From contig MNYK01000002.1 of NCBI GenBank assembly GCA_001873115.1, positions 1-52,367 on the forward strand: a DNA stretch of 52,367 nucleotides. The letters are read 5' to 3'. Position 1 is the first letter of the stretch. The number at the start of each line of letters is the position of its first letter. The notes under the pieces were generated by a model. That model was given only the letters and a program-made list of their open reading frames with translations, was not told the origin of the DNA and ran no database searches. The translations under genes were made by a program, and so were the position numbers. Shown piece after piece: positions 1-52,367 of the stretch. The stretch comes from Desulfobacterales bacterium CG2_30_60_27. Lineage in GTDB: Bacteria; Desulfobacterota; Desulfobulbia; Desulfobulbales; CG2-30-60-27.

Positions 1-104
1 GGAAAGGTTCCATAAAAAACAGGGCGTATGGAAAATGGCCGTGCGGACGATATCAGCATTTCCCGGTTGAGTCGAGCCGGCTTTAATTATACAGTAGAAA
101 AAGG

Positions 105-300
105 GTAACTATCCAGTGGAACCGCAACCCAGGTGAGTTCCCGGACTGGAAATGCTTTTCGCGGGTTCGTCCGCGACCGGGCGCAGGCTGCGCGGGAGGT
201 CGCGGACGCCTCGGAGGCGGGCAGGACGCCCGCCCCCGCATGAGCGAAAAGTATTTTCAGGCCGGGAACGCTTGACTGCCGACACAAGCTGGATAGTTAC
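105..300. repeat. GC-rich foldback element, copy A (termini GTAACTATCCAG / CTGGATAGTTAC)
   Basis: A 12-bp perfect terminal inverted repeat (105-116 vs 289-300). An internal 23-bp helix (140-162 pairs with 244-266, one mismatch, a few G.U). Inner GC hairpins include GTCCGCGAC/GTCGCGGAC. Positions 196-300 recur reverse-complemented at 52264-52367. Confidence 0.6.
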
Positions 301-325
301 CTTAAAGTCAATAAGGAGTCAGCAC

Positions 326-682
326 ATGCGGAAGGAAAAAATCGCCGTTCCCACCAACAACCCCGGTGGCCTGGCAGCGGAACGTTCCGACCATTTCGGC
401 CACTGTGACACCTACACGGTGGTGGATATTGTTGATGGGGTTATTGCCCGGACAGAGACGGCCAACAACAACGGCCACGAAGAGGGCGGTTGCCTGGTGC
501 CAGTTCGAAAACTGGGCGAGCTGGGTGTGGAAGCCATCCTGGTGGGCGGCATCGGCACCCGGCCCTTGCAGGGCTTCGCCGAGCAAGGCATTGAGGTCTT
601 TTTCGCGCCCAAGGCCCTGTTCCCGGATGCCGGTTCCGCCGTGGACGGCCTGCTTCCAAGTAAGTTCACGGTAAGTGTTTGA
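326..682 (+). CDS. NifX/NifB-type (dinitrogenase FeMo-cofactor biosynthesis domain) small protein
   Basis: ATG at 326 preceded by AAGGAG (313-318). The sequence MRKEKIAVPTNN..HFGHCDTYTVVD..ILVGGIGTRPLQGF..GIEVFFA fits the family pattern. The upstream part of ORF-track entry 152-682 overlaps the foldback element and is not credible as coding. Confidence 0.7.
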   Translation: MRKEKIAVPTNNPGGLAAERSDHFGHCDTYTVVDIVDGVIARTETANNNGHEEGGCLVPVRKLGELGVEAILVGGIGTRPLQGFAEQGIEVFFAPKALFPDAGSAVDGLLPSKFTVSV

Positions 683-1061
683 AATTGCGCAGCCAAGAAT
701 TTTAAGCAAATATCGAATATCGAACACTGAATGTCGAATCATGAAGTTTTGTTTCGGGCCGTGGTTGCTGATTTTTGTCTTTGGTGGTTCACATGTTAGG
801 AACGTCAAAATCAAGCAACCGCTTCCCAAGATTGATTTCCTTATTCACTATGATAAATCGCCGGCGCAGGCGGCATGCGGCGCTACTGAACAAATTACCC
901 ATCATGGAACCGGGCCAGGCCTGCAAGGGCCACGGCAACTGCCACAGCCACCGAAGCAAGCCGCGGAGCCTGAATTCAGTTGCCAATTTTGCCTTTCCGT
1001 GCTAGAAAAATGCCCGTCAGCAACGGACTGGCAGATCTGCTGCCGTTTTTTCGCTTCAGAC

Positions 1062-1137
1062 GCCCTCGTAGCTCAGGGGATAGAGCACAGGATTCCTAAT
1101 CCTGGGGCCGTAGGTTCGATTCCTACCGGGGGCACCA
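1062..1137 (+). tRNA. tRNA-Arg (anticodon CCU), CCA encoded
   Basis: Manual cloverleaf: acceptor GCCCTCG/CGGGGGC, D arm GCTC-AGGGGATA-GAGC, anticodon arm CAGGA-TTCCTAA-TCCTG, T arm GTAGG-TTCGATT-CCTAC, discriminator A plus CCA. Confidence 0.9.
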
Positions 1138-1196
1138 CCTGTTTTGCAAACGAATCCGCTCTTCCGTCAGTTCAGACACCTGCGCCGGTGTAAAAA

Positions 1197-1463
1197 ATGA
1201 GTGTTTTCGAAATCGTCATGCTCGTTTGTTTCGGCGCGGCCTGGCCCTTTTCCATATACCGCTCCTACCGAACGCGAACCAACGCCGGCAAGAGCCTGCC
1301 ATTCCTGTACATCGTCCTGGTGGGCTACATGGCCGGCGTTCTGCACAAGATCTTTTACAGCTTCGACCGGGTCATCTTTCTCTATGTCGTCAACGGACTC
1401 ATGGTGGGTGTTGACATCATCATCTATTACCGCAATGCTGGAAGGTTAAAGGCTGATGGCTGA
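1197..1463 (+). CDS. small 3-TM membrane protein, PQ-loop/SemiSWEET-like
   Basis: 88 aa with three hydrophobic segments. The segment AWPFSIYRSYRTRTNAGKSL after TM1 parallels the PQ-loop motif region of SemiSWEETs as I recall it. Confidence 0.45.
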   Translation: MSVFEIVMLVCFGAAWPFSIYRSYRTRTNAGKSLPFLYIVLVGYMAGVLHKIFYSFDRVIFLYVVNGLMVGVDIIIYYRNAGRLKADG

Positions 1464-1469
1464 ACGCTG

Positions 1470-1790
1470 TCACCTCCCCTGCTGGCGCATCCTCTGGTGA
1501 AACTCCTGCTGGAGCTCACGAACCGCCTGACTTCCCATACTGTTTCCGCCCATGGACACAGGTACCGGGCTGACAACGGGATCGGACTTGCGCTGTTCCA
1601 CACGCTGGCGCAACCTGGCCTCCAATTGGGGCGGCAAGACGATCTGATTGGCGGCGGCGGGTGGCGGGGCATCATCCTTTAGAATAACCATGGTGGCCTC
1701 CAGGGTGTCCCAACGCCCATCCTGAGCCTTGCTCTGGGCGGGAATAAGCAGCCCGGCCAGCAGCAACAGCAATGCGATCAGACGAACCAT
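1470..1790 (-). CDS. secreted hypothetical protein, third gene of the ECF sigma operon
   Basis: ATG at 1790 with GGAGAAG 7 nt upstream. Signal-peptide-like MVRLIALLLLLAGLLIPAQSKAQ. Overlaps the anti-sigma stop by 13 nt. Confidence 0.5.
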   Translation of the reverse strand: MVRLIALLLLLAGLLIPAQSKAQDGRWDTLEATMVILKDDAPPPAAANQIVLPPQLEARLRQRVEQRKSDPVVSPVPVSMGGNSMGSQAVRELQQEFHQRMRQQGR

Positions 1791-2479
1791 GATGCTTCTC
1801 CATGCCAGTACCTGTCCAGCCAGGCCGAATGCCATGGCGCGCCGGAGAGCCGCGGCCGGACATCCATGGCCACCTCAAAGACCTTGCGTTTGTTATCGTG
1901 CTCGACCCGCGCCACCAGGGTGCCAGCGCCGGCCCGGTTACCGACCACCGGCAAGGCCAGCAGGTTGTCGCCCTTGCGCAGGTCCGTGGTCCAGGTGATC
2001 TGCCGCTCACCCGGATAACCGTCCAGTTCAATGTACTCGGGGAGCAGAATGCTGATGGTTGAACCGGCCAGATCCTGGGGCACGTTGACCACCATCTGGA
2101 TGGTACGGGAGGCGCCAACCGCCATGGTCACCCCGGCCAGTTGCTGGATAGCCTTTTCCGCCCCTTGAAACGGCAAGCCGAAAAAAAGGAAGAGCATGAT
2201 CGCCACGGCCACGCCGCCGCCGGCCAAAAAGCCGCCCCACCAGCCGTGATGTTGCGTTTCCTGGTACATGGCGTTTTCCAGGACCCGTTCCGCAAAACCA
2301 GGCACCGGCGACGGCACCGGCAACTGCCGCAGGGCCCGTCGGAACTTCTGTTCAGCGGCCACCGCGGCCCCGCACCCTGGACAATCCGCCAGGTGTGCCT
2401 GGATCGACTGGGTGGCGACGGGTTCCAGGTAGCCGTCCATGAAATCGTTGAGTTGGGCGATGACCTGCTGACAGTTCAT
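1778..2479 (-). CDS. anti-sigma factor, zf-HC2 type, single TM
   Basis: N-terminal H-x3-C-x2-C motif (HLADCPGC), a central TM (GGFLAGGGVAVAIMLFLFFGL), and a position immediately downstream of the ECF sigma gene. Start is ATG 2479 (AGGTGA upstream) or GTG 2488. Confidence 0.75.
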   Translation of the reverse strand: MNCQQVIAQLNDFMDGYLEPVATQSIQAHLADCPGCGAAVAAEQKFRRALRQLPVPSPVPGFAERVLENAMYQETQHHGWWGGFLAGGGVAVAIMLFLFFGLPFQGAEKAIQQLAGVTMAVGASRTIQMVVNVPQDLAGSTISILLPEYIELDGYPGERQITWTTDLRKGDNLLALPVVGNRAGAGTLVARVEHDNKRKVFEVAMDVRPRLSGAPWHSAWLDRYWHGEASWFV

Positions 2480-2488
2480 GTGCTTCAC

Positions 2489-3088
2489 CTATTGATTAAT
2501 AGACGTCTGGACGGAGGGCAGGGTTCCCTCGGCCAGCAGCAGGCCTCGCAGACGGGCCCGGGCCCGGTGCAGCCGTGACTTCAGGGTGCCGATAGGCGTA
2601 TCCAGGATGTCCTCCAGTTCATGCAGGGTATAGCCCTCCATGTCGTGGAGTACGCAGAGGGTGCGCTGATCCTCGTTCAGGGCCGCCAGGGCCAGGTGGA
2701 GCCGCTGTTGGGTGAACATGGCCTCCACCGTTGCCGCCGGCCCCGGGCGGTCGGACGGCAAGGCTTCGAAAAAATCAGCATATTCGTGGCCATCCCGGCC
2801 CCCCAGCGCCGCAAGGATGACGGGCGCCCGGTCGCGCTTGCGCTTCCGGTCCACAAAGGTCCGAAAGAGAACCTTCATGAGCCAGGGCTGCAGCTTTTCG
2901 ATCTTGTCCAGGTCTTGGCGCTTGGCATAGAGCTTGACCAACACATCCTGCACCAAGTCCTCGGCATCGGCCACGTTGCCGGCAAAACGGAAGGCCGTGC
3001 GAAAGAGGGGCTGGAGGTAGGGGCGGAGCAGGGCCTCGAACCGCGAGGGTCCGGAGCGAAAGCGCATAAGGTCGATTATGGTTGCCAT
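2489..3088 (-). CDS. RNA polymerase ECF-type sigma-70 factor
   Basis: About 200 aa from ATG 3088. Region 2 (DAEDLVQDVLVKLY) and region 4 (DTPIGTLKSRLHRARARL) motifs are present. Confidence 0.85.
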   Translation of the reverse strand: MATIIDLMRFRSGPSRFEALLRPYLQPLFRTAFRFAGNVADAEDLVQDVLVKLYAKRQDLDKIEKLQPWLMKVLFRTFVDRKRKRDRAPVILAALGGRDGHEYADFFEALPSDRPGPAATVEAMFTQQRLHLALAALNEDQRTLCVLHDMEGYTLHELEDILDTPIGTLKSRLHRARARLRGLLLAEGTLPSVQTSINQ

Positions 3089-3151
3089 ATTTTTCCGTGC
3101 TATGAGTAAAGTTGCAATCACAAGGTATCGCGCCCAACCTGTTGTGTCAAA

Positions 3152-3179
3152 TGACGTCGAAGTTTCTGAAAAGGTTGCA
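3152..3179 (-). promoter_or_regulatory. candidate ECF-type promoter (TGCAACC-N16/17-CGTCA)
   Basis: The minus strand reads tgcaacc ttttcagaaacttcga cgtca about 65-90 nt upstream of the sigma gene start. Resemblance to the generic AAC...CGTC ECF promoter architecture only. Confidence 0.25.
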
Positions 3180-3300
3180 TGCTTTTTGAGGTTGAATTTA
3201 TTACCGCGCAGGGTGACCGGCCACGCCCTATCACGAATATTGACAACCACCTCCCGACGGCGGCAAAGTAATACTACTACAAGTAATACAGGAGATTGCC

Positions 3301-3534
3301 ATGCGCATTACCAGCAAGGGACAGGTAACAATCCCGCGGGCAGTGAGAGAAAAATTTGGCCTTCTTCCACAAACGGAGATTGAGTTCCAGGTAAAAAACA
3401 ACACCGTCTATATCCGCAAAAGCACAACCCCTTCCCGGCCTGGACGGGGGCGCGGCTTAATCGATCGGATGCGTGGTCGAGCCACGATTACAATGAGCAC
3501 CGACGAGATCATGGCCTTGACCAGGGGTGAGTAA
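3301..3534 (+). CDS. vapB: AbrB/SpoVT-family antitoxin (VapB-like)
   Basis: MRITSKGQVTIPRAVREKFGL is the typical SpoVT/AbrB swapped-hairpin N-terminus. GGAGA RBS present. The stop overlaps the start of the PIN gene (ATG 3534). Confidence 0.8.
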   Translation: MRITSKGQVTIPRAVREKFGLLPQTEIEFQVKNNTVYIRKSTTPSRPGRGRGLIDRMRGRATITMSTDEIMALTRGE

Positions 3535-3950
3535 TGTCCACAAGGGTGTTAGTCGACAGCAACGTGCTGCTCGACATTCTTGAGGAGGATCCCCGCTGGT
3601 TTTCCTGGTCGGCGGATCGCCTGGCCGAATGTGCGGAGAACTACCCCCTGATCATCAATCCGGTGATTTATTCCGAGGTTTCAGTGGGGTTTGCCCGTAT
3701 TGAGGAACTTGAGGAGGCCCTGCCCCATGATGTTTTTGCGCGGCGGCCATTGCCATGGGAAGCGGTCTTTCTGGCGGGAAAGTGTTTTCTGCGCTAGCGC
3801 CGTGCCGGTGGCACCCGCCGCTCCCCGCTGCCTGATTTTTTTATTGGAGCGCATGCCGCCGTGGAAGGGCTGACCTTGCTGACCCGCGACGCAACCCGGT
3901 ATCGAAGCTATTTCCCCAAGCTTGAATTGATTTGCTCTGGCAAGTTGTAG
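3534..3950 (+). pseudogene. vapC: PIN-domain toxin VapC interrupted by an in-frame TAG at 3795-3797
   Basis: The 87-aa ORF (VLVDSNVLLD...) stops at TAG. The same frame continues for 50 more codons, RRAGGTRRSPLPDFFIGAHAAVEGLTLLTRDATRY..., to TAG 3948-3950. That continuation is the conserved C-terminal half of VapC, including the LLTRD acidic motif. Confidence 0.8.
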
Positions 3951-4008
3951 AGACGATCGGCCGATATGACGGATCGGACGGATAAGACGTTTGGCTGATT
4001 TTTTCCCG

Positions 4009-4037
4009 TTGACAATTCCGCCGCGGTTCAGTATCAG
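4009..4037 (+). promoter_or_regulatory. sigma70-like promoter (TTGACA-17-TATCAG) for RS1/cob operon
   Basis: TTGACA at 4009-4014, a 17-nt spacer, TATCAG at 4032-4037. The same arrangement is duplicated at 35410-35438. Confidence 0.5.
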
Positions 4038-4040
4038 AAA

Positions 4041-4209
4041 GGCTCATCTGGGTGCTTCCGCAAGGAGGCGTAAAAGGGAACCCTGTGCAAATCAGGGACG
4101 GGCCCGCCGCTGTAACCGGTGACAACTTCCGCAGATTGCCACTGTCCTTTAGGGACGGGAAGGCGCGGAAGGCGAACGAACCGGAAGTCAGAAGACCTAC
4201 CCGGGTGCC
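4041..4209 (+). promoter_or_regulatory. cobalamin riboswitch RS1
   Basis: Conserved cores are present: AAAAGGGAACCCTGTGCAAATCAGGGAC..GCCCGCCGCTGTAACCGG..GCCACTG..GGGAAGGCG and a B12 box AGTCAGAAGACCTACC. Confidence 0.9.
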
Positions 4210-4269
4210 TGGCATGCAGACCTCCGCGGCGTGAGGAATGCCAAGAAGATATTCGGGTAGCAGGGATGT

Positions 4270-4307
4270 CCCCGGATCGAATCATTTCGGTCCCGGGGAT
4301 TTTTTTT
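4270..4307 (+). terminator. intrinsic terminator, expression platform of RS1
   Basis: Hairpin CCCCGGATCGAA..TTTCGGTCCCGGGG followed by T8. Confidence 0.7.
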
Positions 4308-4350
4308 GCCAAAAACCCGTAAACACCGCCACCCTCCAGGCCTGTGACCA

Positions 4351-4962
4351 ATGATGGTAAAACGACTCTTACTGGTACGACACGCCGAGACCGGGCCCGA
4401 TCTGGCCGGTAAATTCATCGGCGCCACGGACGTCCCCCTGGCCGGTCGTGGCCCTGAGCAGGCCGACCGCCTGGCCACCTATCTGACCCGGTTCAGGCCT
4501 GGGGTCTGTTTCGCCAGCCCCATGCGCCGCACCCTGCAGACCGCCGAGGCAATCAGCGCGGTAACTGGTCTGCAAATCCTCAATGATCCCGATCTGCGTG
4601 AAATCGACTTCGGCCACTGGGAAGGCCTTGATTTCCAGACTATCGCCGCCGCTGACCCTGAACGGGTGCGGCTATGGTCCAGCCAGCCGGACAGTTTTCA
4701 TTTCCCGGGTGGCGAGGCCGTCACCTCGTTTCAGAACAGAGTGGCGAACGCCGCGGCCAGGCTGAGCGCCAACAAGACCGATACCATCCTGGCCGTCACC
4801 CATGGCGGCGTCATCCGCGCCATACTCTGCCACCTGCTGGGCCTTGCATGGAAACAGTATCTGCTCTTTGCCATCCAGCCGGCCATGGTCACAATCATCG
4901 ACCTGTATGACGGCGGCGGCGTTTTATCCGGCCTCAATCTCGGCCCAGAGGAAAACGTCTGA
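4351..4962 (+). CDS. cobC: histidine-phosphatase family, alpha-ribazole phosphatase
   Basis: LLLVRHAET catalytic motif, THGGVIR motif, and a position as first gene after RS1 in the nucleotide-loop operon. Confidence 0.75.
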   Translation: MMVKRLLLVRHAETGPDLAGKFIGATDVPLAGRGPEQADRLATYLTRFRPGVCFASPMRRTLQTAEAISAVTGLQILNDPDLREIDFGHWEGLDFQTIAAADPERVRLWSSQPDSFHFPGGEAVTSFQNRVANAAARLSANKTDTILAVTHGGVIRAILCHLLGLAWKQYLLFAIQPAMVTIIDLYDGGGVLSGLNLGPEENV

Positions 4963-4963
4963 C

Positions 4964-5491
4964 ATGGCGCGAATTATCCTGATCACCGGCGGTTCGCGCA
5001 GCGGCAAAAGCCGCCACGCCCAGGCCCTGTGTGAAACCATGCCTGGGCAACTAATATTTCTGGCCACCGCCACCGCCCTTGACGAAGAAATGGCCCGGCG
5101 CATCACCCGCCACCAGGCAGACCGGCGCCAAGGAGACTGGCACACCGTGGAAGAACCCCTGAACCTCCAAGCCGTGATACGCGGCGTCGACCCGGGGGCC
5201 ACCATCCTGCTGGACTGCCTCACCCTGTGGGTCGGCAACCTGCTCCATCTGCAGCCGGACATGGATGAGGACGATATCGACCGCTGCGCCGGCGAGTTGC
5301 TTGCCACGGCCCGCAATCACCAGGGCACCATGGTCTTCGTCACCAACGAGGTCGGCATGGGTATCGTCCCGGATAACGAAATGGCCCGTCGTTATCGTGA
5401 TTTAGTGGGCCGCTGCAACCAGGCGATTGCAGCCGCGGCCGACCAGGTAATCCTGGTCACCTGCGGCATGCCCATCACCATCAAAGCATAA
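4964..5491 (+). CDS. cobU: adenosylcobinamide kinase / adenosylcobinamide-phosphate guanylyltransferase
   Basis: Starts MARIILITGGSRSGKS (P-loop). About 175 aa. ATG at 4964 lies one base after the cobC stop codon (4960-4962). Confidence 0.85.
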   Translation: MARIILITGGSRSGKSRHAQALCETMPGQLIFLATATALDEEMARRITRHQADRRQGDWHTVEEPLNLQAVIRGVDPGATILLDCLTLWVGNLLHLQPDMDEDDIDRCAGELLATARNHQGTMVFVTNEVGMGIVPDNEMARRYRDLVGRCNQAIAAAADQVILVTCGMPITIKA

Positions 5492-5503
5492 CAAGGACAC
5501 GAC

Positions 5504-6568
5504 ATGGAACTTCTCAAGCAGACCATTGCCGCCATTACCGGCCAGGACCACAACGCCCGCGCCCTGGCCAAGGACCGCCTCGATCAACTGACCATGCCGC
5601 ACTGGGCCCTGGGCCGGCTCATGGACCTGGCCCTGGACCTGGCCGGCATCACCGGCTCGATCCAACCGCCGGTTACCAGCAAGGCGGTGGTTACCATGGC
5701 CGGAGATCATGGGGTGGTGGCCGAGGGCGTGAGCAAGTTTCCCCAGGAGGTCACCCCGCAGATGGTGATGAACTTCGTGCATGGCGGGGCCGGGATCAAC
5801 GCCTTGACCCGCCTGGCCGGGGCCGAGGTGGTCGTGGTGGACATGGGGGTGGCGGCCGATCTGGCGGGACTTGCCGCAGCCGGCAAGATCATCGATAAAA
5901 AAATCGCCATGGGCACCAGGAACATGGCACAGGAGGCGGCCATGACTCGTAATCAGGCCGCGCAGGCCATCGAGGCGGGCATCGAGGTGGCGAACTCGCT
6001 GGCCGGCCGGATTGATCTCTTCGGCACCGGCGACATGGGGATCGGCAACACCACGCCCTCCACCGCCATCGCCGCCGTCCTCACCGGCCATACCGTGGCG
6101 GCCCTCTGCGGCCGCGGCACTGGCCTCGATGATCAGCAGTTGCACCACAAGATCGAGGTAGTGGAGACCGCCCTGGCCCTGCACCGACCCGACCCGACCG
6201 ACGGTCTCGACGTGCTGGCCAAGGTGGGCGGCTTCGAGATCGGCGGGATCGCCGGCCTCATCCTTGGCTGCGCCGCCAACCGCAAGCCGGTGTTGGTGGA
6301 CGGCTTCATCTCCACGGCCGGGGCGCTCATCGCCCACAGCCTCAAGCCCGAGGTTTGCCAGTACATCATCGCCGCCCACCGCAGCATGGAACCTGGCCAC
6401 CGCATCATGCAGGAACATCTGGGTATCACACCATTGCTGGACCTCGACCTGCGCCTGGGCGAGGGCACGGGCGCGGCCCTGGCCATGCACCTGGTGGAGG
6501 CGGCGGTCGCCATCCTCACCGAGGTGGCCACCTTTGCCGAGGCCCAGGTGGCCGGGGCCGACAAGTAA
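5504..6568 (+). CDS. cobT: nicotinate-nucleotide:dimethylbenzimidazole phosphoribosyltransferase
   Basis: 354 aa with the GDMGIGNTT motif and family-typical N-terminus (LDQLTMPHWALGRL). Confidence 0.9.
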   Translation: MELLKQTIAAITGQDHNARALAKDRLDQLTMPHWALGRLMDLALDLAGITGSIQPPVTSKAVVTMAGDHGVVAEGVSKFPQEVTPQMVMNFVHGGAGINALTRLAGAEVVVVDMGVAADLAGLAAAGKIIDKKIAMGTRNMAQEAAMTRNQAAQAIEAGIEVANSLAGRIDLFGTGDMGIGNTTPSTAIAAVLTGHTVAALCGRGTGLDDQQLHHKIEVVETALALHRPDPTDGLDVLAKVGGFEIGGIAGLILGCAANRKPVLVDGFISTAGALIAHSLKPEVCQYIIAAHRSMEPGHRIMQEHLGITPLLDLDLRLGEGTGAALAMHLVEAAVAILTEVATFAEAQVAGADK

Positions 6569-7339
6569 ATGATGGATCGCTTTCTGGCCGCCGTGGGTTT
6601 TCTCACGATTCTCCCTTTGCCGGGGCGAACCGGTACCGACGAACAGGCCCTGGCCGGCAGCCTGTGGTTCTTCCCGATTGTTGGCCTGCTGATTGGTGCC
6701 CTGGCGGCCAGCGCGGCGTGGCTGCTCGGCGCCATCTTGCCGCTACCGGTCGTTGCCGTGCTGCTCGTGTTGATCCTGCTGGCCGCCTCGGGCGGCCTGC
6801 ACATGGACGGCCTTGCCGACACGGCCGACGGATTTTTCAGCGCCCGACCCAGGGAGAGAATTCTTGCCATCATGCGCGACAGCCGCGTGGGCGCCATGGG
6901 AGTCATGGCCATTGTCCTGACCCTGGCCCTGAAAATCGCGGCGCTCGCCAGTTTTCCCATAGAGAATCTCTGGATCCCAGCCCTGCTTATGCCCCTGGCC
7001 GGCCGCTGCGTCCTGGTGCTGTTGACCGCGATCCAGCCCTATGCCCGATCGGAAGGGGGGCTGGCCACGCCCTTCTATGCCGGCGCTGCCAAACCGTCGG
7101 CAGCCTGGGCTTTGACCGTTTTCACCGTCACCGCGTGGCTGGTGGCCGGGCCGGCCGGTCTGGTTGCCATGGCCGGCGTCATGGTGGGCAGTCTGCTCTT
7201 TACCGTCCATTGCAAGCATAAAATCGGCGGCGCCACCGGCGACACCCTGGGCGCGGCCTGCGAACTTGCCGAAACCTTGACCGCGCTCCTGTTGCTTGCC
7301 CAGCCTGCCCTTCCCCATCTTGGGGGGATCTGCCGATGA
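6569..7339 (+). CDS. cobS: adenosylcobinamide-GDP ribazoletransferase (cobalamin synthase)
   Basis: Polytopic membrane protein with FLTILPLP and the DGLADTADG motif. Confidence 0.9.
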
Positions 7340-9921
7340 CTGCCACCCATGGCGGCAATATCGGCAGATTGGCTGAAAAAGCTGGCATCCCCACCGCGGA
7401 CCTCCTGGACTTCAGCGCCAACATCAACCCGTTGGGACCTCCGGAAGATCTGCGCCGGGTTATCAGCAGCCACTGGGATATGCTGAGCCACTACCCGGAC
7501 CCAGAGGCCAGCGCCTTGCTGACAGCCATTGCCGACCGCTATCAAATCGACCCATGCAGGATCATTATGGGTAACGGCTCCACCGAGATCCTCTATGCCA
7601 TTCCCCGGGCTCTGGCGGCAAAACGGGCCGTAATCCCGGAACCCTGCTACGCCGATTACCGGCGGGCCGCGGCACTTGCCGGGCTGCCGGTAATCACCCT
7701 GTCCCTGAAGTCATCCAATGGGTTCGCCATCGAACCCGCTGAAATTGCATCGATTCCGCAGGCCGGCGATCTGTTGTTCATCGGCCGCCCAAACAACCCC
7801 ACTGGTGCGGTGCCGGACTATGACGACCTGATCACCCTGGCCAAGGACTACCCGCAAACCTTTTTTGTGGTGGATGAATCATTCGCCGATTTTGACCCGG
7901 AGTGCCAATCCGTTATGGCTTCGGAACTGGCCAATCTGATCGTGGTCCGCTCGCTCGCCAAGTTCTACGCCATCCCCGGCCTGCGCCTTGGCTTCGCCAC
8001 GGCCACGCCGGAACTCACCGTCCAGCTCCGCCGCTATATCCTGCCCTGGTCCATCAACACCCTGGCCCAGGCCGCCGGGATCGTGGCCCTTGGGGACGAG
8101 GAATATGGCAACCGCACCAGGGAGAGCGTCAGCCGACTGCGCCGAGATCTCACCAACGAACTCAGTAACATCGCTGGCCTCAAGGTCTATCCATCGCATG
8201 CCAACTTCTTGCTGGTCGAACTGACCAAGCACAAACTCTCCGCCCGCCAACTGTCCGACACCCTGCTTGGCCACGGGATCGCCATCCGGGTCTGCGACAA
8301 TTTCACGGGGTTGCCGGATGGCGGCGCCAACTTCTTCCGCTTGGCGGTACGCACTACCAACGAAAACCAACGACTCATTGCAGCCCTGACCACCATCCTG
8401 ATTGGCACCAAGCCCGTTAAAGCCGTTCGCAAACCCTTCAGCCTGATGCTGCAGGGCACCTCGTCCAATGCCGGTAAGTCGGTGCTCACCGCCGCCTTCT
8501 GCCGCATCCTCCTGCAGGATGGCCTGCGAGTGGCGCCCTTCAAGGCGCAGAACATGTCGCTCAACTCCTATGTGACCCGCGATGGTCTGGAAATGGGCCG
8601 CGCCCAGGTGGTCCAGGCCCAGGCCTGTTGCCTGGACCCGGAGGTGCGGATGAACCCGGTGCTGTTGAAACCCATGAGCGACATGGGCTGTCAGGTGATC
8701 GTGAACGGCAGGCCGGTGGGCAATATGTCAGTAAGTGAGTATGTGGCCTATAAGCCCACAGCCTGGCAGGCGGTCTGCCGTGCCTATGACGCGCTGCTCG
8801 CCGATTATGACGGGATTATCCTGGAAGGCGCCGGCAGCCCCGGCGAGGTGAACCTCAAGCACCACGACATCGTCAATATGCGGATGGCGCAATATGCCCA
8901 GGCCCCGGTGCTGCTGGTGGGCGATATCGACCGGGGCGGGGTCTTTGCCTCGTTCATCGGCACCATGGAGGTGCTCTCCGACTGGGAGCGCAACCTGATC
9001 GCCGGCTTTGTGGTCAACCGCTTCCGTGGCAAACGTGAACTCCTGGAAGACGGCCTGACCTATACCCGCGACTTTACCAACCGGCCGGTGCTGGGGGTGA
9101 TCCCCTATCTGCACCCCCTCGGCCTGCCGGAGGAAGACTCGGTGAGCTATAAGGCCGGCCTCTATGAGGCGCCGCGCCCCACGGGCGAGCATGTGGAAAT
9201 CGCCTTGATCGACCTGCCGCATATCTCCAACTTCACCGATTTCGAACCCTTCTTGGGCGAACCGGACGTGCATCTGCGGGTGATCCGCACCCTGGCCGAT
9301 CTGGAGAAGAACCTGGCCGAAACGGCCGTCGTTGTGCTGCCGGGCAGCAAGAACGTCATCAACGACCTGGGCTATCTCAAGCAAACTGGCCTGGCTGACT
9401 GCATCAAGCGCATGGCTGACCAAGGCATAGAGATCGTCGGCATCTGCGGCGGCTTCCAGATGCTTGGCAACACCATCAGCGACCCCCATGGCCTTGAGTC
9501 GGGCAACAACGCCTTGGTCAGCGGCCTGGGCCTGCTCAACCTGGTCACGGTGCTGGAACAAGACAAGACCCTGACCCGGCAGACCGGCGTCCACCAGCCC
9601 TCAGGCCTGCCGGTCTACGGCTACGAGATCCATCACGGCCAGAGCACCTCCACCGGCCGGCCGGTGCTGCGCTTTGCCAACAACGACGAGGCCGGCGCGG
9701 CCACACCAAACGACCTGATCTGGGGCAGCTATCTGCATGGCATCTTTGACGCCGACCAGTTCCGGCGCTGGTTTATCGACCGCTTGCGGCAACGCCGGGG
9801 GTTGCAACCCGTTGGCAAACCCCTGGCCATCTATGACCTGGAACCGGCCTTTGACCGATTGGCTGAAACCGTGCGTGGCAATATGGATATGAACACCATT
9901 TACCGGTTGCTGGGCTTATGA
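7336..9921 (+). CDS. cobD-cbiP: fusion protein: threonine-phosphate decarboxylase (CobD, PLP aminotransferase fold) plus cobyric acid synthase (CbiP/CobQ)
   Basis: One uninterrupted 861-codon ORF. The N-terminal roughly 360 aa ([16 protein letters not shown]..) are CobD-like. The C-terminal roughly 495 aa start [18 protein letters not shown] and carry the GATase motif [10 protein letters not shown]. The ATGA overlaps cobS. Confidence 0.85.
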
Positions 9922-10883
9922 TGTTATTGGAACTACAAATCAGCCTGGCCGTCATTCTGGACCAGCTTTGCGGCGACCCTCGCTGGCTGCCGCATCCAGT
10001 GCGGTTATTGGGTAATTTCGCCCTGTTGGCCGAGAAAGGTTGCCGCACGCTTTTCACCCATAAAAAAACAGCCGGCGTGCTGACCGTGACCATCGTGCTG
10101 CTCGCCGCCGGTTTTACCACAGCCGGGTTGCTGTACGGCCTGGGGCTGGTCAATCAGGCCCTGCAGATGGCGGCCGGCGTCATCCTGCTCTACACCTGCC
10201 TGGCGGCCAAGGACCTGGCCGTGCACAGCCGGGCGGTTTACCAGGCGTTACAAGATCATGATCTTGAACTGGCCAGGAAACGGGTGGCCATGATGGTCGG
10301 CCGCGACACACAACATCTCGACGAAGCTGGCATCACCCGAGCCTGCATCGAGAGCGTGGCGGAAAACATCGTCGACGGGGTGACCGCACCGCTCTTCTAC
10401 GCCGCCCTGGCCGGACCGGTGGGCGCCCTGCTCTACAAGGCAGTGAACACCATGGACTCCACCTTTGGCTACAAGAACGCAAAGTACCGTGAGTTCGGCT
10501 GGGCCGCGGCCCGACTCGACGACCTGGCCAACTTCCTGCCGGCCCGCATCACCGGCCTGATCATCGTAGCGGCCGCCTATATGCTGCGCCTGGGCACCAA
10601 CCAGGCCTGGCGGATTTTCAAACGCGACCGCCTGCGGCACGCCAGCCCCAACTCCGGCCACAGCGAGGCAGCAGTGGCCGGCGCCTTGGGCCTGCAACTG
10701 GGCGGTTCGAACTTCTACTTCGGTAGCCTGGTGCATAAACCGACCATCGGCAACCCGGAGCATCCCCCGCGGACCAAGCATATTTTATTGGCAAATCGAC
10801 TGCTGCTGATTACAACGCTGCTGGCCGGGCTGCTGTTTATCGGTATCCGCCTGGCCGTTACAGTTTACCAAGGTAAGCCATGA
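9918..10883 (+). CDS. cbiB: adenosylcobinamide-phosphate synthase
   Basis: 321-aa membrane protein. [20 protein letters not shown] is the typical CbiB N-terminus. ATGA overlap with the upstream gene. Confidence 0.9.
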
Positions 10884-11662
10884 ACATTCCTTTCTACCAC
10901 ATAAACGCCTTCACCAGTCATACCTTCAAGGGGAATCCCGCCGGGGTGTGCATTCTGGACAACTGGCTGGAAGATTCACTGCTGCAGAATATCGCAATGG
11001 AGAATAATTTATCCGAAACCGCCTTTCTCGTCCGCCAAGATGATACCCACGAAATTCGCTGGTTCTCGCCAACCGTGGAAATCGACCTGTGCGGCCATGC
11101 GACCCTGGCCGCCGGCTTTGTCCTGGCAAATTTCAGAGATTTTATCTCCGCTAAGCTGCGCTTTATATCACCGATAAGCGGTGAACTTAGTGTGCTCAAG
11201 GAAGGAGACCGGCTGACTCTGGACTTTCCGGCGCGCCCGGCCATGGCCTGCCAACCGCCGCCCCTTTTACTTGCAGGATTGCAGCGTAAACCAATCGAAG
11301 TTTTAAAGGCAGCGGATTATCTGGCAGTGTATGAATCCGCCGAGGATATCCTCAATATAACCCCGGATTTCGATTTACTTAAGCAACTCGATTGCCGGGC
11401 GGTGATCGTTACTGCGCCTGGCAAAAACTCCGACTTTGTGTCGCGCTTCTTTGCCCCCGGTCTCGGAATTGATGAAGACCCGGTCACCGGCTCATCCCAT
11501 TGCACCCTGACCCCATACTGGAAAAAAATCCTGGGTAAAGACCGTCTCCACGCCTTGCAGCTTTCGGCCCGGGGCGGCGACCTGTTCTGCCAAGACAACG
11601 GCGACCGCATCCTTATCTCAGGCCAGGCGGTCTGCTACCTGGAGGGAACCATATCGTTTTGA
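10880..11662 (+). CDS. PhzF-family isomerase/epimerase-fold protein
   Basis: 260 aa. FYHINAFTSHTFKGNPAGVC..LSETAFL..FSPTVEIDLCGHATLA is the PhzF family signature. ATGA translational coupling to cbiB. Confidence 0.8.
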   Translation: MNIPFYHINAFTSHTFKGNPAGVCILDNWLEDSLLQNIAMENNLSETAFLVRQDDTHEIRWFSPTVEIDLCGHATLAAGFVLANFRDFISAKLRFISPISGELSVLKEGDRLTLDFPARPAMACQPPPLLLAGLQRKPIEVLKAADYLAVYESAEDILNITPDFDLLKQLDCRAVIVTAPGKNSDFVSRFFAPGLGIDEDPVTGSSHCTLTPYWKKILGKDRLHALQLSARGGDLFCQDNGDRILISGQAVCYLEGTISF

Positions 11663-11687
11663 TCAACGCTATGTAATTACTACCCAT

Positions 11688-11866
11688 GTTCCCCTGGTGG
11701 CGGCTGCATCACTGCACCGCTGAAAAGGGAATCCCGTGCAAATCGGGAGCGCTGGGCCGGCGCTGTAAACAGGGACTGCAACCGCATTTTGTCACTGTCC
11801 GGAATTTTAGGATGGGAAGGCGCGGCCAGCGGGATGATCTGTGAGTCAGAAGACCTGCCAGGGAAC
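11688..11866 (+). promoter_or_regulatory. cobalamin riboswitch RS2
   Basis: P1 GTTCCCCTGG / CCAGGGAAC. Cores AAAAGGGAATCCCGTGCAAATCGGGAGC..GCCGGCGCTGTAAAC..GTCACTG..GGGAAGGCG and B12 box AGTCAGAAGACCTGCC. Confidence 0.9.
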
Positions 11867-11897
11867 AAATATCAGATGGCTGTTTTGCCCAAAGACA

Positions 11898-11936
11898 ACC
11901 GTGCCGCAGGTGTATGCCTGTGGCACGGTTTTTTTA
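11898..11936 (+). terminator. intrinsic terminator, expression platform of RS2
   Basis: ACCGTGCCGCAGG..CCTGTGGCACGGT followed by T7. Confidence 0.75.
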
Positions 11937-11995
11937 TGCCCTGAAGGGCAATACGCAACCTAAAAATATTCATCCCCACACACCAAGGAGACACA

Positions 11996-13306
11996 ATGAA
12001 AACCTTACTGGAACAAGCCAAAGCCGGCATCATCACCCCTCAGATGACCAAGGTCGCCGAACAAGAAAACTTTGCCCCCGAGACCATCAGGGAGCGGGTG
12101 GCAACCGGTGAAATCGTCATCCCCAACAACCCCAACCGGCCGCACCAGAAGGTTTGCGGCATCGGCAAAGGGTTGCGCACTAAGGTCAACGCCTCCATCG
12201 GCACCTCCAGCGATATCTGTGACATTGAACTTGAAAAACGCAAGGCACGGATCGCCGAGCAGGAAGGGGCTGACACCCTGATGGAACTCTCCACCGGCGG
12301 CGATCTCGACCTGGTGCGGCGCGAGGTGATGGCGGCCTGCAACCTGCCCATCGGCAATGTTCCGCTGTATCAGGCCTTCCACGACGCGGCAAAAAAACAC
12401 AAGGATCCCAACAAGCTCGACCCCGAGTACCTCTTTGAACTCATTGAGCGGCAACTTAACGACGGCATGAGCTTCATGGCCATCCACTGCGGCATCAACC
12501 GCTTCTCCATCGAACGGTTGCGCAAGCAGGGCTACCGTTACGGCGGCCTGGTCTCCAAGGGCGGCACCTTCATGGTCTCGTGGATGGAACACCATAACAA
12601 GGAAAACCCGCTCTACGAGCAGTTCGACCGGGTCTGCGAGTTGATGAAAAAATACGATGCCGTGCTCTCCCTGGGCAACGGCATCCGGGCCGGGGCCATC
12701 CACGACAGCCACGACCGGGCCCAGATGGCCGAGATGATCATCAACTGCGAGCTGGCCGAGATCGGCCGCAACCTGGGCTGTCAGATGATGGTCGAGGGCC
12801 CGGGCCATATCCCCCTGGATGAGATCGAGGCCAATATTATTCTGGAGAAACGGATGAGCGGCAATGCTCCCTACTATGTACTGGGGCCGCTGCCCATTGA
12901 TTCCGGGGCCGGTTACGACCACGTGACCGCCGCCATCGGCGCAGCCAGCGCAACGCGCTACGGCGCCGACCTGATCTGCTACATCACCCCGGCCGAGCAC
13001 CTGGCCCTGCCCAATGAAGATGATGTGCGCGAAGGGGTGCGGGTCACCCGCCTGGCCGCCAGAATCGGCGACATCGCCAAGTACCCGGAACGCCGCAACC
13101 ATGAAAAAATGGTGGCCTTAAGCCGCCGCGACATGCGTTGGGACGAACACATGGACCTCCTGATGTTCCCGGACAAGGCCCGCCAGATCCGCGCCGACCG
13201 CACCCCCGGCGACAGCCAGACCTGCACCATGTGCGGTGACTTCTGCGCCATGCAACGAGGTTCAGCACTGTTCAGCCAGGATATCAGCAACGACAAACGG
13301 GGCTGA
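11996..13306 (+). CDS. bzaF: ThiC-family radical SAM enzyme; by context probably 5-hydroxybenzimidazole synthase BzaF
   Basis: 436 aa and clearly ThiC-like throughout, with the C-terminal CTMCGDFC cluster motif. It lies directly behind a cobalamin (not TPP) riboswitch. AAGGAGA RBS. Confidence 0.7.
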   Translation: MKTLLEQAKAGIITPQMTKVAEQENFAPETIRERVATGEIVIPNNPNRPHQKVCGIGKGLRTKVNASIGTSSDICDIELEKRKARIAEQEGADTLMELSTGGDLDLVRREVMAACNLPIGNVPLYQAFHDAAKKHKDPNKLDPEYLFELIERQLNDGMSFMAIHCGINRFSIERLRKQGYRYGGLVSKGGTFMVSWMEHHNKENPLYEQFDRVCELMKKYDAVLSLGNGIRAGAIHDSHDRAQMAEMIINCELAEIGRNLGCQMMVEGPGHIPLDEIEANIILEKRMSGNAPYYVLGPLPIDSGAGYDHVTAAIGAASATRYGADLICYITPAEHLALPNEDDVREGVRVTRLAARIGDIAKYPERRNHEKMVALSRRDMRWDEHMDLLMFPDKARQIRADRTPGDSQTCTMCGDFCAMQRGSALFSQDISNDKRG

Positions 13307-13375
13307 GGCGCAACCGGGTTCACAGCCTTTCCTTGACCATTATCTGGAAATCGGGTAACAAGACCAAGAGTTAAT

Positions 13376-13533
13376 TCTCAGGCGCTCGTAACGAGCATAA
13401 CAGGGAACCCCGTGTGAACCGGGGACGGGCCCACCGCTGTGACCGGGGACGAATTCCGCAAAATGTCACTGTTCGTATGAACGGGAAGACGCGGAAGGAG
13501 AACGATCCGGGAGTCAGAAGACCTGCCTGAGAG
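13376..13533 (+). promoter_or_regulatory. cobalamin riboswitch RS3
   Basis: P1 CTCAGGCG / CTGCCTGAG. Cores ACAGGGAACCCCGTGTGAACCGGGGAC..GCCCACCGCTGTGACCGG..GTCACTG..GGGAAGACG and B12 box AGTCAGAAGACCTGCC. Confidence 0.9.
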
Positions 13534-13593
13534 CATACGTCTATCTTCGCGGACAGAAGATATGGCGACCAGTTCCAGGATATAAAGGGCTTT

Positions 13594-13628
13594 CCCGGAT
13601 CGATTTTTTCGATCCGGGATTTTTTTTG
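13594..13628 (+). terminator. intrinsic terminator, expression platform of RS3
   Basis: CCCGGATCGA-TTTTT-TCGATCCGGG followed by T8. The stem sequence is related to the RS1/RS4 terminators. Confidence 0.75.
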
Positions 13629-13672
13629 TCCAAGGCAAGCCGATCTTCAGCACCTTTTCAGGACAGCGTGAT

Positions 13673-14641
13673 ATGGACGTTTCGATAACCTTACCACAAT
13701 TATGGCACGGCCTGGGCTGGCCCCTTGCCAAGTTGATATTTAACGTCTCCCTGGGGCTCCTGGTCGGCAACTTTATCGAGGCCCTCAACTGGACAAGAGC
13801 CGCCGCCCTTCTCGCGGCCCCGCTGATCCGGGTCGGCAATTTCTCCGAAACGGTCGGCGCCAGCTTTTCCATGGCTTTTGTTTCCGGAGTGACCTCAAAC
13901 ACCATGCTGGCCGAGGCCTTTGATCAAGGCCGGCTTACGCGGCGAGAGTTGCTGCTGGCCAATCTCTTTAACACCCTGCCTAACTATTTTCTCCACCTGC
14001 CAACTGTCTTTTTCCTTACTGCACCGCTGATCAAGGGCGCGGCCTTTCTCTATGTGGGCCTTACCCTGCTGGCCGCCATCCTGCGCACCGTCCTGGTCCT
14101 GATAGCCGGCCGGCTCCTACTTGCCCCACAAACATCAGCCGACGCCATGATTGCCCCGGCCGTGCCCAAACGGCTCAGCGTTCATGCGGCCCTCGACAAG
14201 GCCTGGACCCGTTTCCGCAAGCGGATCAAAAAGATTCTCCTCTACACGGTGCCGATCTATACCGCCATCTACTTTCTGAACCGGCTGGGACTCTTTGCCT
14301 GGCTCGAAAGATTCTTGACCGACCATCTGACGCTGCTCTCCTGGCTTGATCCCCGGAGCTTCGGGATCGTAGCGGCCCATGTGGCAGCCGAATTTGCCGC
14401 CGGACTCGCCGCGGCCGGCGCCCTGCTTGAGGCCGGCACCCTTTCACAACGACAGGTGGTATTGGCCTTGCTGGTGGGCAATGTCCTGGCCTCGCCGGTC
14501 CGCACCATCCGCCACCAGTTTCCATATTACGCCGGAATCTTCAGCCCGCGCCTGGCCATGCAACTGGTCGGCTACGGCCAGGCCTTCCGGATCGGCAGCA
14601 TTATCGTGATCGGCATAGGATATTACTTTACAAGTATTTAA
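13673..14641 (+). CDS. polytopic membrane protein, nucleoside-recognition (Gate) domain-like; candidate transporter
   Basis: 322 aa with multiple TM segments. The resemblance to FeoB-gate/SpmA-B type domains is from memory. First gene after RS3. Confidence 0.45.
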   Translation: MDVSITLPQLWHGLGWPLAKLIFNVSLGLLVGNFIEALNWTRAAALLAAPLIRVGNFSETVGASFSMAFVSGVTSNTMLAEAFDQGRLTRRELLLANLFNTLPNYFLHLPTVFFLTAPLIKGAAFLYVGLTLLAAILRTVLVLIAGRLLLAPQTSADAMIAPAVPKRLSVHAALDKAWTRFRKRIKKILLYTVPIYTAIYFLNRLGLFAWLERFLTDHLTLLSWLDPRSFGIVAAHVAAEFAAGLAAAGALLEAGTLSQRQVVLALLVGNVLASPVRTIRHQFPYYAGIFSPRLAMQLVGYGQAFRIGSIIVIGIGYYFTSI

Positions 14642-14656
14642 ATCGAGGATTGACTG

Positions 14657-15637
14657 ATGCAAAAAAAGCGAGTGCTTCAACATGTCTTGCTTATCCTGCT
14701 GCTTATCTTGGCAATGCCGCATGTCGGCCAGACCAAACCGTCCGAGGATAAAGCCATTGTGCTCGCCGTCTTCGGCACCAGCCACCCGGACGCCCTGGCT
14801 GGCATCCTCGCCATCCGCGAGCAGGTGCGGAAGGCCTTTCCCAAAACCCGGGTGGAACTAGCATTTACCTCAAACATCATCCGCAAGATCTGGCGGAAAC
14901 GCTTGAACGACCCCGAGTATCGTGTCCAGCATCCCGAGGTGCCGCCCGAAATTTTGCAGGTCAAGGGGGTGCTCGCTGCCATTGCCAACCTGCAGGATGA
15001 GGGGTTCGGTTATATCCTGGTGCAGCCGACCCATATCGCCAGCGGCGAGGAATTTGCCGACCTGGTGGCTTATGTGGATGGGTTGAACAGCATCAAAACG
15101 GTCAAACCCCGCAACATGCCCTTCCGGAAGATCGTTATTGGCCGGCCGGCCTTGGGCGCACCCGGTATTGACCACGAATACCGCCACGACCTTGAGCTTG
15201 CCGCCAAGGCCCTGGCGCCGGATGTCGAGGAGGCAAAAAGGCGGAGTGCGGCCCTGGTCTACATGGCCCACGGCAACGAACATTACTCGACCGGCTATTA
15301 TGTCGAGTTCGAAGAGGTGATGCGCGTCCTATATCCCGACACAAAAACCTATGTCGGCGTGGTGGAAGGCTTTCCGGCCCTGGACCTGGTGTTACGGGAT
15401 CTCAAGCACGACGGAGTCGCCAAGGTCTATCTGAAACCATTGATGACCGTGGCTGGCGATCACGCCAAGAATGACATGACCGGCCCTGAGCCGGACGCTT
15501 GGCAAAACGTCCTTACACGCAACGGTATCGCGGTGGAAATCGATCTCACGGGCTTGGGTGAAAACCCGGCATTTGCCGAGATCTTTGTCACCCATCTCCG
15601 CGAGGCGGCGAGGGATCGGGGTCTGGAGATTGAGTAA
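14657..15637 (+). CDS. cbiK: CbiK-type sirohydrochlorin cobaltochelatase homologue with N-terminal signal peptide (periplasmic CbiK type)
   Basis: Signal-like MQKKRVLQHVLLILLLILAMPHVGQT, then AIVLAVFGTSH.. and ..AHGNEH.. chelatase motifs. 326 aa. Confidence 0.75.
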   Translation: MQKKRVLQHVLLILLLILAMPHVGQTKPSEDKAIVLAVFGTSHPDALAGILAIREQVRKAFPKTRVELAFTSNIIRKIWRKRLNDPEYRVQHPEVPPEILQVKGVLAAIANLQDEGFGYILVQPTHIASGEEFADLVAYVDGLNSIKTVKPRNMPFRKIVIGRPALGAPGIDHEYRHDLELAAKALAPDVEEAKRRSAALVYMAHGNEHYSTGYYVEFEEVMRVLYPDTKTYVGVVEGFPALDLVLRDLKHDGVAKVYLKPLMTVAGDHAKNDMTGPEPDAWQNVLTRNGIAVEIDLTGLGENPAFAEIFVTHLREAARDRGLEIE

Positions 15638-15638
15638 C

Positions 15639-16703
15639 ATGTCGGAACATTGGGGTGCGCCAGGAAATGCCCGTAGCTCCATCCGCTATCCGACGCTGAC
15701 GGTCGTATTACTGGCGGCGGTGGTGACGGCGGTCATTGTTGCGACCGGCATGGGCTATATCCGGATTACGGTGGCCGAGGTGGTGCGGGTAATCGCGGCC
15801 CGCCTGAGCGGTGACACCTCACTCATCACCGGCCTTGATCCAATGTTCTCCTATGTGGTCATGGACGTGCGACTGCCACGGATTCTCACCGCCCTGCTGG
15901 TCGGCTCCGGACTTGCAGTCTGCGGCGTTGTCTTCCAGGGCATTCTGCTGAATCCCCTGGCCGACCCTTACACCCTGGGAATCTCCTCAGGGGCCGCCTT
16001 TGGCGCCTCACTGGCCCTGATCGCCAATCTGACCCTGTTCGGTATCTACTCGGTCCCCTTTAGCGCCTTTGCCGGCGCCCTGGCCACCCTGTTCGTGGTG
16101 CTCTACCTCTCTTCGTTCAACGGCCAGATGTCGGCCAACACCCTGATCCTTTCCGGGGTGATCGTCGGCGCCATCCTGGCCGCCGGCATCAGTTTCATGA
16201 AATACATGGCCGATGAACAGGTGGGGATGATCATCTACTGGCTGATGGGCAGCTTCGCCTCCAAGACCTGGACCGACGTGGCCGTGGTTCTGGGCGCGGT
16301 GCTGAGCGGCCTTGGCGTGGCCATCTATTACGGCCGCGACCTCAATATCATGTCGCTTGGTGGCCGCGCTGCGGATTCACTGGGGGTGGAAACGGCCCGG
16401 GTCCGCAAGATTCTCCTGATCACCGGTTCGCTGGTGGCGGCGGTCTGCGTCTCGGTCTCCGGCATTATCGGCTTTATCGGCCTTATCGTGCCGCACCTGA
16501 TCCGCTTTCTGATCGGGCCGGACAACCGCAACCTGGCCATTGTCTCGGCCCTGGCCGGCGGCCTGCTGCTGCTGATCGCCGACACCATAACCCGGGCGAT
16601 TCTGCCAACCGAGGTGCCCATTGGCGTGCTCACCGCACTGATCGGCGGGCCATTTTTCTGCTATATCTTCCGCAGGCGGCAACGGGGGGCGATCCATGGC
16701 TGA
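15639..16703 (+). CDS. FecCD/BtuC-family ABC permease
   Basis: ATG 15639 lies just after the cbiK stop. About 354 aa, roughly 10 TM, with the motif RLPRILTALLVGSGLAVCGVVFQGILLNPLADPYTLGISSGA. Confidence 0.85.
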   Translation: MSEHWGAPGNARSSIRYPTLTVVLLAAVVTAVIVATGMGYIRITVAEVVRVIAARLSGDTSLITGLDPMFSYVVMDVRLPRILTALLVGSGLAVCGVVFQGILLNPLADPYTLGISSGAAFGASLALIANLTLFGIYSVPFSAFAGALATLFVVLYLSSFNGQMSANTLILSGVIVGAILAAGISFMKYMADEQVGMIIYWLMGSFASKTWTDVAVVLGAVLSGLGVAIYYGRDLNIMSLGGRAADSLGVETARVRKILLITGSLVAAVCVSVSGIIGFIGLIVPHLIRFLIGPDNRNLAIVSALAGGLLLLIADTITRAILPTEVPIGVLTALIGGPFFCYIFRRRQRGAIHG

Positions 16704-17484
16704 GGCCGGCTTTGCTATTGAAAAGCTCTCCTTTGCCTACGGCGAAAAAACCGTGCTGGAGGACTTGAGCCTGAAGCTGGCGCCTGGCCGTTTTTACGGC
16801 CTGGTCGGCCCCAATGGCTGCGGCAAGTCTACCCTGCTCGACCTCCTGATGGGCAACCACCACCCGGCCGCGGGCACCGTACGTTTCAACAACCGGCCGC
16901 TTGCAAATTACGGCCGCCGGGAACTGGCCCGACACCTGGCCTTGGTGCCGCAGGACTTTGCCATCCACTTCGCCTTCACTGTGCTGGAGGTGGTGCTCAT
17001 GGGCAGGCACCCTTACCTGCCGCGTTTCGGCGCGGTTTCGGCCACAGACCTGGCCATTGCCGAGCAGGCCATGGCTGCCATCGGCATCGAACATTTCCAG
17101 AATCGTCTGGTCACCGAGCTTTCCGGCGGCGAAAAACAGCGGGTGGTGGTGGCCCGGGCCCTGGCCCAGCAAACCCCGGTGCTAATGCTCGACGAGGCCA
17201 CCTCTAACCTCGACATCAACCACACCATGGAGATCTTCAACGTGGCTCAAAAACGGGTGCAAGCGCAGGGTGACACGGTGATCGCGGTGATCCACAACCT
17301 GAATCTGGCCGCCGCTTACTGCGATATCATGATTTTCATGAACCAGGGCAGGATCTCCGCCACCGGCCCCACCCATGAAACTTTGACGCCGCGTAACATC
17401 GGCGAGGTGTTCGGAGTAGAAAGCCGGGTGGCTTTAGATGAATTCAGCAATAAATTGCAGGTATCCTTTCATTATGGAAATTAA
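16696..17484 (+). CDS. ABC ATP-binding protein (FepC/BtuD type)
   Basis: Walker A GPNGCGKST, signature LSGGEKQR, Walker B MLDEATSNLD. Overlaps the permease stop. Confidence 0.9.
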   Translation: MAEAGFAIEKLSFAYGEKTVLEDLSLKLAPGRFYGLVGPNGCGKSTLLDLLMGNHHPAAGTVRFNNRPLANYGRRELARHLALVPQDFAIHFAFTVLEVVLMGRHPYLPRFGAVSATDLAIAEQAMAAIGIEHFQNRLVTELSGGEKQRVVVARALAQQTPVLMLDEATSNLDINHTMEIFNVAQKRVQAQGDTVIAVIHNLNLAAAYCDIMIFMNQGRISATGPTHETLTPRNIGEVFGVESRVALDEFSNKLQVSFHYGN

Positions 17485-17488
17485 AGTT

Positions 17489-18406
17489 ATGCGATATTTT
17501 TTATGCATTATTTTAGTGATGTTTTGCTGGACTAGCGCATCGTCCCAGGCAACCGCCATTATCGACACCACCGGGCGCACCATCGAGGTGACTAAACCAT
17601 TCACCCGGATCATCTCACTGTACGGCGCCCACACTGAAAATCTCTTCAGCCTGGGGCTCGATACCGAGATCATCGGGGTCTCCAACAGTGAAGACTATCC
17701 TCCCAAGGCCCTTAAGAAAGAGACCTTCGATTACCGGGGCGACGCGGAGAAATTCCTGGCCGCCCGGCCAGACCTGGTGCTGGTCCGACCCATGATCGAG
17801 CGCAGCAATGCCAATCTGGTGGAAAAACTGCAACAGGCCGGGATCACCGTGGTCTCCCTGCAGCCAGCCAATATCGACGAGACCTTCGCCTACTGGCACA
17901 CCCTGGGGGTCCTGACCGGCCGGGAACAAGCCGCCGACAGTATGGTGCAACACTTCAAGGAAGAATATGCCAAGATCGAAAAGATCGTGACCGGTATTCC
18001 AGCCACGGCCCGGCAACGCGTATATTTCGAATCGATCCACGCCAAGATGAAGACCTTTACCCCAGAGAGCATGGCCATGTTCGCCCTTACCTCGGCCGGC
18101 GGGGTCAATATCGCCACGGATGCCGAGCAGGTGCGCAGCACCAATATCGCCGCCTACGGCAAGGAGCCCATCATGGCCAAGGCCGCAGAGATCGACGTCT
18201 TCCTGGCCCAGAAGGGGGCCATGAACATAATCGATATTGATACCATCGTCAGGGAGCCGGGGTTTGCCGCCATCAAGGCGGTGCGGGAGAACAAGGTGTA
18301 TCTGATCGACGAACGCCTGGTATCCCGCCCCACCATGCGATTGCTGGACGGGATGCACCAGATTGGCGAGTTGCTTTATCCGAATTATTTTAAAACCTCT
18401 AACTGA
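17489..18406 (+). CDS. periplasmic substrate-binding protein, cluster A (siderophore/haem/cobalamin type)
   Basis: Signal peptide MRYFLCIILVMFCWTSASSQA. Family-typical ..RIISLYGAHTENLFSLG.. and ..RPDLVLV.. motifs. Confidence 0.8.
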   Translation: MRYFLCIILVMFCWTSASSQATAIIDTTGRTIEVTKPFTRIISLYGAHTENLFSLGLDTEIIGVSNSEDYPPKALKKETFDYRGDAEKFLAARPDLVLVRPMIERSNANLVEKLQQAGITVVSLQPANIDETFAYWHTLGVLTGREQAADSMVQHFKEEYAKIEKIVTGIPATARQRVYFESIHAKMKTFTPESMAMFALTSAGGVNIATDAEQVRSTNIAAYGKEPIMAKAAEIDVFLAQKGAMNIIDIDTIVREPGFAAIKAVRENKVYLIDERLVSRPTMRLLDGMHQIGELLYPNYFKTSN

Positions 18407-18413
18407 GGACGAA

Positions 18414-19775
18414 GTGGAGCTAAAAACAAACAACATACGGGGCATCGTGATCGCCGGTACCCACTCCGGGGCCGGCAAAACCACGGTTACCCTGGGATTG
18501 ATGGCCGCCCTGCGCAAAAGGGGACTCATGGTGCAGCCCTTCAAGTGCGGGCCGGACTTCATCGACCCAACCCTGCACCAACTGGTCACCGGCAGACTCT
18601 CCCGCAATCTGGACCTGTGGATGAGCGGCATGCCCTTTGTGCGGCAATGCTTTGCCCGCCACAGCGCCGAGGCCGACATCGCGATAATCGAAGGGGTGAT
18701 GGGTTGTTTTGACGGCAACGAATCGAGCAGCGCTTCCCTGGCCAAGGCTCTGGGGTTGCCGGTGGTGCTGGTGGTGGATGTGCGCTCCATGGCTGAAAGC
18801 GTGGCTGCTCTGGTCAAGGGCTTTGAGGAGCTAGACCCGGATCTGCGCCTGGCCGGGGTTATCCTCAACCGGGTGGGCAGCCCCCACCATCTGGAATTGT
18901 TAACCGGCACCATCAAGGGCCATTGCCGGGCCGAGATCCTGGGCTACCTGCCCCGGGATACGGCCTTTAATATTCCAGAACACCATCTGGGTCTGCACAT
19001 GGGCAAGGAAGCGCCGATCAGTGATGAGAATCTCAACAGTTTGGCCGACACGGTGGCAGCCCATATCGACCTCGAACGGCTCCTGGCTCTGGCAACCAGC
19101 AGCCCGACCGTAGCGACGCCCGCCCCGTCCACCACAAAGCCCGAAAAATCCAGGGTACGCATCGGCGTGGCCCGTGACCCGGCCTTCTGTTTTTATTATG
19201 AGGATAACCTGGAGTTACTGACCAGGGCCGGGGCCGAGTTGGTGGCATTCAGCCCGCTCAGCGATGCGGCATTGCCCGGGGACATCGCCGGCATTTACCT
19301 GGGCGGCGGCTACCCGGAGCTTCATGCCGAAAAGCTGGCAAACAATATTGCCATGCGGGAGGCGATTCGCAACTGGTCACGGCATGGAAAACCGCTGTAT
19401 GCCGAATGCGGCGGCTTCATGTACCTCACCGAAGGGATCATCGCTCTGGATGACCGTTTTCATCCCATGGCCGGGGTCTATCCGGTAAAAGCGCGGATGA
19501 AAAAAGGCAGATCCAGCCTGGGCTACCGGGAAGCAACCATGACCGCGCCAACCCTTTTCGGTCCGGCCGGCACCGTCATGCGAGGCCACGAGTTTCATTA
19601 CTCGGAAATCGATCCCATGCCGAGGGAGATTAACCGGGCTTACCGACTGGCCGATGGTCAAGGTGAAGGTTACCTGATCAACAACACCCTGGGCGGCTAC
19701 CTGCATCTGTATTTCGGGTTTAATCCCCAGGCGGCAACCCAGTTTATCCGGAACTGCCAGGAGCAATGTTTATGA
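18414..19775 (+). CDS. cbiA: cobyrinate a,c-diamide synthase
   Basis: GTG 18414 (GAGGA upstream) is the only plausible start after the preceding stop. GTHSGAGKTTVT P-loop and the GATase ECGGFMYL motif. Confidence 0.85.
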   Translation: MELKTNNIRGIVIAGTHSGAGKTTVTLGLMAALRKRGLMVQPFKCGPDFIDPTLHQLVTGRLSRNLDLWMSGMPFVRQCFARHSAEADIAIIEGVMGCFDGNESSSASLAKALGLPVVLVVDVRSMAESVAALVKGFEELDPDLRLAGVILNRVGSPHHLELLTGTIKGHCRAEILGYLPRDTAFNIPEHHLGLHMGKEAPISDENLNSLADTVAAHIDLERLLALATSSPTVATPAPSTTKPEKSRVRIGVARDPAFCFYYEDNLELLTRAGAELVAFSPLSDAALPGDIAGIYLGGGYPELHAEKLANNIAMREAIRNWSRHGKPLYAECGGFMYLTEGIIALDDRFHPMAGVYPVKARMKKGRSSLGYREATMTAPTLFGPAGTVMRGHEFHYSEIDPMPREINRAYRLADGQGEGYLINNTLGGYLHLYFGFNPQAATQFIRNCQEQCL

Positions 19776-20407
19776 ATGTAATCCTGCAAAAGGTCAAACC
19801 CGAGGAGATTGAGGCCGAGAGCTTTCGCATCATCCAGTCGAAACTGGGCCCGACCGACTTCGATCCCGGCCAATTCGCCGTGGCCCGACGGGTAATCCAC
19901 GCCACCGGCGACTTTACCTTTGCCAAAAATATCTGTTTTCATCCCGAGGCAATTGCCGCCGGCATCCGGGCAATCCAAGGCGGCAAGAATGTGCTCACCG
20001 ACGTCAACATGGTGGCCGCTGGCATCAGTAAAGCCATACTGGGCCGCTGGGGTGGCAAGGTTTGCTGCCAGGTAGCCGGCCCAGAGGTGACGACCGAGGC
20101 CAGGGCCAAGGGGCTGACCCGCTCCGAGGTGGCCATTGCCCAGGCCGTTGCCCGGAACATTGGCATTGTCGCCATCGGCAACGCCCCCACCGCCCTGTTA
20201 AAAGTCATGGAGATGATTGACCAGGGGATATGGGCACCGGACCTGGTGATCGGCGTGCCGGTTGGTTTTGTCAATGCCGCCGAGTCCAAGGAGATCCTGG
20301 CCGGCAAAGAGTATCCCTTTATCACCACTTTAGGCCGCAAGGGCGGCAGCCCGGTGGCCGCGGCCATGGTCAATGCCCTGTTGCGGCTGGCAATGGAGAA
20401 CGAGTAG
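19766..20407 (+). CDS. cbiC: cobalt-precorrin-8 methylmutase
   Basis: 213 aa. RVIHATGDF.., ..GNAPTAL.. and ..KGGSPVAAAMVNAL motifs. Confidence 0.9.
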   Translation: MFMNVILQKVKPEEIEAESFRIIQSKLGPTDFDPGQFAVARRVIHATGDFTFAKNICFHPEAIAAGIRAIQGGKNVLTDVNMVAAGISKAILGRWGGKVCCQVAGPEVTTEARAKGLTRSEVAIAQAVARNIGIVAIGNAPTALLKVMEMIDQGIWAPDLVIGVPVGFVNAAESKEILAGKEYPFITTLGRKGGSPVAAAMVNALLRLAMENE

Positions 20408-21508
20408 ATGGCCAAACGGTTGCGTTCCGGCTATACCACCGGCGCCTGCGCGGCCGCGGCCGCCAAGGGTGCCACCCAGGCCCTGCTCTCCGGCCAGGCG
20501 CTGGCAACAGTGGAAATCCCCTTGCCGGACGCGAGCCGGGTGGAATTTGCACTCTGCCGCTGTGTTGTTGCCGAGCAGTGGGCCTTGGCCTCGGTGGTCA
20601 AGGATGCCGGTGACGACCTGGATGTGACTAACGGCGCCGAGATCGTCGCCACGGCTCGACGACTGGACAATCATCGGATCACTGGAAATTGCGTTCCGGT
20701 CAAAAATGATAAGCGGCTGATCATCTGCGGCGGCCAAGGCGTGGGCACGGTAACCAAGCCAGGACTGGCCGTACCGGTCGGCGAACCGGCGATTAATCCA
20801 GTACCGCGCCGGATGATTCAAGAGGCGGTTACCGAGGCCCTTGACCAGGAAAACGTCACCGATAGATTCGAGATCGTCATCTCGGTGCCGGCCGGCGAGG
20901 AACTGGCCAAGAAGACCCTGAACCAGCGCCTGGGCATTGTCAGTGGCCTGTCCATCCTCGGGACCACCGGCATTGTCCACCCGGTTTCAGCCGCGGCCTG
21001 GACCGCCACCATCGAGGCCTCCATGGCAGTGGCCCGGGCCGCCGGCATTACCGAGGTGGTGCTGTCCACCGGCCGCACCTCGGAACGGGGGGCGCAGCAA
21101 CTCCTTGCTCTACCCGAAGAGGCCTATGCCATGATGGGCGACTATCTGGAGTTTTCCCTGCGGGCGGCTGCCCGGCAAGGTTTCAAGAAAATCCATCTGG
21201 CCGGGATGTGGGCCAAGGTGATGAAGGCGGCCATGGGCATCCCCCAGACCCATGTCCGGCACGGCGCCTTGGAGGCCGCTGAAGCGGTGCGTTTTCTTGG
21301 CACCCTAGGGGTACAAGCCGAGGTGTTGGCAAACCTTGCGGGGGTCAACACGGCCCGGGAAATATATACCCGTTTGACCGGTATGGACAGGCAGGATATC
21401 ATCGCCGCCGTCTGCGGGGCGGCCAAGGAATTTGCCGAGCAAACCTCGGGACTGTTGGTCTCGGTATATCTGGTGGAAGCCAACACCAAGGTGGTGGCGA
21501 ATGTATAA
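20408..21508 (+). CDS. cbiD: cobalt-precorrin-5B (C1)-methyltransferase
   Basis: LRSGYTTGACAAAAAKGA N-terminus. 366 aa. Confidence 0.9.
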   Translation: MAKRLRSGYTTGACAAAAAKGATQALLSGQALATVEIPLPDASRVEFALCRCVVAEQWALASVVKDAGDDLDVTNGAEIVATARRLDNHRITGNCVPVKNDKRLIICGGQGVGTVTKPGLAVPVGEPAINPVPRRMIQEAVTEALDQENVTDRFEIVISVPAGEELAKKTLNQRLGIVSGLSILGTTGIVHPVSAAAWTATIEASMAVARAAGITEVVLSTGRTSERGAQQLLALPEEAYAMMGDYLEFSLRAAARQGFKKIHLAGMWAKVMKAAMGIPQTHVRHGALEAAEAVRFLGTLGVQAEVLANLAGVNTAREIYTRLTGMDRQDIIAAVCGAAKEFAEQTSGLLVSVYLVEANTKVVANV

Positions 21509-22715
21509 GATATTCCTGATCGGCGTACCCCCAGGTGACCAATTGGGCGCGGCGGAGCGCCATCTGGTCTCGGCTTGCGGCTGCGTGGTCAGCAGCGAAC
21601 GCTACCACCAACTGGCCGCCGAGTTGCATCATGACCTCCTGCCCATGACCCCGATCCAGGAGACCTTCGGAACCATCGAAGAACGCCTTGCAAGCATGGA
21701 CGTAGCAGTACTGGCCAGCGGTGATCCGCTGTTCTTTGGCATCGGCCGCACCCTGATCAACCGCTTTGGCCCTGAGCGGCTGGAGATCATCCCGGCCCTT
21801 TCCGCCATGCAGTACGCATGCGGCCGCTTCAAGGAGACGTGGGATGATGCCGTGCTCTTAAGCTTCCACGGCCGGCGTGACGATACTCTAGCCGCTCGAA
21901 TCATGAGACACGTCAAGGTCTTCTGCTTCACCGACCGGACCAACTCGCCAGCGGTCATTGCCCAGGCAGTTATCGACACCTGCCGGGCCATCGAGGATGA
22001 CGAACTTCTGGCCGCCTACACCGTCTGGGTGGGTGAAAATCTTGGGCAGGCGGATGAAAAGATCACCAGGGGAGGGCTGGCCGAGATTGCCCCTGGAGAG
22101 TTCAGCGATCTCAATGTCATGCTGCTGAGCAGACCGGTCCTGCAAGGAAGCGAGCCGATCTTCGGCTTACCGGAAAAGGAAATCAGCCACAGCCGGGGGT
22201 TGATCACCAAGGACGAGGTGCGGGCCGCCACCCTGCACCAGCTGCGCTTGCCGGCACAGGGAGTTTTCTGGGACATAGGCGCCGGCAGCGGGTCGATCTC
22301 CCTGGAGGCGGCGCGGCTCAACCCGGAACTCACAATCTATGCGGTGGAGCGCCACCCGGACGAACTGGCCAATATCCGCGCCAACTGCAGAAAATTCGGG
22401 GCGTACAATATCACCATCATTGCCGGCGTGGCACCCCAGGCCCTCTTCAACCTGCCAGACCCGGACCGCGTCTTTGTTGGCGGCGGCGGCGGCAACCTGG
22501 CCGGGATCATCGCGACCGTTGCCACCCGACTCAAGGATGACGGCAGGGTGGTGGTGAACGGGGTCATTGAGAAGACCCGAACAGCGGCGCCACGCCTGCT
22601 GCACGATCAGGGACTGCAGGTCAGCATCACTGAGATAACGATACGCCGCAGCAAGTATCCGGCCGGAGATCAAACAACCATGAATCCGATAGCCATTATG
22701 GTGGGGAAAAGATGA
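21501..22715 (+). CDS. cbiET: fused CbiE/CbiT: cobalt-precorrin-7 (C5)-methyltransferase / cobalt-precorrin-6B (C15)-methyltransferase, decarboxylating
   Basis: ATG 21501 overlaps the cbiD stop. The N-terminal half is a tetrapyrrole methylase fold (ASGDPLFFGIG). The C-terminal half is a class I SAM MTase (VFWDIGAGSGSISLEAA). Confidence 0.85.
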   Translation: MYKIFLIGVPPGDQLGAAERHLVSACGCVVSSERYHQLAAELHHDLLPMTPIQETFGTIEERLASMDVAVLASGDPLFFGIGRTLINRFGPERLEIIPALSAMQYACGRFKETWDDAVLLSFHGRRDDTLAARIMRHVKVFCFTDRTNSPAVIAQAVIDTCRAIEDDELLAAYTVWVGENLGQADEKITRGGLAEIAPGEFSDLNVMLLSRPVLQGSEPIFGLPEKEISHSRGLITKDEVRAATLHQLRLPAQGVFWDIGAGSGSISLEAARLNPELTIYAVERHPDELANIRANCRKFGAYNITIIAGVAPQALFNLPDPDRVFVGGGGGNLAGIIATVATRLKDDGRVVVNGVIEKTRTAAPRLLHDQGLQVSITEITIRRSKYPAGDQTTMNPIAIMVGKR

Positions 22716-23437
22716 GAGGACAGTTTTACGTAATCGGCGTGGGTCCGGGCGACCCCGAACTGCTGACCCTGAAGGCGGTGCGCCTCCTGGAAAAATGCCC
22801 GGTGTGGTTCGTGCCCAAGGCGCATCAAAACGGCGAGAGCACGGCGCTCTCCATCCTGGCCGGCACGGTTGCCACCCACGGCAAGGAGATCATGAAACTC
22901 CATTTTCCCATGAAGAAGATCAAGATGGGCGAAGAACCGGATGCTGAGGTACAAGCGGCCTGGCAGACCGCCTCCCGGGCCATCTTGCACAAACTCGACC
23001 AGGGCTGGGACGTCGCCTTTCCGACCCTGGGCGATCCAGCCATCTACTCCACCGGCTTCTACGTCTGCGACACTCTCCTCAAGGCCGCGCCCCAATTATC
23101 GATCTCCATTGTCCCAGGGGTTTCTTCCATCGGCGCCTCGGCGGCAGCCGCGGGCCAGCCCCTCTGCCTGGGCGACAACCGACTGGTGGTTATCCCGGCC
23201 ACCTTTGAAAACGGCCGCTTGCGCGAAACCCTGCAATCATTCGACACCGTAGTGCTCATGAAGGTGCACCGGGTGATGGACAAGGTGGTCACCCTGCTTA
23301 CCGAACTCGATCTGCTGGACAAGGCGGTGCTGGTGGAACGCTCCAGCCAGCGTGACCAGCGGGTACGGCGCGACCTGACCGTGGCGGCCAGGGAGGAACT
23401 CCACTACTTCTCCACCGTAATCGTGAGAAAGACATGA
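22712..23437 (+). CDS. cbiL: cobalt-factor II / precorrin-2 C20-methyltransferase
   Basis: FYVIGVGPGDPELLTLKA and TLGDPAIYST motifs. Assignment rests on operon position. Confidence 0.85.
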   Translation: MRGQFYVIGVGPGDPELLTLKAVRLLEKCPVWFVPKAHQNGESTALSILAGTVATHGKEIMKLHFPMKKIKMGEEPDAEVQAAWQTASRAILHKLDQGWDVAFPTLGDPAIYSTGFYVCDTLLKAAPQLSISIVPGVSSIGASAAAAGQPLCLGDNRLVVIPATFENGRLRETLQSFDTVVLMKVHRVMDKVVTLLTELDLLDKAVLVERSSQRDQRVRRDLTVAAREELHYFSTVIVRKT

Positions 23438-24207
23438 GCGAGATGCCTGCCGCCAATTCCATCCACTTCGTCGGCGCCGGGCCCGGCGACCCGGAACTGA
23501 TCACCGTCAAGGGGTGGCGCCTGCTGCGCGAGGCCGACCTGGTGATTTACGCCGGCAGCCTGGTGCCCAGGGCCCTGGTGGCCGACCTGGCCGCCGAGGT
23601 CCATGATTCCGCCCCCCTGCACCTGGATGAAATCATCTCCCTCATGGCCACCGCCTGGCAGGCCGGCAAAAAGGTGGTGCGCCTGCACACCGGCGATCCG
23701 GCCATCTACGGGGCCATCAAGGAACAGATGCGGGAACTGGACAAACAGACCATCCCCTACCGGGTGGTGCCGGGGGTCAGTTCTGCCACCGCCACCGCCG
23801 CCGCCCTGCAGGTAGAGCTTACCCTGCCCGAGGTATCGCAGACCGTGATCATCACCAGGCGGGCCGGACGCACCCCGGTGCCGGCGGGCCAGGACCTCGC
23901 GAGCCTGGCCGCGCACCAGGCCACCATGCTGATCCTGCTCAGCGTGGGCATGATCGACCAGGTGGTGGAGGATCTCCGCCAGGGCGGCTACCCGGCCGAT
24001 ACCCCGGTGGCAGTGGTGGAAAAGGTTTCCTGGCCCGAGGAACGGATCGTCACCGGCACCCTGGCCGACATCGCGGCCACGGTAAAGGGTGCCGGGATCA
24101 CCAAGACCGCGATTATCGCGGTGGGCAAGGTATTCGGCCAGGGTGACCTGGAAGCGGTTTCCAGACTTTACGACAAGGATTTTGCCCATGGCTACCGGCA
24201 GACCTGA
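23434..24207 (+). CDS. cbiF: cobalt-precorrin-4 C11-methyltransferase
   Basis: IHFVGAGPGDPELITVKG..VVRLHTGDPAIYGAI..VVPGVSS. Confidence 0.9.
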   Translation: MSEMPAANSIHFVGAGPGDPELITVKGWRLLREADLVIYAGSLVPRALVADLAAEVHDSAPLHLDEIISLMATAWQAGKKVVRLHTGDPAIYGAIKEQMRELDKQTIPYRVVPGVSSATATAAALQVELTLPEVSQTVIITRRAGRTPVPAGQDLASLAAHQATMLILLSVGMIDQVVEDLRQGGYPADTPVAVVEKVSWPEERIVTGTLADIAATVKGAGITKTAIIAVGKVFGQGDLEAVSRLYDKDFAHGYRQT

Positions 24208-25216
24208 GCCCAAACCGAGACGGATCGCCATCCTGGCGGTGACCGACGGCGGCCACAAGCTGGCGGCCTCTATTGCCAAAGCCCTGCCCAACGCCGCGGT
24301 AATCGTCGAGCGCACCGGACTCGCCCAACGGCTGTCCAGCCTGTGGCTGGAATACGACGGTTTTGTGTGCATCATGGCCGCCGGTATCGTGGCGCGGCTC
24401 ATCGCCCCACTGCTCAAGGGCAAAAAAACCGACCCCTGCGTGGTGGTGCTGGACGAGGCCGGCCGCTTCGTTGTCAGCCTCCTGTCCGGCCATTTAGGCG
24501 GCGGCAACAAACTGGCGCACCACATTGCCGCGATCACCGGAGGGCAAGCAGTAATCACCACCGCTTCGGACATTTCAGGCCACACCGCCCTCGACCTCTG
24601 GGCCCGGCAACAGGACCTGGTGGCGGAGGATGATCGTTTGCTGACCCAGGCCAGCGCCAGGTTGGTCAATCATGGCAGTCTGCGGCTCCATGCCGAGGTG
24701 ACGGTTCACAGCCTGCCGGAGGACTTCATCCTCGCCAACGGGCCGGATGACGCCGACTGCATTGTCTCGGCCCGGCTCGGCGGATGGCCGAAAAACATGC
24801 TCCTCCTGCGACCCAGAAACCTGGTGGTGGGAATCGGCTGCAACCGGGGCACCGGCCGGGAGCAGATCGAAGCGGCATTTAACGAGGCATTGGCGAACAA
24901 CAACATGTCCGAACTGGCGGTCCGCAACCTCGCCTCCATAGATTTAAAGAATGACGAGGAGGGTTTGCTGGCCTTTGCTGAAAGCCAGGGACTGGCCATC
25001 GATTTTTACGGAAAAGAGCAACTCAACGCCATCGCCGGCGTCAGTTGGTCGGAGGCAGTGCTGCGCGCCACCGGTGCGGTGGGCGTGGCTGAACCAGCAG
25101 CCCTGTGCAGCGCCGGCGGCGATAACCTCATAGTCAGGAAGATGAAATGCAAGGACGTCACCATAGCGATAGCCCGGGCACCCTTTACGTTGTCGGCACC
25201 GGCCCCGGAGGCCTGA
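24188..25216 (+). CDS. cbiG: cobalt-precorrin-5A hydrolase
   Basis: ATG 24188. IAILAVTDGG.., ..FVCIMAAGIVARLIAPLL..DPCVVVLDE.G.FVVSLLSGHLGG and the C-terminal CbiG domain. Confidence 0.85.
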   Translation: MATGRPEPKPRRIAILAVTDGGHKLAASIAKALPNAAVIVERTGLAQRLSSLWLEYDGFVCIMAAGIVARLIAPLLKGKKTDPCVVVLDEAGRFVVSLLSGHLGGGNKLAHHIAAITGGQAVITTASDISGHTALDLWARQQDLVAEDDRLLTQASARLVNHGSLRLHAEVTVHSLPEDFILANGPDDADCIVSARLGGWPKNMLLLRPRNLVVGIGCNRGTGREQIEAAFNEALANNNMSELAVRNLASIDLKNDEEGLLAFAESQGLAIDFYGKEQLNAIAGVSWSEAVLRATGAVGVAEPAALCSAGGDNLIVRKMKCKDVTIAIARAPFTLSAPAPEA

Positions 25217-25944
25217 AACATATCACCCCGGCGGCTCGCGAAGCACTGGCCGCCTCCGATGTCATCATCGGCTACCAGACCTATCTGGATTTGATCCCGG
25301 ATCTGCTGGCCGGCAAGGAGGTGATCTCCTCGCAGATGATGAAGGAGGTGGACCGCGGCCGCCAGGCCCTGGAAATGGTGGCGGCCGGCAAAACCGTGAG
25401 CCTGGTGTCCGGCGGCGACCCCGGCATCTACGCCATGGCCGGGCTGGTCTTCGAGATGGCCAGGGATCGGGGCGACAACATGCCCATCGAGGTCATTCCA
25501 GGCATTGCCGCCTTGAATAGCTGCGCCGCCCGACTGGGCGCGCCACTCATGCACGATTTCGCCGCCATCAGTCTCTCGGACCTGCTCACCCCCTGGCCGC
25601 TCATCGAAAAACGCCTGGCCGCCGCCGCGGCAGCCGACTTCGTCATCGTCCTCTACAATCCGAAATCCAAAAAACGGACCATGCATATCGGCAAGGCCCA
25701 AGAGATCATCCTCAACCACCGCGGACCAGAAACACCGGTGGGGATCGTAACCGGTGCCACCCGAGACAACGAAACCGTCACCCTGACCACCCTGGCCAAC
25801 ATGCTCGACGCCGAAATCACCATGCAGTCCTGTGTCATCATCGGTAATTCGTCAACCTTCACCTGGCATGACTTCATGGTGACCCCCAGGGGCTATGCCG
25901 GGAAATACACTCTTAAAAATGAAAAGTGCCGGGGCGACGAGTAA
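25147..25944 (+). CDS. cbiH: cobalt-precorrin-3B C17-methyltransferase
   Basis: LYVVGTGPGG.., ..VSGGDPGIYAMAG.., ..IPGIAALNS. The only in-frame start upstream of the conserved N-terminus is ATG 25147, which gives a 70-nt overlap with cbiG. Confidence 0.85.
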   Translation: MQGRHHSDSPGTLYVVGTGPGGLKHITPAAREALAASDVIIGYQTYLDLIPDLLAGKEVISSQMMKEVDRGRQALEMVAAGKTVSLVSGGDPGIYAMAGLVFEMARDRGDNMPIEVIPGIAALNSCAARLGAPLMHDFAAISLSDLLTPWPLIEKRLAAAAAADFVIVLYNPKSKKRTMHIGKAQEIILNHRGPETPVGIVTGATRDNETVTLTTLANMLDAEITMQSCVIIGNSSTFTWHDFMVTPRGYAGKYTLKNEKCRGDE

Positions 25945-26150
25945 TGAGTGCGTTTAAACAAACGACAGGAATGTTTCATAGGATTTTGCATAAAACCGCC
26001 GCCTGCTGGGCTGCCAGCCAGTTTTAGACCTCCCAATTTTAGCCCGGTACCAGGACCAGATTTTTGGGAGGTGTCAAACACTGGAAGTGCTATACTGAAA
26101 ACGGATAATAATTTGTTCGACATTACTACCTATCACGAAAGGAGGATGTA

Positions 26151-28028
26151 ATGGCAACAGCTAAAAACCCTATTGATGAAAAATCGATTTGGGATGATGC
26201 CCGCCAGATGCTGCGCAAGGCGGAACGAGACGGGGTTGAGACCGCTTGGGACCGCTTGGAGCATCAGACTCCTCACTGTACATTCTGTGAAAGCGGCCTT
26301 TCCTGCCGAAACTGTACCATGGGGCCGTGTCGGATCAGCAAAAAAGCCCCCTTGGGGGTCTGCGGTGCCGATGCCGATGTGATCGTTGCCCGCAACTTTG
26401 GCCGCTTTGTGGCCGGAGGCGCTGCCGGCCATTCCGACCATGGCCGTGACTGTATTGAGGCCCTGTATAACGTGGCCCACGGACTCACCAAGGATTACAC
26501 TATTAAGGATGAGACCAAACTGCTCCGCATTGCCAATGAGTTGGGGATTGCCACCAAAGGGCGGCCAATCCTTGATATTGCCAAGGATTTAAGCGCTGAA
26601 TTTTATTCAAACTTTGGCAGCCTGCGCAAGGAGCTCTCTTTTGCCTGCCGGGTTCCGGAAAAACGAAAGCAAATTTGGCGCAATCTTGGCATCACCCCCC
26701 GTGGTGTTGATCGTGAGATTGCCGAAATGATGCACCGCACTCATATGGGTTGTGACAACGATGCCGCCAACACCATGCTGCACAGTGCCCGCACATGTCT
26801 GGCCGATGGCTGGGCTGGATCGATGATCGCTACCGAGATCTCTGATATTCTGTTCGGTACGCCAAGCCCCAGAAAATCTAAGGTGAACCTCGGCGTTATC
26901 AAAGAGGATCAGGTTAATATCCTGGTGCATGGCCATAACCCCATTGTTTCCGAGAAAATTGTCGAGGCGGTCAATGACCCGGAACTCATCGCCCTGGCCA
27001 AGGCAAAAGGGGCTGCCGGCATCAACCTGGCAGGGCTTTGCTGTACAGGCAATGAGTTGATGATGCGCCGAGGCATTCCCATGGCCGGCAACCACCTGAT
27101 GACCGAGTTGGCCATTGTCACCGGCGCTGTTGAGCTCATCGTCGTAGATTATCAGTGCATCATGCCCAGCCTGGTCACGGTTGGCAATTGTTACCACACC
27201 AAGATGGTCACCACCGCCGACAAGGCAAAATTTCGCGGGGCCGAACATGTAAAATTTGAGATGCACAACGGTATGGCACAGGCGCGCAAGGTGGTGCGCA
27301 TGGCCATTGAGCGCTTTCCTTTACGCAACAAAGATCGGGTTGAAATCCCACAGGGGCCGATTGAACTGGTTACCGGATTTTCTAATGAGGTCCTCCTGGC
27401 CGCACTGGGCGGTACCTTGACGCCACTTGTTGACGCGATTAAGGCGGGGAAAGTTAGAGGAGCGGTTGGCATCGTCGGCTGCAACAATCCCAAGTACAAA
27501 CAGGATTACTGCAATGTCAACCTGGCCAAGGAGCTTATCAAGAAAGATATCCTGGTGCTGGTAACCGGGTGCGTTACCACCGCCACCGGCAAGGCAGGGC
27601 TTTTGATGCCGGAAGCCATAGCAATGGCGGGACCGGGCCTCAAGGAAGTTTGTGGTTCCTTAGGTATTCCGCCGGTATTGCATATGGGCAGTTGTGTTGA
27701 CAATGCGCGCATCCTGCAACTTGCCGCGCTCCTTGCCAATGAACTTGGTGTGGATATTTCTGACCTGCCGCTGGCCGGGTCATCGCCGGAATGGTATTCG
27801 GAAAAAGCTGCCGCCATTGGCACTTACTGTGTTGCCTCCGGCAGTTACACCCACCTCGGTCATCCTCCCAACATTACCGGCTCTGGAGTGGTAACCAACC
27901 TGGCCCTTGAAGGACTCGATAATCTTCTCGGCGCCTGCTTCGGCATTGAACCGGATCCCTTTAAGGCTGCCGAACTCATTGATAAGCGGATCAGACAAAA
28001 ACGCAAGGCCTTGGGGCTTTCTGAATAA
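26151..28028 (+). CDS. cooS: anaerobic Ni,Fe carbon-monoxide dehydrogenase catalytic subunit
   Basis: 625 aa. N-terminal Cys pattern CTFCESGLSCRNCTMGPCRI..GVCGA, then ..HGHNP.. and ..GSCVDN. GGAGGA RBS. Confidence 0.9.
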   Translation: MATAKNPIDEKSIWDDARQMLRKAERDGVETAWDRLEHQTPHCTFCESGLSCRNCTMGPCRISKKAPLGVCGADADVIVARNFGRFVAGGAAGHSDHGRDCIEALYNVAHGLTKDYTIKDETKLLRIANELGIATKGRPILDIAKDLSAEFYSNFGSLRKELSFACRVPEKRKQIWRNLGITPRGVDREIAEMMHRTHMGCDNDAANTMLHSARTCLADGWAGSMIATEISDILFGTPSPRKSKVNLGVIKEDQVNILVHGHNPIVSEKIVEAVNDPELIALAKAKGAAGINLAGLCCTGNELMMRRGIPMAGNHLMTELAIVTGAVELIVVDYQCIMPSLVTVGNCYHTKMVTTADKAKFRGAEHVKFEMHNGMAQARKVVRMAIERFPLRNKDRVEIPQGPIELVTGFSNEVLLAALGGTLTPLVDAIKAGKVRGAVGIVGCNNPKYKQDYCNVNLAKELIKKDILVLVTGCVTTATGKAGLLMPEAIAMAGPGLKEVCGSLGIPPVLHMGSCVDNARILQLAALLANELGVDISDLPLAGSSPEWYSEKAAAIGTYCVASGSYTHLGHPPNITGSGVVTNLALEGLDNLLGACFGIEPDPFKAAELIDKRIRQKRKALGLSE

Positions 28029-28546
28029 TCCAAGTGTCCCGTCAATAAGTGAAAGGCGCTGGAAAAGATGAGAGATTTGTTTTTTAAAAAATCAAACGGC
28101 AAAAATCGCCGGATCAGGCGCTTGAGTGGGCGGCGGGAATCGGGCAATGGTGCTGCGCGGCAATGCCATTGCTCAGCCCTGCCACGTAGTTTGGTGGTTG
28201 AGCTCCTTATTCTAATTCGGGGGTGTACGCCGGAACCCCAGAAAATTCTGACCCGATACCCCCCCTGAAGGAATTACAGGATGTCAAAGGTATGGTATTG
28301 ACGCCGGAAATCTTACGGGCACTAAGCCCATATCGTCAACATCCGAGTAGATTCGGTATGTATGAATTGCGGGATCGCGAAACGGAACCGATAGAATACG
28401 AAGTGCTGCTTGATCTGACGCAACATAAGGAGCCCAGGGGACAGTGGCACAGTGTATAGAGGCCTATTGCCCATTTTCGCACGAATCCTTGCGGTCACCC
28501 AACAACATCCAGAAATCCTTCGACGTATTGTATGTATGTTGTGCCC

Positions 28547-28737
28547 TCACGATGATCCTTTTTCCGCATCCAGCACCTTGCGCACCAAAAGGCCCAGTTC
28601 CCGCACCGAAAGGGGTTTCATCAGGTACCCCCGGATACCCAAAGCCTGGGCCTGCTACTTGTTGATCAACTCGCTGAAGCCGGTGCAGAGGATGACAGGC
28701 AGATCCGGCCGGATGGCCATTGCCTTTTGGGGCTAAT
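28547..28737 (-). pseudogene. remnant of a response-regulator receiver domain (C-terminal half) with an in-frame TAG
   Basis: The minus strand translates AMAIRPDLPVILCTGFSELINK*QAQALGIRGYLMKPLSVRELGLLVRKVLDAEKGSS*. There is no N-terminal half, and the fragment abuts the TIR element at 28738. Confidence 0.65.
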
Positions 28738-29056
28738 GAGAACATAGGTGCATTTTCACGCAACAGAACTTCCGTTTCTGTTTTGGCACCGGAAGTTATC
28801 CGGAATAACTTGTTAGCATAAGCAATTAATCGTGATGGCACCAAAAAAAATGAACCGAAACTACAAGATTATGGGCGAAAATCACGAGAAACAGAACTCA
28901 AAAACCTCAACCCAGAAGAAGAGCCAGACGCTTTTTAGAAGTCGAATTTAAAGAAAATGGCCTTTCCTGACCCGCAGTTGCCGGAAATGGTAATATATTC
29001 CAGTGCTAACTTATAAATAGGGAACTTCTATTGCGTAAAAACGCAACTATGTTCTC
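28738..29056. mobile_element. MITE-like non-coding element with roughly 36-bp terminal inverted repeats
   Basis: Left TIR GAGAACATAGGTGCATTTTCACGCAACAGAACTTCC (28738-28773). Right TIR 29021-29056 is its reverse complement at 31 of 36 positions by my count. The interior is about 247 bp, AT-richer, and has no ORF. Confidence 0.55.
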
Positions 29057-29211
29057 GTTGACCCTTCTATACGGTTCTTGTCCATCGGCCCGCTGCTTCG
29101 CTCCACGCTTCCTTCCCACGGTCGTTCACCCTGCCGCAGTTGCGCTTCGCTTCGTTCGCTGTGATCAATTTACGGTGGGACTTGCACCCAGAAGTTTGCG
29201 CCCATGCTGGG

Positions 29212-29250
29212 CGCAAACAATAAAGGCCGCCGCTTTGGAGCGGCAGCCTT
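29212..29250 (-). terminator. intrinsic terminator after the rhodanese/cytochrome operon
   Basis: Minus strand AAGGCTGCCGCT-CCAA-AGCGGCGGCCTT followed by TATTGTTT. A second perfect 10-bp hairpin lies at 29194-29218. Confidence 0.65.
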
Positions 29251-29277
29251 GGATACTTCTCTTGCGCGGCGTGGGGA

Positions 29278-30225
29278 TCAGTGGGTCATGTAGCCCCAGG
29301 CGTATCTTTCCATGGAAACATCCTTGTCGTCAGCCGCCTCAAGGATGGAGCCGTCAAAGATTTTAACGTTGGTATAGCCTAGCAGATCGTGCAGGACAAA
29401 ATAACCTAACGAGGCCTGTAGGCCATGATTGCTGTAAGTGATGATCTCAACATTTTTGTCAGCCGGGATGCCGACTCCCGCCGCCATTTGTGTAAGGGTT
29501 TCGGTGTTTTTCATAAAAGCGGGCGAAAGGCTGACACCCGCATCAGACATATAGCTGGCCGGCCAGATCCGCGCTTTGAGGAGATGGCCGTAGCGCTTGA
29601 TATGGCTCTTTTTTTCGTGGCCGAAAAATTCCGTCGCTGACCGGTTGTCGAGCAGGACCGACTTGCCTGCTTTGATCTTCGCCTTTACTTCTTCCAGGGA
29701 GATTAATTTAGCCGCCACCATTTTGGCGGTAAAATTGCCGCGCCCTGGGGTTTTGGCCTCTTTGGAGACAGGTTTTTCCTCCTGTTCCCAGGCGGCGAAT
29801 CCGCCGTTCAGGATGGAGACCTTGTCGTGTCCCAGGGTATGGAGGGTCCAGAGGGCCCTGGCGCTCTTGCAGGTGTCTGTGGCGGTAACCCCCTCATCAT
29901 AGAGAATGATCTGCGAGTCGTTGTTGACGCCGTAGCTGCGAAGCATCGCCTCCAGGACGTCGGGTTTGGGCATCATGAAGCCGACAAACTTTTCGTTCAT
30001 GGTCTGCCAGGGGCCAAAGGCCTTTACTGCCCCTGGGATATGGTTCTTGTTGTAGTGGGTGAAGGCACCAACATCGAGAATCACGATGCCGGGCGTGTTG
30101 AGGTTTTTTGCCAGCCAGTCGCTGCTGACCAGCGGCGGGGTGTCCGCCAGGGCCGATATTGATGAACCGACCAGTATCGTCACGGCGGCCAGCATAACCG
30201 CCAGTTTAGTCTTCCAGGTGTTCAT
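29278..30225 (-). CDS. exported tandem-rhodanese-domain protein with Ser where the paralogue has its putative active-site Cys
   Basis: Signal peptide MNTWKTKLAVMLAAVTILVGSSISALA and two rhodanese-like halves. The C-terminal loop reads IITYSNHGLQAS, where the paralogue upstream has IIVYCNSSQFAG. Confidence 0.75.
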   Translation of the reverse strand: MNTWKTKLAVMLAAVTILVGSSISALADTPPLVSSDWLAKNLNTPGIVILDVGAFTHYNKNHIPGAVKAFGPWQTMNEKFVGFMMPKPDVLEAMLRSYGVNNDSQIILYDEGVTATDTCKSARALWTLHTLGHDKVSILNGGFAAWEQEEKPVSKEAKTPGRGNFTAKMVAAKLISLEEVKAKIKAGKSVLLDNRSATEFFGHEKKSHIKRYGHLLKARIWPASYMSDAGVSLSPAFMKNTETLTQMAAGVGIPADKNVEIITYSNHGLQASLGYFVLHDLLGYTNVKIFDGSILEAADDKDVSMERYAWGYMTH

Positions 30226-30255
30226 TAGGAATCCTCCAACATCTTGAAATTATGA

Positions 30256-31206
30256 TTACTTGGTTATAAATCCCCATGAATAAACGGCAATGGGAAGATT
30301 CTCGTTCGCGGCATACTCAATCATCGAGCCATCAAAGACGCTCACATTTTTGTAGCCTAACCTTTCGTGGAGAACGAAAAAGCCCATTCCCGCAAACTGG
30401 GAGGAATTACAGTAGACGATGATGCGGGTGTTTTTGTCCGTCGGCAGGCCGACGCCCTTGGCCATGGTCGTCAGGTCTTCCTTGCTTTTGATCACGGCCG
30501 GGGCGCGATTAATACCGGCGTTGGTCATGTAGTCGGCTGGCCAGGTGAGTGAACCAGGGATATGGCCGAACCGTTTGACCTCGCCACTCTTCGCAAAGCC
30601 GAAGTGCTGGTCGCTGTTCCTCACATCCAGAAAGGTCGTCCCGCCTTTTTTGAGGCTGGCGCTAATATCCTGGAGGGTGGTTAGCTTGGAAGAGTCCAGC
30701 TTGGCGATGAAATTGCCCGGTTGCGGGGTTGGTTTTTTGTTGTCGATTGTCCGCCCTTCGAAGGTCCATTTGGTGAAGCCGCCATCAAGGTAGGAGATAT
30801 TTTTGTGGCCCATGGCGTTCATGATCCAATAAGCCGACGCCCCTTGGCTGGCGTCACTGACAGTATTGCCGTGGTCGTAGATGATTACGTGGGAGTCATT
30901 GTTGATTCCCAACTTCTGAAAATAGTCGGTGATGACCTCCGCGGTGGGCACCAGATGACATCCTGTCTCATCGTTTTTCGGGTCCCAACTATCGTAGGGC
31001 AGATTAACAGCGCCGGGAATGTGCCCTACGCCGTAATTGTCGGCGGTTCTGACGTCAAGGATGACAAGCCCCTTGGCGCTTAGATTTTTGGTTAGCCATT
31101 CCGTGCTTGCCAGCGCGTCGGCTGCCGCGGGCGTCGGCGCGGTCGCAAAACCGGCCAGCAGCGCCAACAGCATGTATATGATATAGTGCAACGGTCTCCT
31201 GTTCAT
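30256..31206 (-). CDS. exported tandem-rhodanese-domain sulfurtransferase
   Basis: ATG 31206 with AAGGAG upstream. Signal peptide MNRRPLHYIIYMLLALLAGFATAPTPAAA. A Cys is present in the C-terminal-domain loop (VYCNSSQFAG). Confidence 0.75.
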   Translation of the reverse strand: MNRRPLHYIIYMLLALLAGFATAPTPAAADALASTEWLTKNLSAKGLVILDVRTADNYGVGHIPGAVNLPYDSWDPKNDETGCHLVPTAEVITDYFQKLGINNDSHVIIYDHGNTVSDASQGASAYWIMNAMGHKNISYLDGGFTKWTFEGRTIDNKKPTPQPGNFIAKLDSSKLTTLQDISASLKKGGTTFLDVRNSDQHFGFAKSGEVKRFGHIPGSLTWPADYMTNAGINRAPAVIKSKEDLTTMAKGVGLPTDKNTRIIVYCNSSQFAGMGFFVLHERLGYKNVSVFDGSMIEYAANENLPIAVYSWGFITK

Positions 31207-31263
31207 GCAAGTACTCCTTTTTGTTCCGAATTGGCTCTCAATGTCCTTGTCCGTGCAGATCAC

Positions 31264-32622
31264 TTACTTTTTGATCTTGCCGGGTATCTTGTCAAAGATG
31301 ATCTTTTGGTTGGCCTTGGGATCTTCCGGCACCAGATCATCCTTGGTCAGGAAGAGTTCCTTGTGGCCGTGGCAGGCATTACAGGAACTGTTCTGCTTGG
31401 TGTGGCGTTGGATGTTGTGAACCGAAGCGGAGTTCCAGGTCGGCAATGCGTCGTAGTTGGAAATGAGATCTTCGGGGCCGGGCTTGCCCGTCAACACATC
31501 TTGGAAGGACCGGAGCGATGCCAAAGAGTCCTTCTTCATTGGACTATGCCGTACCAGGTTGTACTTGTAGGGGTTGTTGGGAGTTATATCGATATTCTTG
31601 CCGATTTTGAAGGTGAAAAGCGGATCGGAAGGGAAGATAACTTTGATCTTGCCTGCTTCCTTGATGTCCAACGATACATGGCAATTGGTGCAGTTGAAAT
31701 ACTCGTTGGCATGGCATACCGCACAACCCAAAGTCCCTTCTGGATGGGCCTTGTGCATGGCGGTTTTGGAGCTGCCGGCCTTGCTGTCGGGATGACATCC
31801 CTCGCAACGAGAGGTTTCCGTGTCGTAGTAACGTTTGCTGGTTTCGGGCTTGGTGTTATGCAGTTGATCCCCCTTGTGGCAATCCACGCAGACCATCTGC
31901 ACCTTCTCGTAATGTACGTCGGCGGTTTTGCCGAGCAGACCCATATACTCGCCCGCGAAACGGGAGCCGTGGCAGGCGTAACAGGTCTTTTCCATGGGGG
32001 GAGTCTTCTGAAAGAGATGGCGGTCCAAAAGTCCGCCCTTGGCGACCTCCGGCCAGGCAACGTGGCAGCTGCCGCAAGAGGTGTGGCATTCAGCACAGTC
32101 GAGTTTCCAGGCGGCCGGCAGCAAGGTCTCTTCCATCTTGTGCGGCTGGCTGATGGTGCCGGTGATGTCGGCGATCCCTTTCAGGGTGTAGTGCATGGAA
32201 TTTTTGAAGGTCGAGGAGATATCATCGTGGCAATCCTTGCAGACGCCGCCACCACCTTCATCGGAAGGATCTTTGATGAGATCCTTGTGGGCCTTTTCCT
32301 CGTTAAAAACGTTTGTGCCTTTGTGGCAAGTGATGCAGCCAATTTTGCCATGGTTCGATTCGACAAATTCCATGGCAACGCCGAAGGTGTCCCGGCCCCT
32401 CACCTGAGGGGCGGTAACGCCTCAACCGGCGATACCGGCGGACGCGCTGGCCGCCGCGGCACCGAATTCGTCCATTTTCCCAAGGTCAGTGTGACACCTG
32501 ATGCACGCACTGCTGGGGTTTGCCTCTTCCTCGGCGGCAAGCGTTCCAGCAACGCCGAACGTACACGCCAACCCTAGCATGGTGGCACTCGCCACGGTGA
32601 GCCTTTTTTTGCCCATCCTCAT
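31264..32622 (-). CDS. periplasmic multihaem cytochrome c (11 CXXCH) requiring read-through of an in-frame UGA at 32424-32422; candidate selenoprotein
   Basis: Two same-frame ORFs (32622-32425 and 32403-31264) are separated only by TGA plus 6 sense codons. The upstream piece has the signal peptide and CIRCH. The downstream piece has 10 CXXCH and no signal peptide. AAGGAGA RBS before ATG 32622. Confidence 0.65.
32395..32412 (-). promoter_or_regulatory. candidate bacterial SECIS hairpin
   Basis: GCCCCUC-AGGU-GAGGGGC is a perfect 7-bp stem starting 9 nt after the UGA. A further 2 bp are possible across a one-nt bulge. Confidence 0.5.
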
Positions 32623-33268
32623 TGTGCTTTCTCCTTCTGCGTAAGAATTTATATGGATCCTTTGAGGTCAAAAGTATTAGCAGTGGCGGTTGGCGCAGCA
32701 CGATAACTGGGTAACAGCGCATGATGTCGCCTAGCAGAGATCTCAGACTCTAACAATTCAGTAGGCTTGGTTGTTATCACACTTTGGCCCATTTACATAT
32801 ATGGCAAATTGTCGCAGCTACGCTAGAACAGCGGTTTGGCCCTGAGATGATGTCGGCTTGAGCAACGGGTTCTACGGAGAGTCATTCAAACCGAGGGCTG
32901 GCAAGCTTGATCGGTCCAAACACATTGGTGGTAGTCGACGACGCACCGTTCGAGGCGACCTTCATCCACTCAGGGAATAGAATCAGCTTTGTCACCCAGC
33001 CGGAAGTATCTGGTAAAGGCAAGTATATCGTAGATTATGCGCGGACGATTGGACTAAAACTAGTATTCACATGATACCAGGCGGATTGGATCGGCTTCTG
33101 ATGAGCAGAGAGTGGCTGACTGAGCACGCTAGGCATGGATTCGAGCATGATGTTGCCGAGCATAGATAATCATCGCCAGCGGGAGGTGCGACACGGGAAG
33201 GATTCGTCCGAAAATGCCCATCAGAAAATCGAGCAACTATAGGGTTCTTTTGCTAATCTTTAACGACC

Positions 33269-33793
33269 ATGACCACTGTGCCTGGCACCGAGGTTTACCA
33301 GCTTCACGTCTGGATTCGCCAAATCAGCCCAATGATTTGGCGAAGGCTCCTTGTGCGTAGCGACAGCACGATCGCAGATTTGCACTACACGATACAGATC
33401 GCCTTAGGCTGGTCGGATGCGCATTTCAATCTGTTTCACATTCACGGCCAGGACTATGGCGTCTACCACGACGGCGGCATCAGCTTCTCACACAAGCCCG
33501 ATCGTGTCAAGCTGAGCGATTTCAAGTTCCGTACCAACGAGCGATTTCGTTATGAATACGACTTCGGCGACCGCTGGCAACATGAAGTGCGTGTTGAGCA
33601 CGCCTGGCGCCGGAAGCCAAACGCGCCTATCCCCGCTGCATTGGCGGCCAACGGGGTGCACCACCGGAAGACTGTGGTGGCCCCTTTGCATTCATGGCGC
33701 GACGGGATGAAATTCCTCTGCAACCCTATGACTTGCTTGAGGAATTTCAGGACCGTCTTGAAAACAACGATGAGGAAGGTATTAAGGTATTAA
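33269..33793 (+). pseudogene. pRiA4b ORF-3-like (IS-passenger type) protein gene, frameshifted and IS-interrupted at its 3' end
   Basis: YQLHVWIRQISPMIWRRLLV..YEYDFGDRWQHEVRVE is the family core. The conserved continuation LAPEAKRAYPRCIGGQRGAPPEDCGGPFAF is present but in another frame from about 33604. The IS left end lies at 33790. Confidence 0.7.
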
Positions 33794-35332
33794 CTCAACT
33801 TTCTGACTTGATTTAACTCGCTAGTATTCCGTAATTTTTATTATGCAAAGAGCGCATTGTTTCCAGGAGCTCTACTGCTGCCCCCATCATTGCATCAATC
33901 ATCTTACTGATGACATCCGCAGCCAATTCTCCTGTGCTACGGATTTTTTCAATGACAAGGGCCATCAGTCGCTGCAACGCCTCGACCAAGCTCAAATCCT
34001 TCACCTCGGCACAACAGGCATGAAAAAGACTGCCAACCGTCCTCTGGTCGGTATGCAGCCGTTGCCTAAACGCGAGGAACATATAGCGGGTCATGACCAC
34101 GGTCGCATGGCCGATCAGGCCGTCATAGTCCCGCAACTGGGCTTCCTTTTCCAGCTTCAGGTGCTGCTTGAGCATCTTGAAGCACACCTCGACATCCCAT
34201 CTCTTGCCGTAGATCCGGATGATTTCATCGTCAGCCAATTCCAGGTCGGTGGCAAGCACGGCCAGCCAGTCCCTCTTGTGGCGGTGGCGCACAAACACGA
34301 TTTTTACCCGCTGCCCCTGCTTGGTCTCCACCACGACACTGGCCAGAATCCTTGCCAGGCCAGAACGTTTTTTCAGCCGACCGTACAACCTCCCCAGCGT
34401 ATACCATTGCCCCTCATGTTTGTAGAAGACCTTGGGCATGTCCTTCAGCATGCAGATCACCGGGCGGTACGCAGACAACGTCGCGATGATTGCGGGAAAG
34501 GAGAACCAACTGTCCATCAGGATATAGTCGGCGTCTATCCCTGCTGCCAATACCCGCTTGAGCATTACGGCCAGAGGAGCGGTCGACTTGCGGATAGCCT
34601 CCATGCGCCGCGCATGTCCACAGGTCCGCTTGTCGACAGGCTTCCGCGCTTCCTGAATCCTCGACTTCGTATTGGCCGAGGAGCCCAGGACAAAGTCCAG
34701 GGGGATAAAACTATAGCCGTCCGACCAGCCTATGGTGAGCATGTTGAACCCCCGGAGGGACTTGCCCAATGTATGATCGAAGACCCAGGCGAGCAGCTCA
34801 ACCTTTTTCGAACGGGACCGGTCGTAAGTGCTGCTGTCAAAGATCAAAACCTTTTCCCGCTCACCGTCGGTGAGCAGAGAAAAGACGGTCGCAATTTTCA
34901 CGGCCAGGCCCAGCATGAGCTTACGCCAGTTATGCCGGGGATTGCGCAGCAGGTTATAGGCCGCATCCTTGCCAAACCCCAGAGCCTGATTTTTGGCGAT
35001 GCCGCGGAAGAAATTGTTCCCCTCAAAGGGCAACTTGAAAATCGCGCCGAACACTTTCAGCGGCGCTGCCCCTCGCAATTTGTGAATACCGGCGGCATTG
35101 AGCAAGTGGCCAAGCTGGAAGTCACTGAAAAACGAATCAATGGTATTCCCCAGGCGAATTGCCTCTTGCTGCTCAGCAAGTTTATGTATATACTCCATCA
35201 GTCCTTTCTCCTTGTTTTTATTATGTTTTTGCCAAACACAATATACCAGGGACGAAAGGACTTTTCTATTAAAAAATCAACTATTTCAAGCTGTTAGCAT
35301 GCGTTGTCCCGCAAGTCAGAAAGTTGAGTTAA
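33790..35332 (-). mobile_element. insertion sequence, IS4 superfamily (IS701-like), about 1.54 kb
   Basis: Perfect 21-bp terminal inverted repeats TTAACTCAACTTTCTGACTTG (33790-33810) and CAAGTCAGAAAGTTGAGTTAA (35312-35332). The outer TTAA may be a 4-bp target duplication. A single DDE transposase ORF lies inside. Confidence 0.85.
33813..35198 (-). CDS. DDE transposase, IS4-type
   Basis: 461 aa with the Y-x2-R-x3-E-x6-K signature in YGKRWDVEVCFKMLK. It fills the space between the TIRs. Confidence 0.85.
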   Translation of the reverse strand: MEYIHKLAEQQEAIRLGNTIDSFFSDFQLGHLLNAAGIHKLRGAAPLKVFGAIFKLPFEGNNFFRGIAKNQALGFGKDAAYNLLRNPRHNWRKLMLGLAVKIATVFSLLTDGEREKVLIFDSSTYDRSRSKKVELLAWVFDHTLGKSLRGFNMLTIGWSDGYSFIPLDFVLGSSANTKSRIQEARKPVDKRTCGHARRMEAIRKSTAPLAVMLKRVLAAGIDADYILMDSWFSFPAIIATLSAYRPVICMLKDMPKVFYKHEGQWYTLGRLYGRLKKRSGLARILASVVVETKQGQRVKIVFVRHRHKRDWLAVLATDLELADDEIIRIYGKRWDVEVCFKMLKQHLKLEKEAQLRDYDGLIGHATVVMTRYMFLAFRQRLHTDQRTVGSLFHACCAEVKDLSLVEALQRLMALVIEKIRSTGELAADVISKMIDAMMGAAVELLETMRSLHNKNYGILAS

Positions 35333-35409
35333 TAACCAAAAAATAGAAACGACTCGTATTGTCAACTGTTTTTATTAACACTATTTTTTAACACGAGACA
35401 TTTTTCCCG

Positions 35410-35438
35410 TTGACAATTATGCCACATTTCAGTATCGG
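35410..35438 (+). promoter_or_regulatory. sigma70-like promoter (TTGACA-17-TATCGG), duplicate of 4009-4037
   Basis: Same -35, spacer length and -10 position as the RS1 promoter. Confidence 0.5.
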
Positions 35439-35441
35439 AAA

Positions 35442-35610
35442 GGTTCATCTGGGTGCTTCCGCAAGGAGGCGTAAAAGGGAACCCTGTGCAAATCAGGGAC
35501 GGGCCCGCCGCTGTAACCGGTGACAAATTCCGCAGATTGCCACTGTCCTTTAGGGACGGGAAGGCGCGGAAGGCGAAAGAACCGGAAGTCAGAAGACCTA
35601 CCCGGGTGCA
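35442..35610 (+). promoter_or_regulatory. cobalamin riboswitch RS4, near-identical copy of RS1
   Basis: Same conserved cores and the same B12 box AGTCAGAAGACCTACC as RS1. Only a handful of substitutions across the aptamer by manual alignment. Confidence 0.9.
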
Positions 35611-35669
35611 TGGCATGCAGACCTCCGCGGCGGAGGAAGGCGACCGTAGTATTCGGGTAGCAGGGATGT

Positions 35670-35707
35670 CCCCGGATCGATTTTTTTCGGTCCTGGGATT
35701 TTTTTTT
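35670..35707 (+). terminator. intrinsic terminator, expression platform of RS4
   Basis: CCCCGGATCGA..TCGGTCCTGGG followed by a T9-10 tract. Confidence 0.65.
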
Positions 35708-35746
35708 GCCCGGGCCGGCAAACCACACGACCTGGGAGAAAAAGAC

Positions 35747-37795
35747 ATGAAACCCGTACTCACCTGCGCCGCCTTGGCGGCCCTGCTCTATCCGGGGCAG
35801 ATCCTGGCGGCCGCCCCCGCGCCCGCCGACACCCCCTACACCATGGACGAGGTGGTGGTCAGTGCCACCAAGACCGAGGAACAGCGCCGGGACATAGCGC
35901 CGGCCGTTATCCTGCTCGACCGCGAGGATATCGCGGCCAGCCCGGGCAACACCGTTGGCCAGGTTCTGGCCGGCGAGACCGGCGTCGACTGGCGTACCTA
36001 TGGCGACTACGGCGGGGCCAGCGAAGAGATCCATCTGCGCGGCATGGACGCCAACGCCACCCAGGTGCTGGTCAACGGCGTACGGATGAACTCACCGTCC
36101 CTGGGCAGCGCCGACGTGGGCAACATCGTCTTTGACGCTATTGACCGCATCGAGGTGATCAAGGGCCCCGGTTCCTTGCTGTATGGCTCCGGCGCCATGG
36201 GCGGCACGGTGAGCATGATCACCAAGGAGGCGCCGCGGACCGGCATGGCCAACGAGGTCAGCGTTGGCCTGGGCACGGAAAACAGCCACCGCCTTGCCGC
36301 TGAGCACGGCATGAACGTAGTCAACGGCTTCGGCTACTACCTCACCACCTCCTACGAGGAAAGCGATGGCTTCAGGGCCAACTCCGACCTGGAGCGGAGC
36401 GACGTCTCCGCCAATCTGGTGCTGGACAAAGGCCAGAACCTCAAACTCTCCTTTTACGGTGACTACCTGACTAAAAAATACGGCATCCCCGGCGTCGTGC
36501 CACCGGCCGGCACCAAGGAATTCCGCGTTAACGGGGTACCTTACATCAACGAGGAGTCCGCCAACCTGCTGGACCATGGCCAGGATGACAACTCCCACCT
36601 GGTGCTGCGCGCCAAAGGCGCCCCCCTGCACTGGCTGGACTACAGTGTCACGACCGATTATACCCGGATGAAGAACCTGAACTACAACCGTTATGCCTAC
36701 ACGGACGACTGGTACGGCACCGGCCTTAACGCCGTAGCCACCGACACCGCGACCACCAACGAAATCATGGGCATTGAAGGCCTTGTCGACCTCCACCCTC
36801 TGGACAACGCCAGCCTGCTCCTCGGGGTGAAACACGACCAGATTGATTGGCAGAACGAACAGGTATCGCTGGTCACCAATGACCTGGGGGTGGACAACAG
36901 CCAGGGTGAAACTTCGGCCGCGGTCAATACCCTGGGCACCTTTGCCGAGGCCCAGTACCGACCCTGCGCCTTTGTCAAAGTGCTGGCCGGCATCAGGAAC
37001 GAAAAGCATTCCACCTTTGGCACTGAAAACCTGCCCATGGCAGGCCTGGTGGTTAATCCCCTGGCCGACATCACCATCAAGCTTAACCATGGCAAACACT
37101 TCCTGGCCCCGACCATGAACGATCTCTTCTGGCCTGCCGACCTATATACCAAGGGCAATCCCACCCTGGCTCCAGAGACCGGTCACCACACCGACCTTAC
37201 GGTGGAGCAGTCACTCGCAGACCATCTGGTCTTTCTCACCGCCTCCTACTTCAAATGGAGTATCAGCGACAAGATCCTCTGGGGTCTGGACGAGAACTGG
37301 GTCTATACCCCCCAGAACCTGGACTCCTTCACGGCCGACGGCCTGGAACTGGGGGTGACAGTCGGCCCCATAAAGGACATCACCGCCTCGCTTTCCTACA
37401 CTTATACCGATGCCGAGGAGGAGAACAGCTCCGTCACCCGGCCGGCCACCTATGTGTCGCCAGACCAGTTCAAGGCCAAACTGGTCTGGCGTTCCGAATT
37501 CGGCACCACCGCTGCCCTGGTTGCCAACTTTGTGGGTGATCGCCCCTATTACGGGTCCGACAAGACCCGGGTCGATCCGGTCGCCACCCTGGATTCCTAC
37601 TGGACTGCTGACCTCAAAATCGAGCAACTGGTCCAGGAGCGCTGGAGAGTTACCCTGCAGGCCGAAAACCTCTTTGACTCGCAGTACGACACATATTTCG
37701 GCTCATATTTCGACCCGGGAACCTCTGCCTCCAGCCTGGGAACCTACCCAGGCGCCGGACAGTCGTTCTTTTTGAAGGTCGCCTTGGACTTTTAA
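35747..37795 (+). CDS. btuB: TonB-dependent outer-membrane receptor, cobalamin/corrinoid type by context
   Basis: ATG 35747 (GGAGA upstream), a signal peptide, TonB-box/plug region DEVVVSATKTEE, the beta-barrel body and a C-terminal ...FLKVALDF. Lies behind RS4. Confidence 0.85.
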   Translation: MKPVLTCAALAALLYPGQILAAAPAPADTPYTMDEVVVSATKTEEQRRDIAPAVILLDREDIAASPGNTVGQVLAGETGVDWRTYGDYGGASEEIHLRGMDANATQVLVNGVRMNSPSLGSADVGNIVFDAIDRIEVIKGPGSLLYGSGAMGGTVSMITKEAPRTGMANEVSVGLGTENSHRLAAEHGMNVVNGFGYYLTTSYEESDGFRANSDLERSDVSANLVLDKGQNLKLSFYGDYLTKKYGIPGVVPPAGTKEFRVNGVPYINEESANLLDHGQDDNSHLVLRAKGAPLHWLDYSVTTDYTRMKNLNYNRYAYTDDWYGTGLNAVATDTATTNEIMGIEGLVDLHPLDNASLLLGVKHDQIDWQNEQVSLVTNDLGVDNSQGETSAAVNTLGTFAEAQYRPCAFVKVLAGIRNEKHSTFGTENLPMAGLVVNPLADITIKLNHGKHFLAPTMNDLFWPADLYTKGNPTLAPETGHHTDLTVEQSLADHLVFLTASYFKWSISDKILWGLDENWVYTPQNLDSFTADGLELGVTVGPIKDITASLSYTYTDAEEENSSVTRPATYVSPDQFKAKLVWRSEFGTTAALVANFVGDRPYYGSDKTRVDPVATLDSYWTADLKIEQLVQERWRVTLQAENLFDSQYDTYFGSYFDPGTSASSLGTYPGAGQSFFLKVALDF

Positions 37796-38082
37796 CCGTG
37801 GCGCTAACTGAGCCGGGTCGCTCTTTTTCCAACTCGGCCATATTGCAAGCAAAGCGGCCCGGCGGTATAAAGCTGAGTTGAGCAGCTTGCCTGCTTTTAT
37901 GCCCTTTAGGGTGCAAACGAAACTTATGCCCTTGTGGTATAAGGGGAACAGTCGTCCCGATGCCACCGCTGGGCCGCCCATGTAACCAAGGAAAGCTCAC
38001 CCATGCAGGAGCTCTACATCCATGCCTTGCCCAACCGCAGCTTAGCGGCAGCCAGGCCTGTCGGAGGCCCCGTGAACCGCGC

Positions 38083-38745
38083 ATGCTGGTCGCCATTATC
38101 CTCTCGCTGGCCGTGCACGGCGCCCTACTCCTCTGCCGGTTTGGCTGGCCGACCACCGCCTCCCGAGTTGACATCCCGCTCCGCATCATCACCGTGCAGT
38201 TGCCCGATGCCCCTCCCCTGCCACCAGCAAAACTCACGGCCGCACCAACGCCAAAAGTCACACCCAGCAAGCAGCAAAGGATACTGCCGCCGAAGGCGGT
38301 AAACGCTACGCAACCCCGGCCCGCAGAACCTGAGAGGCCAGAGACCGGCGTGGTGCCAGACCGCGGCGGCGACCTGACCACCACCCCGGTTGCAAGTTTG
38401 CCGGGGCCGGAAACAGCCCCTCCCCAAGGCAATATCCCGGGTGAGACCGGGATCACCCCAGAGGCCGCGCCGCAGCTCGCCCACCCCCTGTACCGCGAAA
38501 ACCAGCCGCCGGGCTACCCACCCCTGGCCCGCAAACAGCGCTTTCAGGGAACCACGGAACTGGCGGTACTGGTCAACAAGGACGGCTTGGCCGATGATCT
38601 TCGTCTGCAAAACTCGAGCGGCCACGCAGTCCTTGACCAGGCTGCTCTGGCCGCGGTGCGGCGCTGGAAATTCGCTCCCGGCCGCCTTGGCGCGGAACCC
38701 GTGGCCATGTGGGTCACGGTGCCAATACGCTTTGAGTTGCATTAA
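38083..38745 (+). CDS. tonB: TonB-family energy transducer
   Basis: N-terminal TM LVAIILSLAVHGALLL, a Pro-rich spacer, and a C-terminal TonB domain (YPPLARKQRFQGTTELAVLV..AAVRRWKFAP). The start is uncertain; ATG 37960 is the in-frame alternative. Confidence 0.75.
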   Translation: MLVAIILSLAVHGALLLCRFGWPTTASRVDIPLRIITVQLPDAPPLPPAKLTAAPTPKVTPSKQQRILPPKAVNATQPRPAEPERPETGVVPDRGGDLTTTPVASLPGPETAPPQGNIPGETGITPEAAPQLAHPLYRENQPPGYPPLARKQRFQGTTELAVLVNKDGLADDLRLQNSSGHAVLDQAALAAVRRWKFAPGRLGAEPVAMWVTVPIRFELH

Positions 38746-38749
38746 CATC

Positions 38750-39643
38750 ATGCGCTATCACCTGATTTTCGTAATTCTTCCAGTCATGGCCCTGGTTTTT
38801 GCCGGCCAGGCCTTTGCCCGGCAGGTCACGGACCAGATCGGCCGTTCCGTCACCGTGCCTGACCGACTCCAGCGGGTTGTTGCCCTGACTCCGGCCCTCA
38901 CCGAGATCGTCTATGACCTGGGCCGGGAGGATCTCCTGGTCGCCACCACCCAGTTCAGCGATTTTCCCGAGGGTGCCAAAAACCTGCCCCGGATTGGTTC
39001 CTACATCCAGCCCGACCTGGAAAAACTGGTGGCCCTGCGCCCTGACCTCTGCCTGGCCACCAAGGACGGCAACCCCAAAGATGTGGTAGAAAAGATCATG
39101 GAGCTGGGCATCCCGGTCTTTGTCGTCAACCCCCGCGATCTGGCCGGGGTTATGGCAACCGTGACTGGGCTGGGCGAAGTCTTACAGGCCCAAGACAAGG
39201 CCAAGGCCATCGTGGCGGACATGCAGCGCCGTCTTGAGACAGTCACCGGCAACATTGCCAAGGCCAAAACCAGACCCGGGGTCTTTTTCCAGATCGACGC
39301 CGCCCCCATGGTCTCGGCCGGTGACCAGACCTTTATCGACGAACTGATCAGACTGGCCGGGGGCCGAAACCTGGCCGCCGGGCCAGCGAGCTATCCGCGC
39401 TTCAACTGGGAAGAACTCCTGCGGCTGCGGCCCGAGGTGGTGATCATCACCTCCATGGCCGGCGGCCAGAGTGTGGCGGAACTGCAAGCGAGCTGGCGCC
39501 GTTGGCCGGATCTGCCTGCGGTAAAAAACAACCTGGTGGCGGTGGTGGACGCCAACCTCTTCGACCGGCCCACCCCGCGCCTTATCGATGGCTTGGAAGT
39601 CCTGACCGCCATCCTTCATCCGGAGCTATTTCATGTTCCTTAG
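38750..39643 (+). CDS. btuF: periplasmic cobalamin-binding protein
   Basis: Signal peptide MRYHLIFVILPVMALVFAGQAFA. ..RVVALTPALTEIVYDLG.., ..RPDLCLA.. and ..FDRPTPRLIDGLEVL. Confidence 0.8.
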   Translation: MRYHLIFVILPVMALVFAGQAFARQVTDQIGRSVTVPDRLQRVVALTPALTEIVYDLGREDLLVATTQFSDFPEGAKNLPRIGSYIQPDLEKLVALRPDLCLATKDGNPKDVVEKIMELGIPVFVVNPRDLAGVMATVTGLGEVLQAQDKAKAIVADMQRRLETVTGNIAKAKTRPGVFFQIDAAPMVSAGDQTFIDELIRLAGGRNLAAGPASYPRFNWEELLRLRPEVVIITSMAGGQSVAELQASWRRWPDLPAVKNNLVAVVDANLFDRPTPRLIDGLEVLTAILHPELFHVP

Positions 39644-40640
39644 GATGCAACCCCTGCTGCCGCGCCTGCTGCTGCTCACCGGCGGCCTGGCCGTGCTCTT
39701 CGCGGCCTGTTTCCTGGCCGGGCTGGCCACCGGTTCCTCGGGCTGCAACCTGGCCGAGACCTGGGGTCTGCTTAGGCATCCCGGCCAGGGGGACACCACC
39801 GCGGCCACCATCCTCTTCGAGATCCGCCTGCCCCGGGTAACCCTGGCGGCAGTGGCCGGCTCCACCCTGGCCGCCGGCGGCCTCGTCTTCCAGGCCCTGC
39901 TGCGCAACCCCCTGGCCGAGCCCTATATCCTTGGCATCTCGGGCGGCTCGGCCATCGGCGCCATCCTCGGCATGCTGGCCGGTCTCAGCAGTTTTCCCGG
40001 CGTGCCGCTGGCCGCCTTTGCCGGCAGCATGCTCACCCTCGGGCTGATCCTGATCCCCATGACCGGCCGCGTGGCCCTGGCCAGCGACAGTTTGCTGCTG
40101 GGCGGCGTCATGGTCAACGCCTTCTGCGGCGCGGTGATCATGCTGCTCATCTCCCTCTCCCGATCCAGTCAGGTGCAGCACATCCTCTTCTGGCTGATGG
40201 GCGACCTGTCGCGTCTCACCCCGGCCGGGTTGCCGGTTCTCGCCGTGGTCCTGCCCTGTTTTCTGGTGATCTTTCTGCTGGCCCGGCCCATGAACCTGCT
40301 GCTTCTGGGCCAGGAAACGGCCACCAGTCTGGGGGTGAACGCCCGGGCCGTCACCCTGGTCCTGCTGCTCGCCACCTCCTTCATGGTGAGCCTGGTGGTC
40401 TGCCAGTGCGGCCTTATCGGTTTTGTCGGCCTGGTGGTGCCCCATGTGCTGCGGCTGCTGGTAGGCCCGGACCACCGCCTGCTGGTGCCCGCCAGCCTCC
40501 TGGGCGGCGGCGCCTTCCTGATCCTCTGCGACCTTTTGGCCCGCACCATCCCGGTGGACGGCGACCTGCCGGTCGGCATCGTCACCGCGCTGATCGGCGC
40601 GCCGCTCTTTCTGTTTTTGCTGTGGAGATCGGGAAAATGA
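39633..40640 (+). CDS. btuC: FecCD/BtuC-family ABC permease
   Basis: FEIRLPRVTLAAVAGSTLAAGGLVFQALLRNPLAEPYILGISGGSA. About 335 aa and polytopic. Confidence 0.85.
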   Translation: MFLRMQPLLPRLLLLTGGLAVLFAACFLAGLATGSSGCNLAETWGLLRHPGQGDTTAATILFEIRLPRVTLAAVAGSTLAAGGLVFQALLRNPLAEPYILGISGGSAIGAILGMLAGLSSFPGVPLAAFAGSMLTLGLILIPMTGRVALASDSLLLGGVMVNAFCGAVIMLLISLSRSSQVQHILFWLMGDLSRLTPAGLPVLAVVLPCFLVIFLLARPMNLLLLGQETATSLGVNARAVTLVLLLATSFMVSLVVCQCGLIGFVGLVVPHVLRLLVGPDHRLLVPASLLGGGAFLILCDLLARTIPVDGDLPVGIVTALIGAPLFLFLLWRSGK

Positions 40641-41443
40641 ACGCGCTTGCCGTAACCAACCTGACCTGCCAGTATGGCAAAAAGACGGTGCTCACCGACG
40701 TGTCGCTTGCCGTGACGACTGGCGAGTTTCTGGTGATCATCGGTCCCAACGGCAGCGGCAAGACCACCCTGCTGAAAATCCTGGCCGGCCTTATCTCGCC
40801 ATCCATCGGGACTGTCACCCTTTTTGACCGACCACTGGCGAGCTACAGCCGCCGGCAACTGGCCAGGGTACTGGCCATTGTCCCCCAACAGATGCCGATG
40901 GACTTTCCCTTTACCGTGGAGGAAACGGTACTCATGGGCCGCAGCCCGGTCCTTGGCCTGACAAGTTTCGAGGGCCCCGCCGATATCGCCACGGCCCGGG
41001 AGGCCATGGCCTTCACCGAGGTAGCCCACCTGGCCCGCCGCCGCCTGGACCAGCTCTCCGGCGGGGAACGCCAGCGGGCGGTCATCGCCCGCGCCATCTG
41101 CCAACAACCCAGGATCATCCTGCTGGACGAACCAACCGCCTCGCTGGACCCGGCCCACCAGATCCGCATCATGGACCTCATGGAAAAACTGCGCCGCGAG
41201 TACGGGGTGACCGTGATCATGGTTTCCCACGACCTCAACCTGGCCGCCCTCTATGGCGACCGCCTGCTCCTGCTCGGCGACAACCGGGTGGAGATGGCCG
41301 GGCCGCCAGCCGAGGTTCTGACCTACGAACTGCTGGAACGCGTTTATGGTTGCGTGCTGCTGGTCGACAAAAGCCCGTTGGGCGGAGTGCCACGGGTGAC
41401 GCCGGTGCCTGGCCGCCATATCGGCGCCCGGCTCTCAGCCTGA
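40637..41443 (+). CDS. btuD: ABC ATP-binding protein
   Basis: ATGA overlap with btuC. Walker A GPNGSGKTT, signature LSGGERQR, Walker B LLDEPTASLD. Confidence 0.9.
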   Translation: MNALAVTNLTCQYGKKTVLTDVSLAVTTGEFLVIIGPNGSGKTTLLKILAGLISPSIGTVTLFDRPLASYSRRQLARVLAIVPQQMPMDFPFTVEETVLMGRSPVLGLTSFEGPADIATAREAMAFTEVAHLARRRLDQLSGGERQRAVIARAICQQPRIILLDEPTASLDPAHQIRIMDLMEKLRREYGVTVIMVSHDLNLAALYGDRLLLLGDNRVEMAGPPAEVLTYELLERVYGCVLLVDKSPLGGVPRVTPVPGRHIGARLSA

Positions 41444-41681
41444 GCATTGACGAATCGTGATTGCATCTCCAAATAAGTTGCGCTATCAGTTTGGCTTGTT
41501 GAGGCATTAAGGATACTTTGATGAAAACAATTTTGCCGGCCATGCCTCAAAACTTACAGAGACCGAAAAGGTGCTGTGGCCCTTGCTTCATTTTCATGCG
41601 CATTCCTAACATACTACAGTCTAAACAACCTGAGTCGTTACTGACATTCGCCGTTACCCACGGGACCAATGGGCCTGAATA

Positions 41682-43595
<1,914 letters not shown>

Positions 43596-43767
43596 AATTT
43601 CCCCTTTTGCCCCGGCATTATGTCAATGGAAATGGTTTGTTATGATCTATTGACAAGAATGCATTACCAAATTATGTCTTGCAAAAGTCTTGAAAAATGC
43701 TTTAGGGAATGACGACCTTTGCAAGAGGCTCAATTATAAGCCACTGACGACAGGAACGCTTTCAAAC

Positions 43768-43919
43768 GTAACTGTCCAGCAGTGCCGCATCTGCTTCGCA
43801 GTCTCGCTTTGCTCGCTTAGCTGTCATCGGCCAATTCGCATACCGAAGTATAGCGAATCGGCCTCTGAAGTTTATACCCCCTTGCGGGGTGCGCATCTAC
43901 GGCACTGCTGAACAGTTAC
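43768..43919. repeat. foldback element, copy C (termini GTAACTGTCCAGCAGTGCCG / CGGCACTGCTGAACAGTTAC)
   Basis: 20-nt terminal inverted repeat, 19 of 20 complementary. An inner near-perfect hairpin lies at 43829-43863. The outer 12 nt match the termini of the elements at 105-300 and 52264. Confidence 0.55.
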
Positions 43920-43963
43920 AGGAAAACCGCCCGTTTTCACCCACCCCGGGCAAGGAGAACCAC

Positions 43964-44173
43964 ATGAAAACATGCAGCCTCCACGACTTCATGGCTGAAC
44001 TCGCCCCCTGGCTCGACAACGATTACATCCGCTCCGCCGCCTTGGATGACAAGGGACATCTCGTCATCCATTTTGTGGACGGCATGAAAAACGTCTACCA
44101 TCTGGACGACTGCACCACGGAGCAGGTCCTGCATACGCTGCAAAAAATTAAGAAAAGAGGAGTGGCGGTGTAG
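43964..44173 (+). CDS. small hypothetical protein (69 aa)
   Basis: ATG 43964 with AAGGAG 6 nt upstream. No recognisable family. Confidence 0.45.
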   Translation: MKTCSLHDFMAELAPWLDNDYIRSAALDDKGHLVIHFVDGMKNVYHLDDCTTEQVLHTLQKIKKRGVAV

Positions 44174-44211
44174 TGTTTTGCCGACCTTGCCCCTGCCGCC
44201 CTTACCCGCCC

Positions 44212-44246
44212 TGCGAATAACCGTGTTGCGAATAACCGTTGCGAAG
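44212..44246 (+). repeat. tandem direct repeats TGCGAATAACCGT (two copies plus a partial third)
   Basis: TGCGAATAACCGT at 44212-44224 and 44227-44239, then TGCGAAG at 44240-44246. About 120 nt upstream of the SH3-domain gene. Confidence 0.5.
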
Positions 44247-44364
44247 ACAGGCCAGGTTCTGTAACCTGATGCATGGTTTGGGTGCAAACCACAAGGCAAA
44301 CCGGGGCATGGCCCGACGCCGGCACCCCGGCCAACGGCCAAGGAGTGTGCAGTTGCGATCATAT

Positions 44365-45081
44365 ATGAAGAACCTCGCTTTCCTGGGCGGCTTTCTGTTG
44401 CTGAGCGGCCTGCTGGCGCCGGCCAGCGCGCCGGGCGGCGACCCCGTCTATATCGCCGATGTCATAACCATCGGCCTGCGCCAGGGCCCGGACCCAAAGT
44501 CCAGCATCATCAAGGCCCTGCAGTCCGACACCGTTCTGGAAATCCTCGAGGAGCGTGACAAATATCTGCGGGTGCGCACCGCGACAGGCGACGAGGGCTG
44601 GATACCCAGGCAGCACGTCAGTTCGCAAACCCCCAAGACCCGGATCATCGCTTCTCTCAATACGGAACTGGCCGCTCTCAAGGAAAAGGCGCAGCCATTG
44701 CAGGGCACCAGCAACCGCTCCGCTGCCGAGGTCCAGGCCCTCCAGGCCCAATACAATAATGTCAAGGCTGAACTCGACAAGCTGAAAAGTCAAGCCAGCG
44801 GCGACCAGACCGCCATGGCCCGCCAACTCACGGAGATAACCGAGCGCTACAACACCCTGCGCGAGCAGTCTGCCCACGTGACCGAACTGGGCCAGGAGAA
44901 CGAGACCCTGCGCATGACCAACGACAAGCTCGGCAAAGACATGGAAGCCCTCCGGCAAGAGGGCACCCACCTGAAACGCACCGACATGATTCCCTGGTTC
45001 CTGGCCGGGGGCGGGGTCTTTCTGGCCGGCTTTATCATCGCCAGGCTGAGCAGCGGTAAAAAGAAAAAATCATTCTACTGA
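44365..45081 (+). CDS. SH3-domain protein with coiled coil and C-terminal TM anchor (YgiM-like)
   Basis: Signal peptide; SH3-like LRQGPDPKSSIIKALQSDTVLEILEERDKYLRVRTATGDEGWI; a long coiled coil; C-terminal TM WFLAGGGVFLAGFIIA. Confidence 0.65.
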   Translation: MKNLAFLGGFLLLSGLLAPASAPGGDPVYIADVITIGLRQGPDPKSSIIKALQSDTVLEILEERDKYLRVRTATGDEGWIPRQHVSSQTPKTRIIASLNTELAALKEKAQPLQGTSNRSAAEVQALQAQYNNVKAELDKLKSQASGDQTAMARQLTEITERYNTLREQSAHVTELGQENETLRMTNDKLGKDMEALRQEGTHLKRTDMIPWFLAGGGVFLAGFIIARLSSGKKKKSFY

Positions 45082-45122
45082 TCCCGCCGCCGCCGTTCGA
45101 TCCAATCAGAGGAGAACCGCCC

Positions 45123-46796
45123 ATGGCCACGGCCCACAAACTTCCTTCCTCTCCCTGGCGCGCCATTATCGAAAGCGCCATGCACGCCAACTCGGTGCGC
45201 CAGACCACTATGTCTGAACTCTATGAATTGGCGACGCAACAGCCAGAGGTGGTGGCTACCACCCAACCCATGTACAAACCGGCCGAATTCGGTTTGCCCA
45301 ATAACGCCATGATCCTGGTATCGTATGATGGTTCGGTGGTGGGCCGCACCGCCCGGGCGCGCCTGCTGGTTCGCAACTTCGACAAGACGGAAAGCGACTC
45401 CATCCAGGCTTTGCTCCGCGAGGCGGTCTATCAGTTCAACAAACGGCCCGGCTTGCTCCTGGAAGGCATCGTCGGCCTGCACCAGGACTTCATGGTCAAG
45501 GCCCATCTCGTAAGCCCGGTTACCGACGCCAAGAACATGTTGGACTGGGGCCTCAACTTCTGCCCCTTCATCAAGCCCTGGAGCGACACCTACGCGAAAT
45601 CACGCCTCATCGACGAGCCGCACATCATCGCCTTCGCCGACCCGCAATGGACCCATCCCGACTATCCCGACGGCTGCGTCATCATCGACGAGATCACCAA
45701 CTGCATCGCAATCTTAGGGCTGCGCTACTTCGGCGAACGCAAGAAGGGCACCCTGACCCTGGCCTGGACCATGGGCGTTCGCCAGAACATGGTGGCCTGC
45801 CACGGAGGCATAAAAAAGATAGGCAATAAGCCACCGGTGGCGGTATTCGGGCTCTCGGGCTCGGGCAAGTCCTCGATCACCAACAGCCTGGACCATGATG
45901 GTCTGCTGAAAAAGTCCGAAAAGGTCACGGTGATCCACGACGACGCCTTCCTCATCGACCTGGAGCACAATTACTCGGTGGCCTTGGAGCCCTCGCTCTT
46001 TGACAAGACCGACGCGGTGGCCTTCGACGACATGCAGCTCAAATATTTTTATTCGGCCCAGAACGTGGCGGTCACCGCCCTGCCGGACGGCAGCAGACGC
46101 ATGGTCAACGGCGACGTGCGCAACAGCAACGGCCGCTGCCTCAAAAGCCGCGCCATGTTCACCCATGCCGAACACTGCGAACGACCCGGCATGCTCATCT
46201 GGCTGCAAAAAGACACCAGCCTGCCGCCCGTAAGCCGGGTTACGGGCAACTCCCTGGCCGTGGCCATGGGCGCCTCGCTTTCCACCATGCGCGCCAAGGG
46301 CGTGGAAAACGTCGACCCCAGGGAACTGAAAAAATTGATCATCGAGCCCTTCGCCAACCCCTTCCGGGTCCACTCGCTGCTGGAGGACTGCGAACAGTTC
46401 CGCAAGCTCTTCAAGATGGGCTGCCAGTGCTACATCATGAACACCCACGCCTTCGGGGTGGGCGATGAACTGGTGGATATCCCCAAGGAATTGAGCCTGG
46501 CCATTGTCACCGAACTGGTGCGCGGCAATATCGAATGGCGGGACTGGCAGACCTTCAGCGGCCTGCAGGTTCCGAAGAACGGCAGCAAACTGTTCGGCAC
46601 AAATTTCGACAAACACTACCACCCATCCCGCACCCCCCACTACCTGCAGTTCCTGCGCGACCGCATGCAGGACCGCATCACCTTCCTCTCCCGCAAGCGC
46701 GACGAGGACCACGACATGTCCAATAACTTCATCGCCCCGCTGGTGGCCGCCCGCCTCACCATCGACCGGGTGCTGGAGCCGGATCTGTATGCGTGA
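45123..46796 (+). CDS. divergent ATP-type phosphoenolpyruvate carboxykinase family protein
   Basis: 557 aa. LGLRYFGERKKG.. and the kinase-1a-like VAVFGLSGSGKSS parallel PckA motifs. GAGGAG RBS. Confidence 0.6.
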   Translation: MATAHKLPSSPWRAIIESAMHANSVRQTTMSELYELATQQPEVVATTQPMYKPAEFGLPNNAMILVSYDGSVVGRTARARLLVRNFDKTESDSIQALLREAVYQFNKRPGLLLEGIVGLHQDFMVKAHLVSPVTDAKNMLDWGLNFCPFIKPWSDTYAKSRLIDEPHIIAFADPQWTHPDYPDGCVIIDEITNCIAILGLRYFGERKKGTLTLAWTMGVRQNMVACHGGIKKIGNKPPVAVFGLSGSGKSSITNSLDHDGLLKKSEKVTVIHDDAFLIDLEHNYSVALEPSLFDKTDAVAFDDMQLKYFYSAQNVAVTALPDGSRRMVNGDVRNSNGRCLKSRAMFTHAEHCERPGMLIWLQKDTSLPPVSRVTGNSLAVAMGASLSTMRAKGVENVDPRELKKLIIEPFANPFRVHSLLEDCEQFRKLFKMGCQCYIMNTHAFGVGDELVDIPKELSLAIVTELVRGNIEWRDWQTFSGLQVPKNGSKLFGTNFDKHYHPSRTPHYLQFLRDRMQDRITFLSRKRDEDHDMSNNFIAPLVAARLTIDRVLEPDLYA

Positions 46797-46859
46797 AACA
46801 TAGGGTGCTCCGGCAGACAGGTCTGCTGGTCATCAATGTCCATCGCCACCTCCGGGCAT

Positions 46860-46885
46860 CCCGCTTGAGTCTGAGCGGGCTTTTC
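46860..46885 (+). terminator. candidate intrinsic terminator
   Basis: CCCGCT-TGAGTCTG-AGCGGG followed by CTTTT. Confidence 0.4.
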
Positions 46886-46914
46886 GACCTCATGCCGGCC
46901 GCCTGGGCAGGCAA

Positions 46915-47742
46915 TCAGGCGGGGAGATGATCCGGTTGCATGGAAAACTTCAGCGCCTGCATGGCCTGGGTGGCGGTCTCCTCGATGGATTTACCGGCCG
47001 TGGAAATCATCGGGATCTTGTAACGCAGGAAGATTTCCGTCGCCTGCTGAAGTTCCTGGCGGCAGGTGGCCAGGTTGGCATAGCGGCTGTCTGGGTAACG
47101 TTTTTCCCGCACGGCGTGCAGGATTTCCGGGGTGGAAGTCAGGCCCACGGCGCGGCTGATATTGTTCCGGATGCGGTCGGGCAGTTCGTATTGGTCCAGG
47201 TACTCCTCGGTGAGCGGGAAGTTGGCGGTCTTCAGCCCCATCTGGGAAGCGAGGTAGACGGAGATGGGAGTCTTACCGGACCGGGAAACGCCGAGCAGGA
47301 TAAGATCGGCCTCGTCATAACCTGACATCCTGGTGCCATCATCGTGTTCCAGGCAGTAGTGGATCGCTTCCACCCGCCGATTCATGTCCATGTTGCTGAC
47401 CCGGCGACTGAAGCCCGGGACACGCAAGGCTTGGGCCTCCAAGGCGTCCTCCAGTTTTTCCAGAAAAAAGGCATAGCCATCGAAAAAAACCACCTCCGGG
47501 GACTTAAATACCTCGATAATTTCCGGATCCATTATAGTACTGAAAATCAGGGGGCTGCGGCTGCCCGAATGTTTCTGGATATAGGCCATGGTCTTCCGGG
47601 CGTCGGCCACCGTGGTGATGAAAGGGAATTGCTCCTCGTGAAAATTGATCCCCGGAAACTGACAGATGAGCGAGCGGCCAAGGTTGGAGGCCAGGATGCC
47701 CGTACCGTCGGAGATATAGTAGACATCCTTGCTGTTCCACAT
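46915..47742 (-). CDS. ppsR: PEP synthase / pyruvate,phosphate dikinase regulatory protein (DUF299 kinase/pyrophosphorylase)
   Basis: From ATG 47742, about 275 aa. VYYISDGTGILASNLG N-terminus and the P-loop LLGVSRSGKTPISVYLA. Confidence 0.85.
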   Translation of the reverse strand: MWNSKDVYYISDGTGILASNLGRSLICQFPGINFHEEQFPFITTVADARKTMAYIQKHSGSRSPLIFSTIMDPEIIEVFKSPEVVFFDGYAFFLEKLEDALEAQALRVPGFSRRVSNMDMNRRVEAIHYCLEHDDGTRMSGYDEADLILLGVSRSGKTPISVYLASQMGLKTANFPLTEEYLDQYELPDRIRNNISRAVGLTSTPEILHAVREKRYPDSRYANLATCRQELQQATEIFLRYKIPMISTAGKSIEETATQAMQALKFSMQPDHLPA

Positions 47743-47956
47743 CGCAATATCCTGCCCCTGGTGCCGAAAAAAGGTCATTTGGCCCTGCCCTGTCACCCGC
47801 TTCTTAAAACTACCACAGCCCCAATCCAGGCCGCAACCGCTAAGCGGTCGTTTGCTGGGTGGATCATGGGTTAGTCTGCCAAAAAAAGACAGATGTCCAC
47901 CAGGCAGGGCCGCGATGGCTCTGCCGGGTGGATTGGTCCAGGAAAATGGGAGGGGG

Positions 47957-48847
47957 TCAGACGGCGGTGAGCCAGAGGTGCAAAGCCTGGGCGAACGCGG
48001 TGTGCAAACGGTTGGCCAGTCCATGGGCACCCGGAAATTTCGGCAGGTCGGCAGCGCTGTTGTCAATGACTCGATCCGCCAGGGGCTGGATCAAGGGGCT
48101 GAGCCGGGGGTTGTCGGCCATGGTGGTGGCCGCCTTTGCCATCATGGCTTGGGCGATTTCGGCCGGGGTCGTTGCCGCTGGCGCGGTGTCGGGCAGTTCC
48201 TGGGACGTTACCGGGAATTCGAAGGCCGGCGCTGCTTGCTGCTGCTGAAAAATTTCTTCAAGCTGGGCCCACTGGCCGCGGAGCAGGTCCATAAAACCAG
48301 GCAGGTCCGAGGCCACGTTGGCCGAGGCCTCGGTCGTGGCGTCTGCCCCCATGGTTTCCTGGGAAAGCGCGGGAATGGGATGGTTACCGGTCAAGCGGCT
48401 GGTGGTTATGCTGGTGGAAGAAAAGTCGGCGGAAAAGGCATTTATCGTGCCGGTATCGCCGATATTCAGGCCCTTGTTCATTGCCTGCTCCAGGTGGCCC
48501 TTGAAAAAATCCTTGGCAATGTGGGAAAGGTCTTTGATCAGGCTGCTGATGTCGGCCAGTTCCTGGGCGTTCAGATCGCCTTCCACGGTCATGGAGAAAT
48601 TCGCCGTGCCAAGGCTGGCGGCCACAAAACTAATATTTTGACCCGCGCCAGTGGCATCGTACTGCATGGCCTGCAGATTTTCCATGGAACTGGAAAGCGT
48701 CACCCGGTCCCCTTCACTGGTGGTCATGGTGATCTCGGTCTGCCTGGCTTGCAGGGCCGTCTGCTGCAGCGAGAAGTCTTGTTGCCGGGGTTGAGCGGCG
48801 GGATACTGGCTGGTCAGCAGGGACGGCATGGTCATGGTGTCGCTCAT
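47957..48847 (-). CDS. hypothetical protein
   Basis: ATG 48847 preceded by GGAGGA. A 296-aa Ser/Thr/Ala/Gln-rich protein with no family recognised. Confidence 0.45.
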   Translation of the reverse strand: MSDTMTMPSLLTSQYPAAQPRQQDFSLQQTALQARQTEITMTTSEGDRVTLSSSMENLQAMQYDATGAGQNISFVAASLGTANFSMTVEGDLNAQELADISSLIKDLSHIAKDFFKGHLEQAMNKGLNIGDTGTINAFSADFSSTSITTSRLTGNHPIPALSQETMGADATTEASANVASDLPGFMDLLRGQWAQLEEIFQQQQAAPAFEFPVTSQELPDTAPAATTPAEIAQAMMAKAATTMADNPRLSPLIQPLADRVIDNSAADLPKFPGAHGLANRLHTAFAQALHLWLTAV

Positions 48848-49098
48848 TGATTTATCCTCCAAGGGTGGAAGGCGCCCCGGCGCCAGGGTTGGCGAACTTT
48901 GGGGCGGGTTAAATATCCCGGGCGGCTGGTGCCTGAATGGCCTTTCCCCGCTTTTCATGTATATCGGCAGGCAAGGGTAAATACTTGAGGAACGCATGAA
49001 AAAAATAACTACTCACAAGGTGAATAGTCTTAGGGACGCGGAAAATACCAATCTATCATCACGCATCCCGGCCTAGTGTCGTGTCAATCTTGAAATGT

Positions 49099-49166
49099 CA
49101 TTTCGACCGCAGGGAGAAATCTTTCTAGCTCATTGACAAGGAAAGATTTCTCGTTTCACTCGAAAT
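49099..49166. repeat. REP-like imperfect palindrome
   Basis: CATTTCGA..GAGAAATCTTTC - 15-nt loop - GAAAGATTTCTC..TCGAAAT. A 12-bp perfect inner stem and a 7-bp outer stem. Confidence 0.55.
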
Positions 49167-49260
49167 CCGACCCCAACCCGGGCGCGATCCAGGCATATTG
49201 GTATTTTCCGAGTCCCTTAAGTTCTTTTGCTCTGGGCTTTTTTTTTGCGATCACCCATGG

Positions 49261-49587
49261 CTACCGGCTGTTCCCCTGGTCGAAGGAATAGCCGCATTGT
49301 CGACCGGAACTTATGGCCACGTCCGTAATGTCGTGCCCGTTGATGGGGAAATGAGCGCAGACCAGCGGCCTGATTTTGGAGTAATAAACCCGGCAACGGT
49401 TGTCGCCGTCCAGCCATGGGCAACGGAAAATAATCTTGCAGCACGCCGCGCACTGCAGGCAGTGACCGCCGCGTGTGCCGATTTGCGCCTGCGTGAAGCC
49501 CGGTCGGAATCGCACCGTAAAAAAGCGGCGAAGCTTGCCGCGCAATAAGATGGCCCTGGGGTGGTCTCGCCAGAAGTGGAGTTTCAT
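49261..49587 (-). CDS. YkgJ-family (UPF0153) Cys-cluster zinc/iron-chelating domain protein
   Basis: CLQCAACCK motif plus downstream Cys residues (CPWLDGDNRCRVY..RPLVC). Start ATG 49587. Confidence 0.6.
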   Translation of the reverse strand: MKLHFWRDHPRAILLRGKLRRFFTVRFRPGFTQAQIGTRGGHCLQCAACCKIIFRCPWLDGDNRCRVYYSKIRPLVCAHFPINGHDITDVAISSGRQCGYSFDQGNSR

Positions 49588-49879
49588 ATTTTGTGTCCCC
49601 CCTTGGGAAACCATCGGGAGGCTGGCAGGCGCCAGCGCCGGGCGGCGGCTGAAGGGTGTTCGGCCCCACCGGTAGCAAGCAAAATTCTCTCATCACCTTC
49701 GGCGGCAAGGCAGACTGCCGCCGGCTCAGGTTTTGACGCCTCGTCAGGAGCCCATGCGGTCTGCGCCGCATTAAATATCGGTGGTCAACGCTCTAACCAA
49801 CCGAACTACCCGTACACATTTCATGCGCCAGTGAATATACCCCACTGCGACATATCCGTAAAGCGCCTTATGCTGGTCT

Positions 49880-50353
49880 TCAGGCCGGAAGATGTTGTTG
49901 GCGCAAGGCCTCGTAGAGGACAATGGCCGCCGACATGGCGAGGTTCAGGCTGCGGATATTGGGGTTGCTCATGGGCAGGGTGGCGCACTGCGGCGCATAC
50001 CAGTCGAGCAGTGCTTCGGGAAGCCCCCTGGTCTCGGGGCCGAAGACCAGAAAATCGCCAGGGGTGAAAACGCAGCCCGTGTAAAGACGTTTGGTCTTGG
50101 TGGTGAAGAAAAACCGCTGGTCCTCGGCCGTGTGGTCTAGAAAATCGTCCAGACTGTCCCAATAGTGAATGCGGACAAACTCCCAGTAATCGAGACCGGC
50201 TCGTTTCAGATGCTTGTCGTCAATGGTAAAACCAAATGGCCTGACCAGGTGGAGAATGGTGTCCGTGGCCCCGCAGAGCCGGGCGATGCTGCCGGTATTC
50301 TGCGGGATGCGAGGCTCCACGAGAACAATATTAAAGGCGGTGGAGAAATCCAT
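49880..50353 (-). CDS. trmL: tRNA (cytidine/uridine-34 2'-O)-methyltransferase, SpoU/TrmL type
   Basis: NIVLVEPRIPQNTGSIARLC.., ..LVFGPETRGLP.., ..RSLNLAMSAAIVLYEALRQ. ATG 50353 (alternative TTG at 50359). Confidence 0.85.
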   Translation of the reverse strand: MDFSTAFNIVLVEPRIPQNTGSIARLCGATDTILHLVRPFGFTIDDKHLKRAGLDYWEFVRIHYWDSLDDFLDHTAEDQRFFFTTKTKRLYTGCVFTPGDFLVFGPETRGLPEALLDWYAPQCATLPMSNPNIRSLNLAMSAAIVLYEALRQQHLPA

Positions 50354-50408
50354 CGGCAATCGGGAAGCTTGGGCTAGGATGCACGCCGTTCGCGGCCCAG
50401 GTTCAGAG

Positions 50409-51782
50409 TTAGAGGAAAAAGGTGGGTTTGTCCGGCGAGAAGATCACGTGTCGGACCTGGATGACCCGCGGTTCCGTGCCAGGCTCCCAGAGGACAGCGA
50501 GATCGGCAACCAAGCCCTGAAATCTGGCTAGATCCAGCCCCTTCAGCTCGGAACGGGGGGTGAACTTCATGGCCAGGGGGTTTACGAAAACTCCGTTTCG
50601 CGCAAAACGGAAATCGACATGGGGGCCGGTGGCAATGCCGGTGGTACCAACATAGCCGATGACTTCCTTTTTCCGAACATGGCTGCCGACATGAAGCCCC
50701 GGGCTGAAACGGGCCAGATGCCCGTATTGGGTCCGATTGCCGCCGCCGTGATCCAGGATCACCTGATTGCCATAGCCGCCGTTTCTGCCGGTGAAGACGA
50801 CGCGGCCGTCACCCACCGCCAGAACAGGGGTACCCTTGGGCGCGGCAAAGTCAACCCCGAGGTGGGGTCGGTCGTATCCGAAGATGGGGTGCGGCCGGTG
50901 GTTGGTGAAACCCGAGGTTACCCTGCCCATCGGCACCGGGGATCGCAAAAAAGAGGTGCCAAGCTCCTTGCCGTTTCGGTCGAAATAACTACCTGATGTC
51001 TTCCCGGAAGGAAAATAAAAACCTTCCATGAGCTTGTCATTTTCGGCCGGTCGGTACGCGGCATACATAATGCTGCCATAGCCGACAAATTTGCCTTCAT
51101 TGAAATATTTCTGGACCGTGAGGATAAACCGGTCTCCCTCCCGCATCTCGGTATTGAAGTCAATCTTGGAGGCAAAGATGTCGGCAAAGGAATAAACAAG
51201 TTTGGCCTCTTCGCCCAGTTCGGAAAACGCGGTGAAGAGGGAGGTGCGGATCTCTCCATCCATGGTGACGAGCCGGCACTCCAAGGGAACGTCCTGCCTG
51301 GTCACGCAATAGCCCTCGGGCGATCTGATCAGATTGTACGTGTCCAAGGGGCCGAGATGGAAGGAACAACTCAGCAACTCGTCGTCTTCGTCCAGGACAA
51401 CGGAGTATTGGTTCCCCGCCCGCAACCGCTTGAAATCAAGATGTTCACCAAGATGCGTGATAATAAGACCGCGGGACGCTGCCGGAACCTGGCTGCGGCA
51501 CAACGATTCTGTCAGTGACTCGCCGCTCAGTATCACCCCGCTGATTTCTCGGCCGGCCAGGGGTTCCAGCGGGTCGAGTGACGCGTTTTCGGCCAACTGG
51601 CGGCCCCGCTCCTCGTCAAGTTCAGCGGGCGTGTCGGGCTGCGGGGCAATCTCGGCCGCGGGCAGGCCCACGTATACCTGGCATGCCTTTTCATCCGGGG
51701 TTGCCTGCAAAAAAAACATGGCAAGAATGAAGGTGACAAAGATAAGCGGAAGCAGGAGGGAGCGCGTTATGTGTTTTTGCAT
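50409..51782 (-). CDS. M23-family peptidoglycan metalloendopeptidase with N-terminal TM
   Basis: C-terminal HLGVDFAAPKGTPVLAVGDG..GGYGNQVILDHG..TQYGHL..GYVGTTGIATGPHVDF motifs. Confidence 0.85.
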   Translation of the reverse strand: MQKHITRSLLLPLIFVTFILAMFFLQATPDEKACQVYVGLPAAEIAPQPDTPAELDEERGRQLAENASLDPLEPLAGREISGVILSGESLTESLCRSQVPAASRGLIITHLGEHLDFKRLRAGNQYSVVLDEDDELLSCSFHLGPLDTYNLIRSPEGYCVTRQDVPLECRLVTMDGEIRTSLFTAFSELGEEAKLVYSFADIFASKIDFNTEMREGDRFILTVQKYFNEGKFVGYGSIMYAAYRPAENDKLMEGFYFPSGKTSGSYFDRNGKELGTSFLRSPVPMGRVTSGFTNHRPHPIFGYDRPHLGVDFAAPKGTPVLAVGDGRVVFTGRNGGYGNQVILDHGGGNRTQYGHLARFSPGLHVGSHVRKKEVIGYVGTTGIATGPHVDFRFARNGVFVNPLAMKFTPRSELKGLDLARFQGLVADLAVLWEPGTEPRVIQVRHVIFSPDKPTFFL

Positions 51783-52263
51783 GGAGAGCACGTTGCCGTT
51801 GTCTAAAGGAAAAGAATAATGCCGTTGACGGCGGAGCGGGCCTCCCTTGTCTAACAGAGAAGACCTGGTCTTTCAAGGTTTTTTAGGCTGGCGGTGTTCC
51901 GATCGCCCGCCCACTGCCGAGGTTGCTTCTTGGCATATTCAACATGCAATATGAATGCCAAATATTGCAATTATTCAAAACTTGTTGATTGTGTGTATTT
52001 TTCTCAATAATAGCTGCGCGTCGCTGCCAGCCGACCATTGTGAAACTGAATATTTTTTTGTAAGTACCCAGGTTATTTTGACGGTAGTCGGTTAGAAACT
52101 GAGTCTGTTTGCAGCCTGAAAGACTTCAACCTAGTACCATGGAATACATATTTTTTCGCATCCAAACCCTCCAAACCTCCCCTTATCAGGGGAGGCTTAA
52201 AGGCTTCCCATCATGATAAGGGGGGATGGAGGGGGGGTGGACTTAAATGTTACAGTGTACTTA

Positions 52264-52367
52264 GTAACTGGCCAGCTTGTGTCGGCAGTCAAGCGTTCCC
52301 GGCCTGAAAATACTTTTCGCTCATTCTCGGCGGGCGTCCTGCCCGCCTCCGAGGCGTCCGCGACCTC
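52264..52367. repeat. foldback element, copy B (inverted relative to copy A, truncated by the window end)
   Basis: 52264-52367 is the reverse complement of 196-300. It is identical except for a 5-6-nt patch and 2 nt in the terminal arm. It begins GTAACTGGCCAG. Confidence 0.7.

Follow-up and report, generated by a model that had tools for sequence, protein, structure and literature searches.

A predicted selenocysteine-containing 11-haem cytochrome c encoded with a Cys/Ser pair of exported rhodaneses: a candidate extracytoplasmic sulfane-sulfur module

A compact cassette that combines a predicted selenocysteine (Sec)-containing cytochrome c with two exported rhodanese paralogues, RhdA and RhdB, was analysed on a contig of Desulfobacterales bacterium CG2_30_60_27 (the window, 52,367 nucleotides in all). 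We hold with moderate confidence that this cassette is a self-contained, horizontally mobile operon encoding an extracytoplasmic sulfane-sulfur oxidoreductase, in which RhdA would supply sulfur to the Sec cytochrome. The three minus-strand genes of the original prediction were recovered at exactly the positions given in Table 1, together with the two short gaps between them and the strong terminator that had been expected behind them, which begins 28 nt past the RhdB stop. Signal peptides had likewise been proposed for all three products, and by direct reading of the translations each N-terminus is of the Sec-pathway type, with a basic n-region, a hydrophobic core and an A-x-A-like site. The same three-gene arrangement was found again in dozens of independent genomes and is thus not a chance one.

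Table 1. Positions of the cassette features within the window
Feature	Position	Strand	Description
Cytochrome gene	31264-32622	minus	one in-frame TGA at 32422-32424 (...AGIAG-U-GVTAPQVRGRD...); 11 CXXCH
5' part of cytochrome gene	32425-32622	minus	signal peptide, haem-1 CIRCH, low-complexity Ala/Gly linker ending ...IAG
Predicted Sec67 codon UGA	32422-32424	minus	in-frame, G-U-G motif
SECIS-like hairpin core	32394-32412	minus	stem CCCCUC/GAGGGG, apical loop AGGU; 13-31 nt after the U of UGA
3' part of cytochrome gene	31264-32421	minus	385 codons plus stop; haems 2-11, beta-rich subdomain
Intergenic gap	31207-31263	minus	57 nt
RhdA	30256-31206	minus	ATG start, AAGGAG ribosome-binding site; exported tandem-domain rhodanese, catalytic Cys IIVYCNSSQFAG; PF00581 twice
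Intergenic gap	30226-30255	minus	30 nt
RhdB	29278-30225	minus	exported tandem-domain rhodanese paralogue, Ser at catalytic position IITYSNHGLQAS
Intrinsic terminator, operon end	29223-29250	minus	12-bp stem, 8 G-C pairs, then T-rich tail TATTGTTT

The assignment of selenocysteine to the cytochrome, already part of the original prediction, is supported by comparative data. At the same alignment position, the in-frame codon is TGA in a G-U-G context in 82 of 86 related loci, which span Desulfobacterota, Nitrospirota, Bacillota, Spirochaetota and Chloroflexota, and tblastn matches continue across it (residues 1-452). The segment with the SECIS-like hairpin ranks within the 5% most stable in-frame segments of its own gene in 69 of 76 genes. 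It occurs in 28 distinct stem/loop versions of at least seven stem classes, all of them complementary, indicating compensatory changes, with apical loops of GUU, AGGU or AGUUA. The hairpin of the window, whose extended helix spans about 32384-32423, has a z of -1.9 against shuffles when taken alone, and no bacterial SECIS family matching it was found in Rfam. Nine distant representatives (P0380, P0384, P0393, P0399, P0401, P0409, P0414, P0426 and P0223) carry Cys in the Sec column; these Cys forms mostly read G-C-G-G and are translated as one protein. Forms with "W" in this column correspond to TGA read by another genetic code. Some distant family members hold M, L, H or Y there, which counts against an explanation based on Sec. 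selA, selB, selC and selD are absent from the window, where a tRNA search gave only tRNA-Arg, and Sec insertion by the host is assumed.

Were the TGA an ordinary stop, the gene would instead yield two products, a small mono-haem peptide that is secreted and a decahaem protein that stays in the cytoplasm; the cytochrome would then be a generic electron-transfer protein, next to which the rhodaneses lie without any relation to it. Gene calls match this in every public annotation: the 5' part is listed as a separate 66-aa ORF, equivalent small ORFs (59-87 aa) lie upstream of every cytochrome homologue examined, and nearly all of more than 260 database homologues start just past the Sec codon, without a signal peptide. 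However, a c-type cytochrome cannot get its haems unless it has a signal peptide, and the frame downstream of the TGA has neither a signal peptide of its own nor a Shine-Dalgarno sequence before it. The conservation of frame, TGA identity and G-U-G context across five phyla, the covarying hairpin, the single-protein Cys forms and three natural cytochrome-rhodanese fusions (L049, P0407 and P0381) all argue against a stop as well. We therefore regard this alternative, already contradicted by the comparative data, as extremely improbable. Since the frame is kept, the hairpin is conserved, no signal peptide follows and Cys-form relatives exist, the TGA is, as far as sequence comparison can tell, a real selenocysteine codon.

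Read through this codon, the cytochrome has 452 residues, with one CXXCH before Sec67 and ten after it. It is predicted to be an exported cytochrome c with 11 covalently bound haems: the general features of multihaem cytochromes c (CXXCH motifs, distal His and, by direct reading, a Sec-pathway signal peptide) are all present, and it matches Pfam Cytochrome_C7 and Cytochrom_c3_2 above their cut-offs. It fits no selenoprotein or cytochrome model of NCBIfam. The family alignment contains 11 conserved CXXCH, 10 invariant non-motif His, a near-invariant Met210 and no further conserved Cys, which leaves Sec as the one free chalcogen residue that is conserved. Within the N-terminal 70 residues, only haem 1 and Sec are conserved; the distance from the haem-1 His to Sec is 23 residues in the window protein and about 23-33 across the family. 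The Gly-flanked G-U-G loop lies at the end of a linker predicted to be flexible. The window cytochrome was also considered as a lipoprotein, which was rejected since close relatives do not conserve the Cys of "LGLAC"; lipoboxes are present in family members from Bacillota, Spirochaetota and Chloroflexota.

An AlphaFold2 model of the 3' part (haems 2-11), built on a 146-sequence alignment, reached a pLDDT of 93 and a pTM of 0.89. Foldseek found no neighbour of this model in the PDB (best TM about 0.1), in a search that is weak on loop-rich haem proteins and whose library, extending to April 2026, may lack the cytochrome MccSep described below. A model based on a 37-sequence alignment was poor (pLDDT 60.6) and was discarded, its Foldseek matches being meaningless. 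A single-sequence search of the PDB with the cytochrome returned noise only, and a profile search returned only generic haem-motif similarity (28pb, an unnamed cytochrome, 4e-8; OcwA, 4e-5; NrfA, 1e-3).

RhdA and RhdB share 40% identity over 308 residues (E = 2e-89), in agreement with their proposed paralogy. HMMER alignment to the solved tandem rhodaneses 1uar and 3hwi placed the catalytic Cys of YCRxxERSS at the C of VYCNSSQ in RhdA and at the S of TYSNHGL in RhdB, as the original prediction had it. This Cys is invariant in all RhdA orthologues, and Ser occupies the position in 120 of 120 RhdB homologues, the mature part of which has no conserved Cys; the Cys in the N-domain of RhdB (TDTCKSA) was examined as a candidate and rejected, as it is Ala in most orthologues. 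RhdA thus combines the two domains and the C-domain catalytic Cys of a tandem rhodanese, and RhdB lacks the Cys. Both proteins resemble the SseA/TST tandem rhodaneses (PRK11493; 1uar, 3hwi, 1urh) in their two-domain fold, their inactive N-domain motif (Y-D) and their C-domain active-site cradle. In contrast to SseA-type proteins, which are cytoplasmic, they are exported, and with 107 bits (RhdA) and 99 bits (RhdB) they fall well short of the 250-bit SseA equivalog cut-off. The active-site loop of RhdA reads C-N-[ST]-x-Q-x-A, compared to CRxGxR or CGSGVT in known tandem rhodaneses, and RhdB differs from the SseA type in having Ser for Cys and no other conserved Cys. Without a conserved Cys in its mature part, RhdB cannot hold sulfur covalently as a persulfide. 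Of the "non-catalytic carrier or adaptor" that had been suggested, the carrier thus falls away and the adaptor or binder stands: because no persulfide is possible, RhdB may be a non-covalent binder of substrate or product, or a docking adaptor.

In the clade of the window, the cytochrome gene is followed by RhdA and then RhdB in every one of the 22 loci that have both rhodaneses, and a search begun from RhdB returned to the same cassette. Synteny is therefore conserved, and no homologue with an established unrelated function was found, two of the three points on which the original prediction might have failed, the third being the place of the Ser. More widely, about 61 of 76 loci have a rhodanese gene directly beside the cytochrome gene and in the same orientation, and in a further four one is found no more than 3.5 kb away. 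The type of rhodanese varies by phylum, being tandem and SseA-like in the clade of the window and consisting elsewhere of two or four PspE-like domains on lipoproteins. In the loci examined, neither psr genes nor a conserved quinol dehydrogenase or other conserved redox partner was found beside the cassette. Members of the family were found in at least 591 species-level genomes, which come from sulfidic, anoxic habitats. The nearest relatives of the window cassette are in Desulfurivibrionaceae and Desulfobulbales, and the hosts include many that reduce or disproportionate sulfur (Desulfurivibrionaceae, Desulfolithobacter, Ca. Sulfobium, Thermodesulfatator and Dethiobacter). To our knowledge, many other hosts (Anaerolineae, Sphaerochaeta, Tissierellia) are not recognized as sulfur respirers, which counts against a sulfur-redox explanation. 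Cultured or named carriers include Desulfolithobacter dissulfuricans, Dethiobacter alkaliphilus, Thermanaerothrix solaris, Anoxynatronum buryatiense and strain B35.

The original prediction had matched this combination to no named sulfur system. An analogue can now be named, MccSep/ExtKL (GSU2937-2936) with the rhodanese ExtH, and homology to it was not detected. MccSep is a Sec-containing pentahaem cytochrome of Geobacter sulfurreducens, where its gene shares the extHIJKL cluster with that of ExtH; work published in 2026 identified it as the polysulfide reductase that had been missing in Geobacter (PMC13510729). It is the closest known system to the cassette, as an analogue rather than a homologue. 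Both proteins are periplasmic multihaem cytochromes c with a single Sec; its codon, an in-frame UGA, is annotated as a stop, which splits the gene in two, and in both the UGA is followed by a SECIS-like hairpin. The Sec lies in a Gly-containing mobile loop (D-G-U-P in MccSep, G-U-G in the window family), both families have Sec and Cys forms, a rhodanese gene belongs to both clusters, and both host ranges centre on sulfur-cycling Desulfobacterota and Nitrospirota. However, the NF040886 model of MccSep/ExtKL did not match the window cytochrome even at E = 10, and the latter has 11 haems instead of 5. Its Sec is near the N-terminus after haem 1 (67 of 452), whereas that of MccSep is in a C-terminal Ig-like domain, and it has no conserved equivalent of the haem-ligating C239 of MccSep. 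The porin/outer-membrane partners ExtI and ExtJ are absent from the window cassette, the rhodaneses are a Cys/Ser paralogue pair and not ExtH, and the window family, unlike MccSep, reaches Bacillota, Spirochaetota and Chloroflexota.

Other systems share single traits with the cassette. In the Sud-Psr system of Wolinella succinogenes, a periplasmic rhodanese supplies polysulfide-sulfur to the terminal reductase. Similarly, the rhodanese SbdP of Aquifex is described as feeding sulfur reductase, in a passage of PMC12998232 that cites Aussignargues 2012. Common to these systems and the cassette is an exported rhodanese-type sulfurtransferase, paired with a respiratory sulfur-reducing enzyme that is putative in the cassette, and this pairing makes substrate delivery a likely role for RhdA. 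The reductase of Sud-Psr and SbdP is a molybdopterin enzyme (PsrABC/Sre), neither a cytochrome nor a selenoprotein. TsdA, SoxAX, DsrJ, octahaem MccA/SirA and OTR resemble the window cytochrome as periplasmic dihaem or multihaem proteins that act on thiosulfate, tetrathionate or sulfite and have a chalcogen residue at or near a haem; the window family differs from them by its 11 haems and by Sec in place of Cys. The window cytochrome matched neither TIGR04315 (OTR) nor NF041027 (GSU2204-family CXXCH selenoproteins) nor other curated models. ExtKL, TIGR04315 and NF041027 are the only cytochrome-type families in a 2026 selenoprotein catalogue (PMC13188914).

Published proteomics offers one functional clue. 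In Dethiobacter alkaliphilus, thiosulfate as compared to ferrihydrite went with a reliably higher abundance of the multihaem protein DealDRAFT_1917, whose gene has rhodanese genes as neighbours (PMC10376724). Judging by the matching gene context, DealDRAFT_1917 appears to be the family member EEG77164 (locus L090), which carries the TGA and the hairpin and has a rhodanese gene next to it; in the same study, the local family member was placed among SirA/OTR-like "octahaems", with 22% identity (PMC10376724). For Desulfolithobacter, the rhodanese GF1_13980 of a reported proteome was considered as RhdA/RhdB and rejected, as it has 437 aa and is encoded elsewhere in the genome. A 65-aa "GF1_29880" was also detected in Desulfolithobacter proteomics, and no tie between it and the cassette has been established. 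Papers on Desulfurivibrio, Dissulfuribacter and cable bacteria mention periplasmic rhodaneses and do not mention the Sec cytochrome.

Because the cytochrome is linked to rhodaneses, MccSep provides an analogy, the Dethiobacter protein is more abundant on thiosulfate and sulfur-cycling hosts are frequent, the function of the module is most likely extracytoplasmic sulfane-sulfur redox chemistry, with polysulfide, thiosulfate or S0 as the presumed substrate. We infer a sulfur relay from gene context and the one proteomic observation in Dethiobacter. RhdA would take sulfane sulfur from polysulfide, thiosulfate or S0-derived species, hold it as a Cys persulfide and hand it to the mobile Sec loop of the cytochrome. 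The resulting Se-S adduct would then be reduced by two electrons via the haem chain, with release of sulfide, and the same steps would run in reverse in sulfide-oxidising or disproportionating hosts.

Three other readings of the module were weighed against this relay. The module could operate in the opposite direction, with sulfane sulfur or thiosulfate formed in the periplasm by oxidation of sulfide or persulfide. The lineages nearest to the window cassette, together with the carrier Desulfolithobacter, include known sulfide oxidisers and disproportionators, and two periplasmic rhodanese genes, which might be RhdA and RhdB, are reported in a study of cable-bacteria genomics to be very highly expressed in Desulfurivibrio alkaliphilus (PMC13047784). 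Yet fermentative or reductive Bacillota, Spirochaetota and Anaerolineae carry the cassette too, the Dethiobacter protein is up with thiosulfate as electron acceptor, and MccSep acts reductively, so that we find this direction unlikely. Even less probable, in our estimation, is a role in selenite/tellurite reduction, detoxification or selenium recycling, with rhodaneses that carry perselenide and a Sec-haem site that reduces chalcogen oxyanions. RhdA (57 bits) and RhdB (69 bits) do match the NCBIfam model of ExtH, "selenite/tellurite reduction operon rhodanese-like protein" (NF040901), but far under its 200-bit cut-off. MccSep reduces selenite in vitro, but favours polysulfide about sevenfold and has its physiological role in S0 respiration (PMC13510729). 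The occurrence of the family in so many genomes from sulfidic anoxic habitats also suggests an abundant rather than a trace substrate.

The remaining alternative concerns the role of Sec67, which might be the sixth (distal) ligand of a haem, a natural His/Sec haem that would join or split thiosulfate, tetrathionate or other S-S species in the manner of TsdA or SoxAX. For 11 CXXCH, only 10 invariant His outside the motifs are available and no Cys that could act as ligand is conserved, and haem 1 and Sec are conserved together in an otherwise variable N-terminus. The catalytic centres of TsdA, SoxAX and MccSep are His/Cys haems, and the thiosulfate-linked abundance in Dethiobacter (PMC10376724) would fit. 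On the other hand, Met210 could serve as the eleventh distal ligand, and we give the proposal, which draws on sequence, little weight. Its fuller form, in which Sec67 would be the axial ligand of haem 1 and the enzyme, with the rhodaneses, an extracytoplasmic activator of S0, polysulfide or thiosulfate in disproportionators and in reducers without Psr/Phs (Dethiobacter, Anaerolineae, Sphaerochaeta), seems to us similarly doubtful. If true, it would provide the first natural selenocysteinate-ligated haem, and the long-sought extracytoplasmic sulfur-activating catalyst of disproportionators and of "non-canonical" sulfur/thiosulfate reducers.

If the selenocysteine reading is true, public annotation systematically truncates this family in at least 591 species-level genomes of five phyla: the signal peptide, haem 1 and Sec are cut off, and what is left goes under the label "hypothetical", "cytosolic" or even "sulfurtransferase". 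The invariant Cys-to-Ser exchange of RhdB offers a clean case for studying the role of a "dead" rhodanese, and the family is directly testable, since it is carried by several named strains or isolates in culture. The cytochrome family would be a second, independent case, after MccSep, in which selenocysteine, a haem chain and a rhodanese come together. It would also be a candidate for the unknown first enzyme of elemental-sulfur disproportionation, and for thiosulfate/sulfur reduction in organisms without molybdenum reductases.

The original prediction had described three tightly packed genes on the minus strand that end at a terminator, and every element of this description proved correct. 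The genes are separated by gaps of 57 and 30 nt, and a Shine-Dalgarno sequence lies ahead of each. Read-through of the TGA in the first gene gives a 452-residue cytochrome with a signal peptide and 11 CXXCH motifs, 1 before the TGA and 10 after it. The other two genes encode RhdA and RhdB, exported tandem-domain rhodaneses whose proposed paralogy is borne out by 40% identity; Pfam finds two rhodanese domains in both. When RhdA and RhdB were aligned to 1uar and 3hwi, two tandem rhodaneses of solved structure, the position of the catalytic Cys fell on the Cys of VYCNSSQ in RhdA and on the Ser of TYSNHGL in RhdB, confirming that Ser replaces the catalytic Cys in the latter.

Features of the cytochrome-rhodanese cassette and of its surroundings
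Feature	Position	Strand	Remark
Cytochrome gene	31264-32622	minus	lone in-frame TGA at 32422-32424
RhdA gene	30256-31206	minus	
RhdB gene	29278-30225	minus	
Terminator	29250-29223	minus	12-bp stem
PRiA4_ORF3 gene and DDE_5 transposase	33269-35198		directly upstream of operon
Prismane/CO-dehydrogenase-family protein	26151-28028	plus	PF03063, 607 bits; across ORF-poor gap from operon
Group II intron D1-D4-3 match	28953-29135	minus	sub-threshold: 28.8 bits (gathering score, 32), E = 0.0014
Cobalamin riboswitches (n = 4)	4033-4218, 11678-11876, 13363-13544, 35434-35619	plus	100-127 bits

A search of 5.8 billion proteins returned more than 260 homologues of the cytochrome, nearly all of 370-385 residues and with their first residue directly after the TGA position, so that these database entries lack a signal peptide. 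We examined 86 related loci as DNA. Contig look-ups supplied 6 of them, and the other 80 were taken from a survey with a single genome for each GTDB species; at least 591 stretches in this survey code for a relative. In 82 of the 86 loci, an in-frame upstream segment encodes a signal or lipoprotein peptide and one CXXCH; the codon that follows is TGA, never TAA or TAG, within a G-U-G/A motif, and lies 109-115 codons upstream of a conserved anchor motif. The hosts include Desulfobulbales, Desulfurivibrionaceae and other Thermodesulfobacteriota, Nitrospirota (Ca. Sulfobium, Thermodesulfovibrionales), Bacillota (Dethiobacter, Syntrophomonadaceae, Tissierellia, Anoxynatronum), Spirochaetota (Sphaerochaeta) and Chloroflexota (Anaerolineae). 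One otherwise intact orthologue, from a Thermodesulfovibrionales MAG (L017), carries an in-frame TAA 49 codons ahead of the anchor motif, which could reflect a pseudogene or an assembly error.

The TGA is followed by a hairpin located 13-31 nt past the U of the UGA. In the 27-nt window that contains it, folding energy averages -12.1 kcal/mol, and the remaining in-frame windows of these genes average -3.5; for 69 of 76 genes, the hairpin window belongs to the most stable 5% within the gene. Stem sequences vary by clade with complementarity kept (CCCCUC/GAGGGG, GGCUCC/GGAGCC, GCGCCGGA/UUCGGCGC, GCCCGC/GCGGGC and ACAGCU/AGCUGU), and compensatory changes also occur inside clades, for example GCGCCGGA:UUCGGCGC versus GCACCGGA:UUCGGUGC. 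G and U are present in the apical loops. When 1.84 billion cluster representatives were searched exhaustively with a profile, 203 family representatives were recovered at E <= 1e-30. Among the more remote of these, nine carry Cys at the alignment position of the Sec, usually in the form G-C-G-G, and each is annotated as one full-length protein. The conserved TGA, the hairpin and the Cys forms together constitute most of the standard evidence for a bacterial selenoprotein, and we conclude from these comparisons that the TGA encodes selenocysteine (Sec67). The apparent Trp at this column in one representative (P0160) is a TGA at the DNA level, read with another genetic code; the ENA gene call (L093, 150-1493) thereby yields a "full-length" protein of 447 residues. 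The W of P0364, P0369, P0391 and P0403 is probably the same artefact.

Residue conservation was counted over 76 unique full-length cytochrome sequences. The 22 Cys and 11 His of the CXXCH motifs are invariant, as are Sec67 and the preceding Gly, ten non-motif His (H91, 112, 144, 202, 237, 255, 290, 293, 359 and 402), Met210, Arg221, Glu225, Asp235, Arg358, Trp396 and a few other residues. For at least one haem, a conserved distal His is missing. Apart from the haem-motif Cys, these sequences have no conserved Cys, which leaves the Sec as the sole conserved free chalcogen nucleophile. The segment of about 22-33 residues between haem 1 and the Sec is of low complexity, and this, together with its variable length, suggests a flexible arm. 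The cytochrome matched no NCBIfam model; among these models are the ones for the three selenoprotein families of cytochrome type (ExtKL, GSU2204 and OTR) in the 2026 prokaryotic selenoprotein catalogue (PMC13188914). Pfam gave nothing more specific than Cytochrome_C7 and c3 motifs. For the 385 residues that follow the Sec, AlphaFold2 built a confident model on a 146-sequence alignment (pLDDT 93, pTM 0.89), in which a helical body binds the haems and a small subdomain is rich in beta structure. Foldseek found no PDB neighbours for this model, and a sequence-profile search gave only generic haem-motif similarity, to the unnamed cytochrome 28pb, OcwA and NrfA.

In the clade of the window (66-85% identity), the order cytochrome, RhdA, RhdB was found at every locus with enough sequence. 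RhdA orthologues of this clade have an invariant Cys (IVYCN[ST]xQ) and RhdB orthologues an invariant Ser (ITYSNxGxQAA). A search with RhdB gave 120 homologues, all with the Ser and with no conserved Cys in the mature protein, and all RhdB contigs examined carry this cassette. In other phyla, the neighbouring rhodanese belongs to another type: a four-domain (PspE-like) lipoprotein of about 575 residues in Anaerolineae, a two-domain lipoprotein of about 319 residues in Dethiobacter and relatives, and a two-domain protein encoded upstream in Tissierellia, with an active-site Cys in all cases. A rhodanese gene is directly adjacent on the same strand in about 61 of 76 loci, and three natural cytochrome-rhodanese fusions were found (L049, P0407 and P0381). 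Rhodaneses that are not orthologous recur beside one cytochrome; this recurrence and the fusions argue strongly that the two proteins function together. Many truncated cytochrome ORFs (P0008, P0041, P0050, P0188 and others) are labelled "thiosulfate/3-mercaptopyruvate sulfurtransferase" by JGI/IMG, probably because annotation was transferred from the fusions; the Dethiobacter copy is named "conserved hypothetical cytosolic protein" at NCBI.

By these comparisons, the cassette is shown to encode one predicted exported 11-haem selenoprotein and a pair of rhodaneses, one predicted to be active (RhdA) and one Cys-less (RhdB), and its three genes are inherited jointly. The earlier interpretation of a Sec cytochrome working with rhodaneses holds, given the conserved TGA, hairpin and Cys forms, the conserved adjacency and the fusions. 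We lean towards a sulfane-sulfur redox module. RhdA would take sulfane sulfur from polysulfide, thiosulfate or S0-derived species and form a persulfide; the Sec arm would attack this persulfide, or the substrate directly; two electrons from the haem chain would then release sulfide and regenerate the selenol. In hosts that oxidise sulfide or disproportionate sulfur compounds, this sequence would be reversed. RhdB had been proposed as a non-catalytic carrier or adaptor. With no conserved Cys in its mature form, it is predicted to be unable to carry a persulfide, and only the adaptor role is kept: RhdB could dock its partners or bind the substrate or product anion.

As a separate reading, we consider it unlikely that the machine is run oxidatively. 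A variant in which the Sec serves as a haem ligand would fit a haem that lacks a conserved distal His, and is likewise doubtful. Selenium or tellurium chemistry seems less likely still, and it is highly improbable, in view of the TGA, hairpin and Cys forms, that the cytochrome is not a selenoprotein at all.

Nucleotide similarity to relatives is confined to 29286-32636, with no match beyond, and this ending exactly at the cassette borders suggests horizontal acquisition. G+C content is 51-54% in 26001-34000, the stretch with the cassette, versus 58-65% in the flanks. In Desulfolithobacter dissulfuricans (L092), Y1 and IS110 transposases bracket the cassette. The intron-like match is found some 90 nt past the operon terminator in a 1.2-kb ORF-poor gap (28030-29220) and may be an intron remnant, since it holds no reverse-transcriptase ORF. 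The riboswitches of the 52-kb window stand amid B12 biosynthesis genes (CbiG, tetrapyrrole methylase) and a TonB-receptor/TonB/BtuF-like/FecCD uptake cluster. In both Anaerolineae loci with Pfam context (L003 and L089), a LysR-type regulator gene adjoins the cassette; it is downstream in one locus, and in the other it lies upstream in divergent orientation. Across the loci examined, neither a quinol dehydrogenase nor any other redox partner is a conserved neighbour of the cassette. A metagenomic Cys form (P0223; L091, 6001-7689) is fused at its N terminus to a NapC/NirT-type tetrahaem domain (PF03264), which hints that the quinol pool may supply electrons.

Among known systems, the closest is that of Geobacter sulfurreducens, MccSep (ExtKL), which was published in August 2026 (PMC13510729). 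This selenoprotein is periplasmic and pentahaem, and its UGA, between gsu2937 and gsu2936, was earlier taken as a stop. MccSep reduces polysulfide and is indispensable for S0 respiration; the Sec of this enzyme sits on a mobile D-G-U-P loop partnered with a Cys-ligated haem, and its gene cluster encodes the rhodanese ExtH (PMC13510729). Both systems share the logic of Sec, haems and rhodanese. However, they show no detectable homology, with no model, sequence or fold match, and the family described here has 11 haems, an N-terminal Sec and no ligating Cys. A member from Dethiobacter alkaliphilus AHT1 (EEG77164) has the lipoprotein N-terminal segment, the TGA and the hairpin, and its genomic setting matches the multihaem-rhodanese cluster of a study in which selenocysteine was not recognised in the multihaem protein (PMC10376724). 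In that study, the multihaem protein (DealDRAFT_1917) reached reliably higher abundance with thiosulfate than with ferrihydrite (PMC10376724); we infer that EEG77164 and DealDRAFT_1917 are one gene. No description of the family as selenoproteins was found in the literature searched, whose coverage leaves out most subscription-journal papers. The cytochrome family is a widespread, previously unrecognised selenoprotein family, and its putative function, analogous to that of MccSep/ExtH, would have evolved independently.

What the first reader, a model, noticed from the sequence alone, without database searches (positions are those of the whole stretch)
31264..32622. In-frame UGA with a SECIS-like hairpin joins a signal-peptide/haem ORF to a ten-haem ORF: candidate selenocysteine-containing undecahaem cytochrome c
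Seen directly on the minus strand. A 66-codon ORF (32622-32425) carries a signal peptide MRMGKKRLTVASATMLGLACTFGVAGTLAA and the first CXXCH (CIRCH). It ends at one TGA (32424-32422). The 379-codon ORF-track entry 32403-31264 is in the same frame, only six sense codons later (G V T A P Q). It has ten CXXCH motifs, no signal peptide, and only a GTG as nominal start. Read-through gives a 452-residue protein with 11 CXXCH and the context ...AAAASASAGIAG-U-GVTAPQVRGRDTF.... Nine nt after the UGA there is a perfect 7-bp hairpin GCCCCUC-AGGU-GAGGGGC. That puts the apical loop 16 nt from the UGA with a G in the loop, which fits the known geometry of bacterial SECIS elements. c-type cytochromes must be exported for haem attachment, so the downstream piece makes no sense without the upstream signal peptide. 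Inference: the UGA encodes Sec, placed about 20 residues after haem motif 1 in a Gly/Ala-rich loop. I do not recall a characterised Sec-containing multihaem cytochrome, so this may be a new selenoprotein family or an unannotated one.
Basis: partly seen in the sequence, partly recalled or inferred. Interest (0 to 1): 0.85.

Follow-up and report, generated by a model that had tools for sequence, protein, structure and literature searches.

The report
Unannotated selenocysteine eleven-haem cytochrome family
The "stop" codon splitting this gene almost certainly encodes selenocysteine, which reveals a widespread but mis-annotated family of eleven-haem cytochromes that sit next to sulfur-transfer (rhodanese) genes and are unrelated to the one such selenoenzyme characterised so far.

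Summary
On the minus strand, a 66-codon ORF (signal peptide plus CIRCH), one TGA (32424-32422) and a ten-CXXCH ORF lie in one frame. A 7-bp hairpin starts 9 nt after the TGA.

The selenocysteine reading is strongly supported:
- 80/80 homologous loci from five phyla have TGA at this position. Their true 3' stops are only 19% TGA.
- A stem-loop sits at the same distance in every clade but with different sequences. It shows compensatory changes and frozen synonymous sites. 70/81 sequences meet the published bacterial SECIS criteria.
- Divergent full-length homologues carry Cys (TGT) at the aligned position and lack the canonical SECIS hairpin.
- TGA is an ordinary stop elsewhere in the window.

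The family is large: at least 572 species genomes and 440 clusters at 50% identity. Gene callers split it everywhere. It matches no NCBIfam model and is absent from a 2026 catalogue of prokaryotic selenoproteins. It shows no sequence similarity to MccSep/ExtKL, the five-haem Sec polysulfide reductase published in 2026.

The gene is almost always followed by rhodanese genes. Here the operon is cytochrome, rhodanese, Cys-to-Ser rhodanese, terminator. That suggests Sec-dependent reduction of sulfane sulfur, which is inferred and not shown. Sec machinery could not be checked.

The parts
31264..32622 (-). Complete read-through gene: 452-residue pre-protein with Sec at residue 67 and 11 CXXCH motifs
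   Evidence: one frame; TGA conserved in 80/80 homologous loci
32631..32636 (-). Shine-Dalgarno-like AAGGAG, 8 nt before the ATG at 32622
   Evidence: read directly
32533..32622 (-). Signal peptide (about 30 residues, ...TLAA/EEE)
   Evidence: homologues have signal or lipoprotein (lipobox Cys) peptides at this position
32491..32505 (-). Haem motif 1, CIRCH (residues 40-44)
   Evidence: invariant in 78 full-length sequences
32422..32424 (-). In-frame UGA, inferred Sec codon (residue 67), in the context G-U-G
32385..32422 (-). SECIS-like element. Core 7-bp stem and AGGU loop at 32412-32395. The extended lower stem reaches the A of the UGA.
31264..32421 (-). Post-Sec body: ten CXXCH, ten invariant non-motif His, Met210, Met243 and a C-terminal beta-rich region
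30256..31206 (-). Rhodanese-1: secreted two-domain rhodanese with a conserved catalytic Cys (YCNSSQFAG)
29278..30225 (-). Rhodanese-2: secreted two-domain paralogue with Ser in place of the catalytic Cys (YSNHGLQAS)
29223..29250 (-). Intrinsic-terminator-like hairpin (12 bp, 8 GC, T-rich tail) that closes the three-gene operon

Best explanation
32622-31264 (minus strand) is one gene. Its UGA at 32424-32422 is decoded as selenocysteine under the direction of a bacterial SECIS stem-loop that begins 9 nt downstream. The product is a secreted cytochrome c of about 420 residues after signal-peptide cleavage. It has eleven c-type haems and one Sec, which lies 23 residues after the His of haem motif 1 on a Gly/Ala-rich linker (G-U-G). 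It belongs to a large family, so far unannotated, that is unrelated in sequence to MccSep/ExtKL. What is shown here: single-gene continuity, site-specific conservation of UGA, a conserved and covarying RNA hairpin, and Sec/Cys pairing. What is inferred: the protein works with the co-transcribed periplasmic rhodanese(s) in sulfur redox chemistry. The most likely mechanism is that Sec attacks sulfane sulfur (a rhodanese persulfide, polysulfide or thiosulfate-derived sulfur) to form a Se-S intermediate. Electrons from the haem chain then reduce that intermediate and release sulfide. This parallels the Sud-Psr system and the proposed MccSep mechanism.
For: (1) TGA at the aligned position in 80/80 loci from Desulfobacterota, Nitrospirota, Chloroflexota, Bacillota and Spirochaetota. 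Each has an upstream ORF with a signal or lipoprotein peptide plus one CXXCH. The true 3' stops of the same genes are TAA 44, TAG 18, TGA 15. (2) TGA is the normal stop of 14/28 Pfam-confirmed genes in the window, so there is no global reassignment. (3) A hairpin sits at a fixed distance in every clade but with clade-specific sequences. Synonymous sites are frozen exactly there: entropy is 0 at codons +4 to +8 in 36 Chloroflexota sequences, against 1-2 bits in the flanks. 86.8% of cells pair, against 37-48% in slid registers. 6/8 pairs show compensatory changes. 69 cells are doubly changed against 20 expected, reached by 0/500 shuffles. 70/81 sequences meet all four bSECIS criteria quoted from PMC13188914. 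(4) Cys aligns with Sec in full-length homologues P0132, P0197, P0151, P0148, P0160 and P0130. The three Cys forms examined use TGT and lack the canonical hairpin at the SECIS position. (5) Every gene caller truncates the protein at the same residue. (6) Rhodanese is the next gene in Desulfobacterota/Nitrospirota, Chloroflexota and Bacillota, and it is fused to the cytochrome in L053. (7) The probable Dethiobacter alkaliphilus orthologue (10 haems, no signal peptide, next to a rhodanese) was detected in a proteome. That organism has only multihaem cytochromes as candidate sulfur and thiosulfate reductases.
Against: There is no direct evidence of selenium incorporation. selA/selB/selC/selD could not be examined for this genome; the window holds only tRNA-Arg and no sel genes. 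Rfam has no matching SECIS model. The function is inferred from gene neighbourhood alone. In Spirochaetota and Tissierellia the next gene is ResB, not rhodanese. D. alkaliphilus strain Z-1002 reportedly cannot reduce sulfur yet carries the same cluster. The structural model is only moderate (pLDDT 72.6), omits the N-terminal fragment and finds no PDB neighbour, so the position of Sec relative to the haems is unknown. Some homologues have neither Sec nor Cys, so the residue is not indispensable to the fold.
Confidence: 0.85

Rival explanations
1. The UGA is a real stop. The locus encodes a 66-residue secreted mono-haem peptide and a separate ten-haem protein started at GTG 32403, as gene callers annotate it.
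For: This is how all public annotations read it. In this GC-rich window, TGA codons flanked by long open frames are common by chance.
Against: The downstream piece has no signal peptide in any of 80 loci, yet c-type haem attachment requires export (established biochemistry). The nominal GTG lies inside the hairpin and has no ribosome-binding site. The called starts fall just after the TGA in unrelated phyla. TGA is used 80/80 times here against 19% at true stops. Full-length Cys homologues join the two halves.
Confidence: 0.04
2. The UGA is read through, but not as Sec. Either a near-cognate tRNA inserts Trp, Cys or Arg, or read-through is stimulated by the hairpin.
For: Two divergent homologues carry Trp (TGG) at the aligned position (P0138, P0145). 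Sec machinery was not verified.
Against: The hairpin meets the specific bSECIS criteria, including G[G/U] in the apical loop and 16-17 nt spacing, in four clades with different stem sequences. The pairing with Cys rather than Trp in most stop-free homologues is the standard selenoprotein signature. Per PMC13510729, Desulfobacterota and Nitrospirota, two of the phyla represented here, encode Sec-type MccSep.
Confidence: 0.05
3. The TGA is an assembly error, a sequencing error or a pseudogene lesion in this contig.
For: One homologous MAG (L011) does carry an evident lesion, a TAA inside a CXXCH motif.
Against: The same TGA occurs in 80 independent assemblies, including complete genomes and isolates.
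Confidence: 0.01
4. The protein is a divergent member of the MccSep/ExtKL polysulfide reductase family.
For: Both are secreted Sec-containing multihaem cytochromes linked to rhodanese genes (ExtH in Geobacter) and to sulfur-metabolising taxa.
Against: There is no hit to NF040886 even at E <= 1. There is no hit to the MccSep PDB sequences 9wt8/9wt9 at E <= 1, although they are in the library. This protein has 11 rather than 5 haems. Its Sec is near the N-terminus (residue 67) rather than at U325 on a C-terminal Ig-like domain. It has no conserved non-motif Cys equivalent to the haem-ligating C239.
Confidence: 0.03

Closest known systems
MccSep (ExtKL, GSU2937-2936) of Geobacter sulfurreducens, a Sec-dependent multihaem polysulfide reductase (PMC13510729; PDB 9wt8)
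   Same: It is a secreted multihaem cytochrome c with one Sec encoded by an in-frame UGA followed by a SECIS-like hairpin. It was historically annotated as two ORFs. It has Sec and Cys forms. It occurs in Desulfobacterota and Nitrospirota. It is genomically linked to a rhodanese-like protein (ExtH). Function in reducing S-S bonds is proven there and plausible here.
   Different: No detectable sequence similarity. This family has 11 haems (12-13 in some Chloroflexota members) against 5. [quoted passage not shown] It has no conserved haem-ligating Cys. Its taxonomic range extends strongly into Chloroflexota, Bacillota and Spirochaetota.
Other catalogued Sec-containing cytochrome-type families: Otr-family octahaem cytochrome (TIGR04315) and the GSU2204 family (NF041027), listed in PMC13188914
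   Same: They are CXXCH proteins in which some members carry Sec.
   Different: TIGR04315 scores 20 bits against a cutoff of 375, and only for one distant member (P0040). NF041027 gives no hit.
Sud-Psr system of Wolinella succinogenes, where a periplasmic rhodanese-type polysulfide-sulfur transferase feeds a terminal reductase (recalled from established literature, not tested here)
   Same: The logic is a secreted rhodanese carrying sulfane sulfur to a periplasm-facing reductase.
   Different: Psr is a molybdopterin enzyme with no haem c and no Sec. The analogy is functional only.
DealDRAFT_1917 / OMD50_RS07060 of Dethiobacter alkaliphilus (PMC10376724)
   Same: It is described as a 10-haem cytochrome with no signal peptide, adjacent to a rhodanese-domain protein, once mis-named a thiosulfate sulfurtransferase, and proposed as a sulfur-reduction determinant. 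This matches the truncated downstream ORF of this family. JGI gives the same odd name to family members.
   Different: Identity with this family is inferred from the description, not from its sequence. That paper did not recognise an upstream ORF, a UGA or Sec.

Membership tests
Bacterial selenoprotein gene (Sec-UGA plus bSECIS) | In-frame UGA with coding continuity and conservation on both sides | tested here: met
   80/80 loci; upstream signal peptide plus CXXCH; downstream ten or more CXXCH
Bacterial selenoprotein gene (Sec-UGA plus bSECIS) | bSECIS: 3-9 nt apical loop, 4-16 bp upper stem, G in the first two loop positions, 16-37 nt from the UGA, MFE <= -7.5 kcal/mol (criteria from PMC13188914) | tested here: met
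   Window: 7-bp stem, AGGU loop, 16-nt spacing. 70/81 family members meet all four criteria.
Bacterial selenoprotein gene (Sec-UGA plus bSECIS) | Homologues with Cys aligned to the UGA (Sec/Cys pair) | tested here: met
   (six exact, two within one residue); TGT codons
Bacterial selenoprotein gene (Sec-UGA plus bSECIS) | selA, selB, selC (tRNA-Sec) and selD present in the genome | not testable with these tools
   Only this 52-kb contig is available. It contains none of them.
Bacterial selenoprotein gene (Sec-UGA plus bSECIS) | Selenium physically present in the protein | not testable with these tools
   Needs 75Se labelling, ICP-MS or MS/MS.
Multihaem cytochrome c | Multiple CXXCH motifs, matching distal ligands and an export signal | tested here: met
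   11 invariant CXXCH, 10 invariant non-motif His plus Met210 and Met243. Pfam Cytochrome_C7 at 53.7 bits and Cytochrom_c3_2 at 40.3 bits. Signal peptide.
MccSep / ExtKL (NF040886) | Match to the family model or to the solved sequence | tested here: not met
   No NF040886 hit at E <= 1. No hit to 9wt8/9wt9 at E <= 1.
MccSep / ExtKL (NF040886) | [quoted passage not shown] | tested here: not met
   11 motifs, Sec at residue 67, no conserved non-motif Cys (features)
Otr octahaem tetrathionate reductase family (TIGR04315) | Score above the curated cutoff (375 bits) | tested here: not met
   No hit for the window protein; 20 bits for P0040
GSU2204-family CXXCH selenoprotein (NF041027) | Match to the family model | tested here: not met
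   No hit

The most novel reading that the evidence does not exclude
The Sec is itself the distal axial ligand of one haem, giving a natural His/selenolate-ligated haem c as the catalytic centre. It would be the selenium counterpart of the His/Cys haems of MccSep, TsdA and SoxAX. The family has 11 haems but only 10 invariant non-motif His and no conserved extra Cys, so one haem needs a non-His partner. Met210 and Met243 are the more ordinary candidates.
Probability: 0.08. Interest if true: 0.92.

Novelty: new variant of a known kind. Interest (0 to 1): 0.74.

Why it matters
If confirmed, this is a second and evolutionarily independent family of Sec-containing multihaem cytochromes, and it too is paired with rhodanese. 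That would point to convergent use of selenium plus a haem wire for sulfur chemistry.

The family is broad, with at least 572 species genomes in at least five phyla, including Anaerolineae, which are abundant in sediments and digesters. It is split into two ORFs in every annotation seen here, so it would be missed in surveys of cytochromes, selenoproteins and sulfur-cycle genes.

It is a concrete candidate for the unidentified sulfur or thiosulfate reductase of organisms such as Dethiobacter, which lack Psr and Dsr. Cultured carriers exist, so this can be tested directly. It would also add an entry to the prokaryotic selenoproteome and justify a curated annotation model.

Tried and rejected
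- RNAalifold on all 81 ungapped segments gave no pairs because two stem registers were mixed. Splitting by clade resolved this.
- Rfam has no SECIS-type match here.
- Foldseek of the AlphaFold model against the PDB gave nothing usable. The model has no haems and little secondary structure, so this negative is weak.
- The PDB sequence search gave only chance hits to beta-2-microglobulin.
- Back-translated junction patterns with TGY found no Cys forms (controls 45-46). A junction profile found only truncated proteins. I first read these as meaning the family was exclusively Sec. That was wrong. The patterns were too strict, and the exhaustive HMMER search then found Cys forms.
- A scan of the window for other in-frame TGA junctions was too noisy to use.
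- A Bacillota-type junction pattern did not retrieve D. alkaliphilus AHT1 itself, so the link to DealDRAFT_1917 rests on the paper's description.
- Two sulfur-metabolism papers (PMC12545173, PMC13490349) do not mention this module.

Full report
**Observation.**
On the minus strand, an ATG at 32622 follows AAGGAG with an 8-nt spacer. It opens a 66-codon ORF encoding MRMGKKRLTVASATMLGLACTFGVAGTLAA..., the haem motif CIRCH and a Gly/Ala-rich stretch. A single TGA follows at 32424-32422. The same frame then continues for 385 codons containing ten CXXCH motifs and ends at TAA (31266-31264). The listed 379-aa ORF is simply the part after the first GTG. That GTG lies inside the hairpin GCCCCUC-AGGU-GAGGGGC (32412-32395), which starts 9 nt after the UGA. 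The 76-nt region folds at -39.5 kcal/mol, z = -3.1. A TGA flanked by open frames is not rare in this 59% GC window: there are 75 cases with 50 or more codons on each side. The case therefore has to rest on comparison with other genomes.

**Comparative evidence for recoding.**
- A protein search returned hundreds of homologues. Almost all began within a few residues after the position of the TGA, including distant Chloroflexota proteins at about 38% identity that start M/V-APLEPWEK.
- A scan of one genome per GTDB species gave at least 572 loci encoding a relative. I examined the best 80.
- In 80/80, the first in-frame stop upstream of the match is TGA. It sits in a G-U-G context and is preceded by an ORF with a signal or lipoprotein peptide and one CXXCH.
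- The true 3' stops of the same 80 genes are TAA 44, TAG 18 and TGA 15.
- In the window itself, TGA terminates 14 of 28 Pfam-confirmed genes. UGA is therefore an ordinary stop in this organism, and the recoding is site-specific.

**The RNA element.**
Every clade has a stem-loop starting 9 nt after the UGA, but the sequences differ:
- Desulfobacterota/Nitrospirota: GCCCCUC-AGGU-GAGGGGC
- Chloroflexota: GUGGCUCC-GUU-GGAGCCAU
- Bacillota: GGCCCGC-AGUUA-GCGGGC
- Spirochaetota: GCGCCG-GAGUUUU-CGGCGC

Synonymous sites are frozen exactly in the stem. In 36 distinct Chloroflexota sequences, codons +4 to +8 are invariant at the nucleotide level, while equally conserved flanking residues use 2-6 codons. 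The Desulfobacterota/Nitrospirota clade shows the same pattern at +4 to +9.

On the 55 sequences outside that clade, the stem is 86.8% paired. Shuffles give 66.7 ± 1.5% and slid registers give 37-48%. Six of eight pairs show compensatory changes. There are 69 doubly changed cells against 20 expected, reached by 0/500 shuffles. In the window's own clade, a 15-pair extended stem that reaches the A of the UGA is 91.7% paired, against 48-63% when slid, but it varies little.

Against the bSECIS criteria printed in PMC13188914, the window element and 70/81 family members pass all four. Rfam has no corresponding model.

**Sec/Cys pairing.**
My first attempts to find Cys forms failed because the patterns were too strict. 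An exhaustive HMMER search of 1.84 billion representatives found 440 clusters at E <= 1e-3, 225 at E <= 1e-10 and 93 at E <= 1e-30. Many of these carry N-terminal extensions.

I aligned them with Sec masked as X. Six full-length homologues place Cys in the Sec column (for example SSS-C-GGEAPPL and GEG-C-GGTVPEMEAWEK), and two more place a Cys within one residue. Five others have Tyr, Trp, Leu or Gly there, and one has a gap.

The three Cys forms I examined use TGT. They lack the canonical SECIS hairpin, although one (L090) has a different hairpin further downstream. The hairpin therefore goes with the UGA, not with the peptide.

**What the protein is.**
Across 78 intact full-length sequences the invariant features are 11 CXXCH motifs, ten non-motif His, Met210, and a few Arg, Tyr and Trp residues. 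Met243 is 94% conserved. No additional Cys is conserved. One haem therefore lacks a His distal ligand. Some Chloroflexota members have 12-13 motifs.

Pfam sees only generic c7/c3 domains. NCBIfam gives nothing near any cutoff. There is no ExtKL hit (NF040886) and no GSU2204-family hit (NF041027), and Otr (TIGR04315) scores 20 bits against a cutoff of 375. MccSep structures are in the PDB sequence set but are not matched at E <= 1.

An AlphaFold model of the post-Sec part is moderate (pLDDT 72.6, pTM 0.70). It has a helical N-terminal part, a beta-rich C-terminal part and a disordered first 12 residues. Foldseek finds no PDB neighbour.

The 2026 catalogue of prokaryotic selenoproteins lists only ExtKL, the GSU2204 family and Otr among cytochrome-type entries. 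A phrase search for Sec-containing cytochromes returns only the MccSep paper. MccSep itself has five haems, U325 on a C-terminal Ig-like domain and a Cys239-ligated haem 2. That is a different architecture.

**Genomic context and likely function.**
In the window the gene is followed by two secreted two-domain rhodaneses and then a strong terminator. This three-gene arrangement is conserved throughout the Desulfobacterota/Nitrospirota clade. Rhodanese-1 keeps the catalytic Cys. Rhodanese-2 has Ser there in all 20 recovered loci.

In other clades:
- Chloroflexota loci are followed by a four-domain rhodanese of 570-660 aa. In L053 this is fused to the cytochrome.
- Bacillota loci are followed by one- or two-domain rhodanese lipoproteins.
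- Spirochaetota, Tissierellia and Anoxynatronum loci are followed by ResB instead.

The rhodaneses are closest to SseA and to Geobacter ExtH, but they score below the cutoffs for both.

In Dethiobacter alkaliphilus, a cytochrome described as having 10 haems and no signal peptide sits next to a rhodanese. It was once mislabelled a thiosulfate sulfurtransferase. It has been proposed as a sulfur-reduction determinant, and its orthologue in strain Z-1002 (OMD50_RS07060) was detected in a proteome. This fits the truncated form of this family, although I could not compare the sequence directly.

From this I infer a Sec-dependent reductase for sulfane sulfur, supplied by rhodanese. This is an inference from context. 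Strain Z-1002 reportedly does not reduce sulfur yet carries the cluster, which counts against a simple assignment.

**Verdict.**
The result is a new, widespread and mis-annotated family within a kind of enzyme that became known only in 2025-26. Still untested are the presence of the Sec machinery in this genome, physical selenium incorporation, and the enzymatic function.

Noticed in passing
window 29278-30225 (-) compared with 30256-31206 (-); L001-L023: The two rhodanese paralogues are a conserved pair. The first keeps the catalytic Cys (YCN[ST]xQxAG). The second has Ser at that position in all 20 loci recovered (YSNxGxxAA). This suggests a non-catalytic adaptor or carrier subunit.
   Followed up: partly
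L053:5944-9009: In one Chloroflexota MAG the cytochrome is fused in frame to a four-domain rhodanese (1021 residues after the UGA; Pfam Rhodanese 236.8 bits). This could explain why JGI names family members 'thiosulfate/3-mercaptopyruvate sulfurtransferase'.
   Followed up: partly
L011:1060-1072: A TAA interrupts a CXXCH motif (C-R-stop-C-H) in one Thermodesulfovibrionales MAG. It is a pseudogene or an assembly error, and unlike the conserved TGA.
   Followed up: yes
P0138 and P0145: Two divergent homologues have Trp (TGG, one base from TGA) at the Sec-aligned position. Three others (P0133, P0155, P0158) have Tyr, Leu or Gly there, and P0163 has a gap. So some branches have lost the redox residue altogether.
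   Followed up: no
window 4033-4218, 11678-11876, 13363-13544, 35434-35619 (+): There are four cobalamin riboswitches (100-127 bits). They lie among cobalamin biosynthesis genes (CobT, CobQ, CobD, CbiK, CbiD, CbiA), a ThiC-family radical SAM gene, and a TonB-dependent receptor with BtuFCD-like transport genes.
   Followed up: partly
window 33269-35198: A DDE transposase (33813-35198, -) and a PRiA4_ORF3-family gene (33269-33793, +) lie directly upstream of the cytochrome operon. Together with 72-77% identity between Desulfobacterota and Nitrospirota copies, this hints at lateral transfer of the operon.
   Followed up: no
window 26151-28028 (+): A 625-aa Prismane/CO-dehydrogenase-family protein (607 bits) is encoded about 1.2 kb beyond the end of the operon on the opposite strand. 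No link to the finding was established.
   Followed up: no
L044, L054 and similar (Anoxynatronum, Spirochaetota, Tissierellia loci): In these clades the gene after the Sec-cytochrome is ResB (system II cytochrome c biogenesis) rather than rhodanese. In CP045798.1, ResB/CcsA and a cytochrome b with a multihaem pair also lie nearby.
   Followed up: partly
window 31264-32421 (-), residues 176-187 of the full protein: There are two haem motifs only two residues apart (CAECH-TS-CGSCH; family consensus CxxCH[TA][ST]CG[SDE]CH). This is invariant across the family and was specific enough to serve as the search pattern that recovered the genome loci.
   Followed up: no
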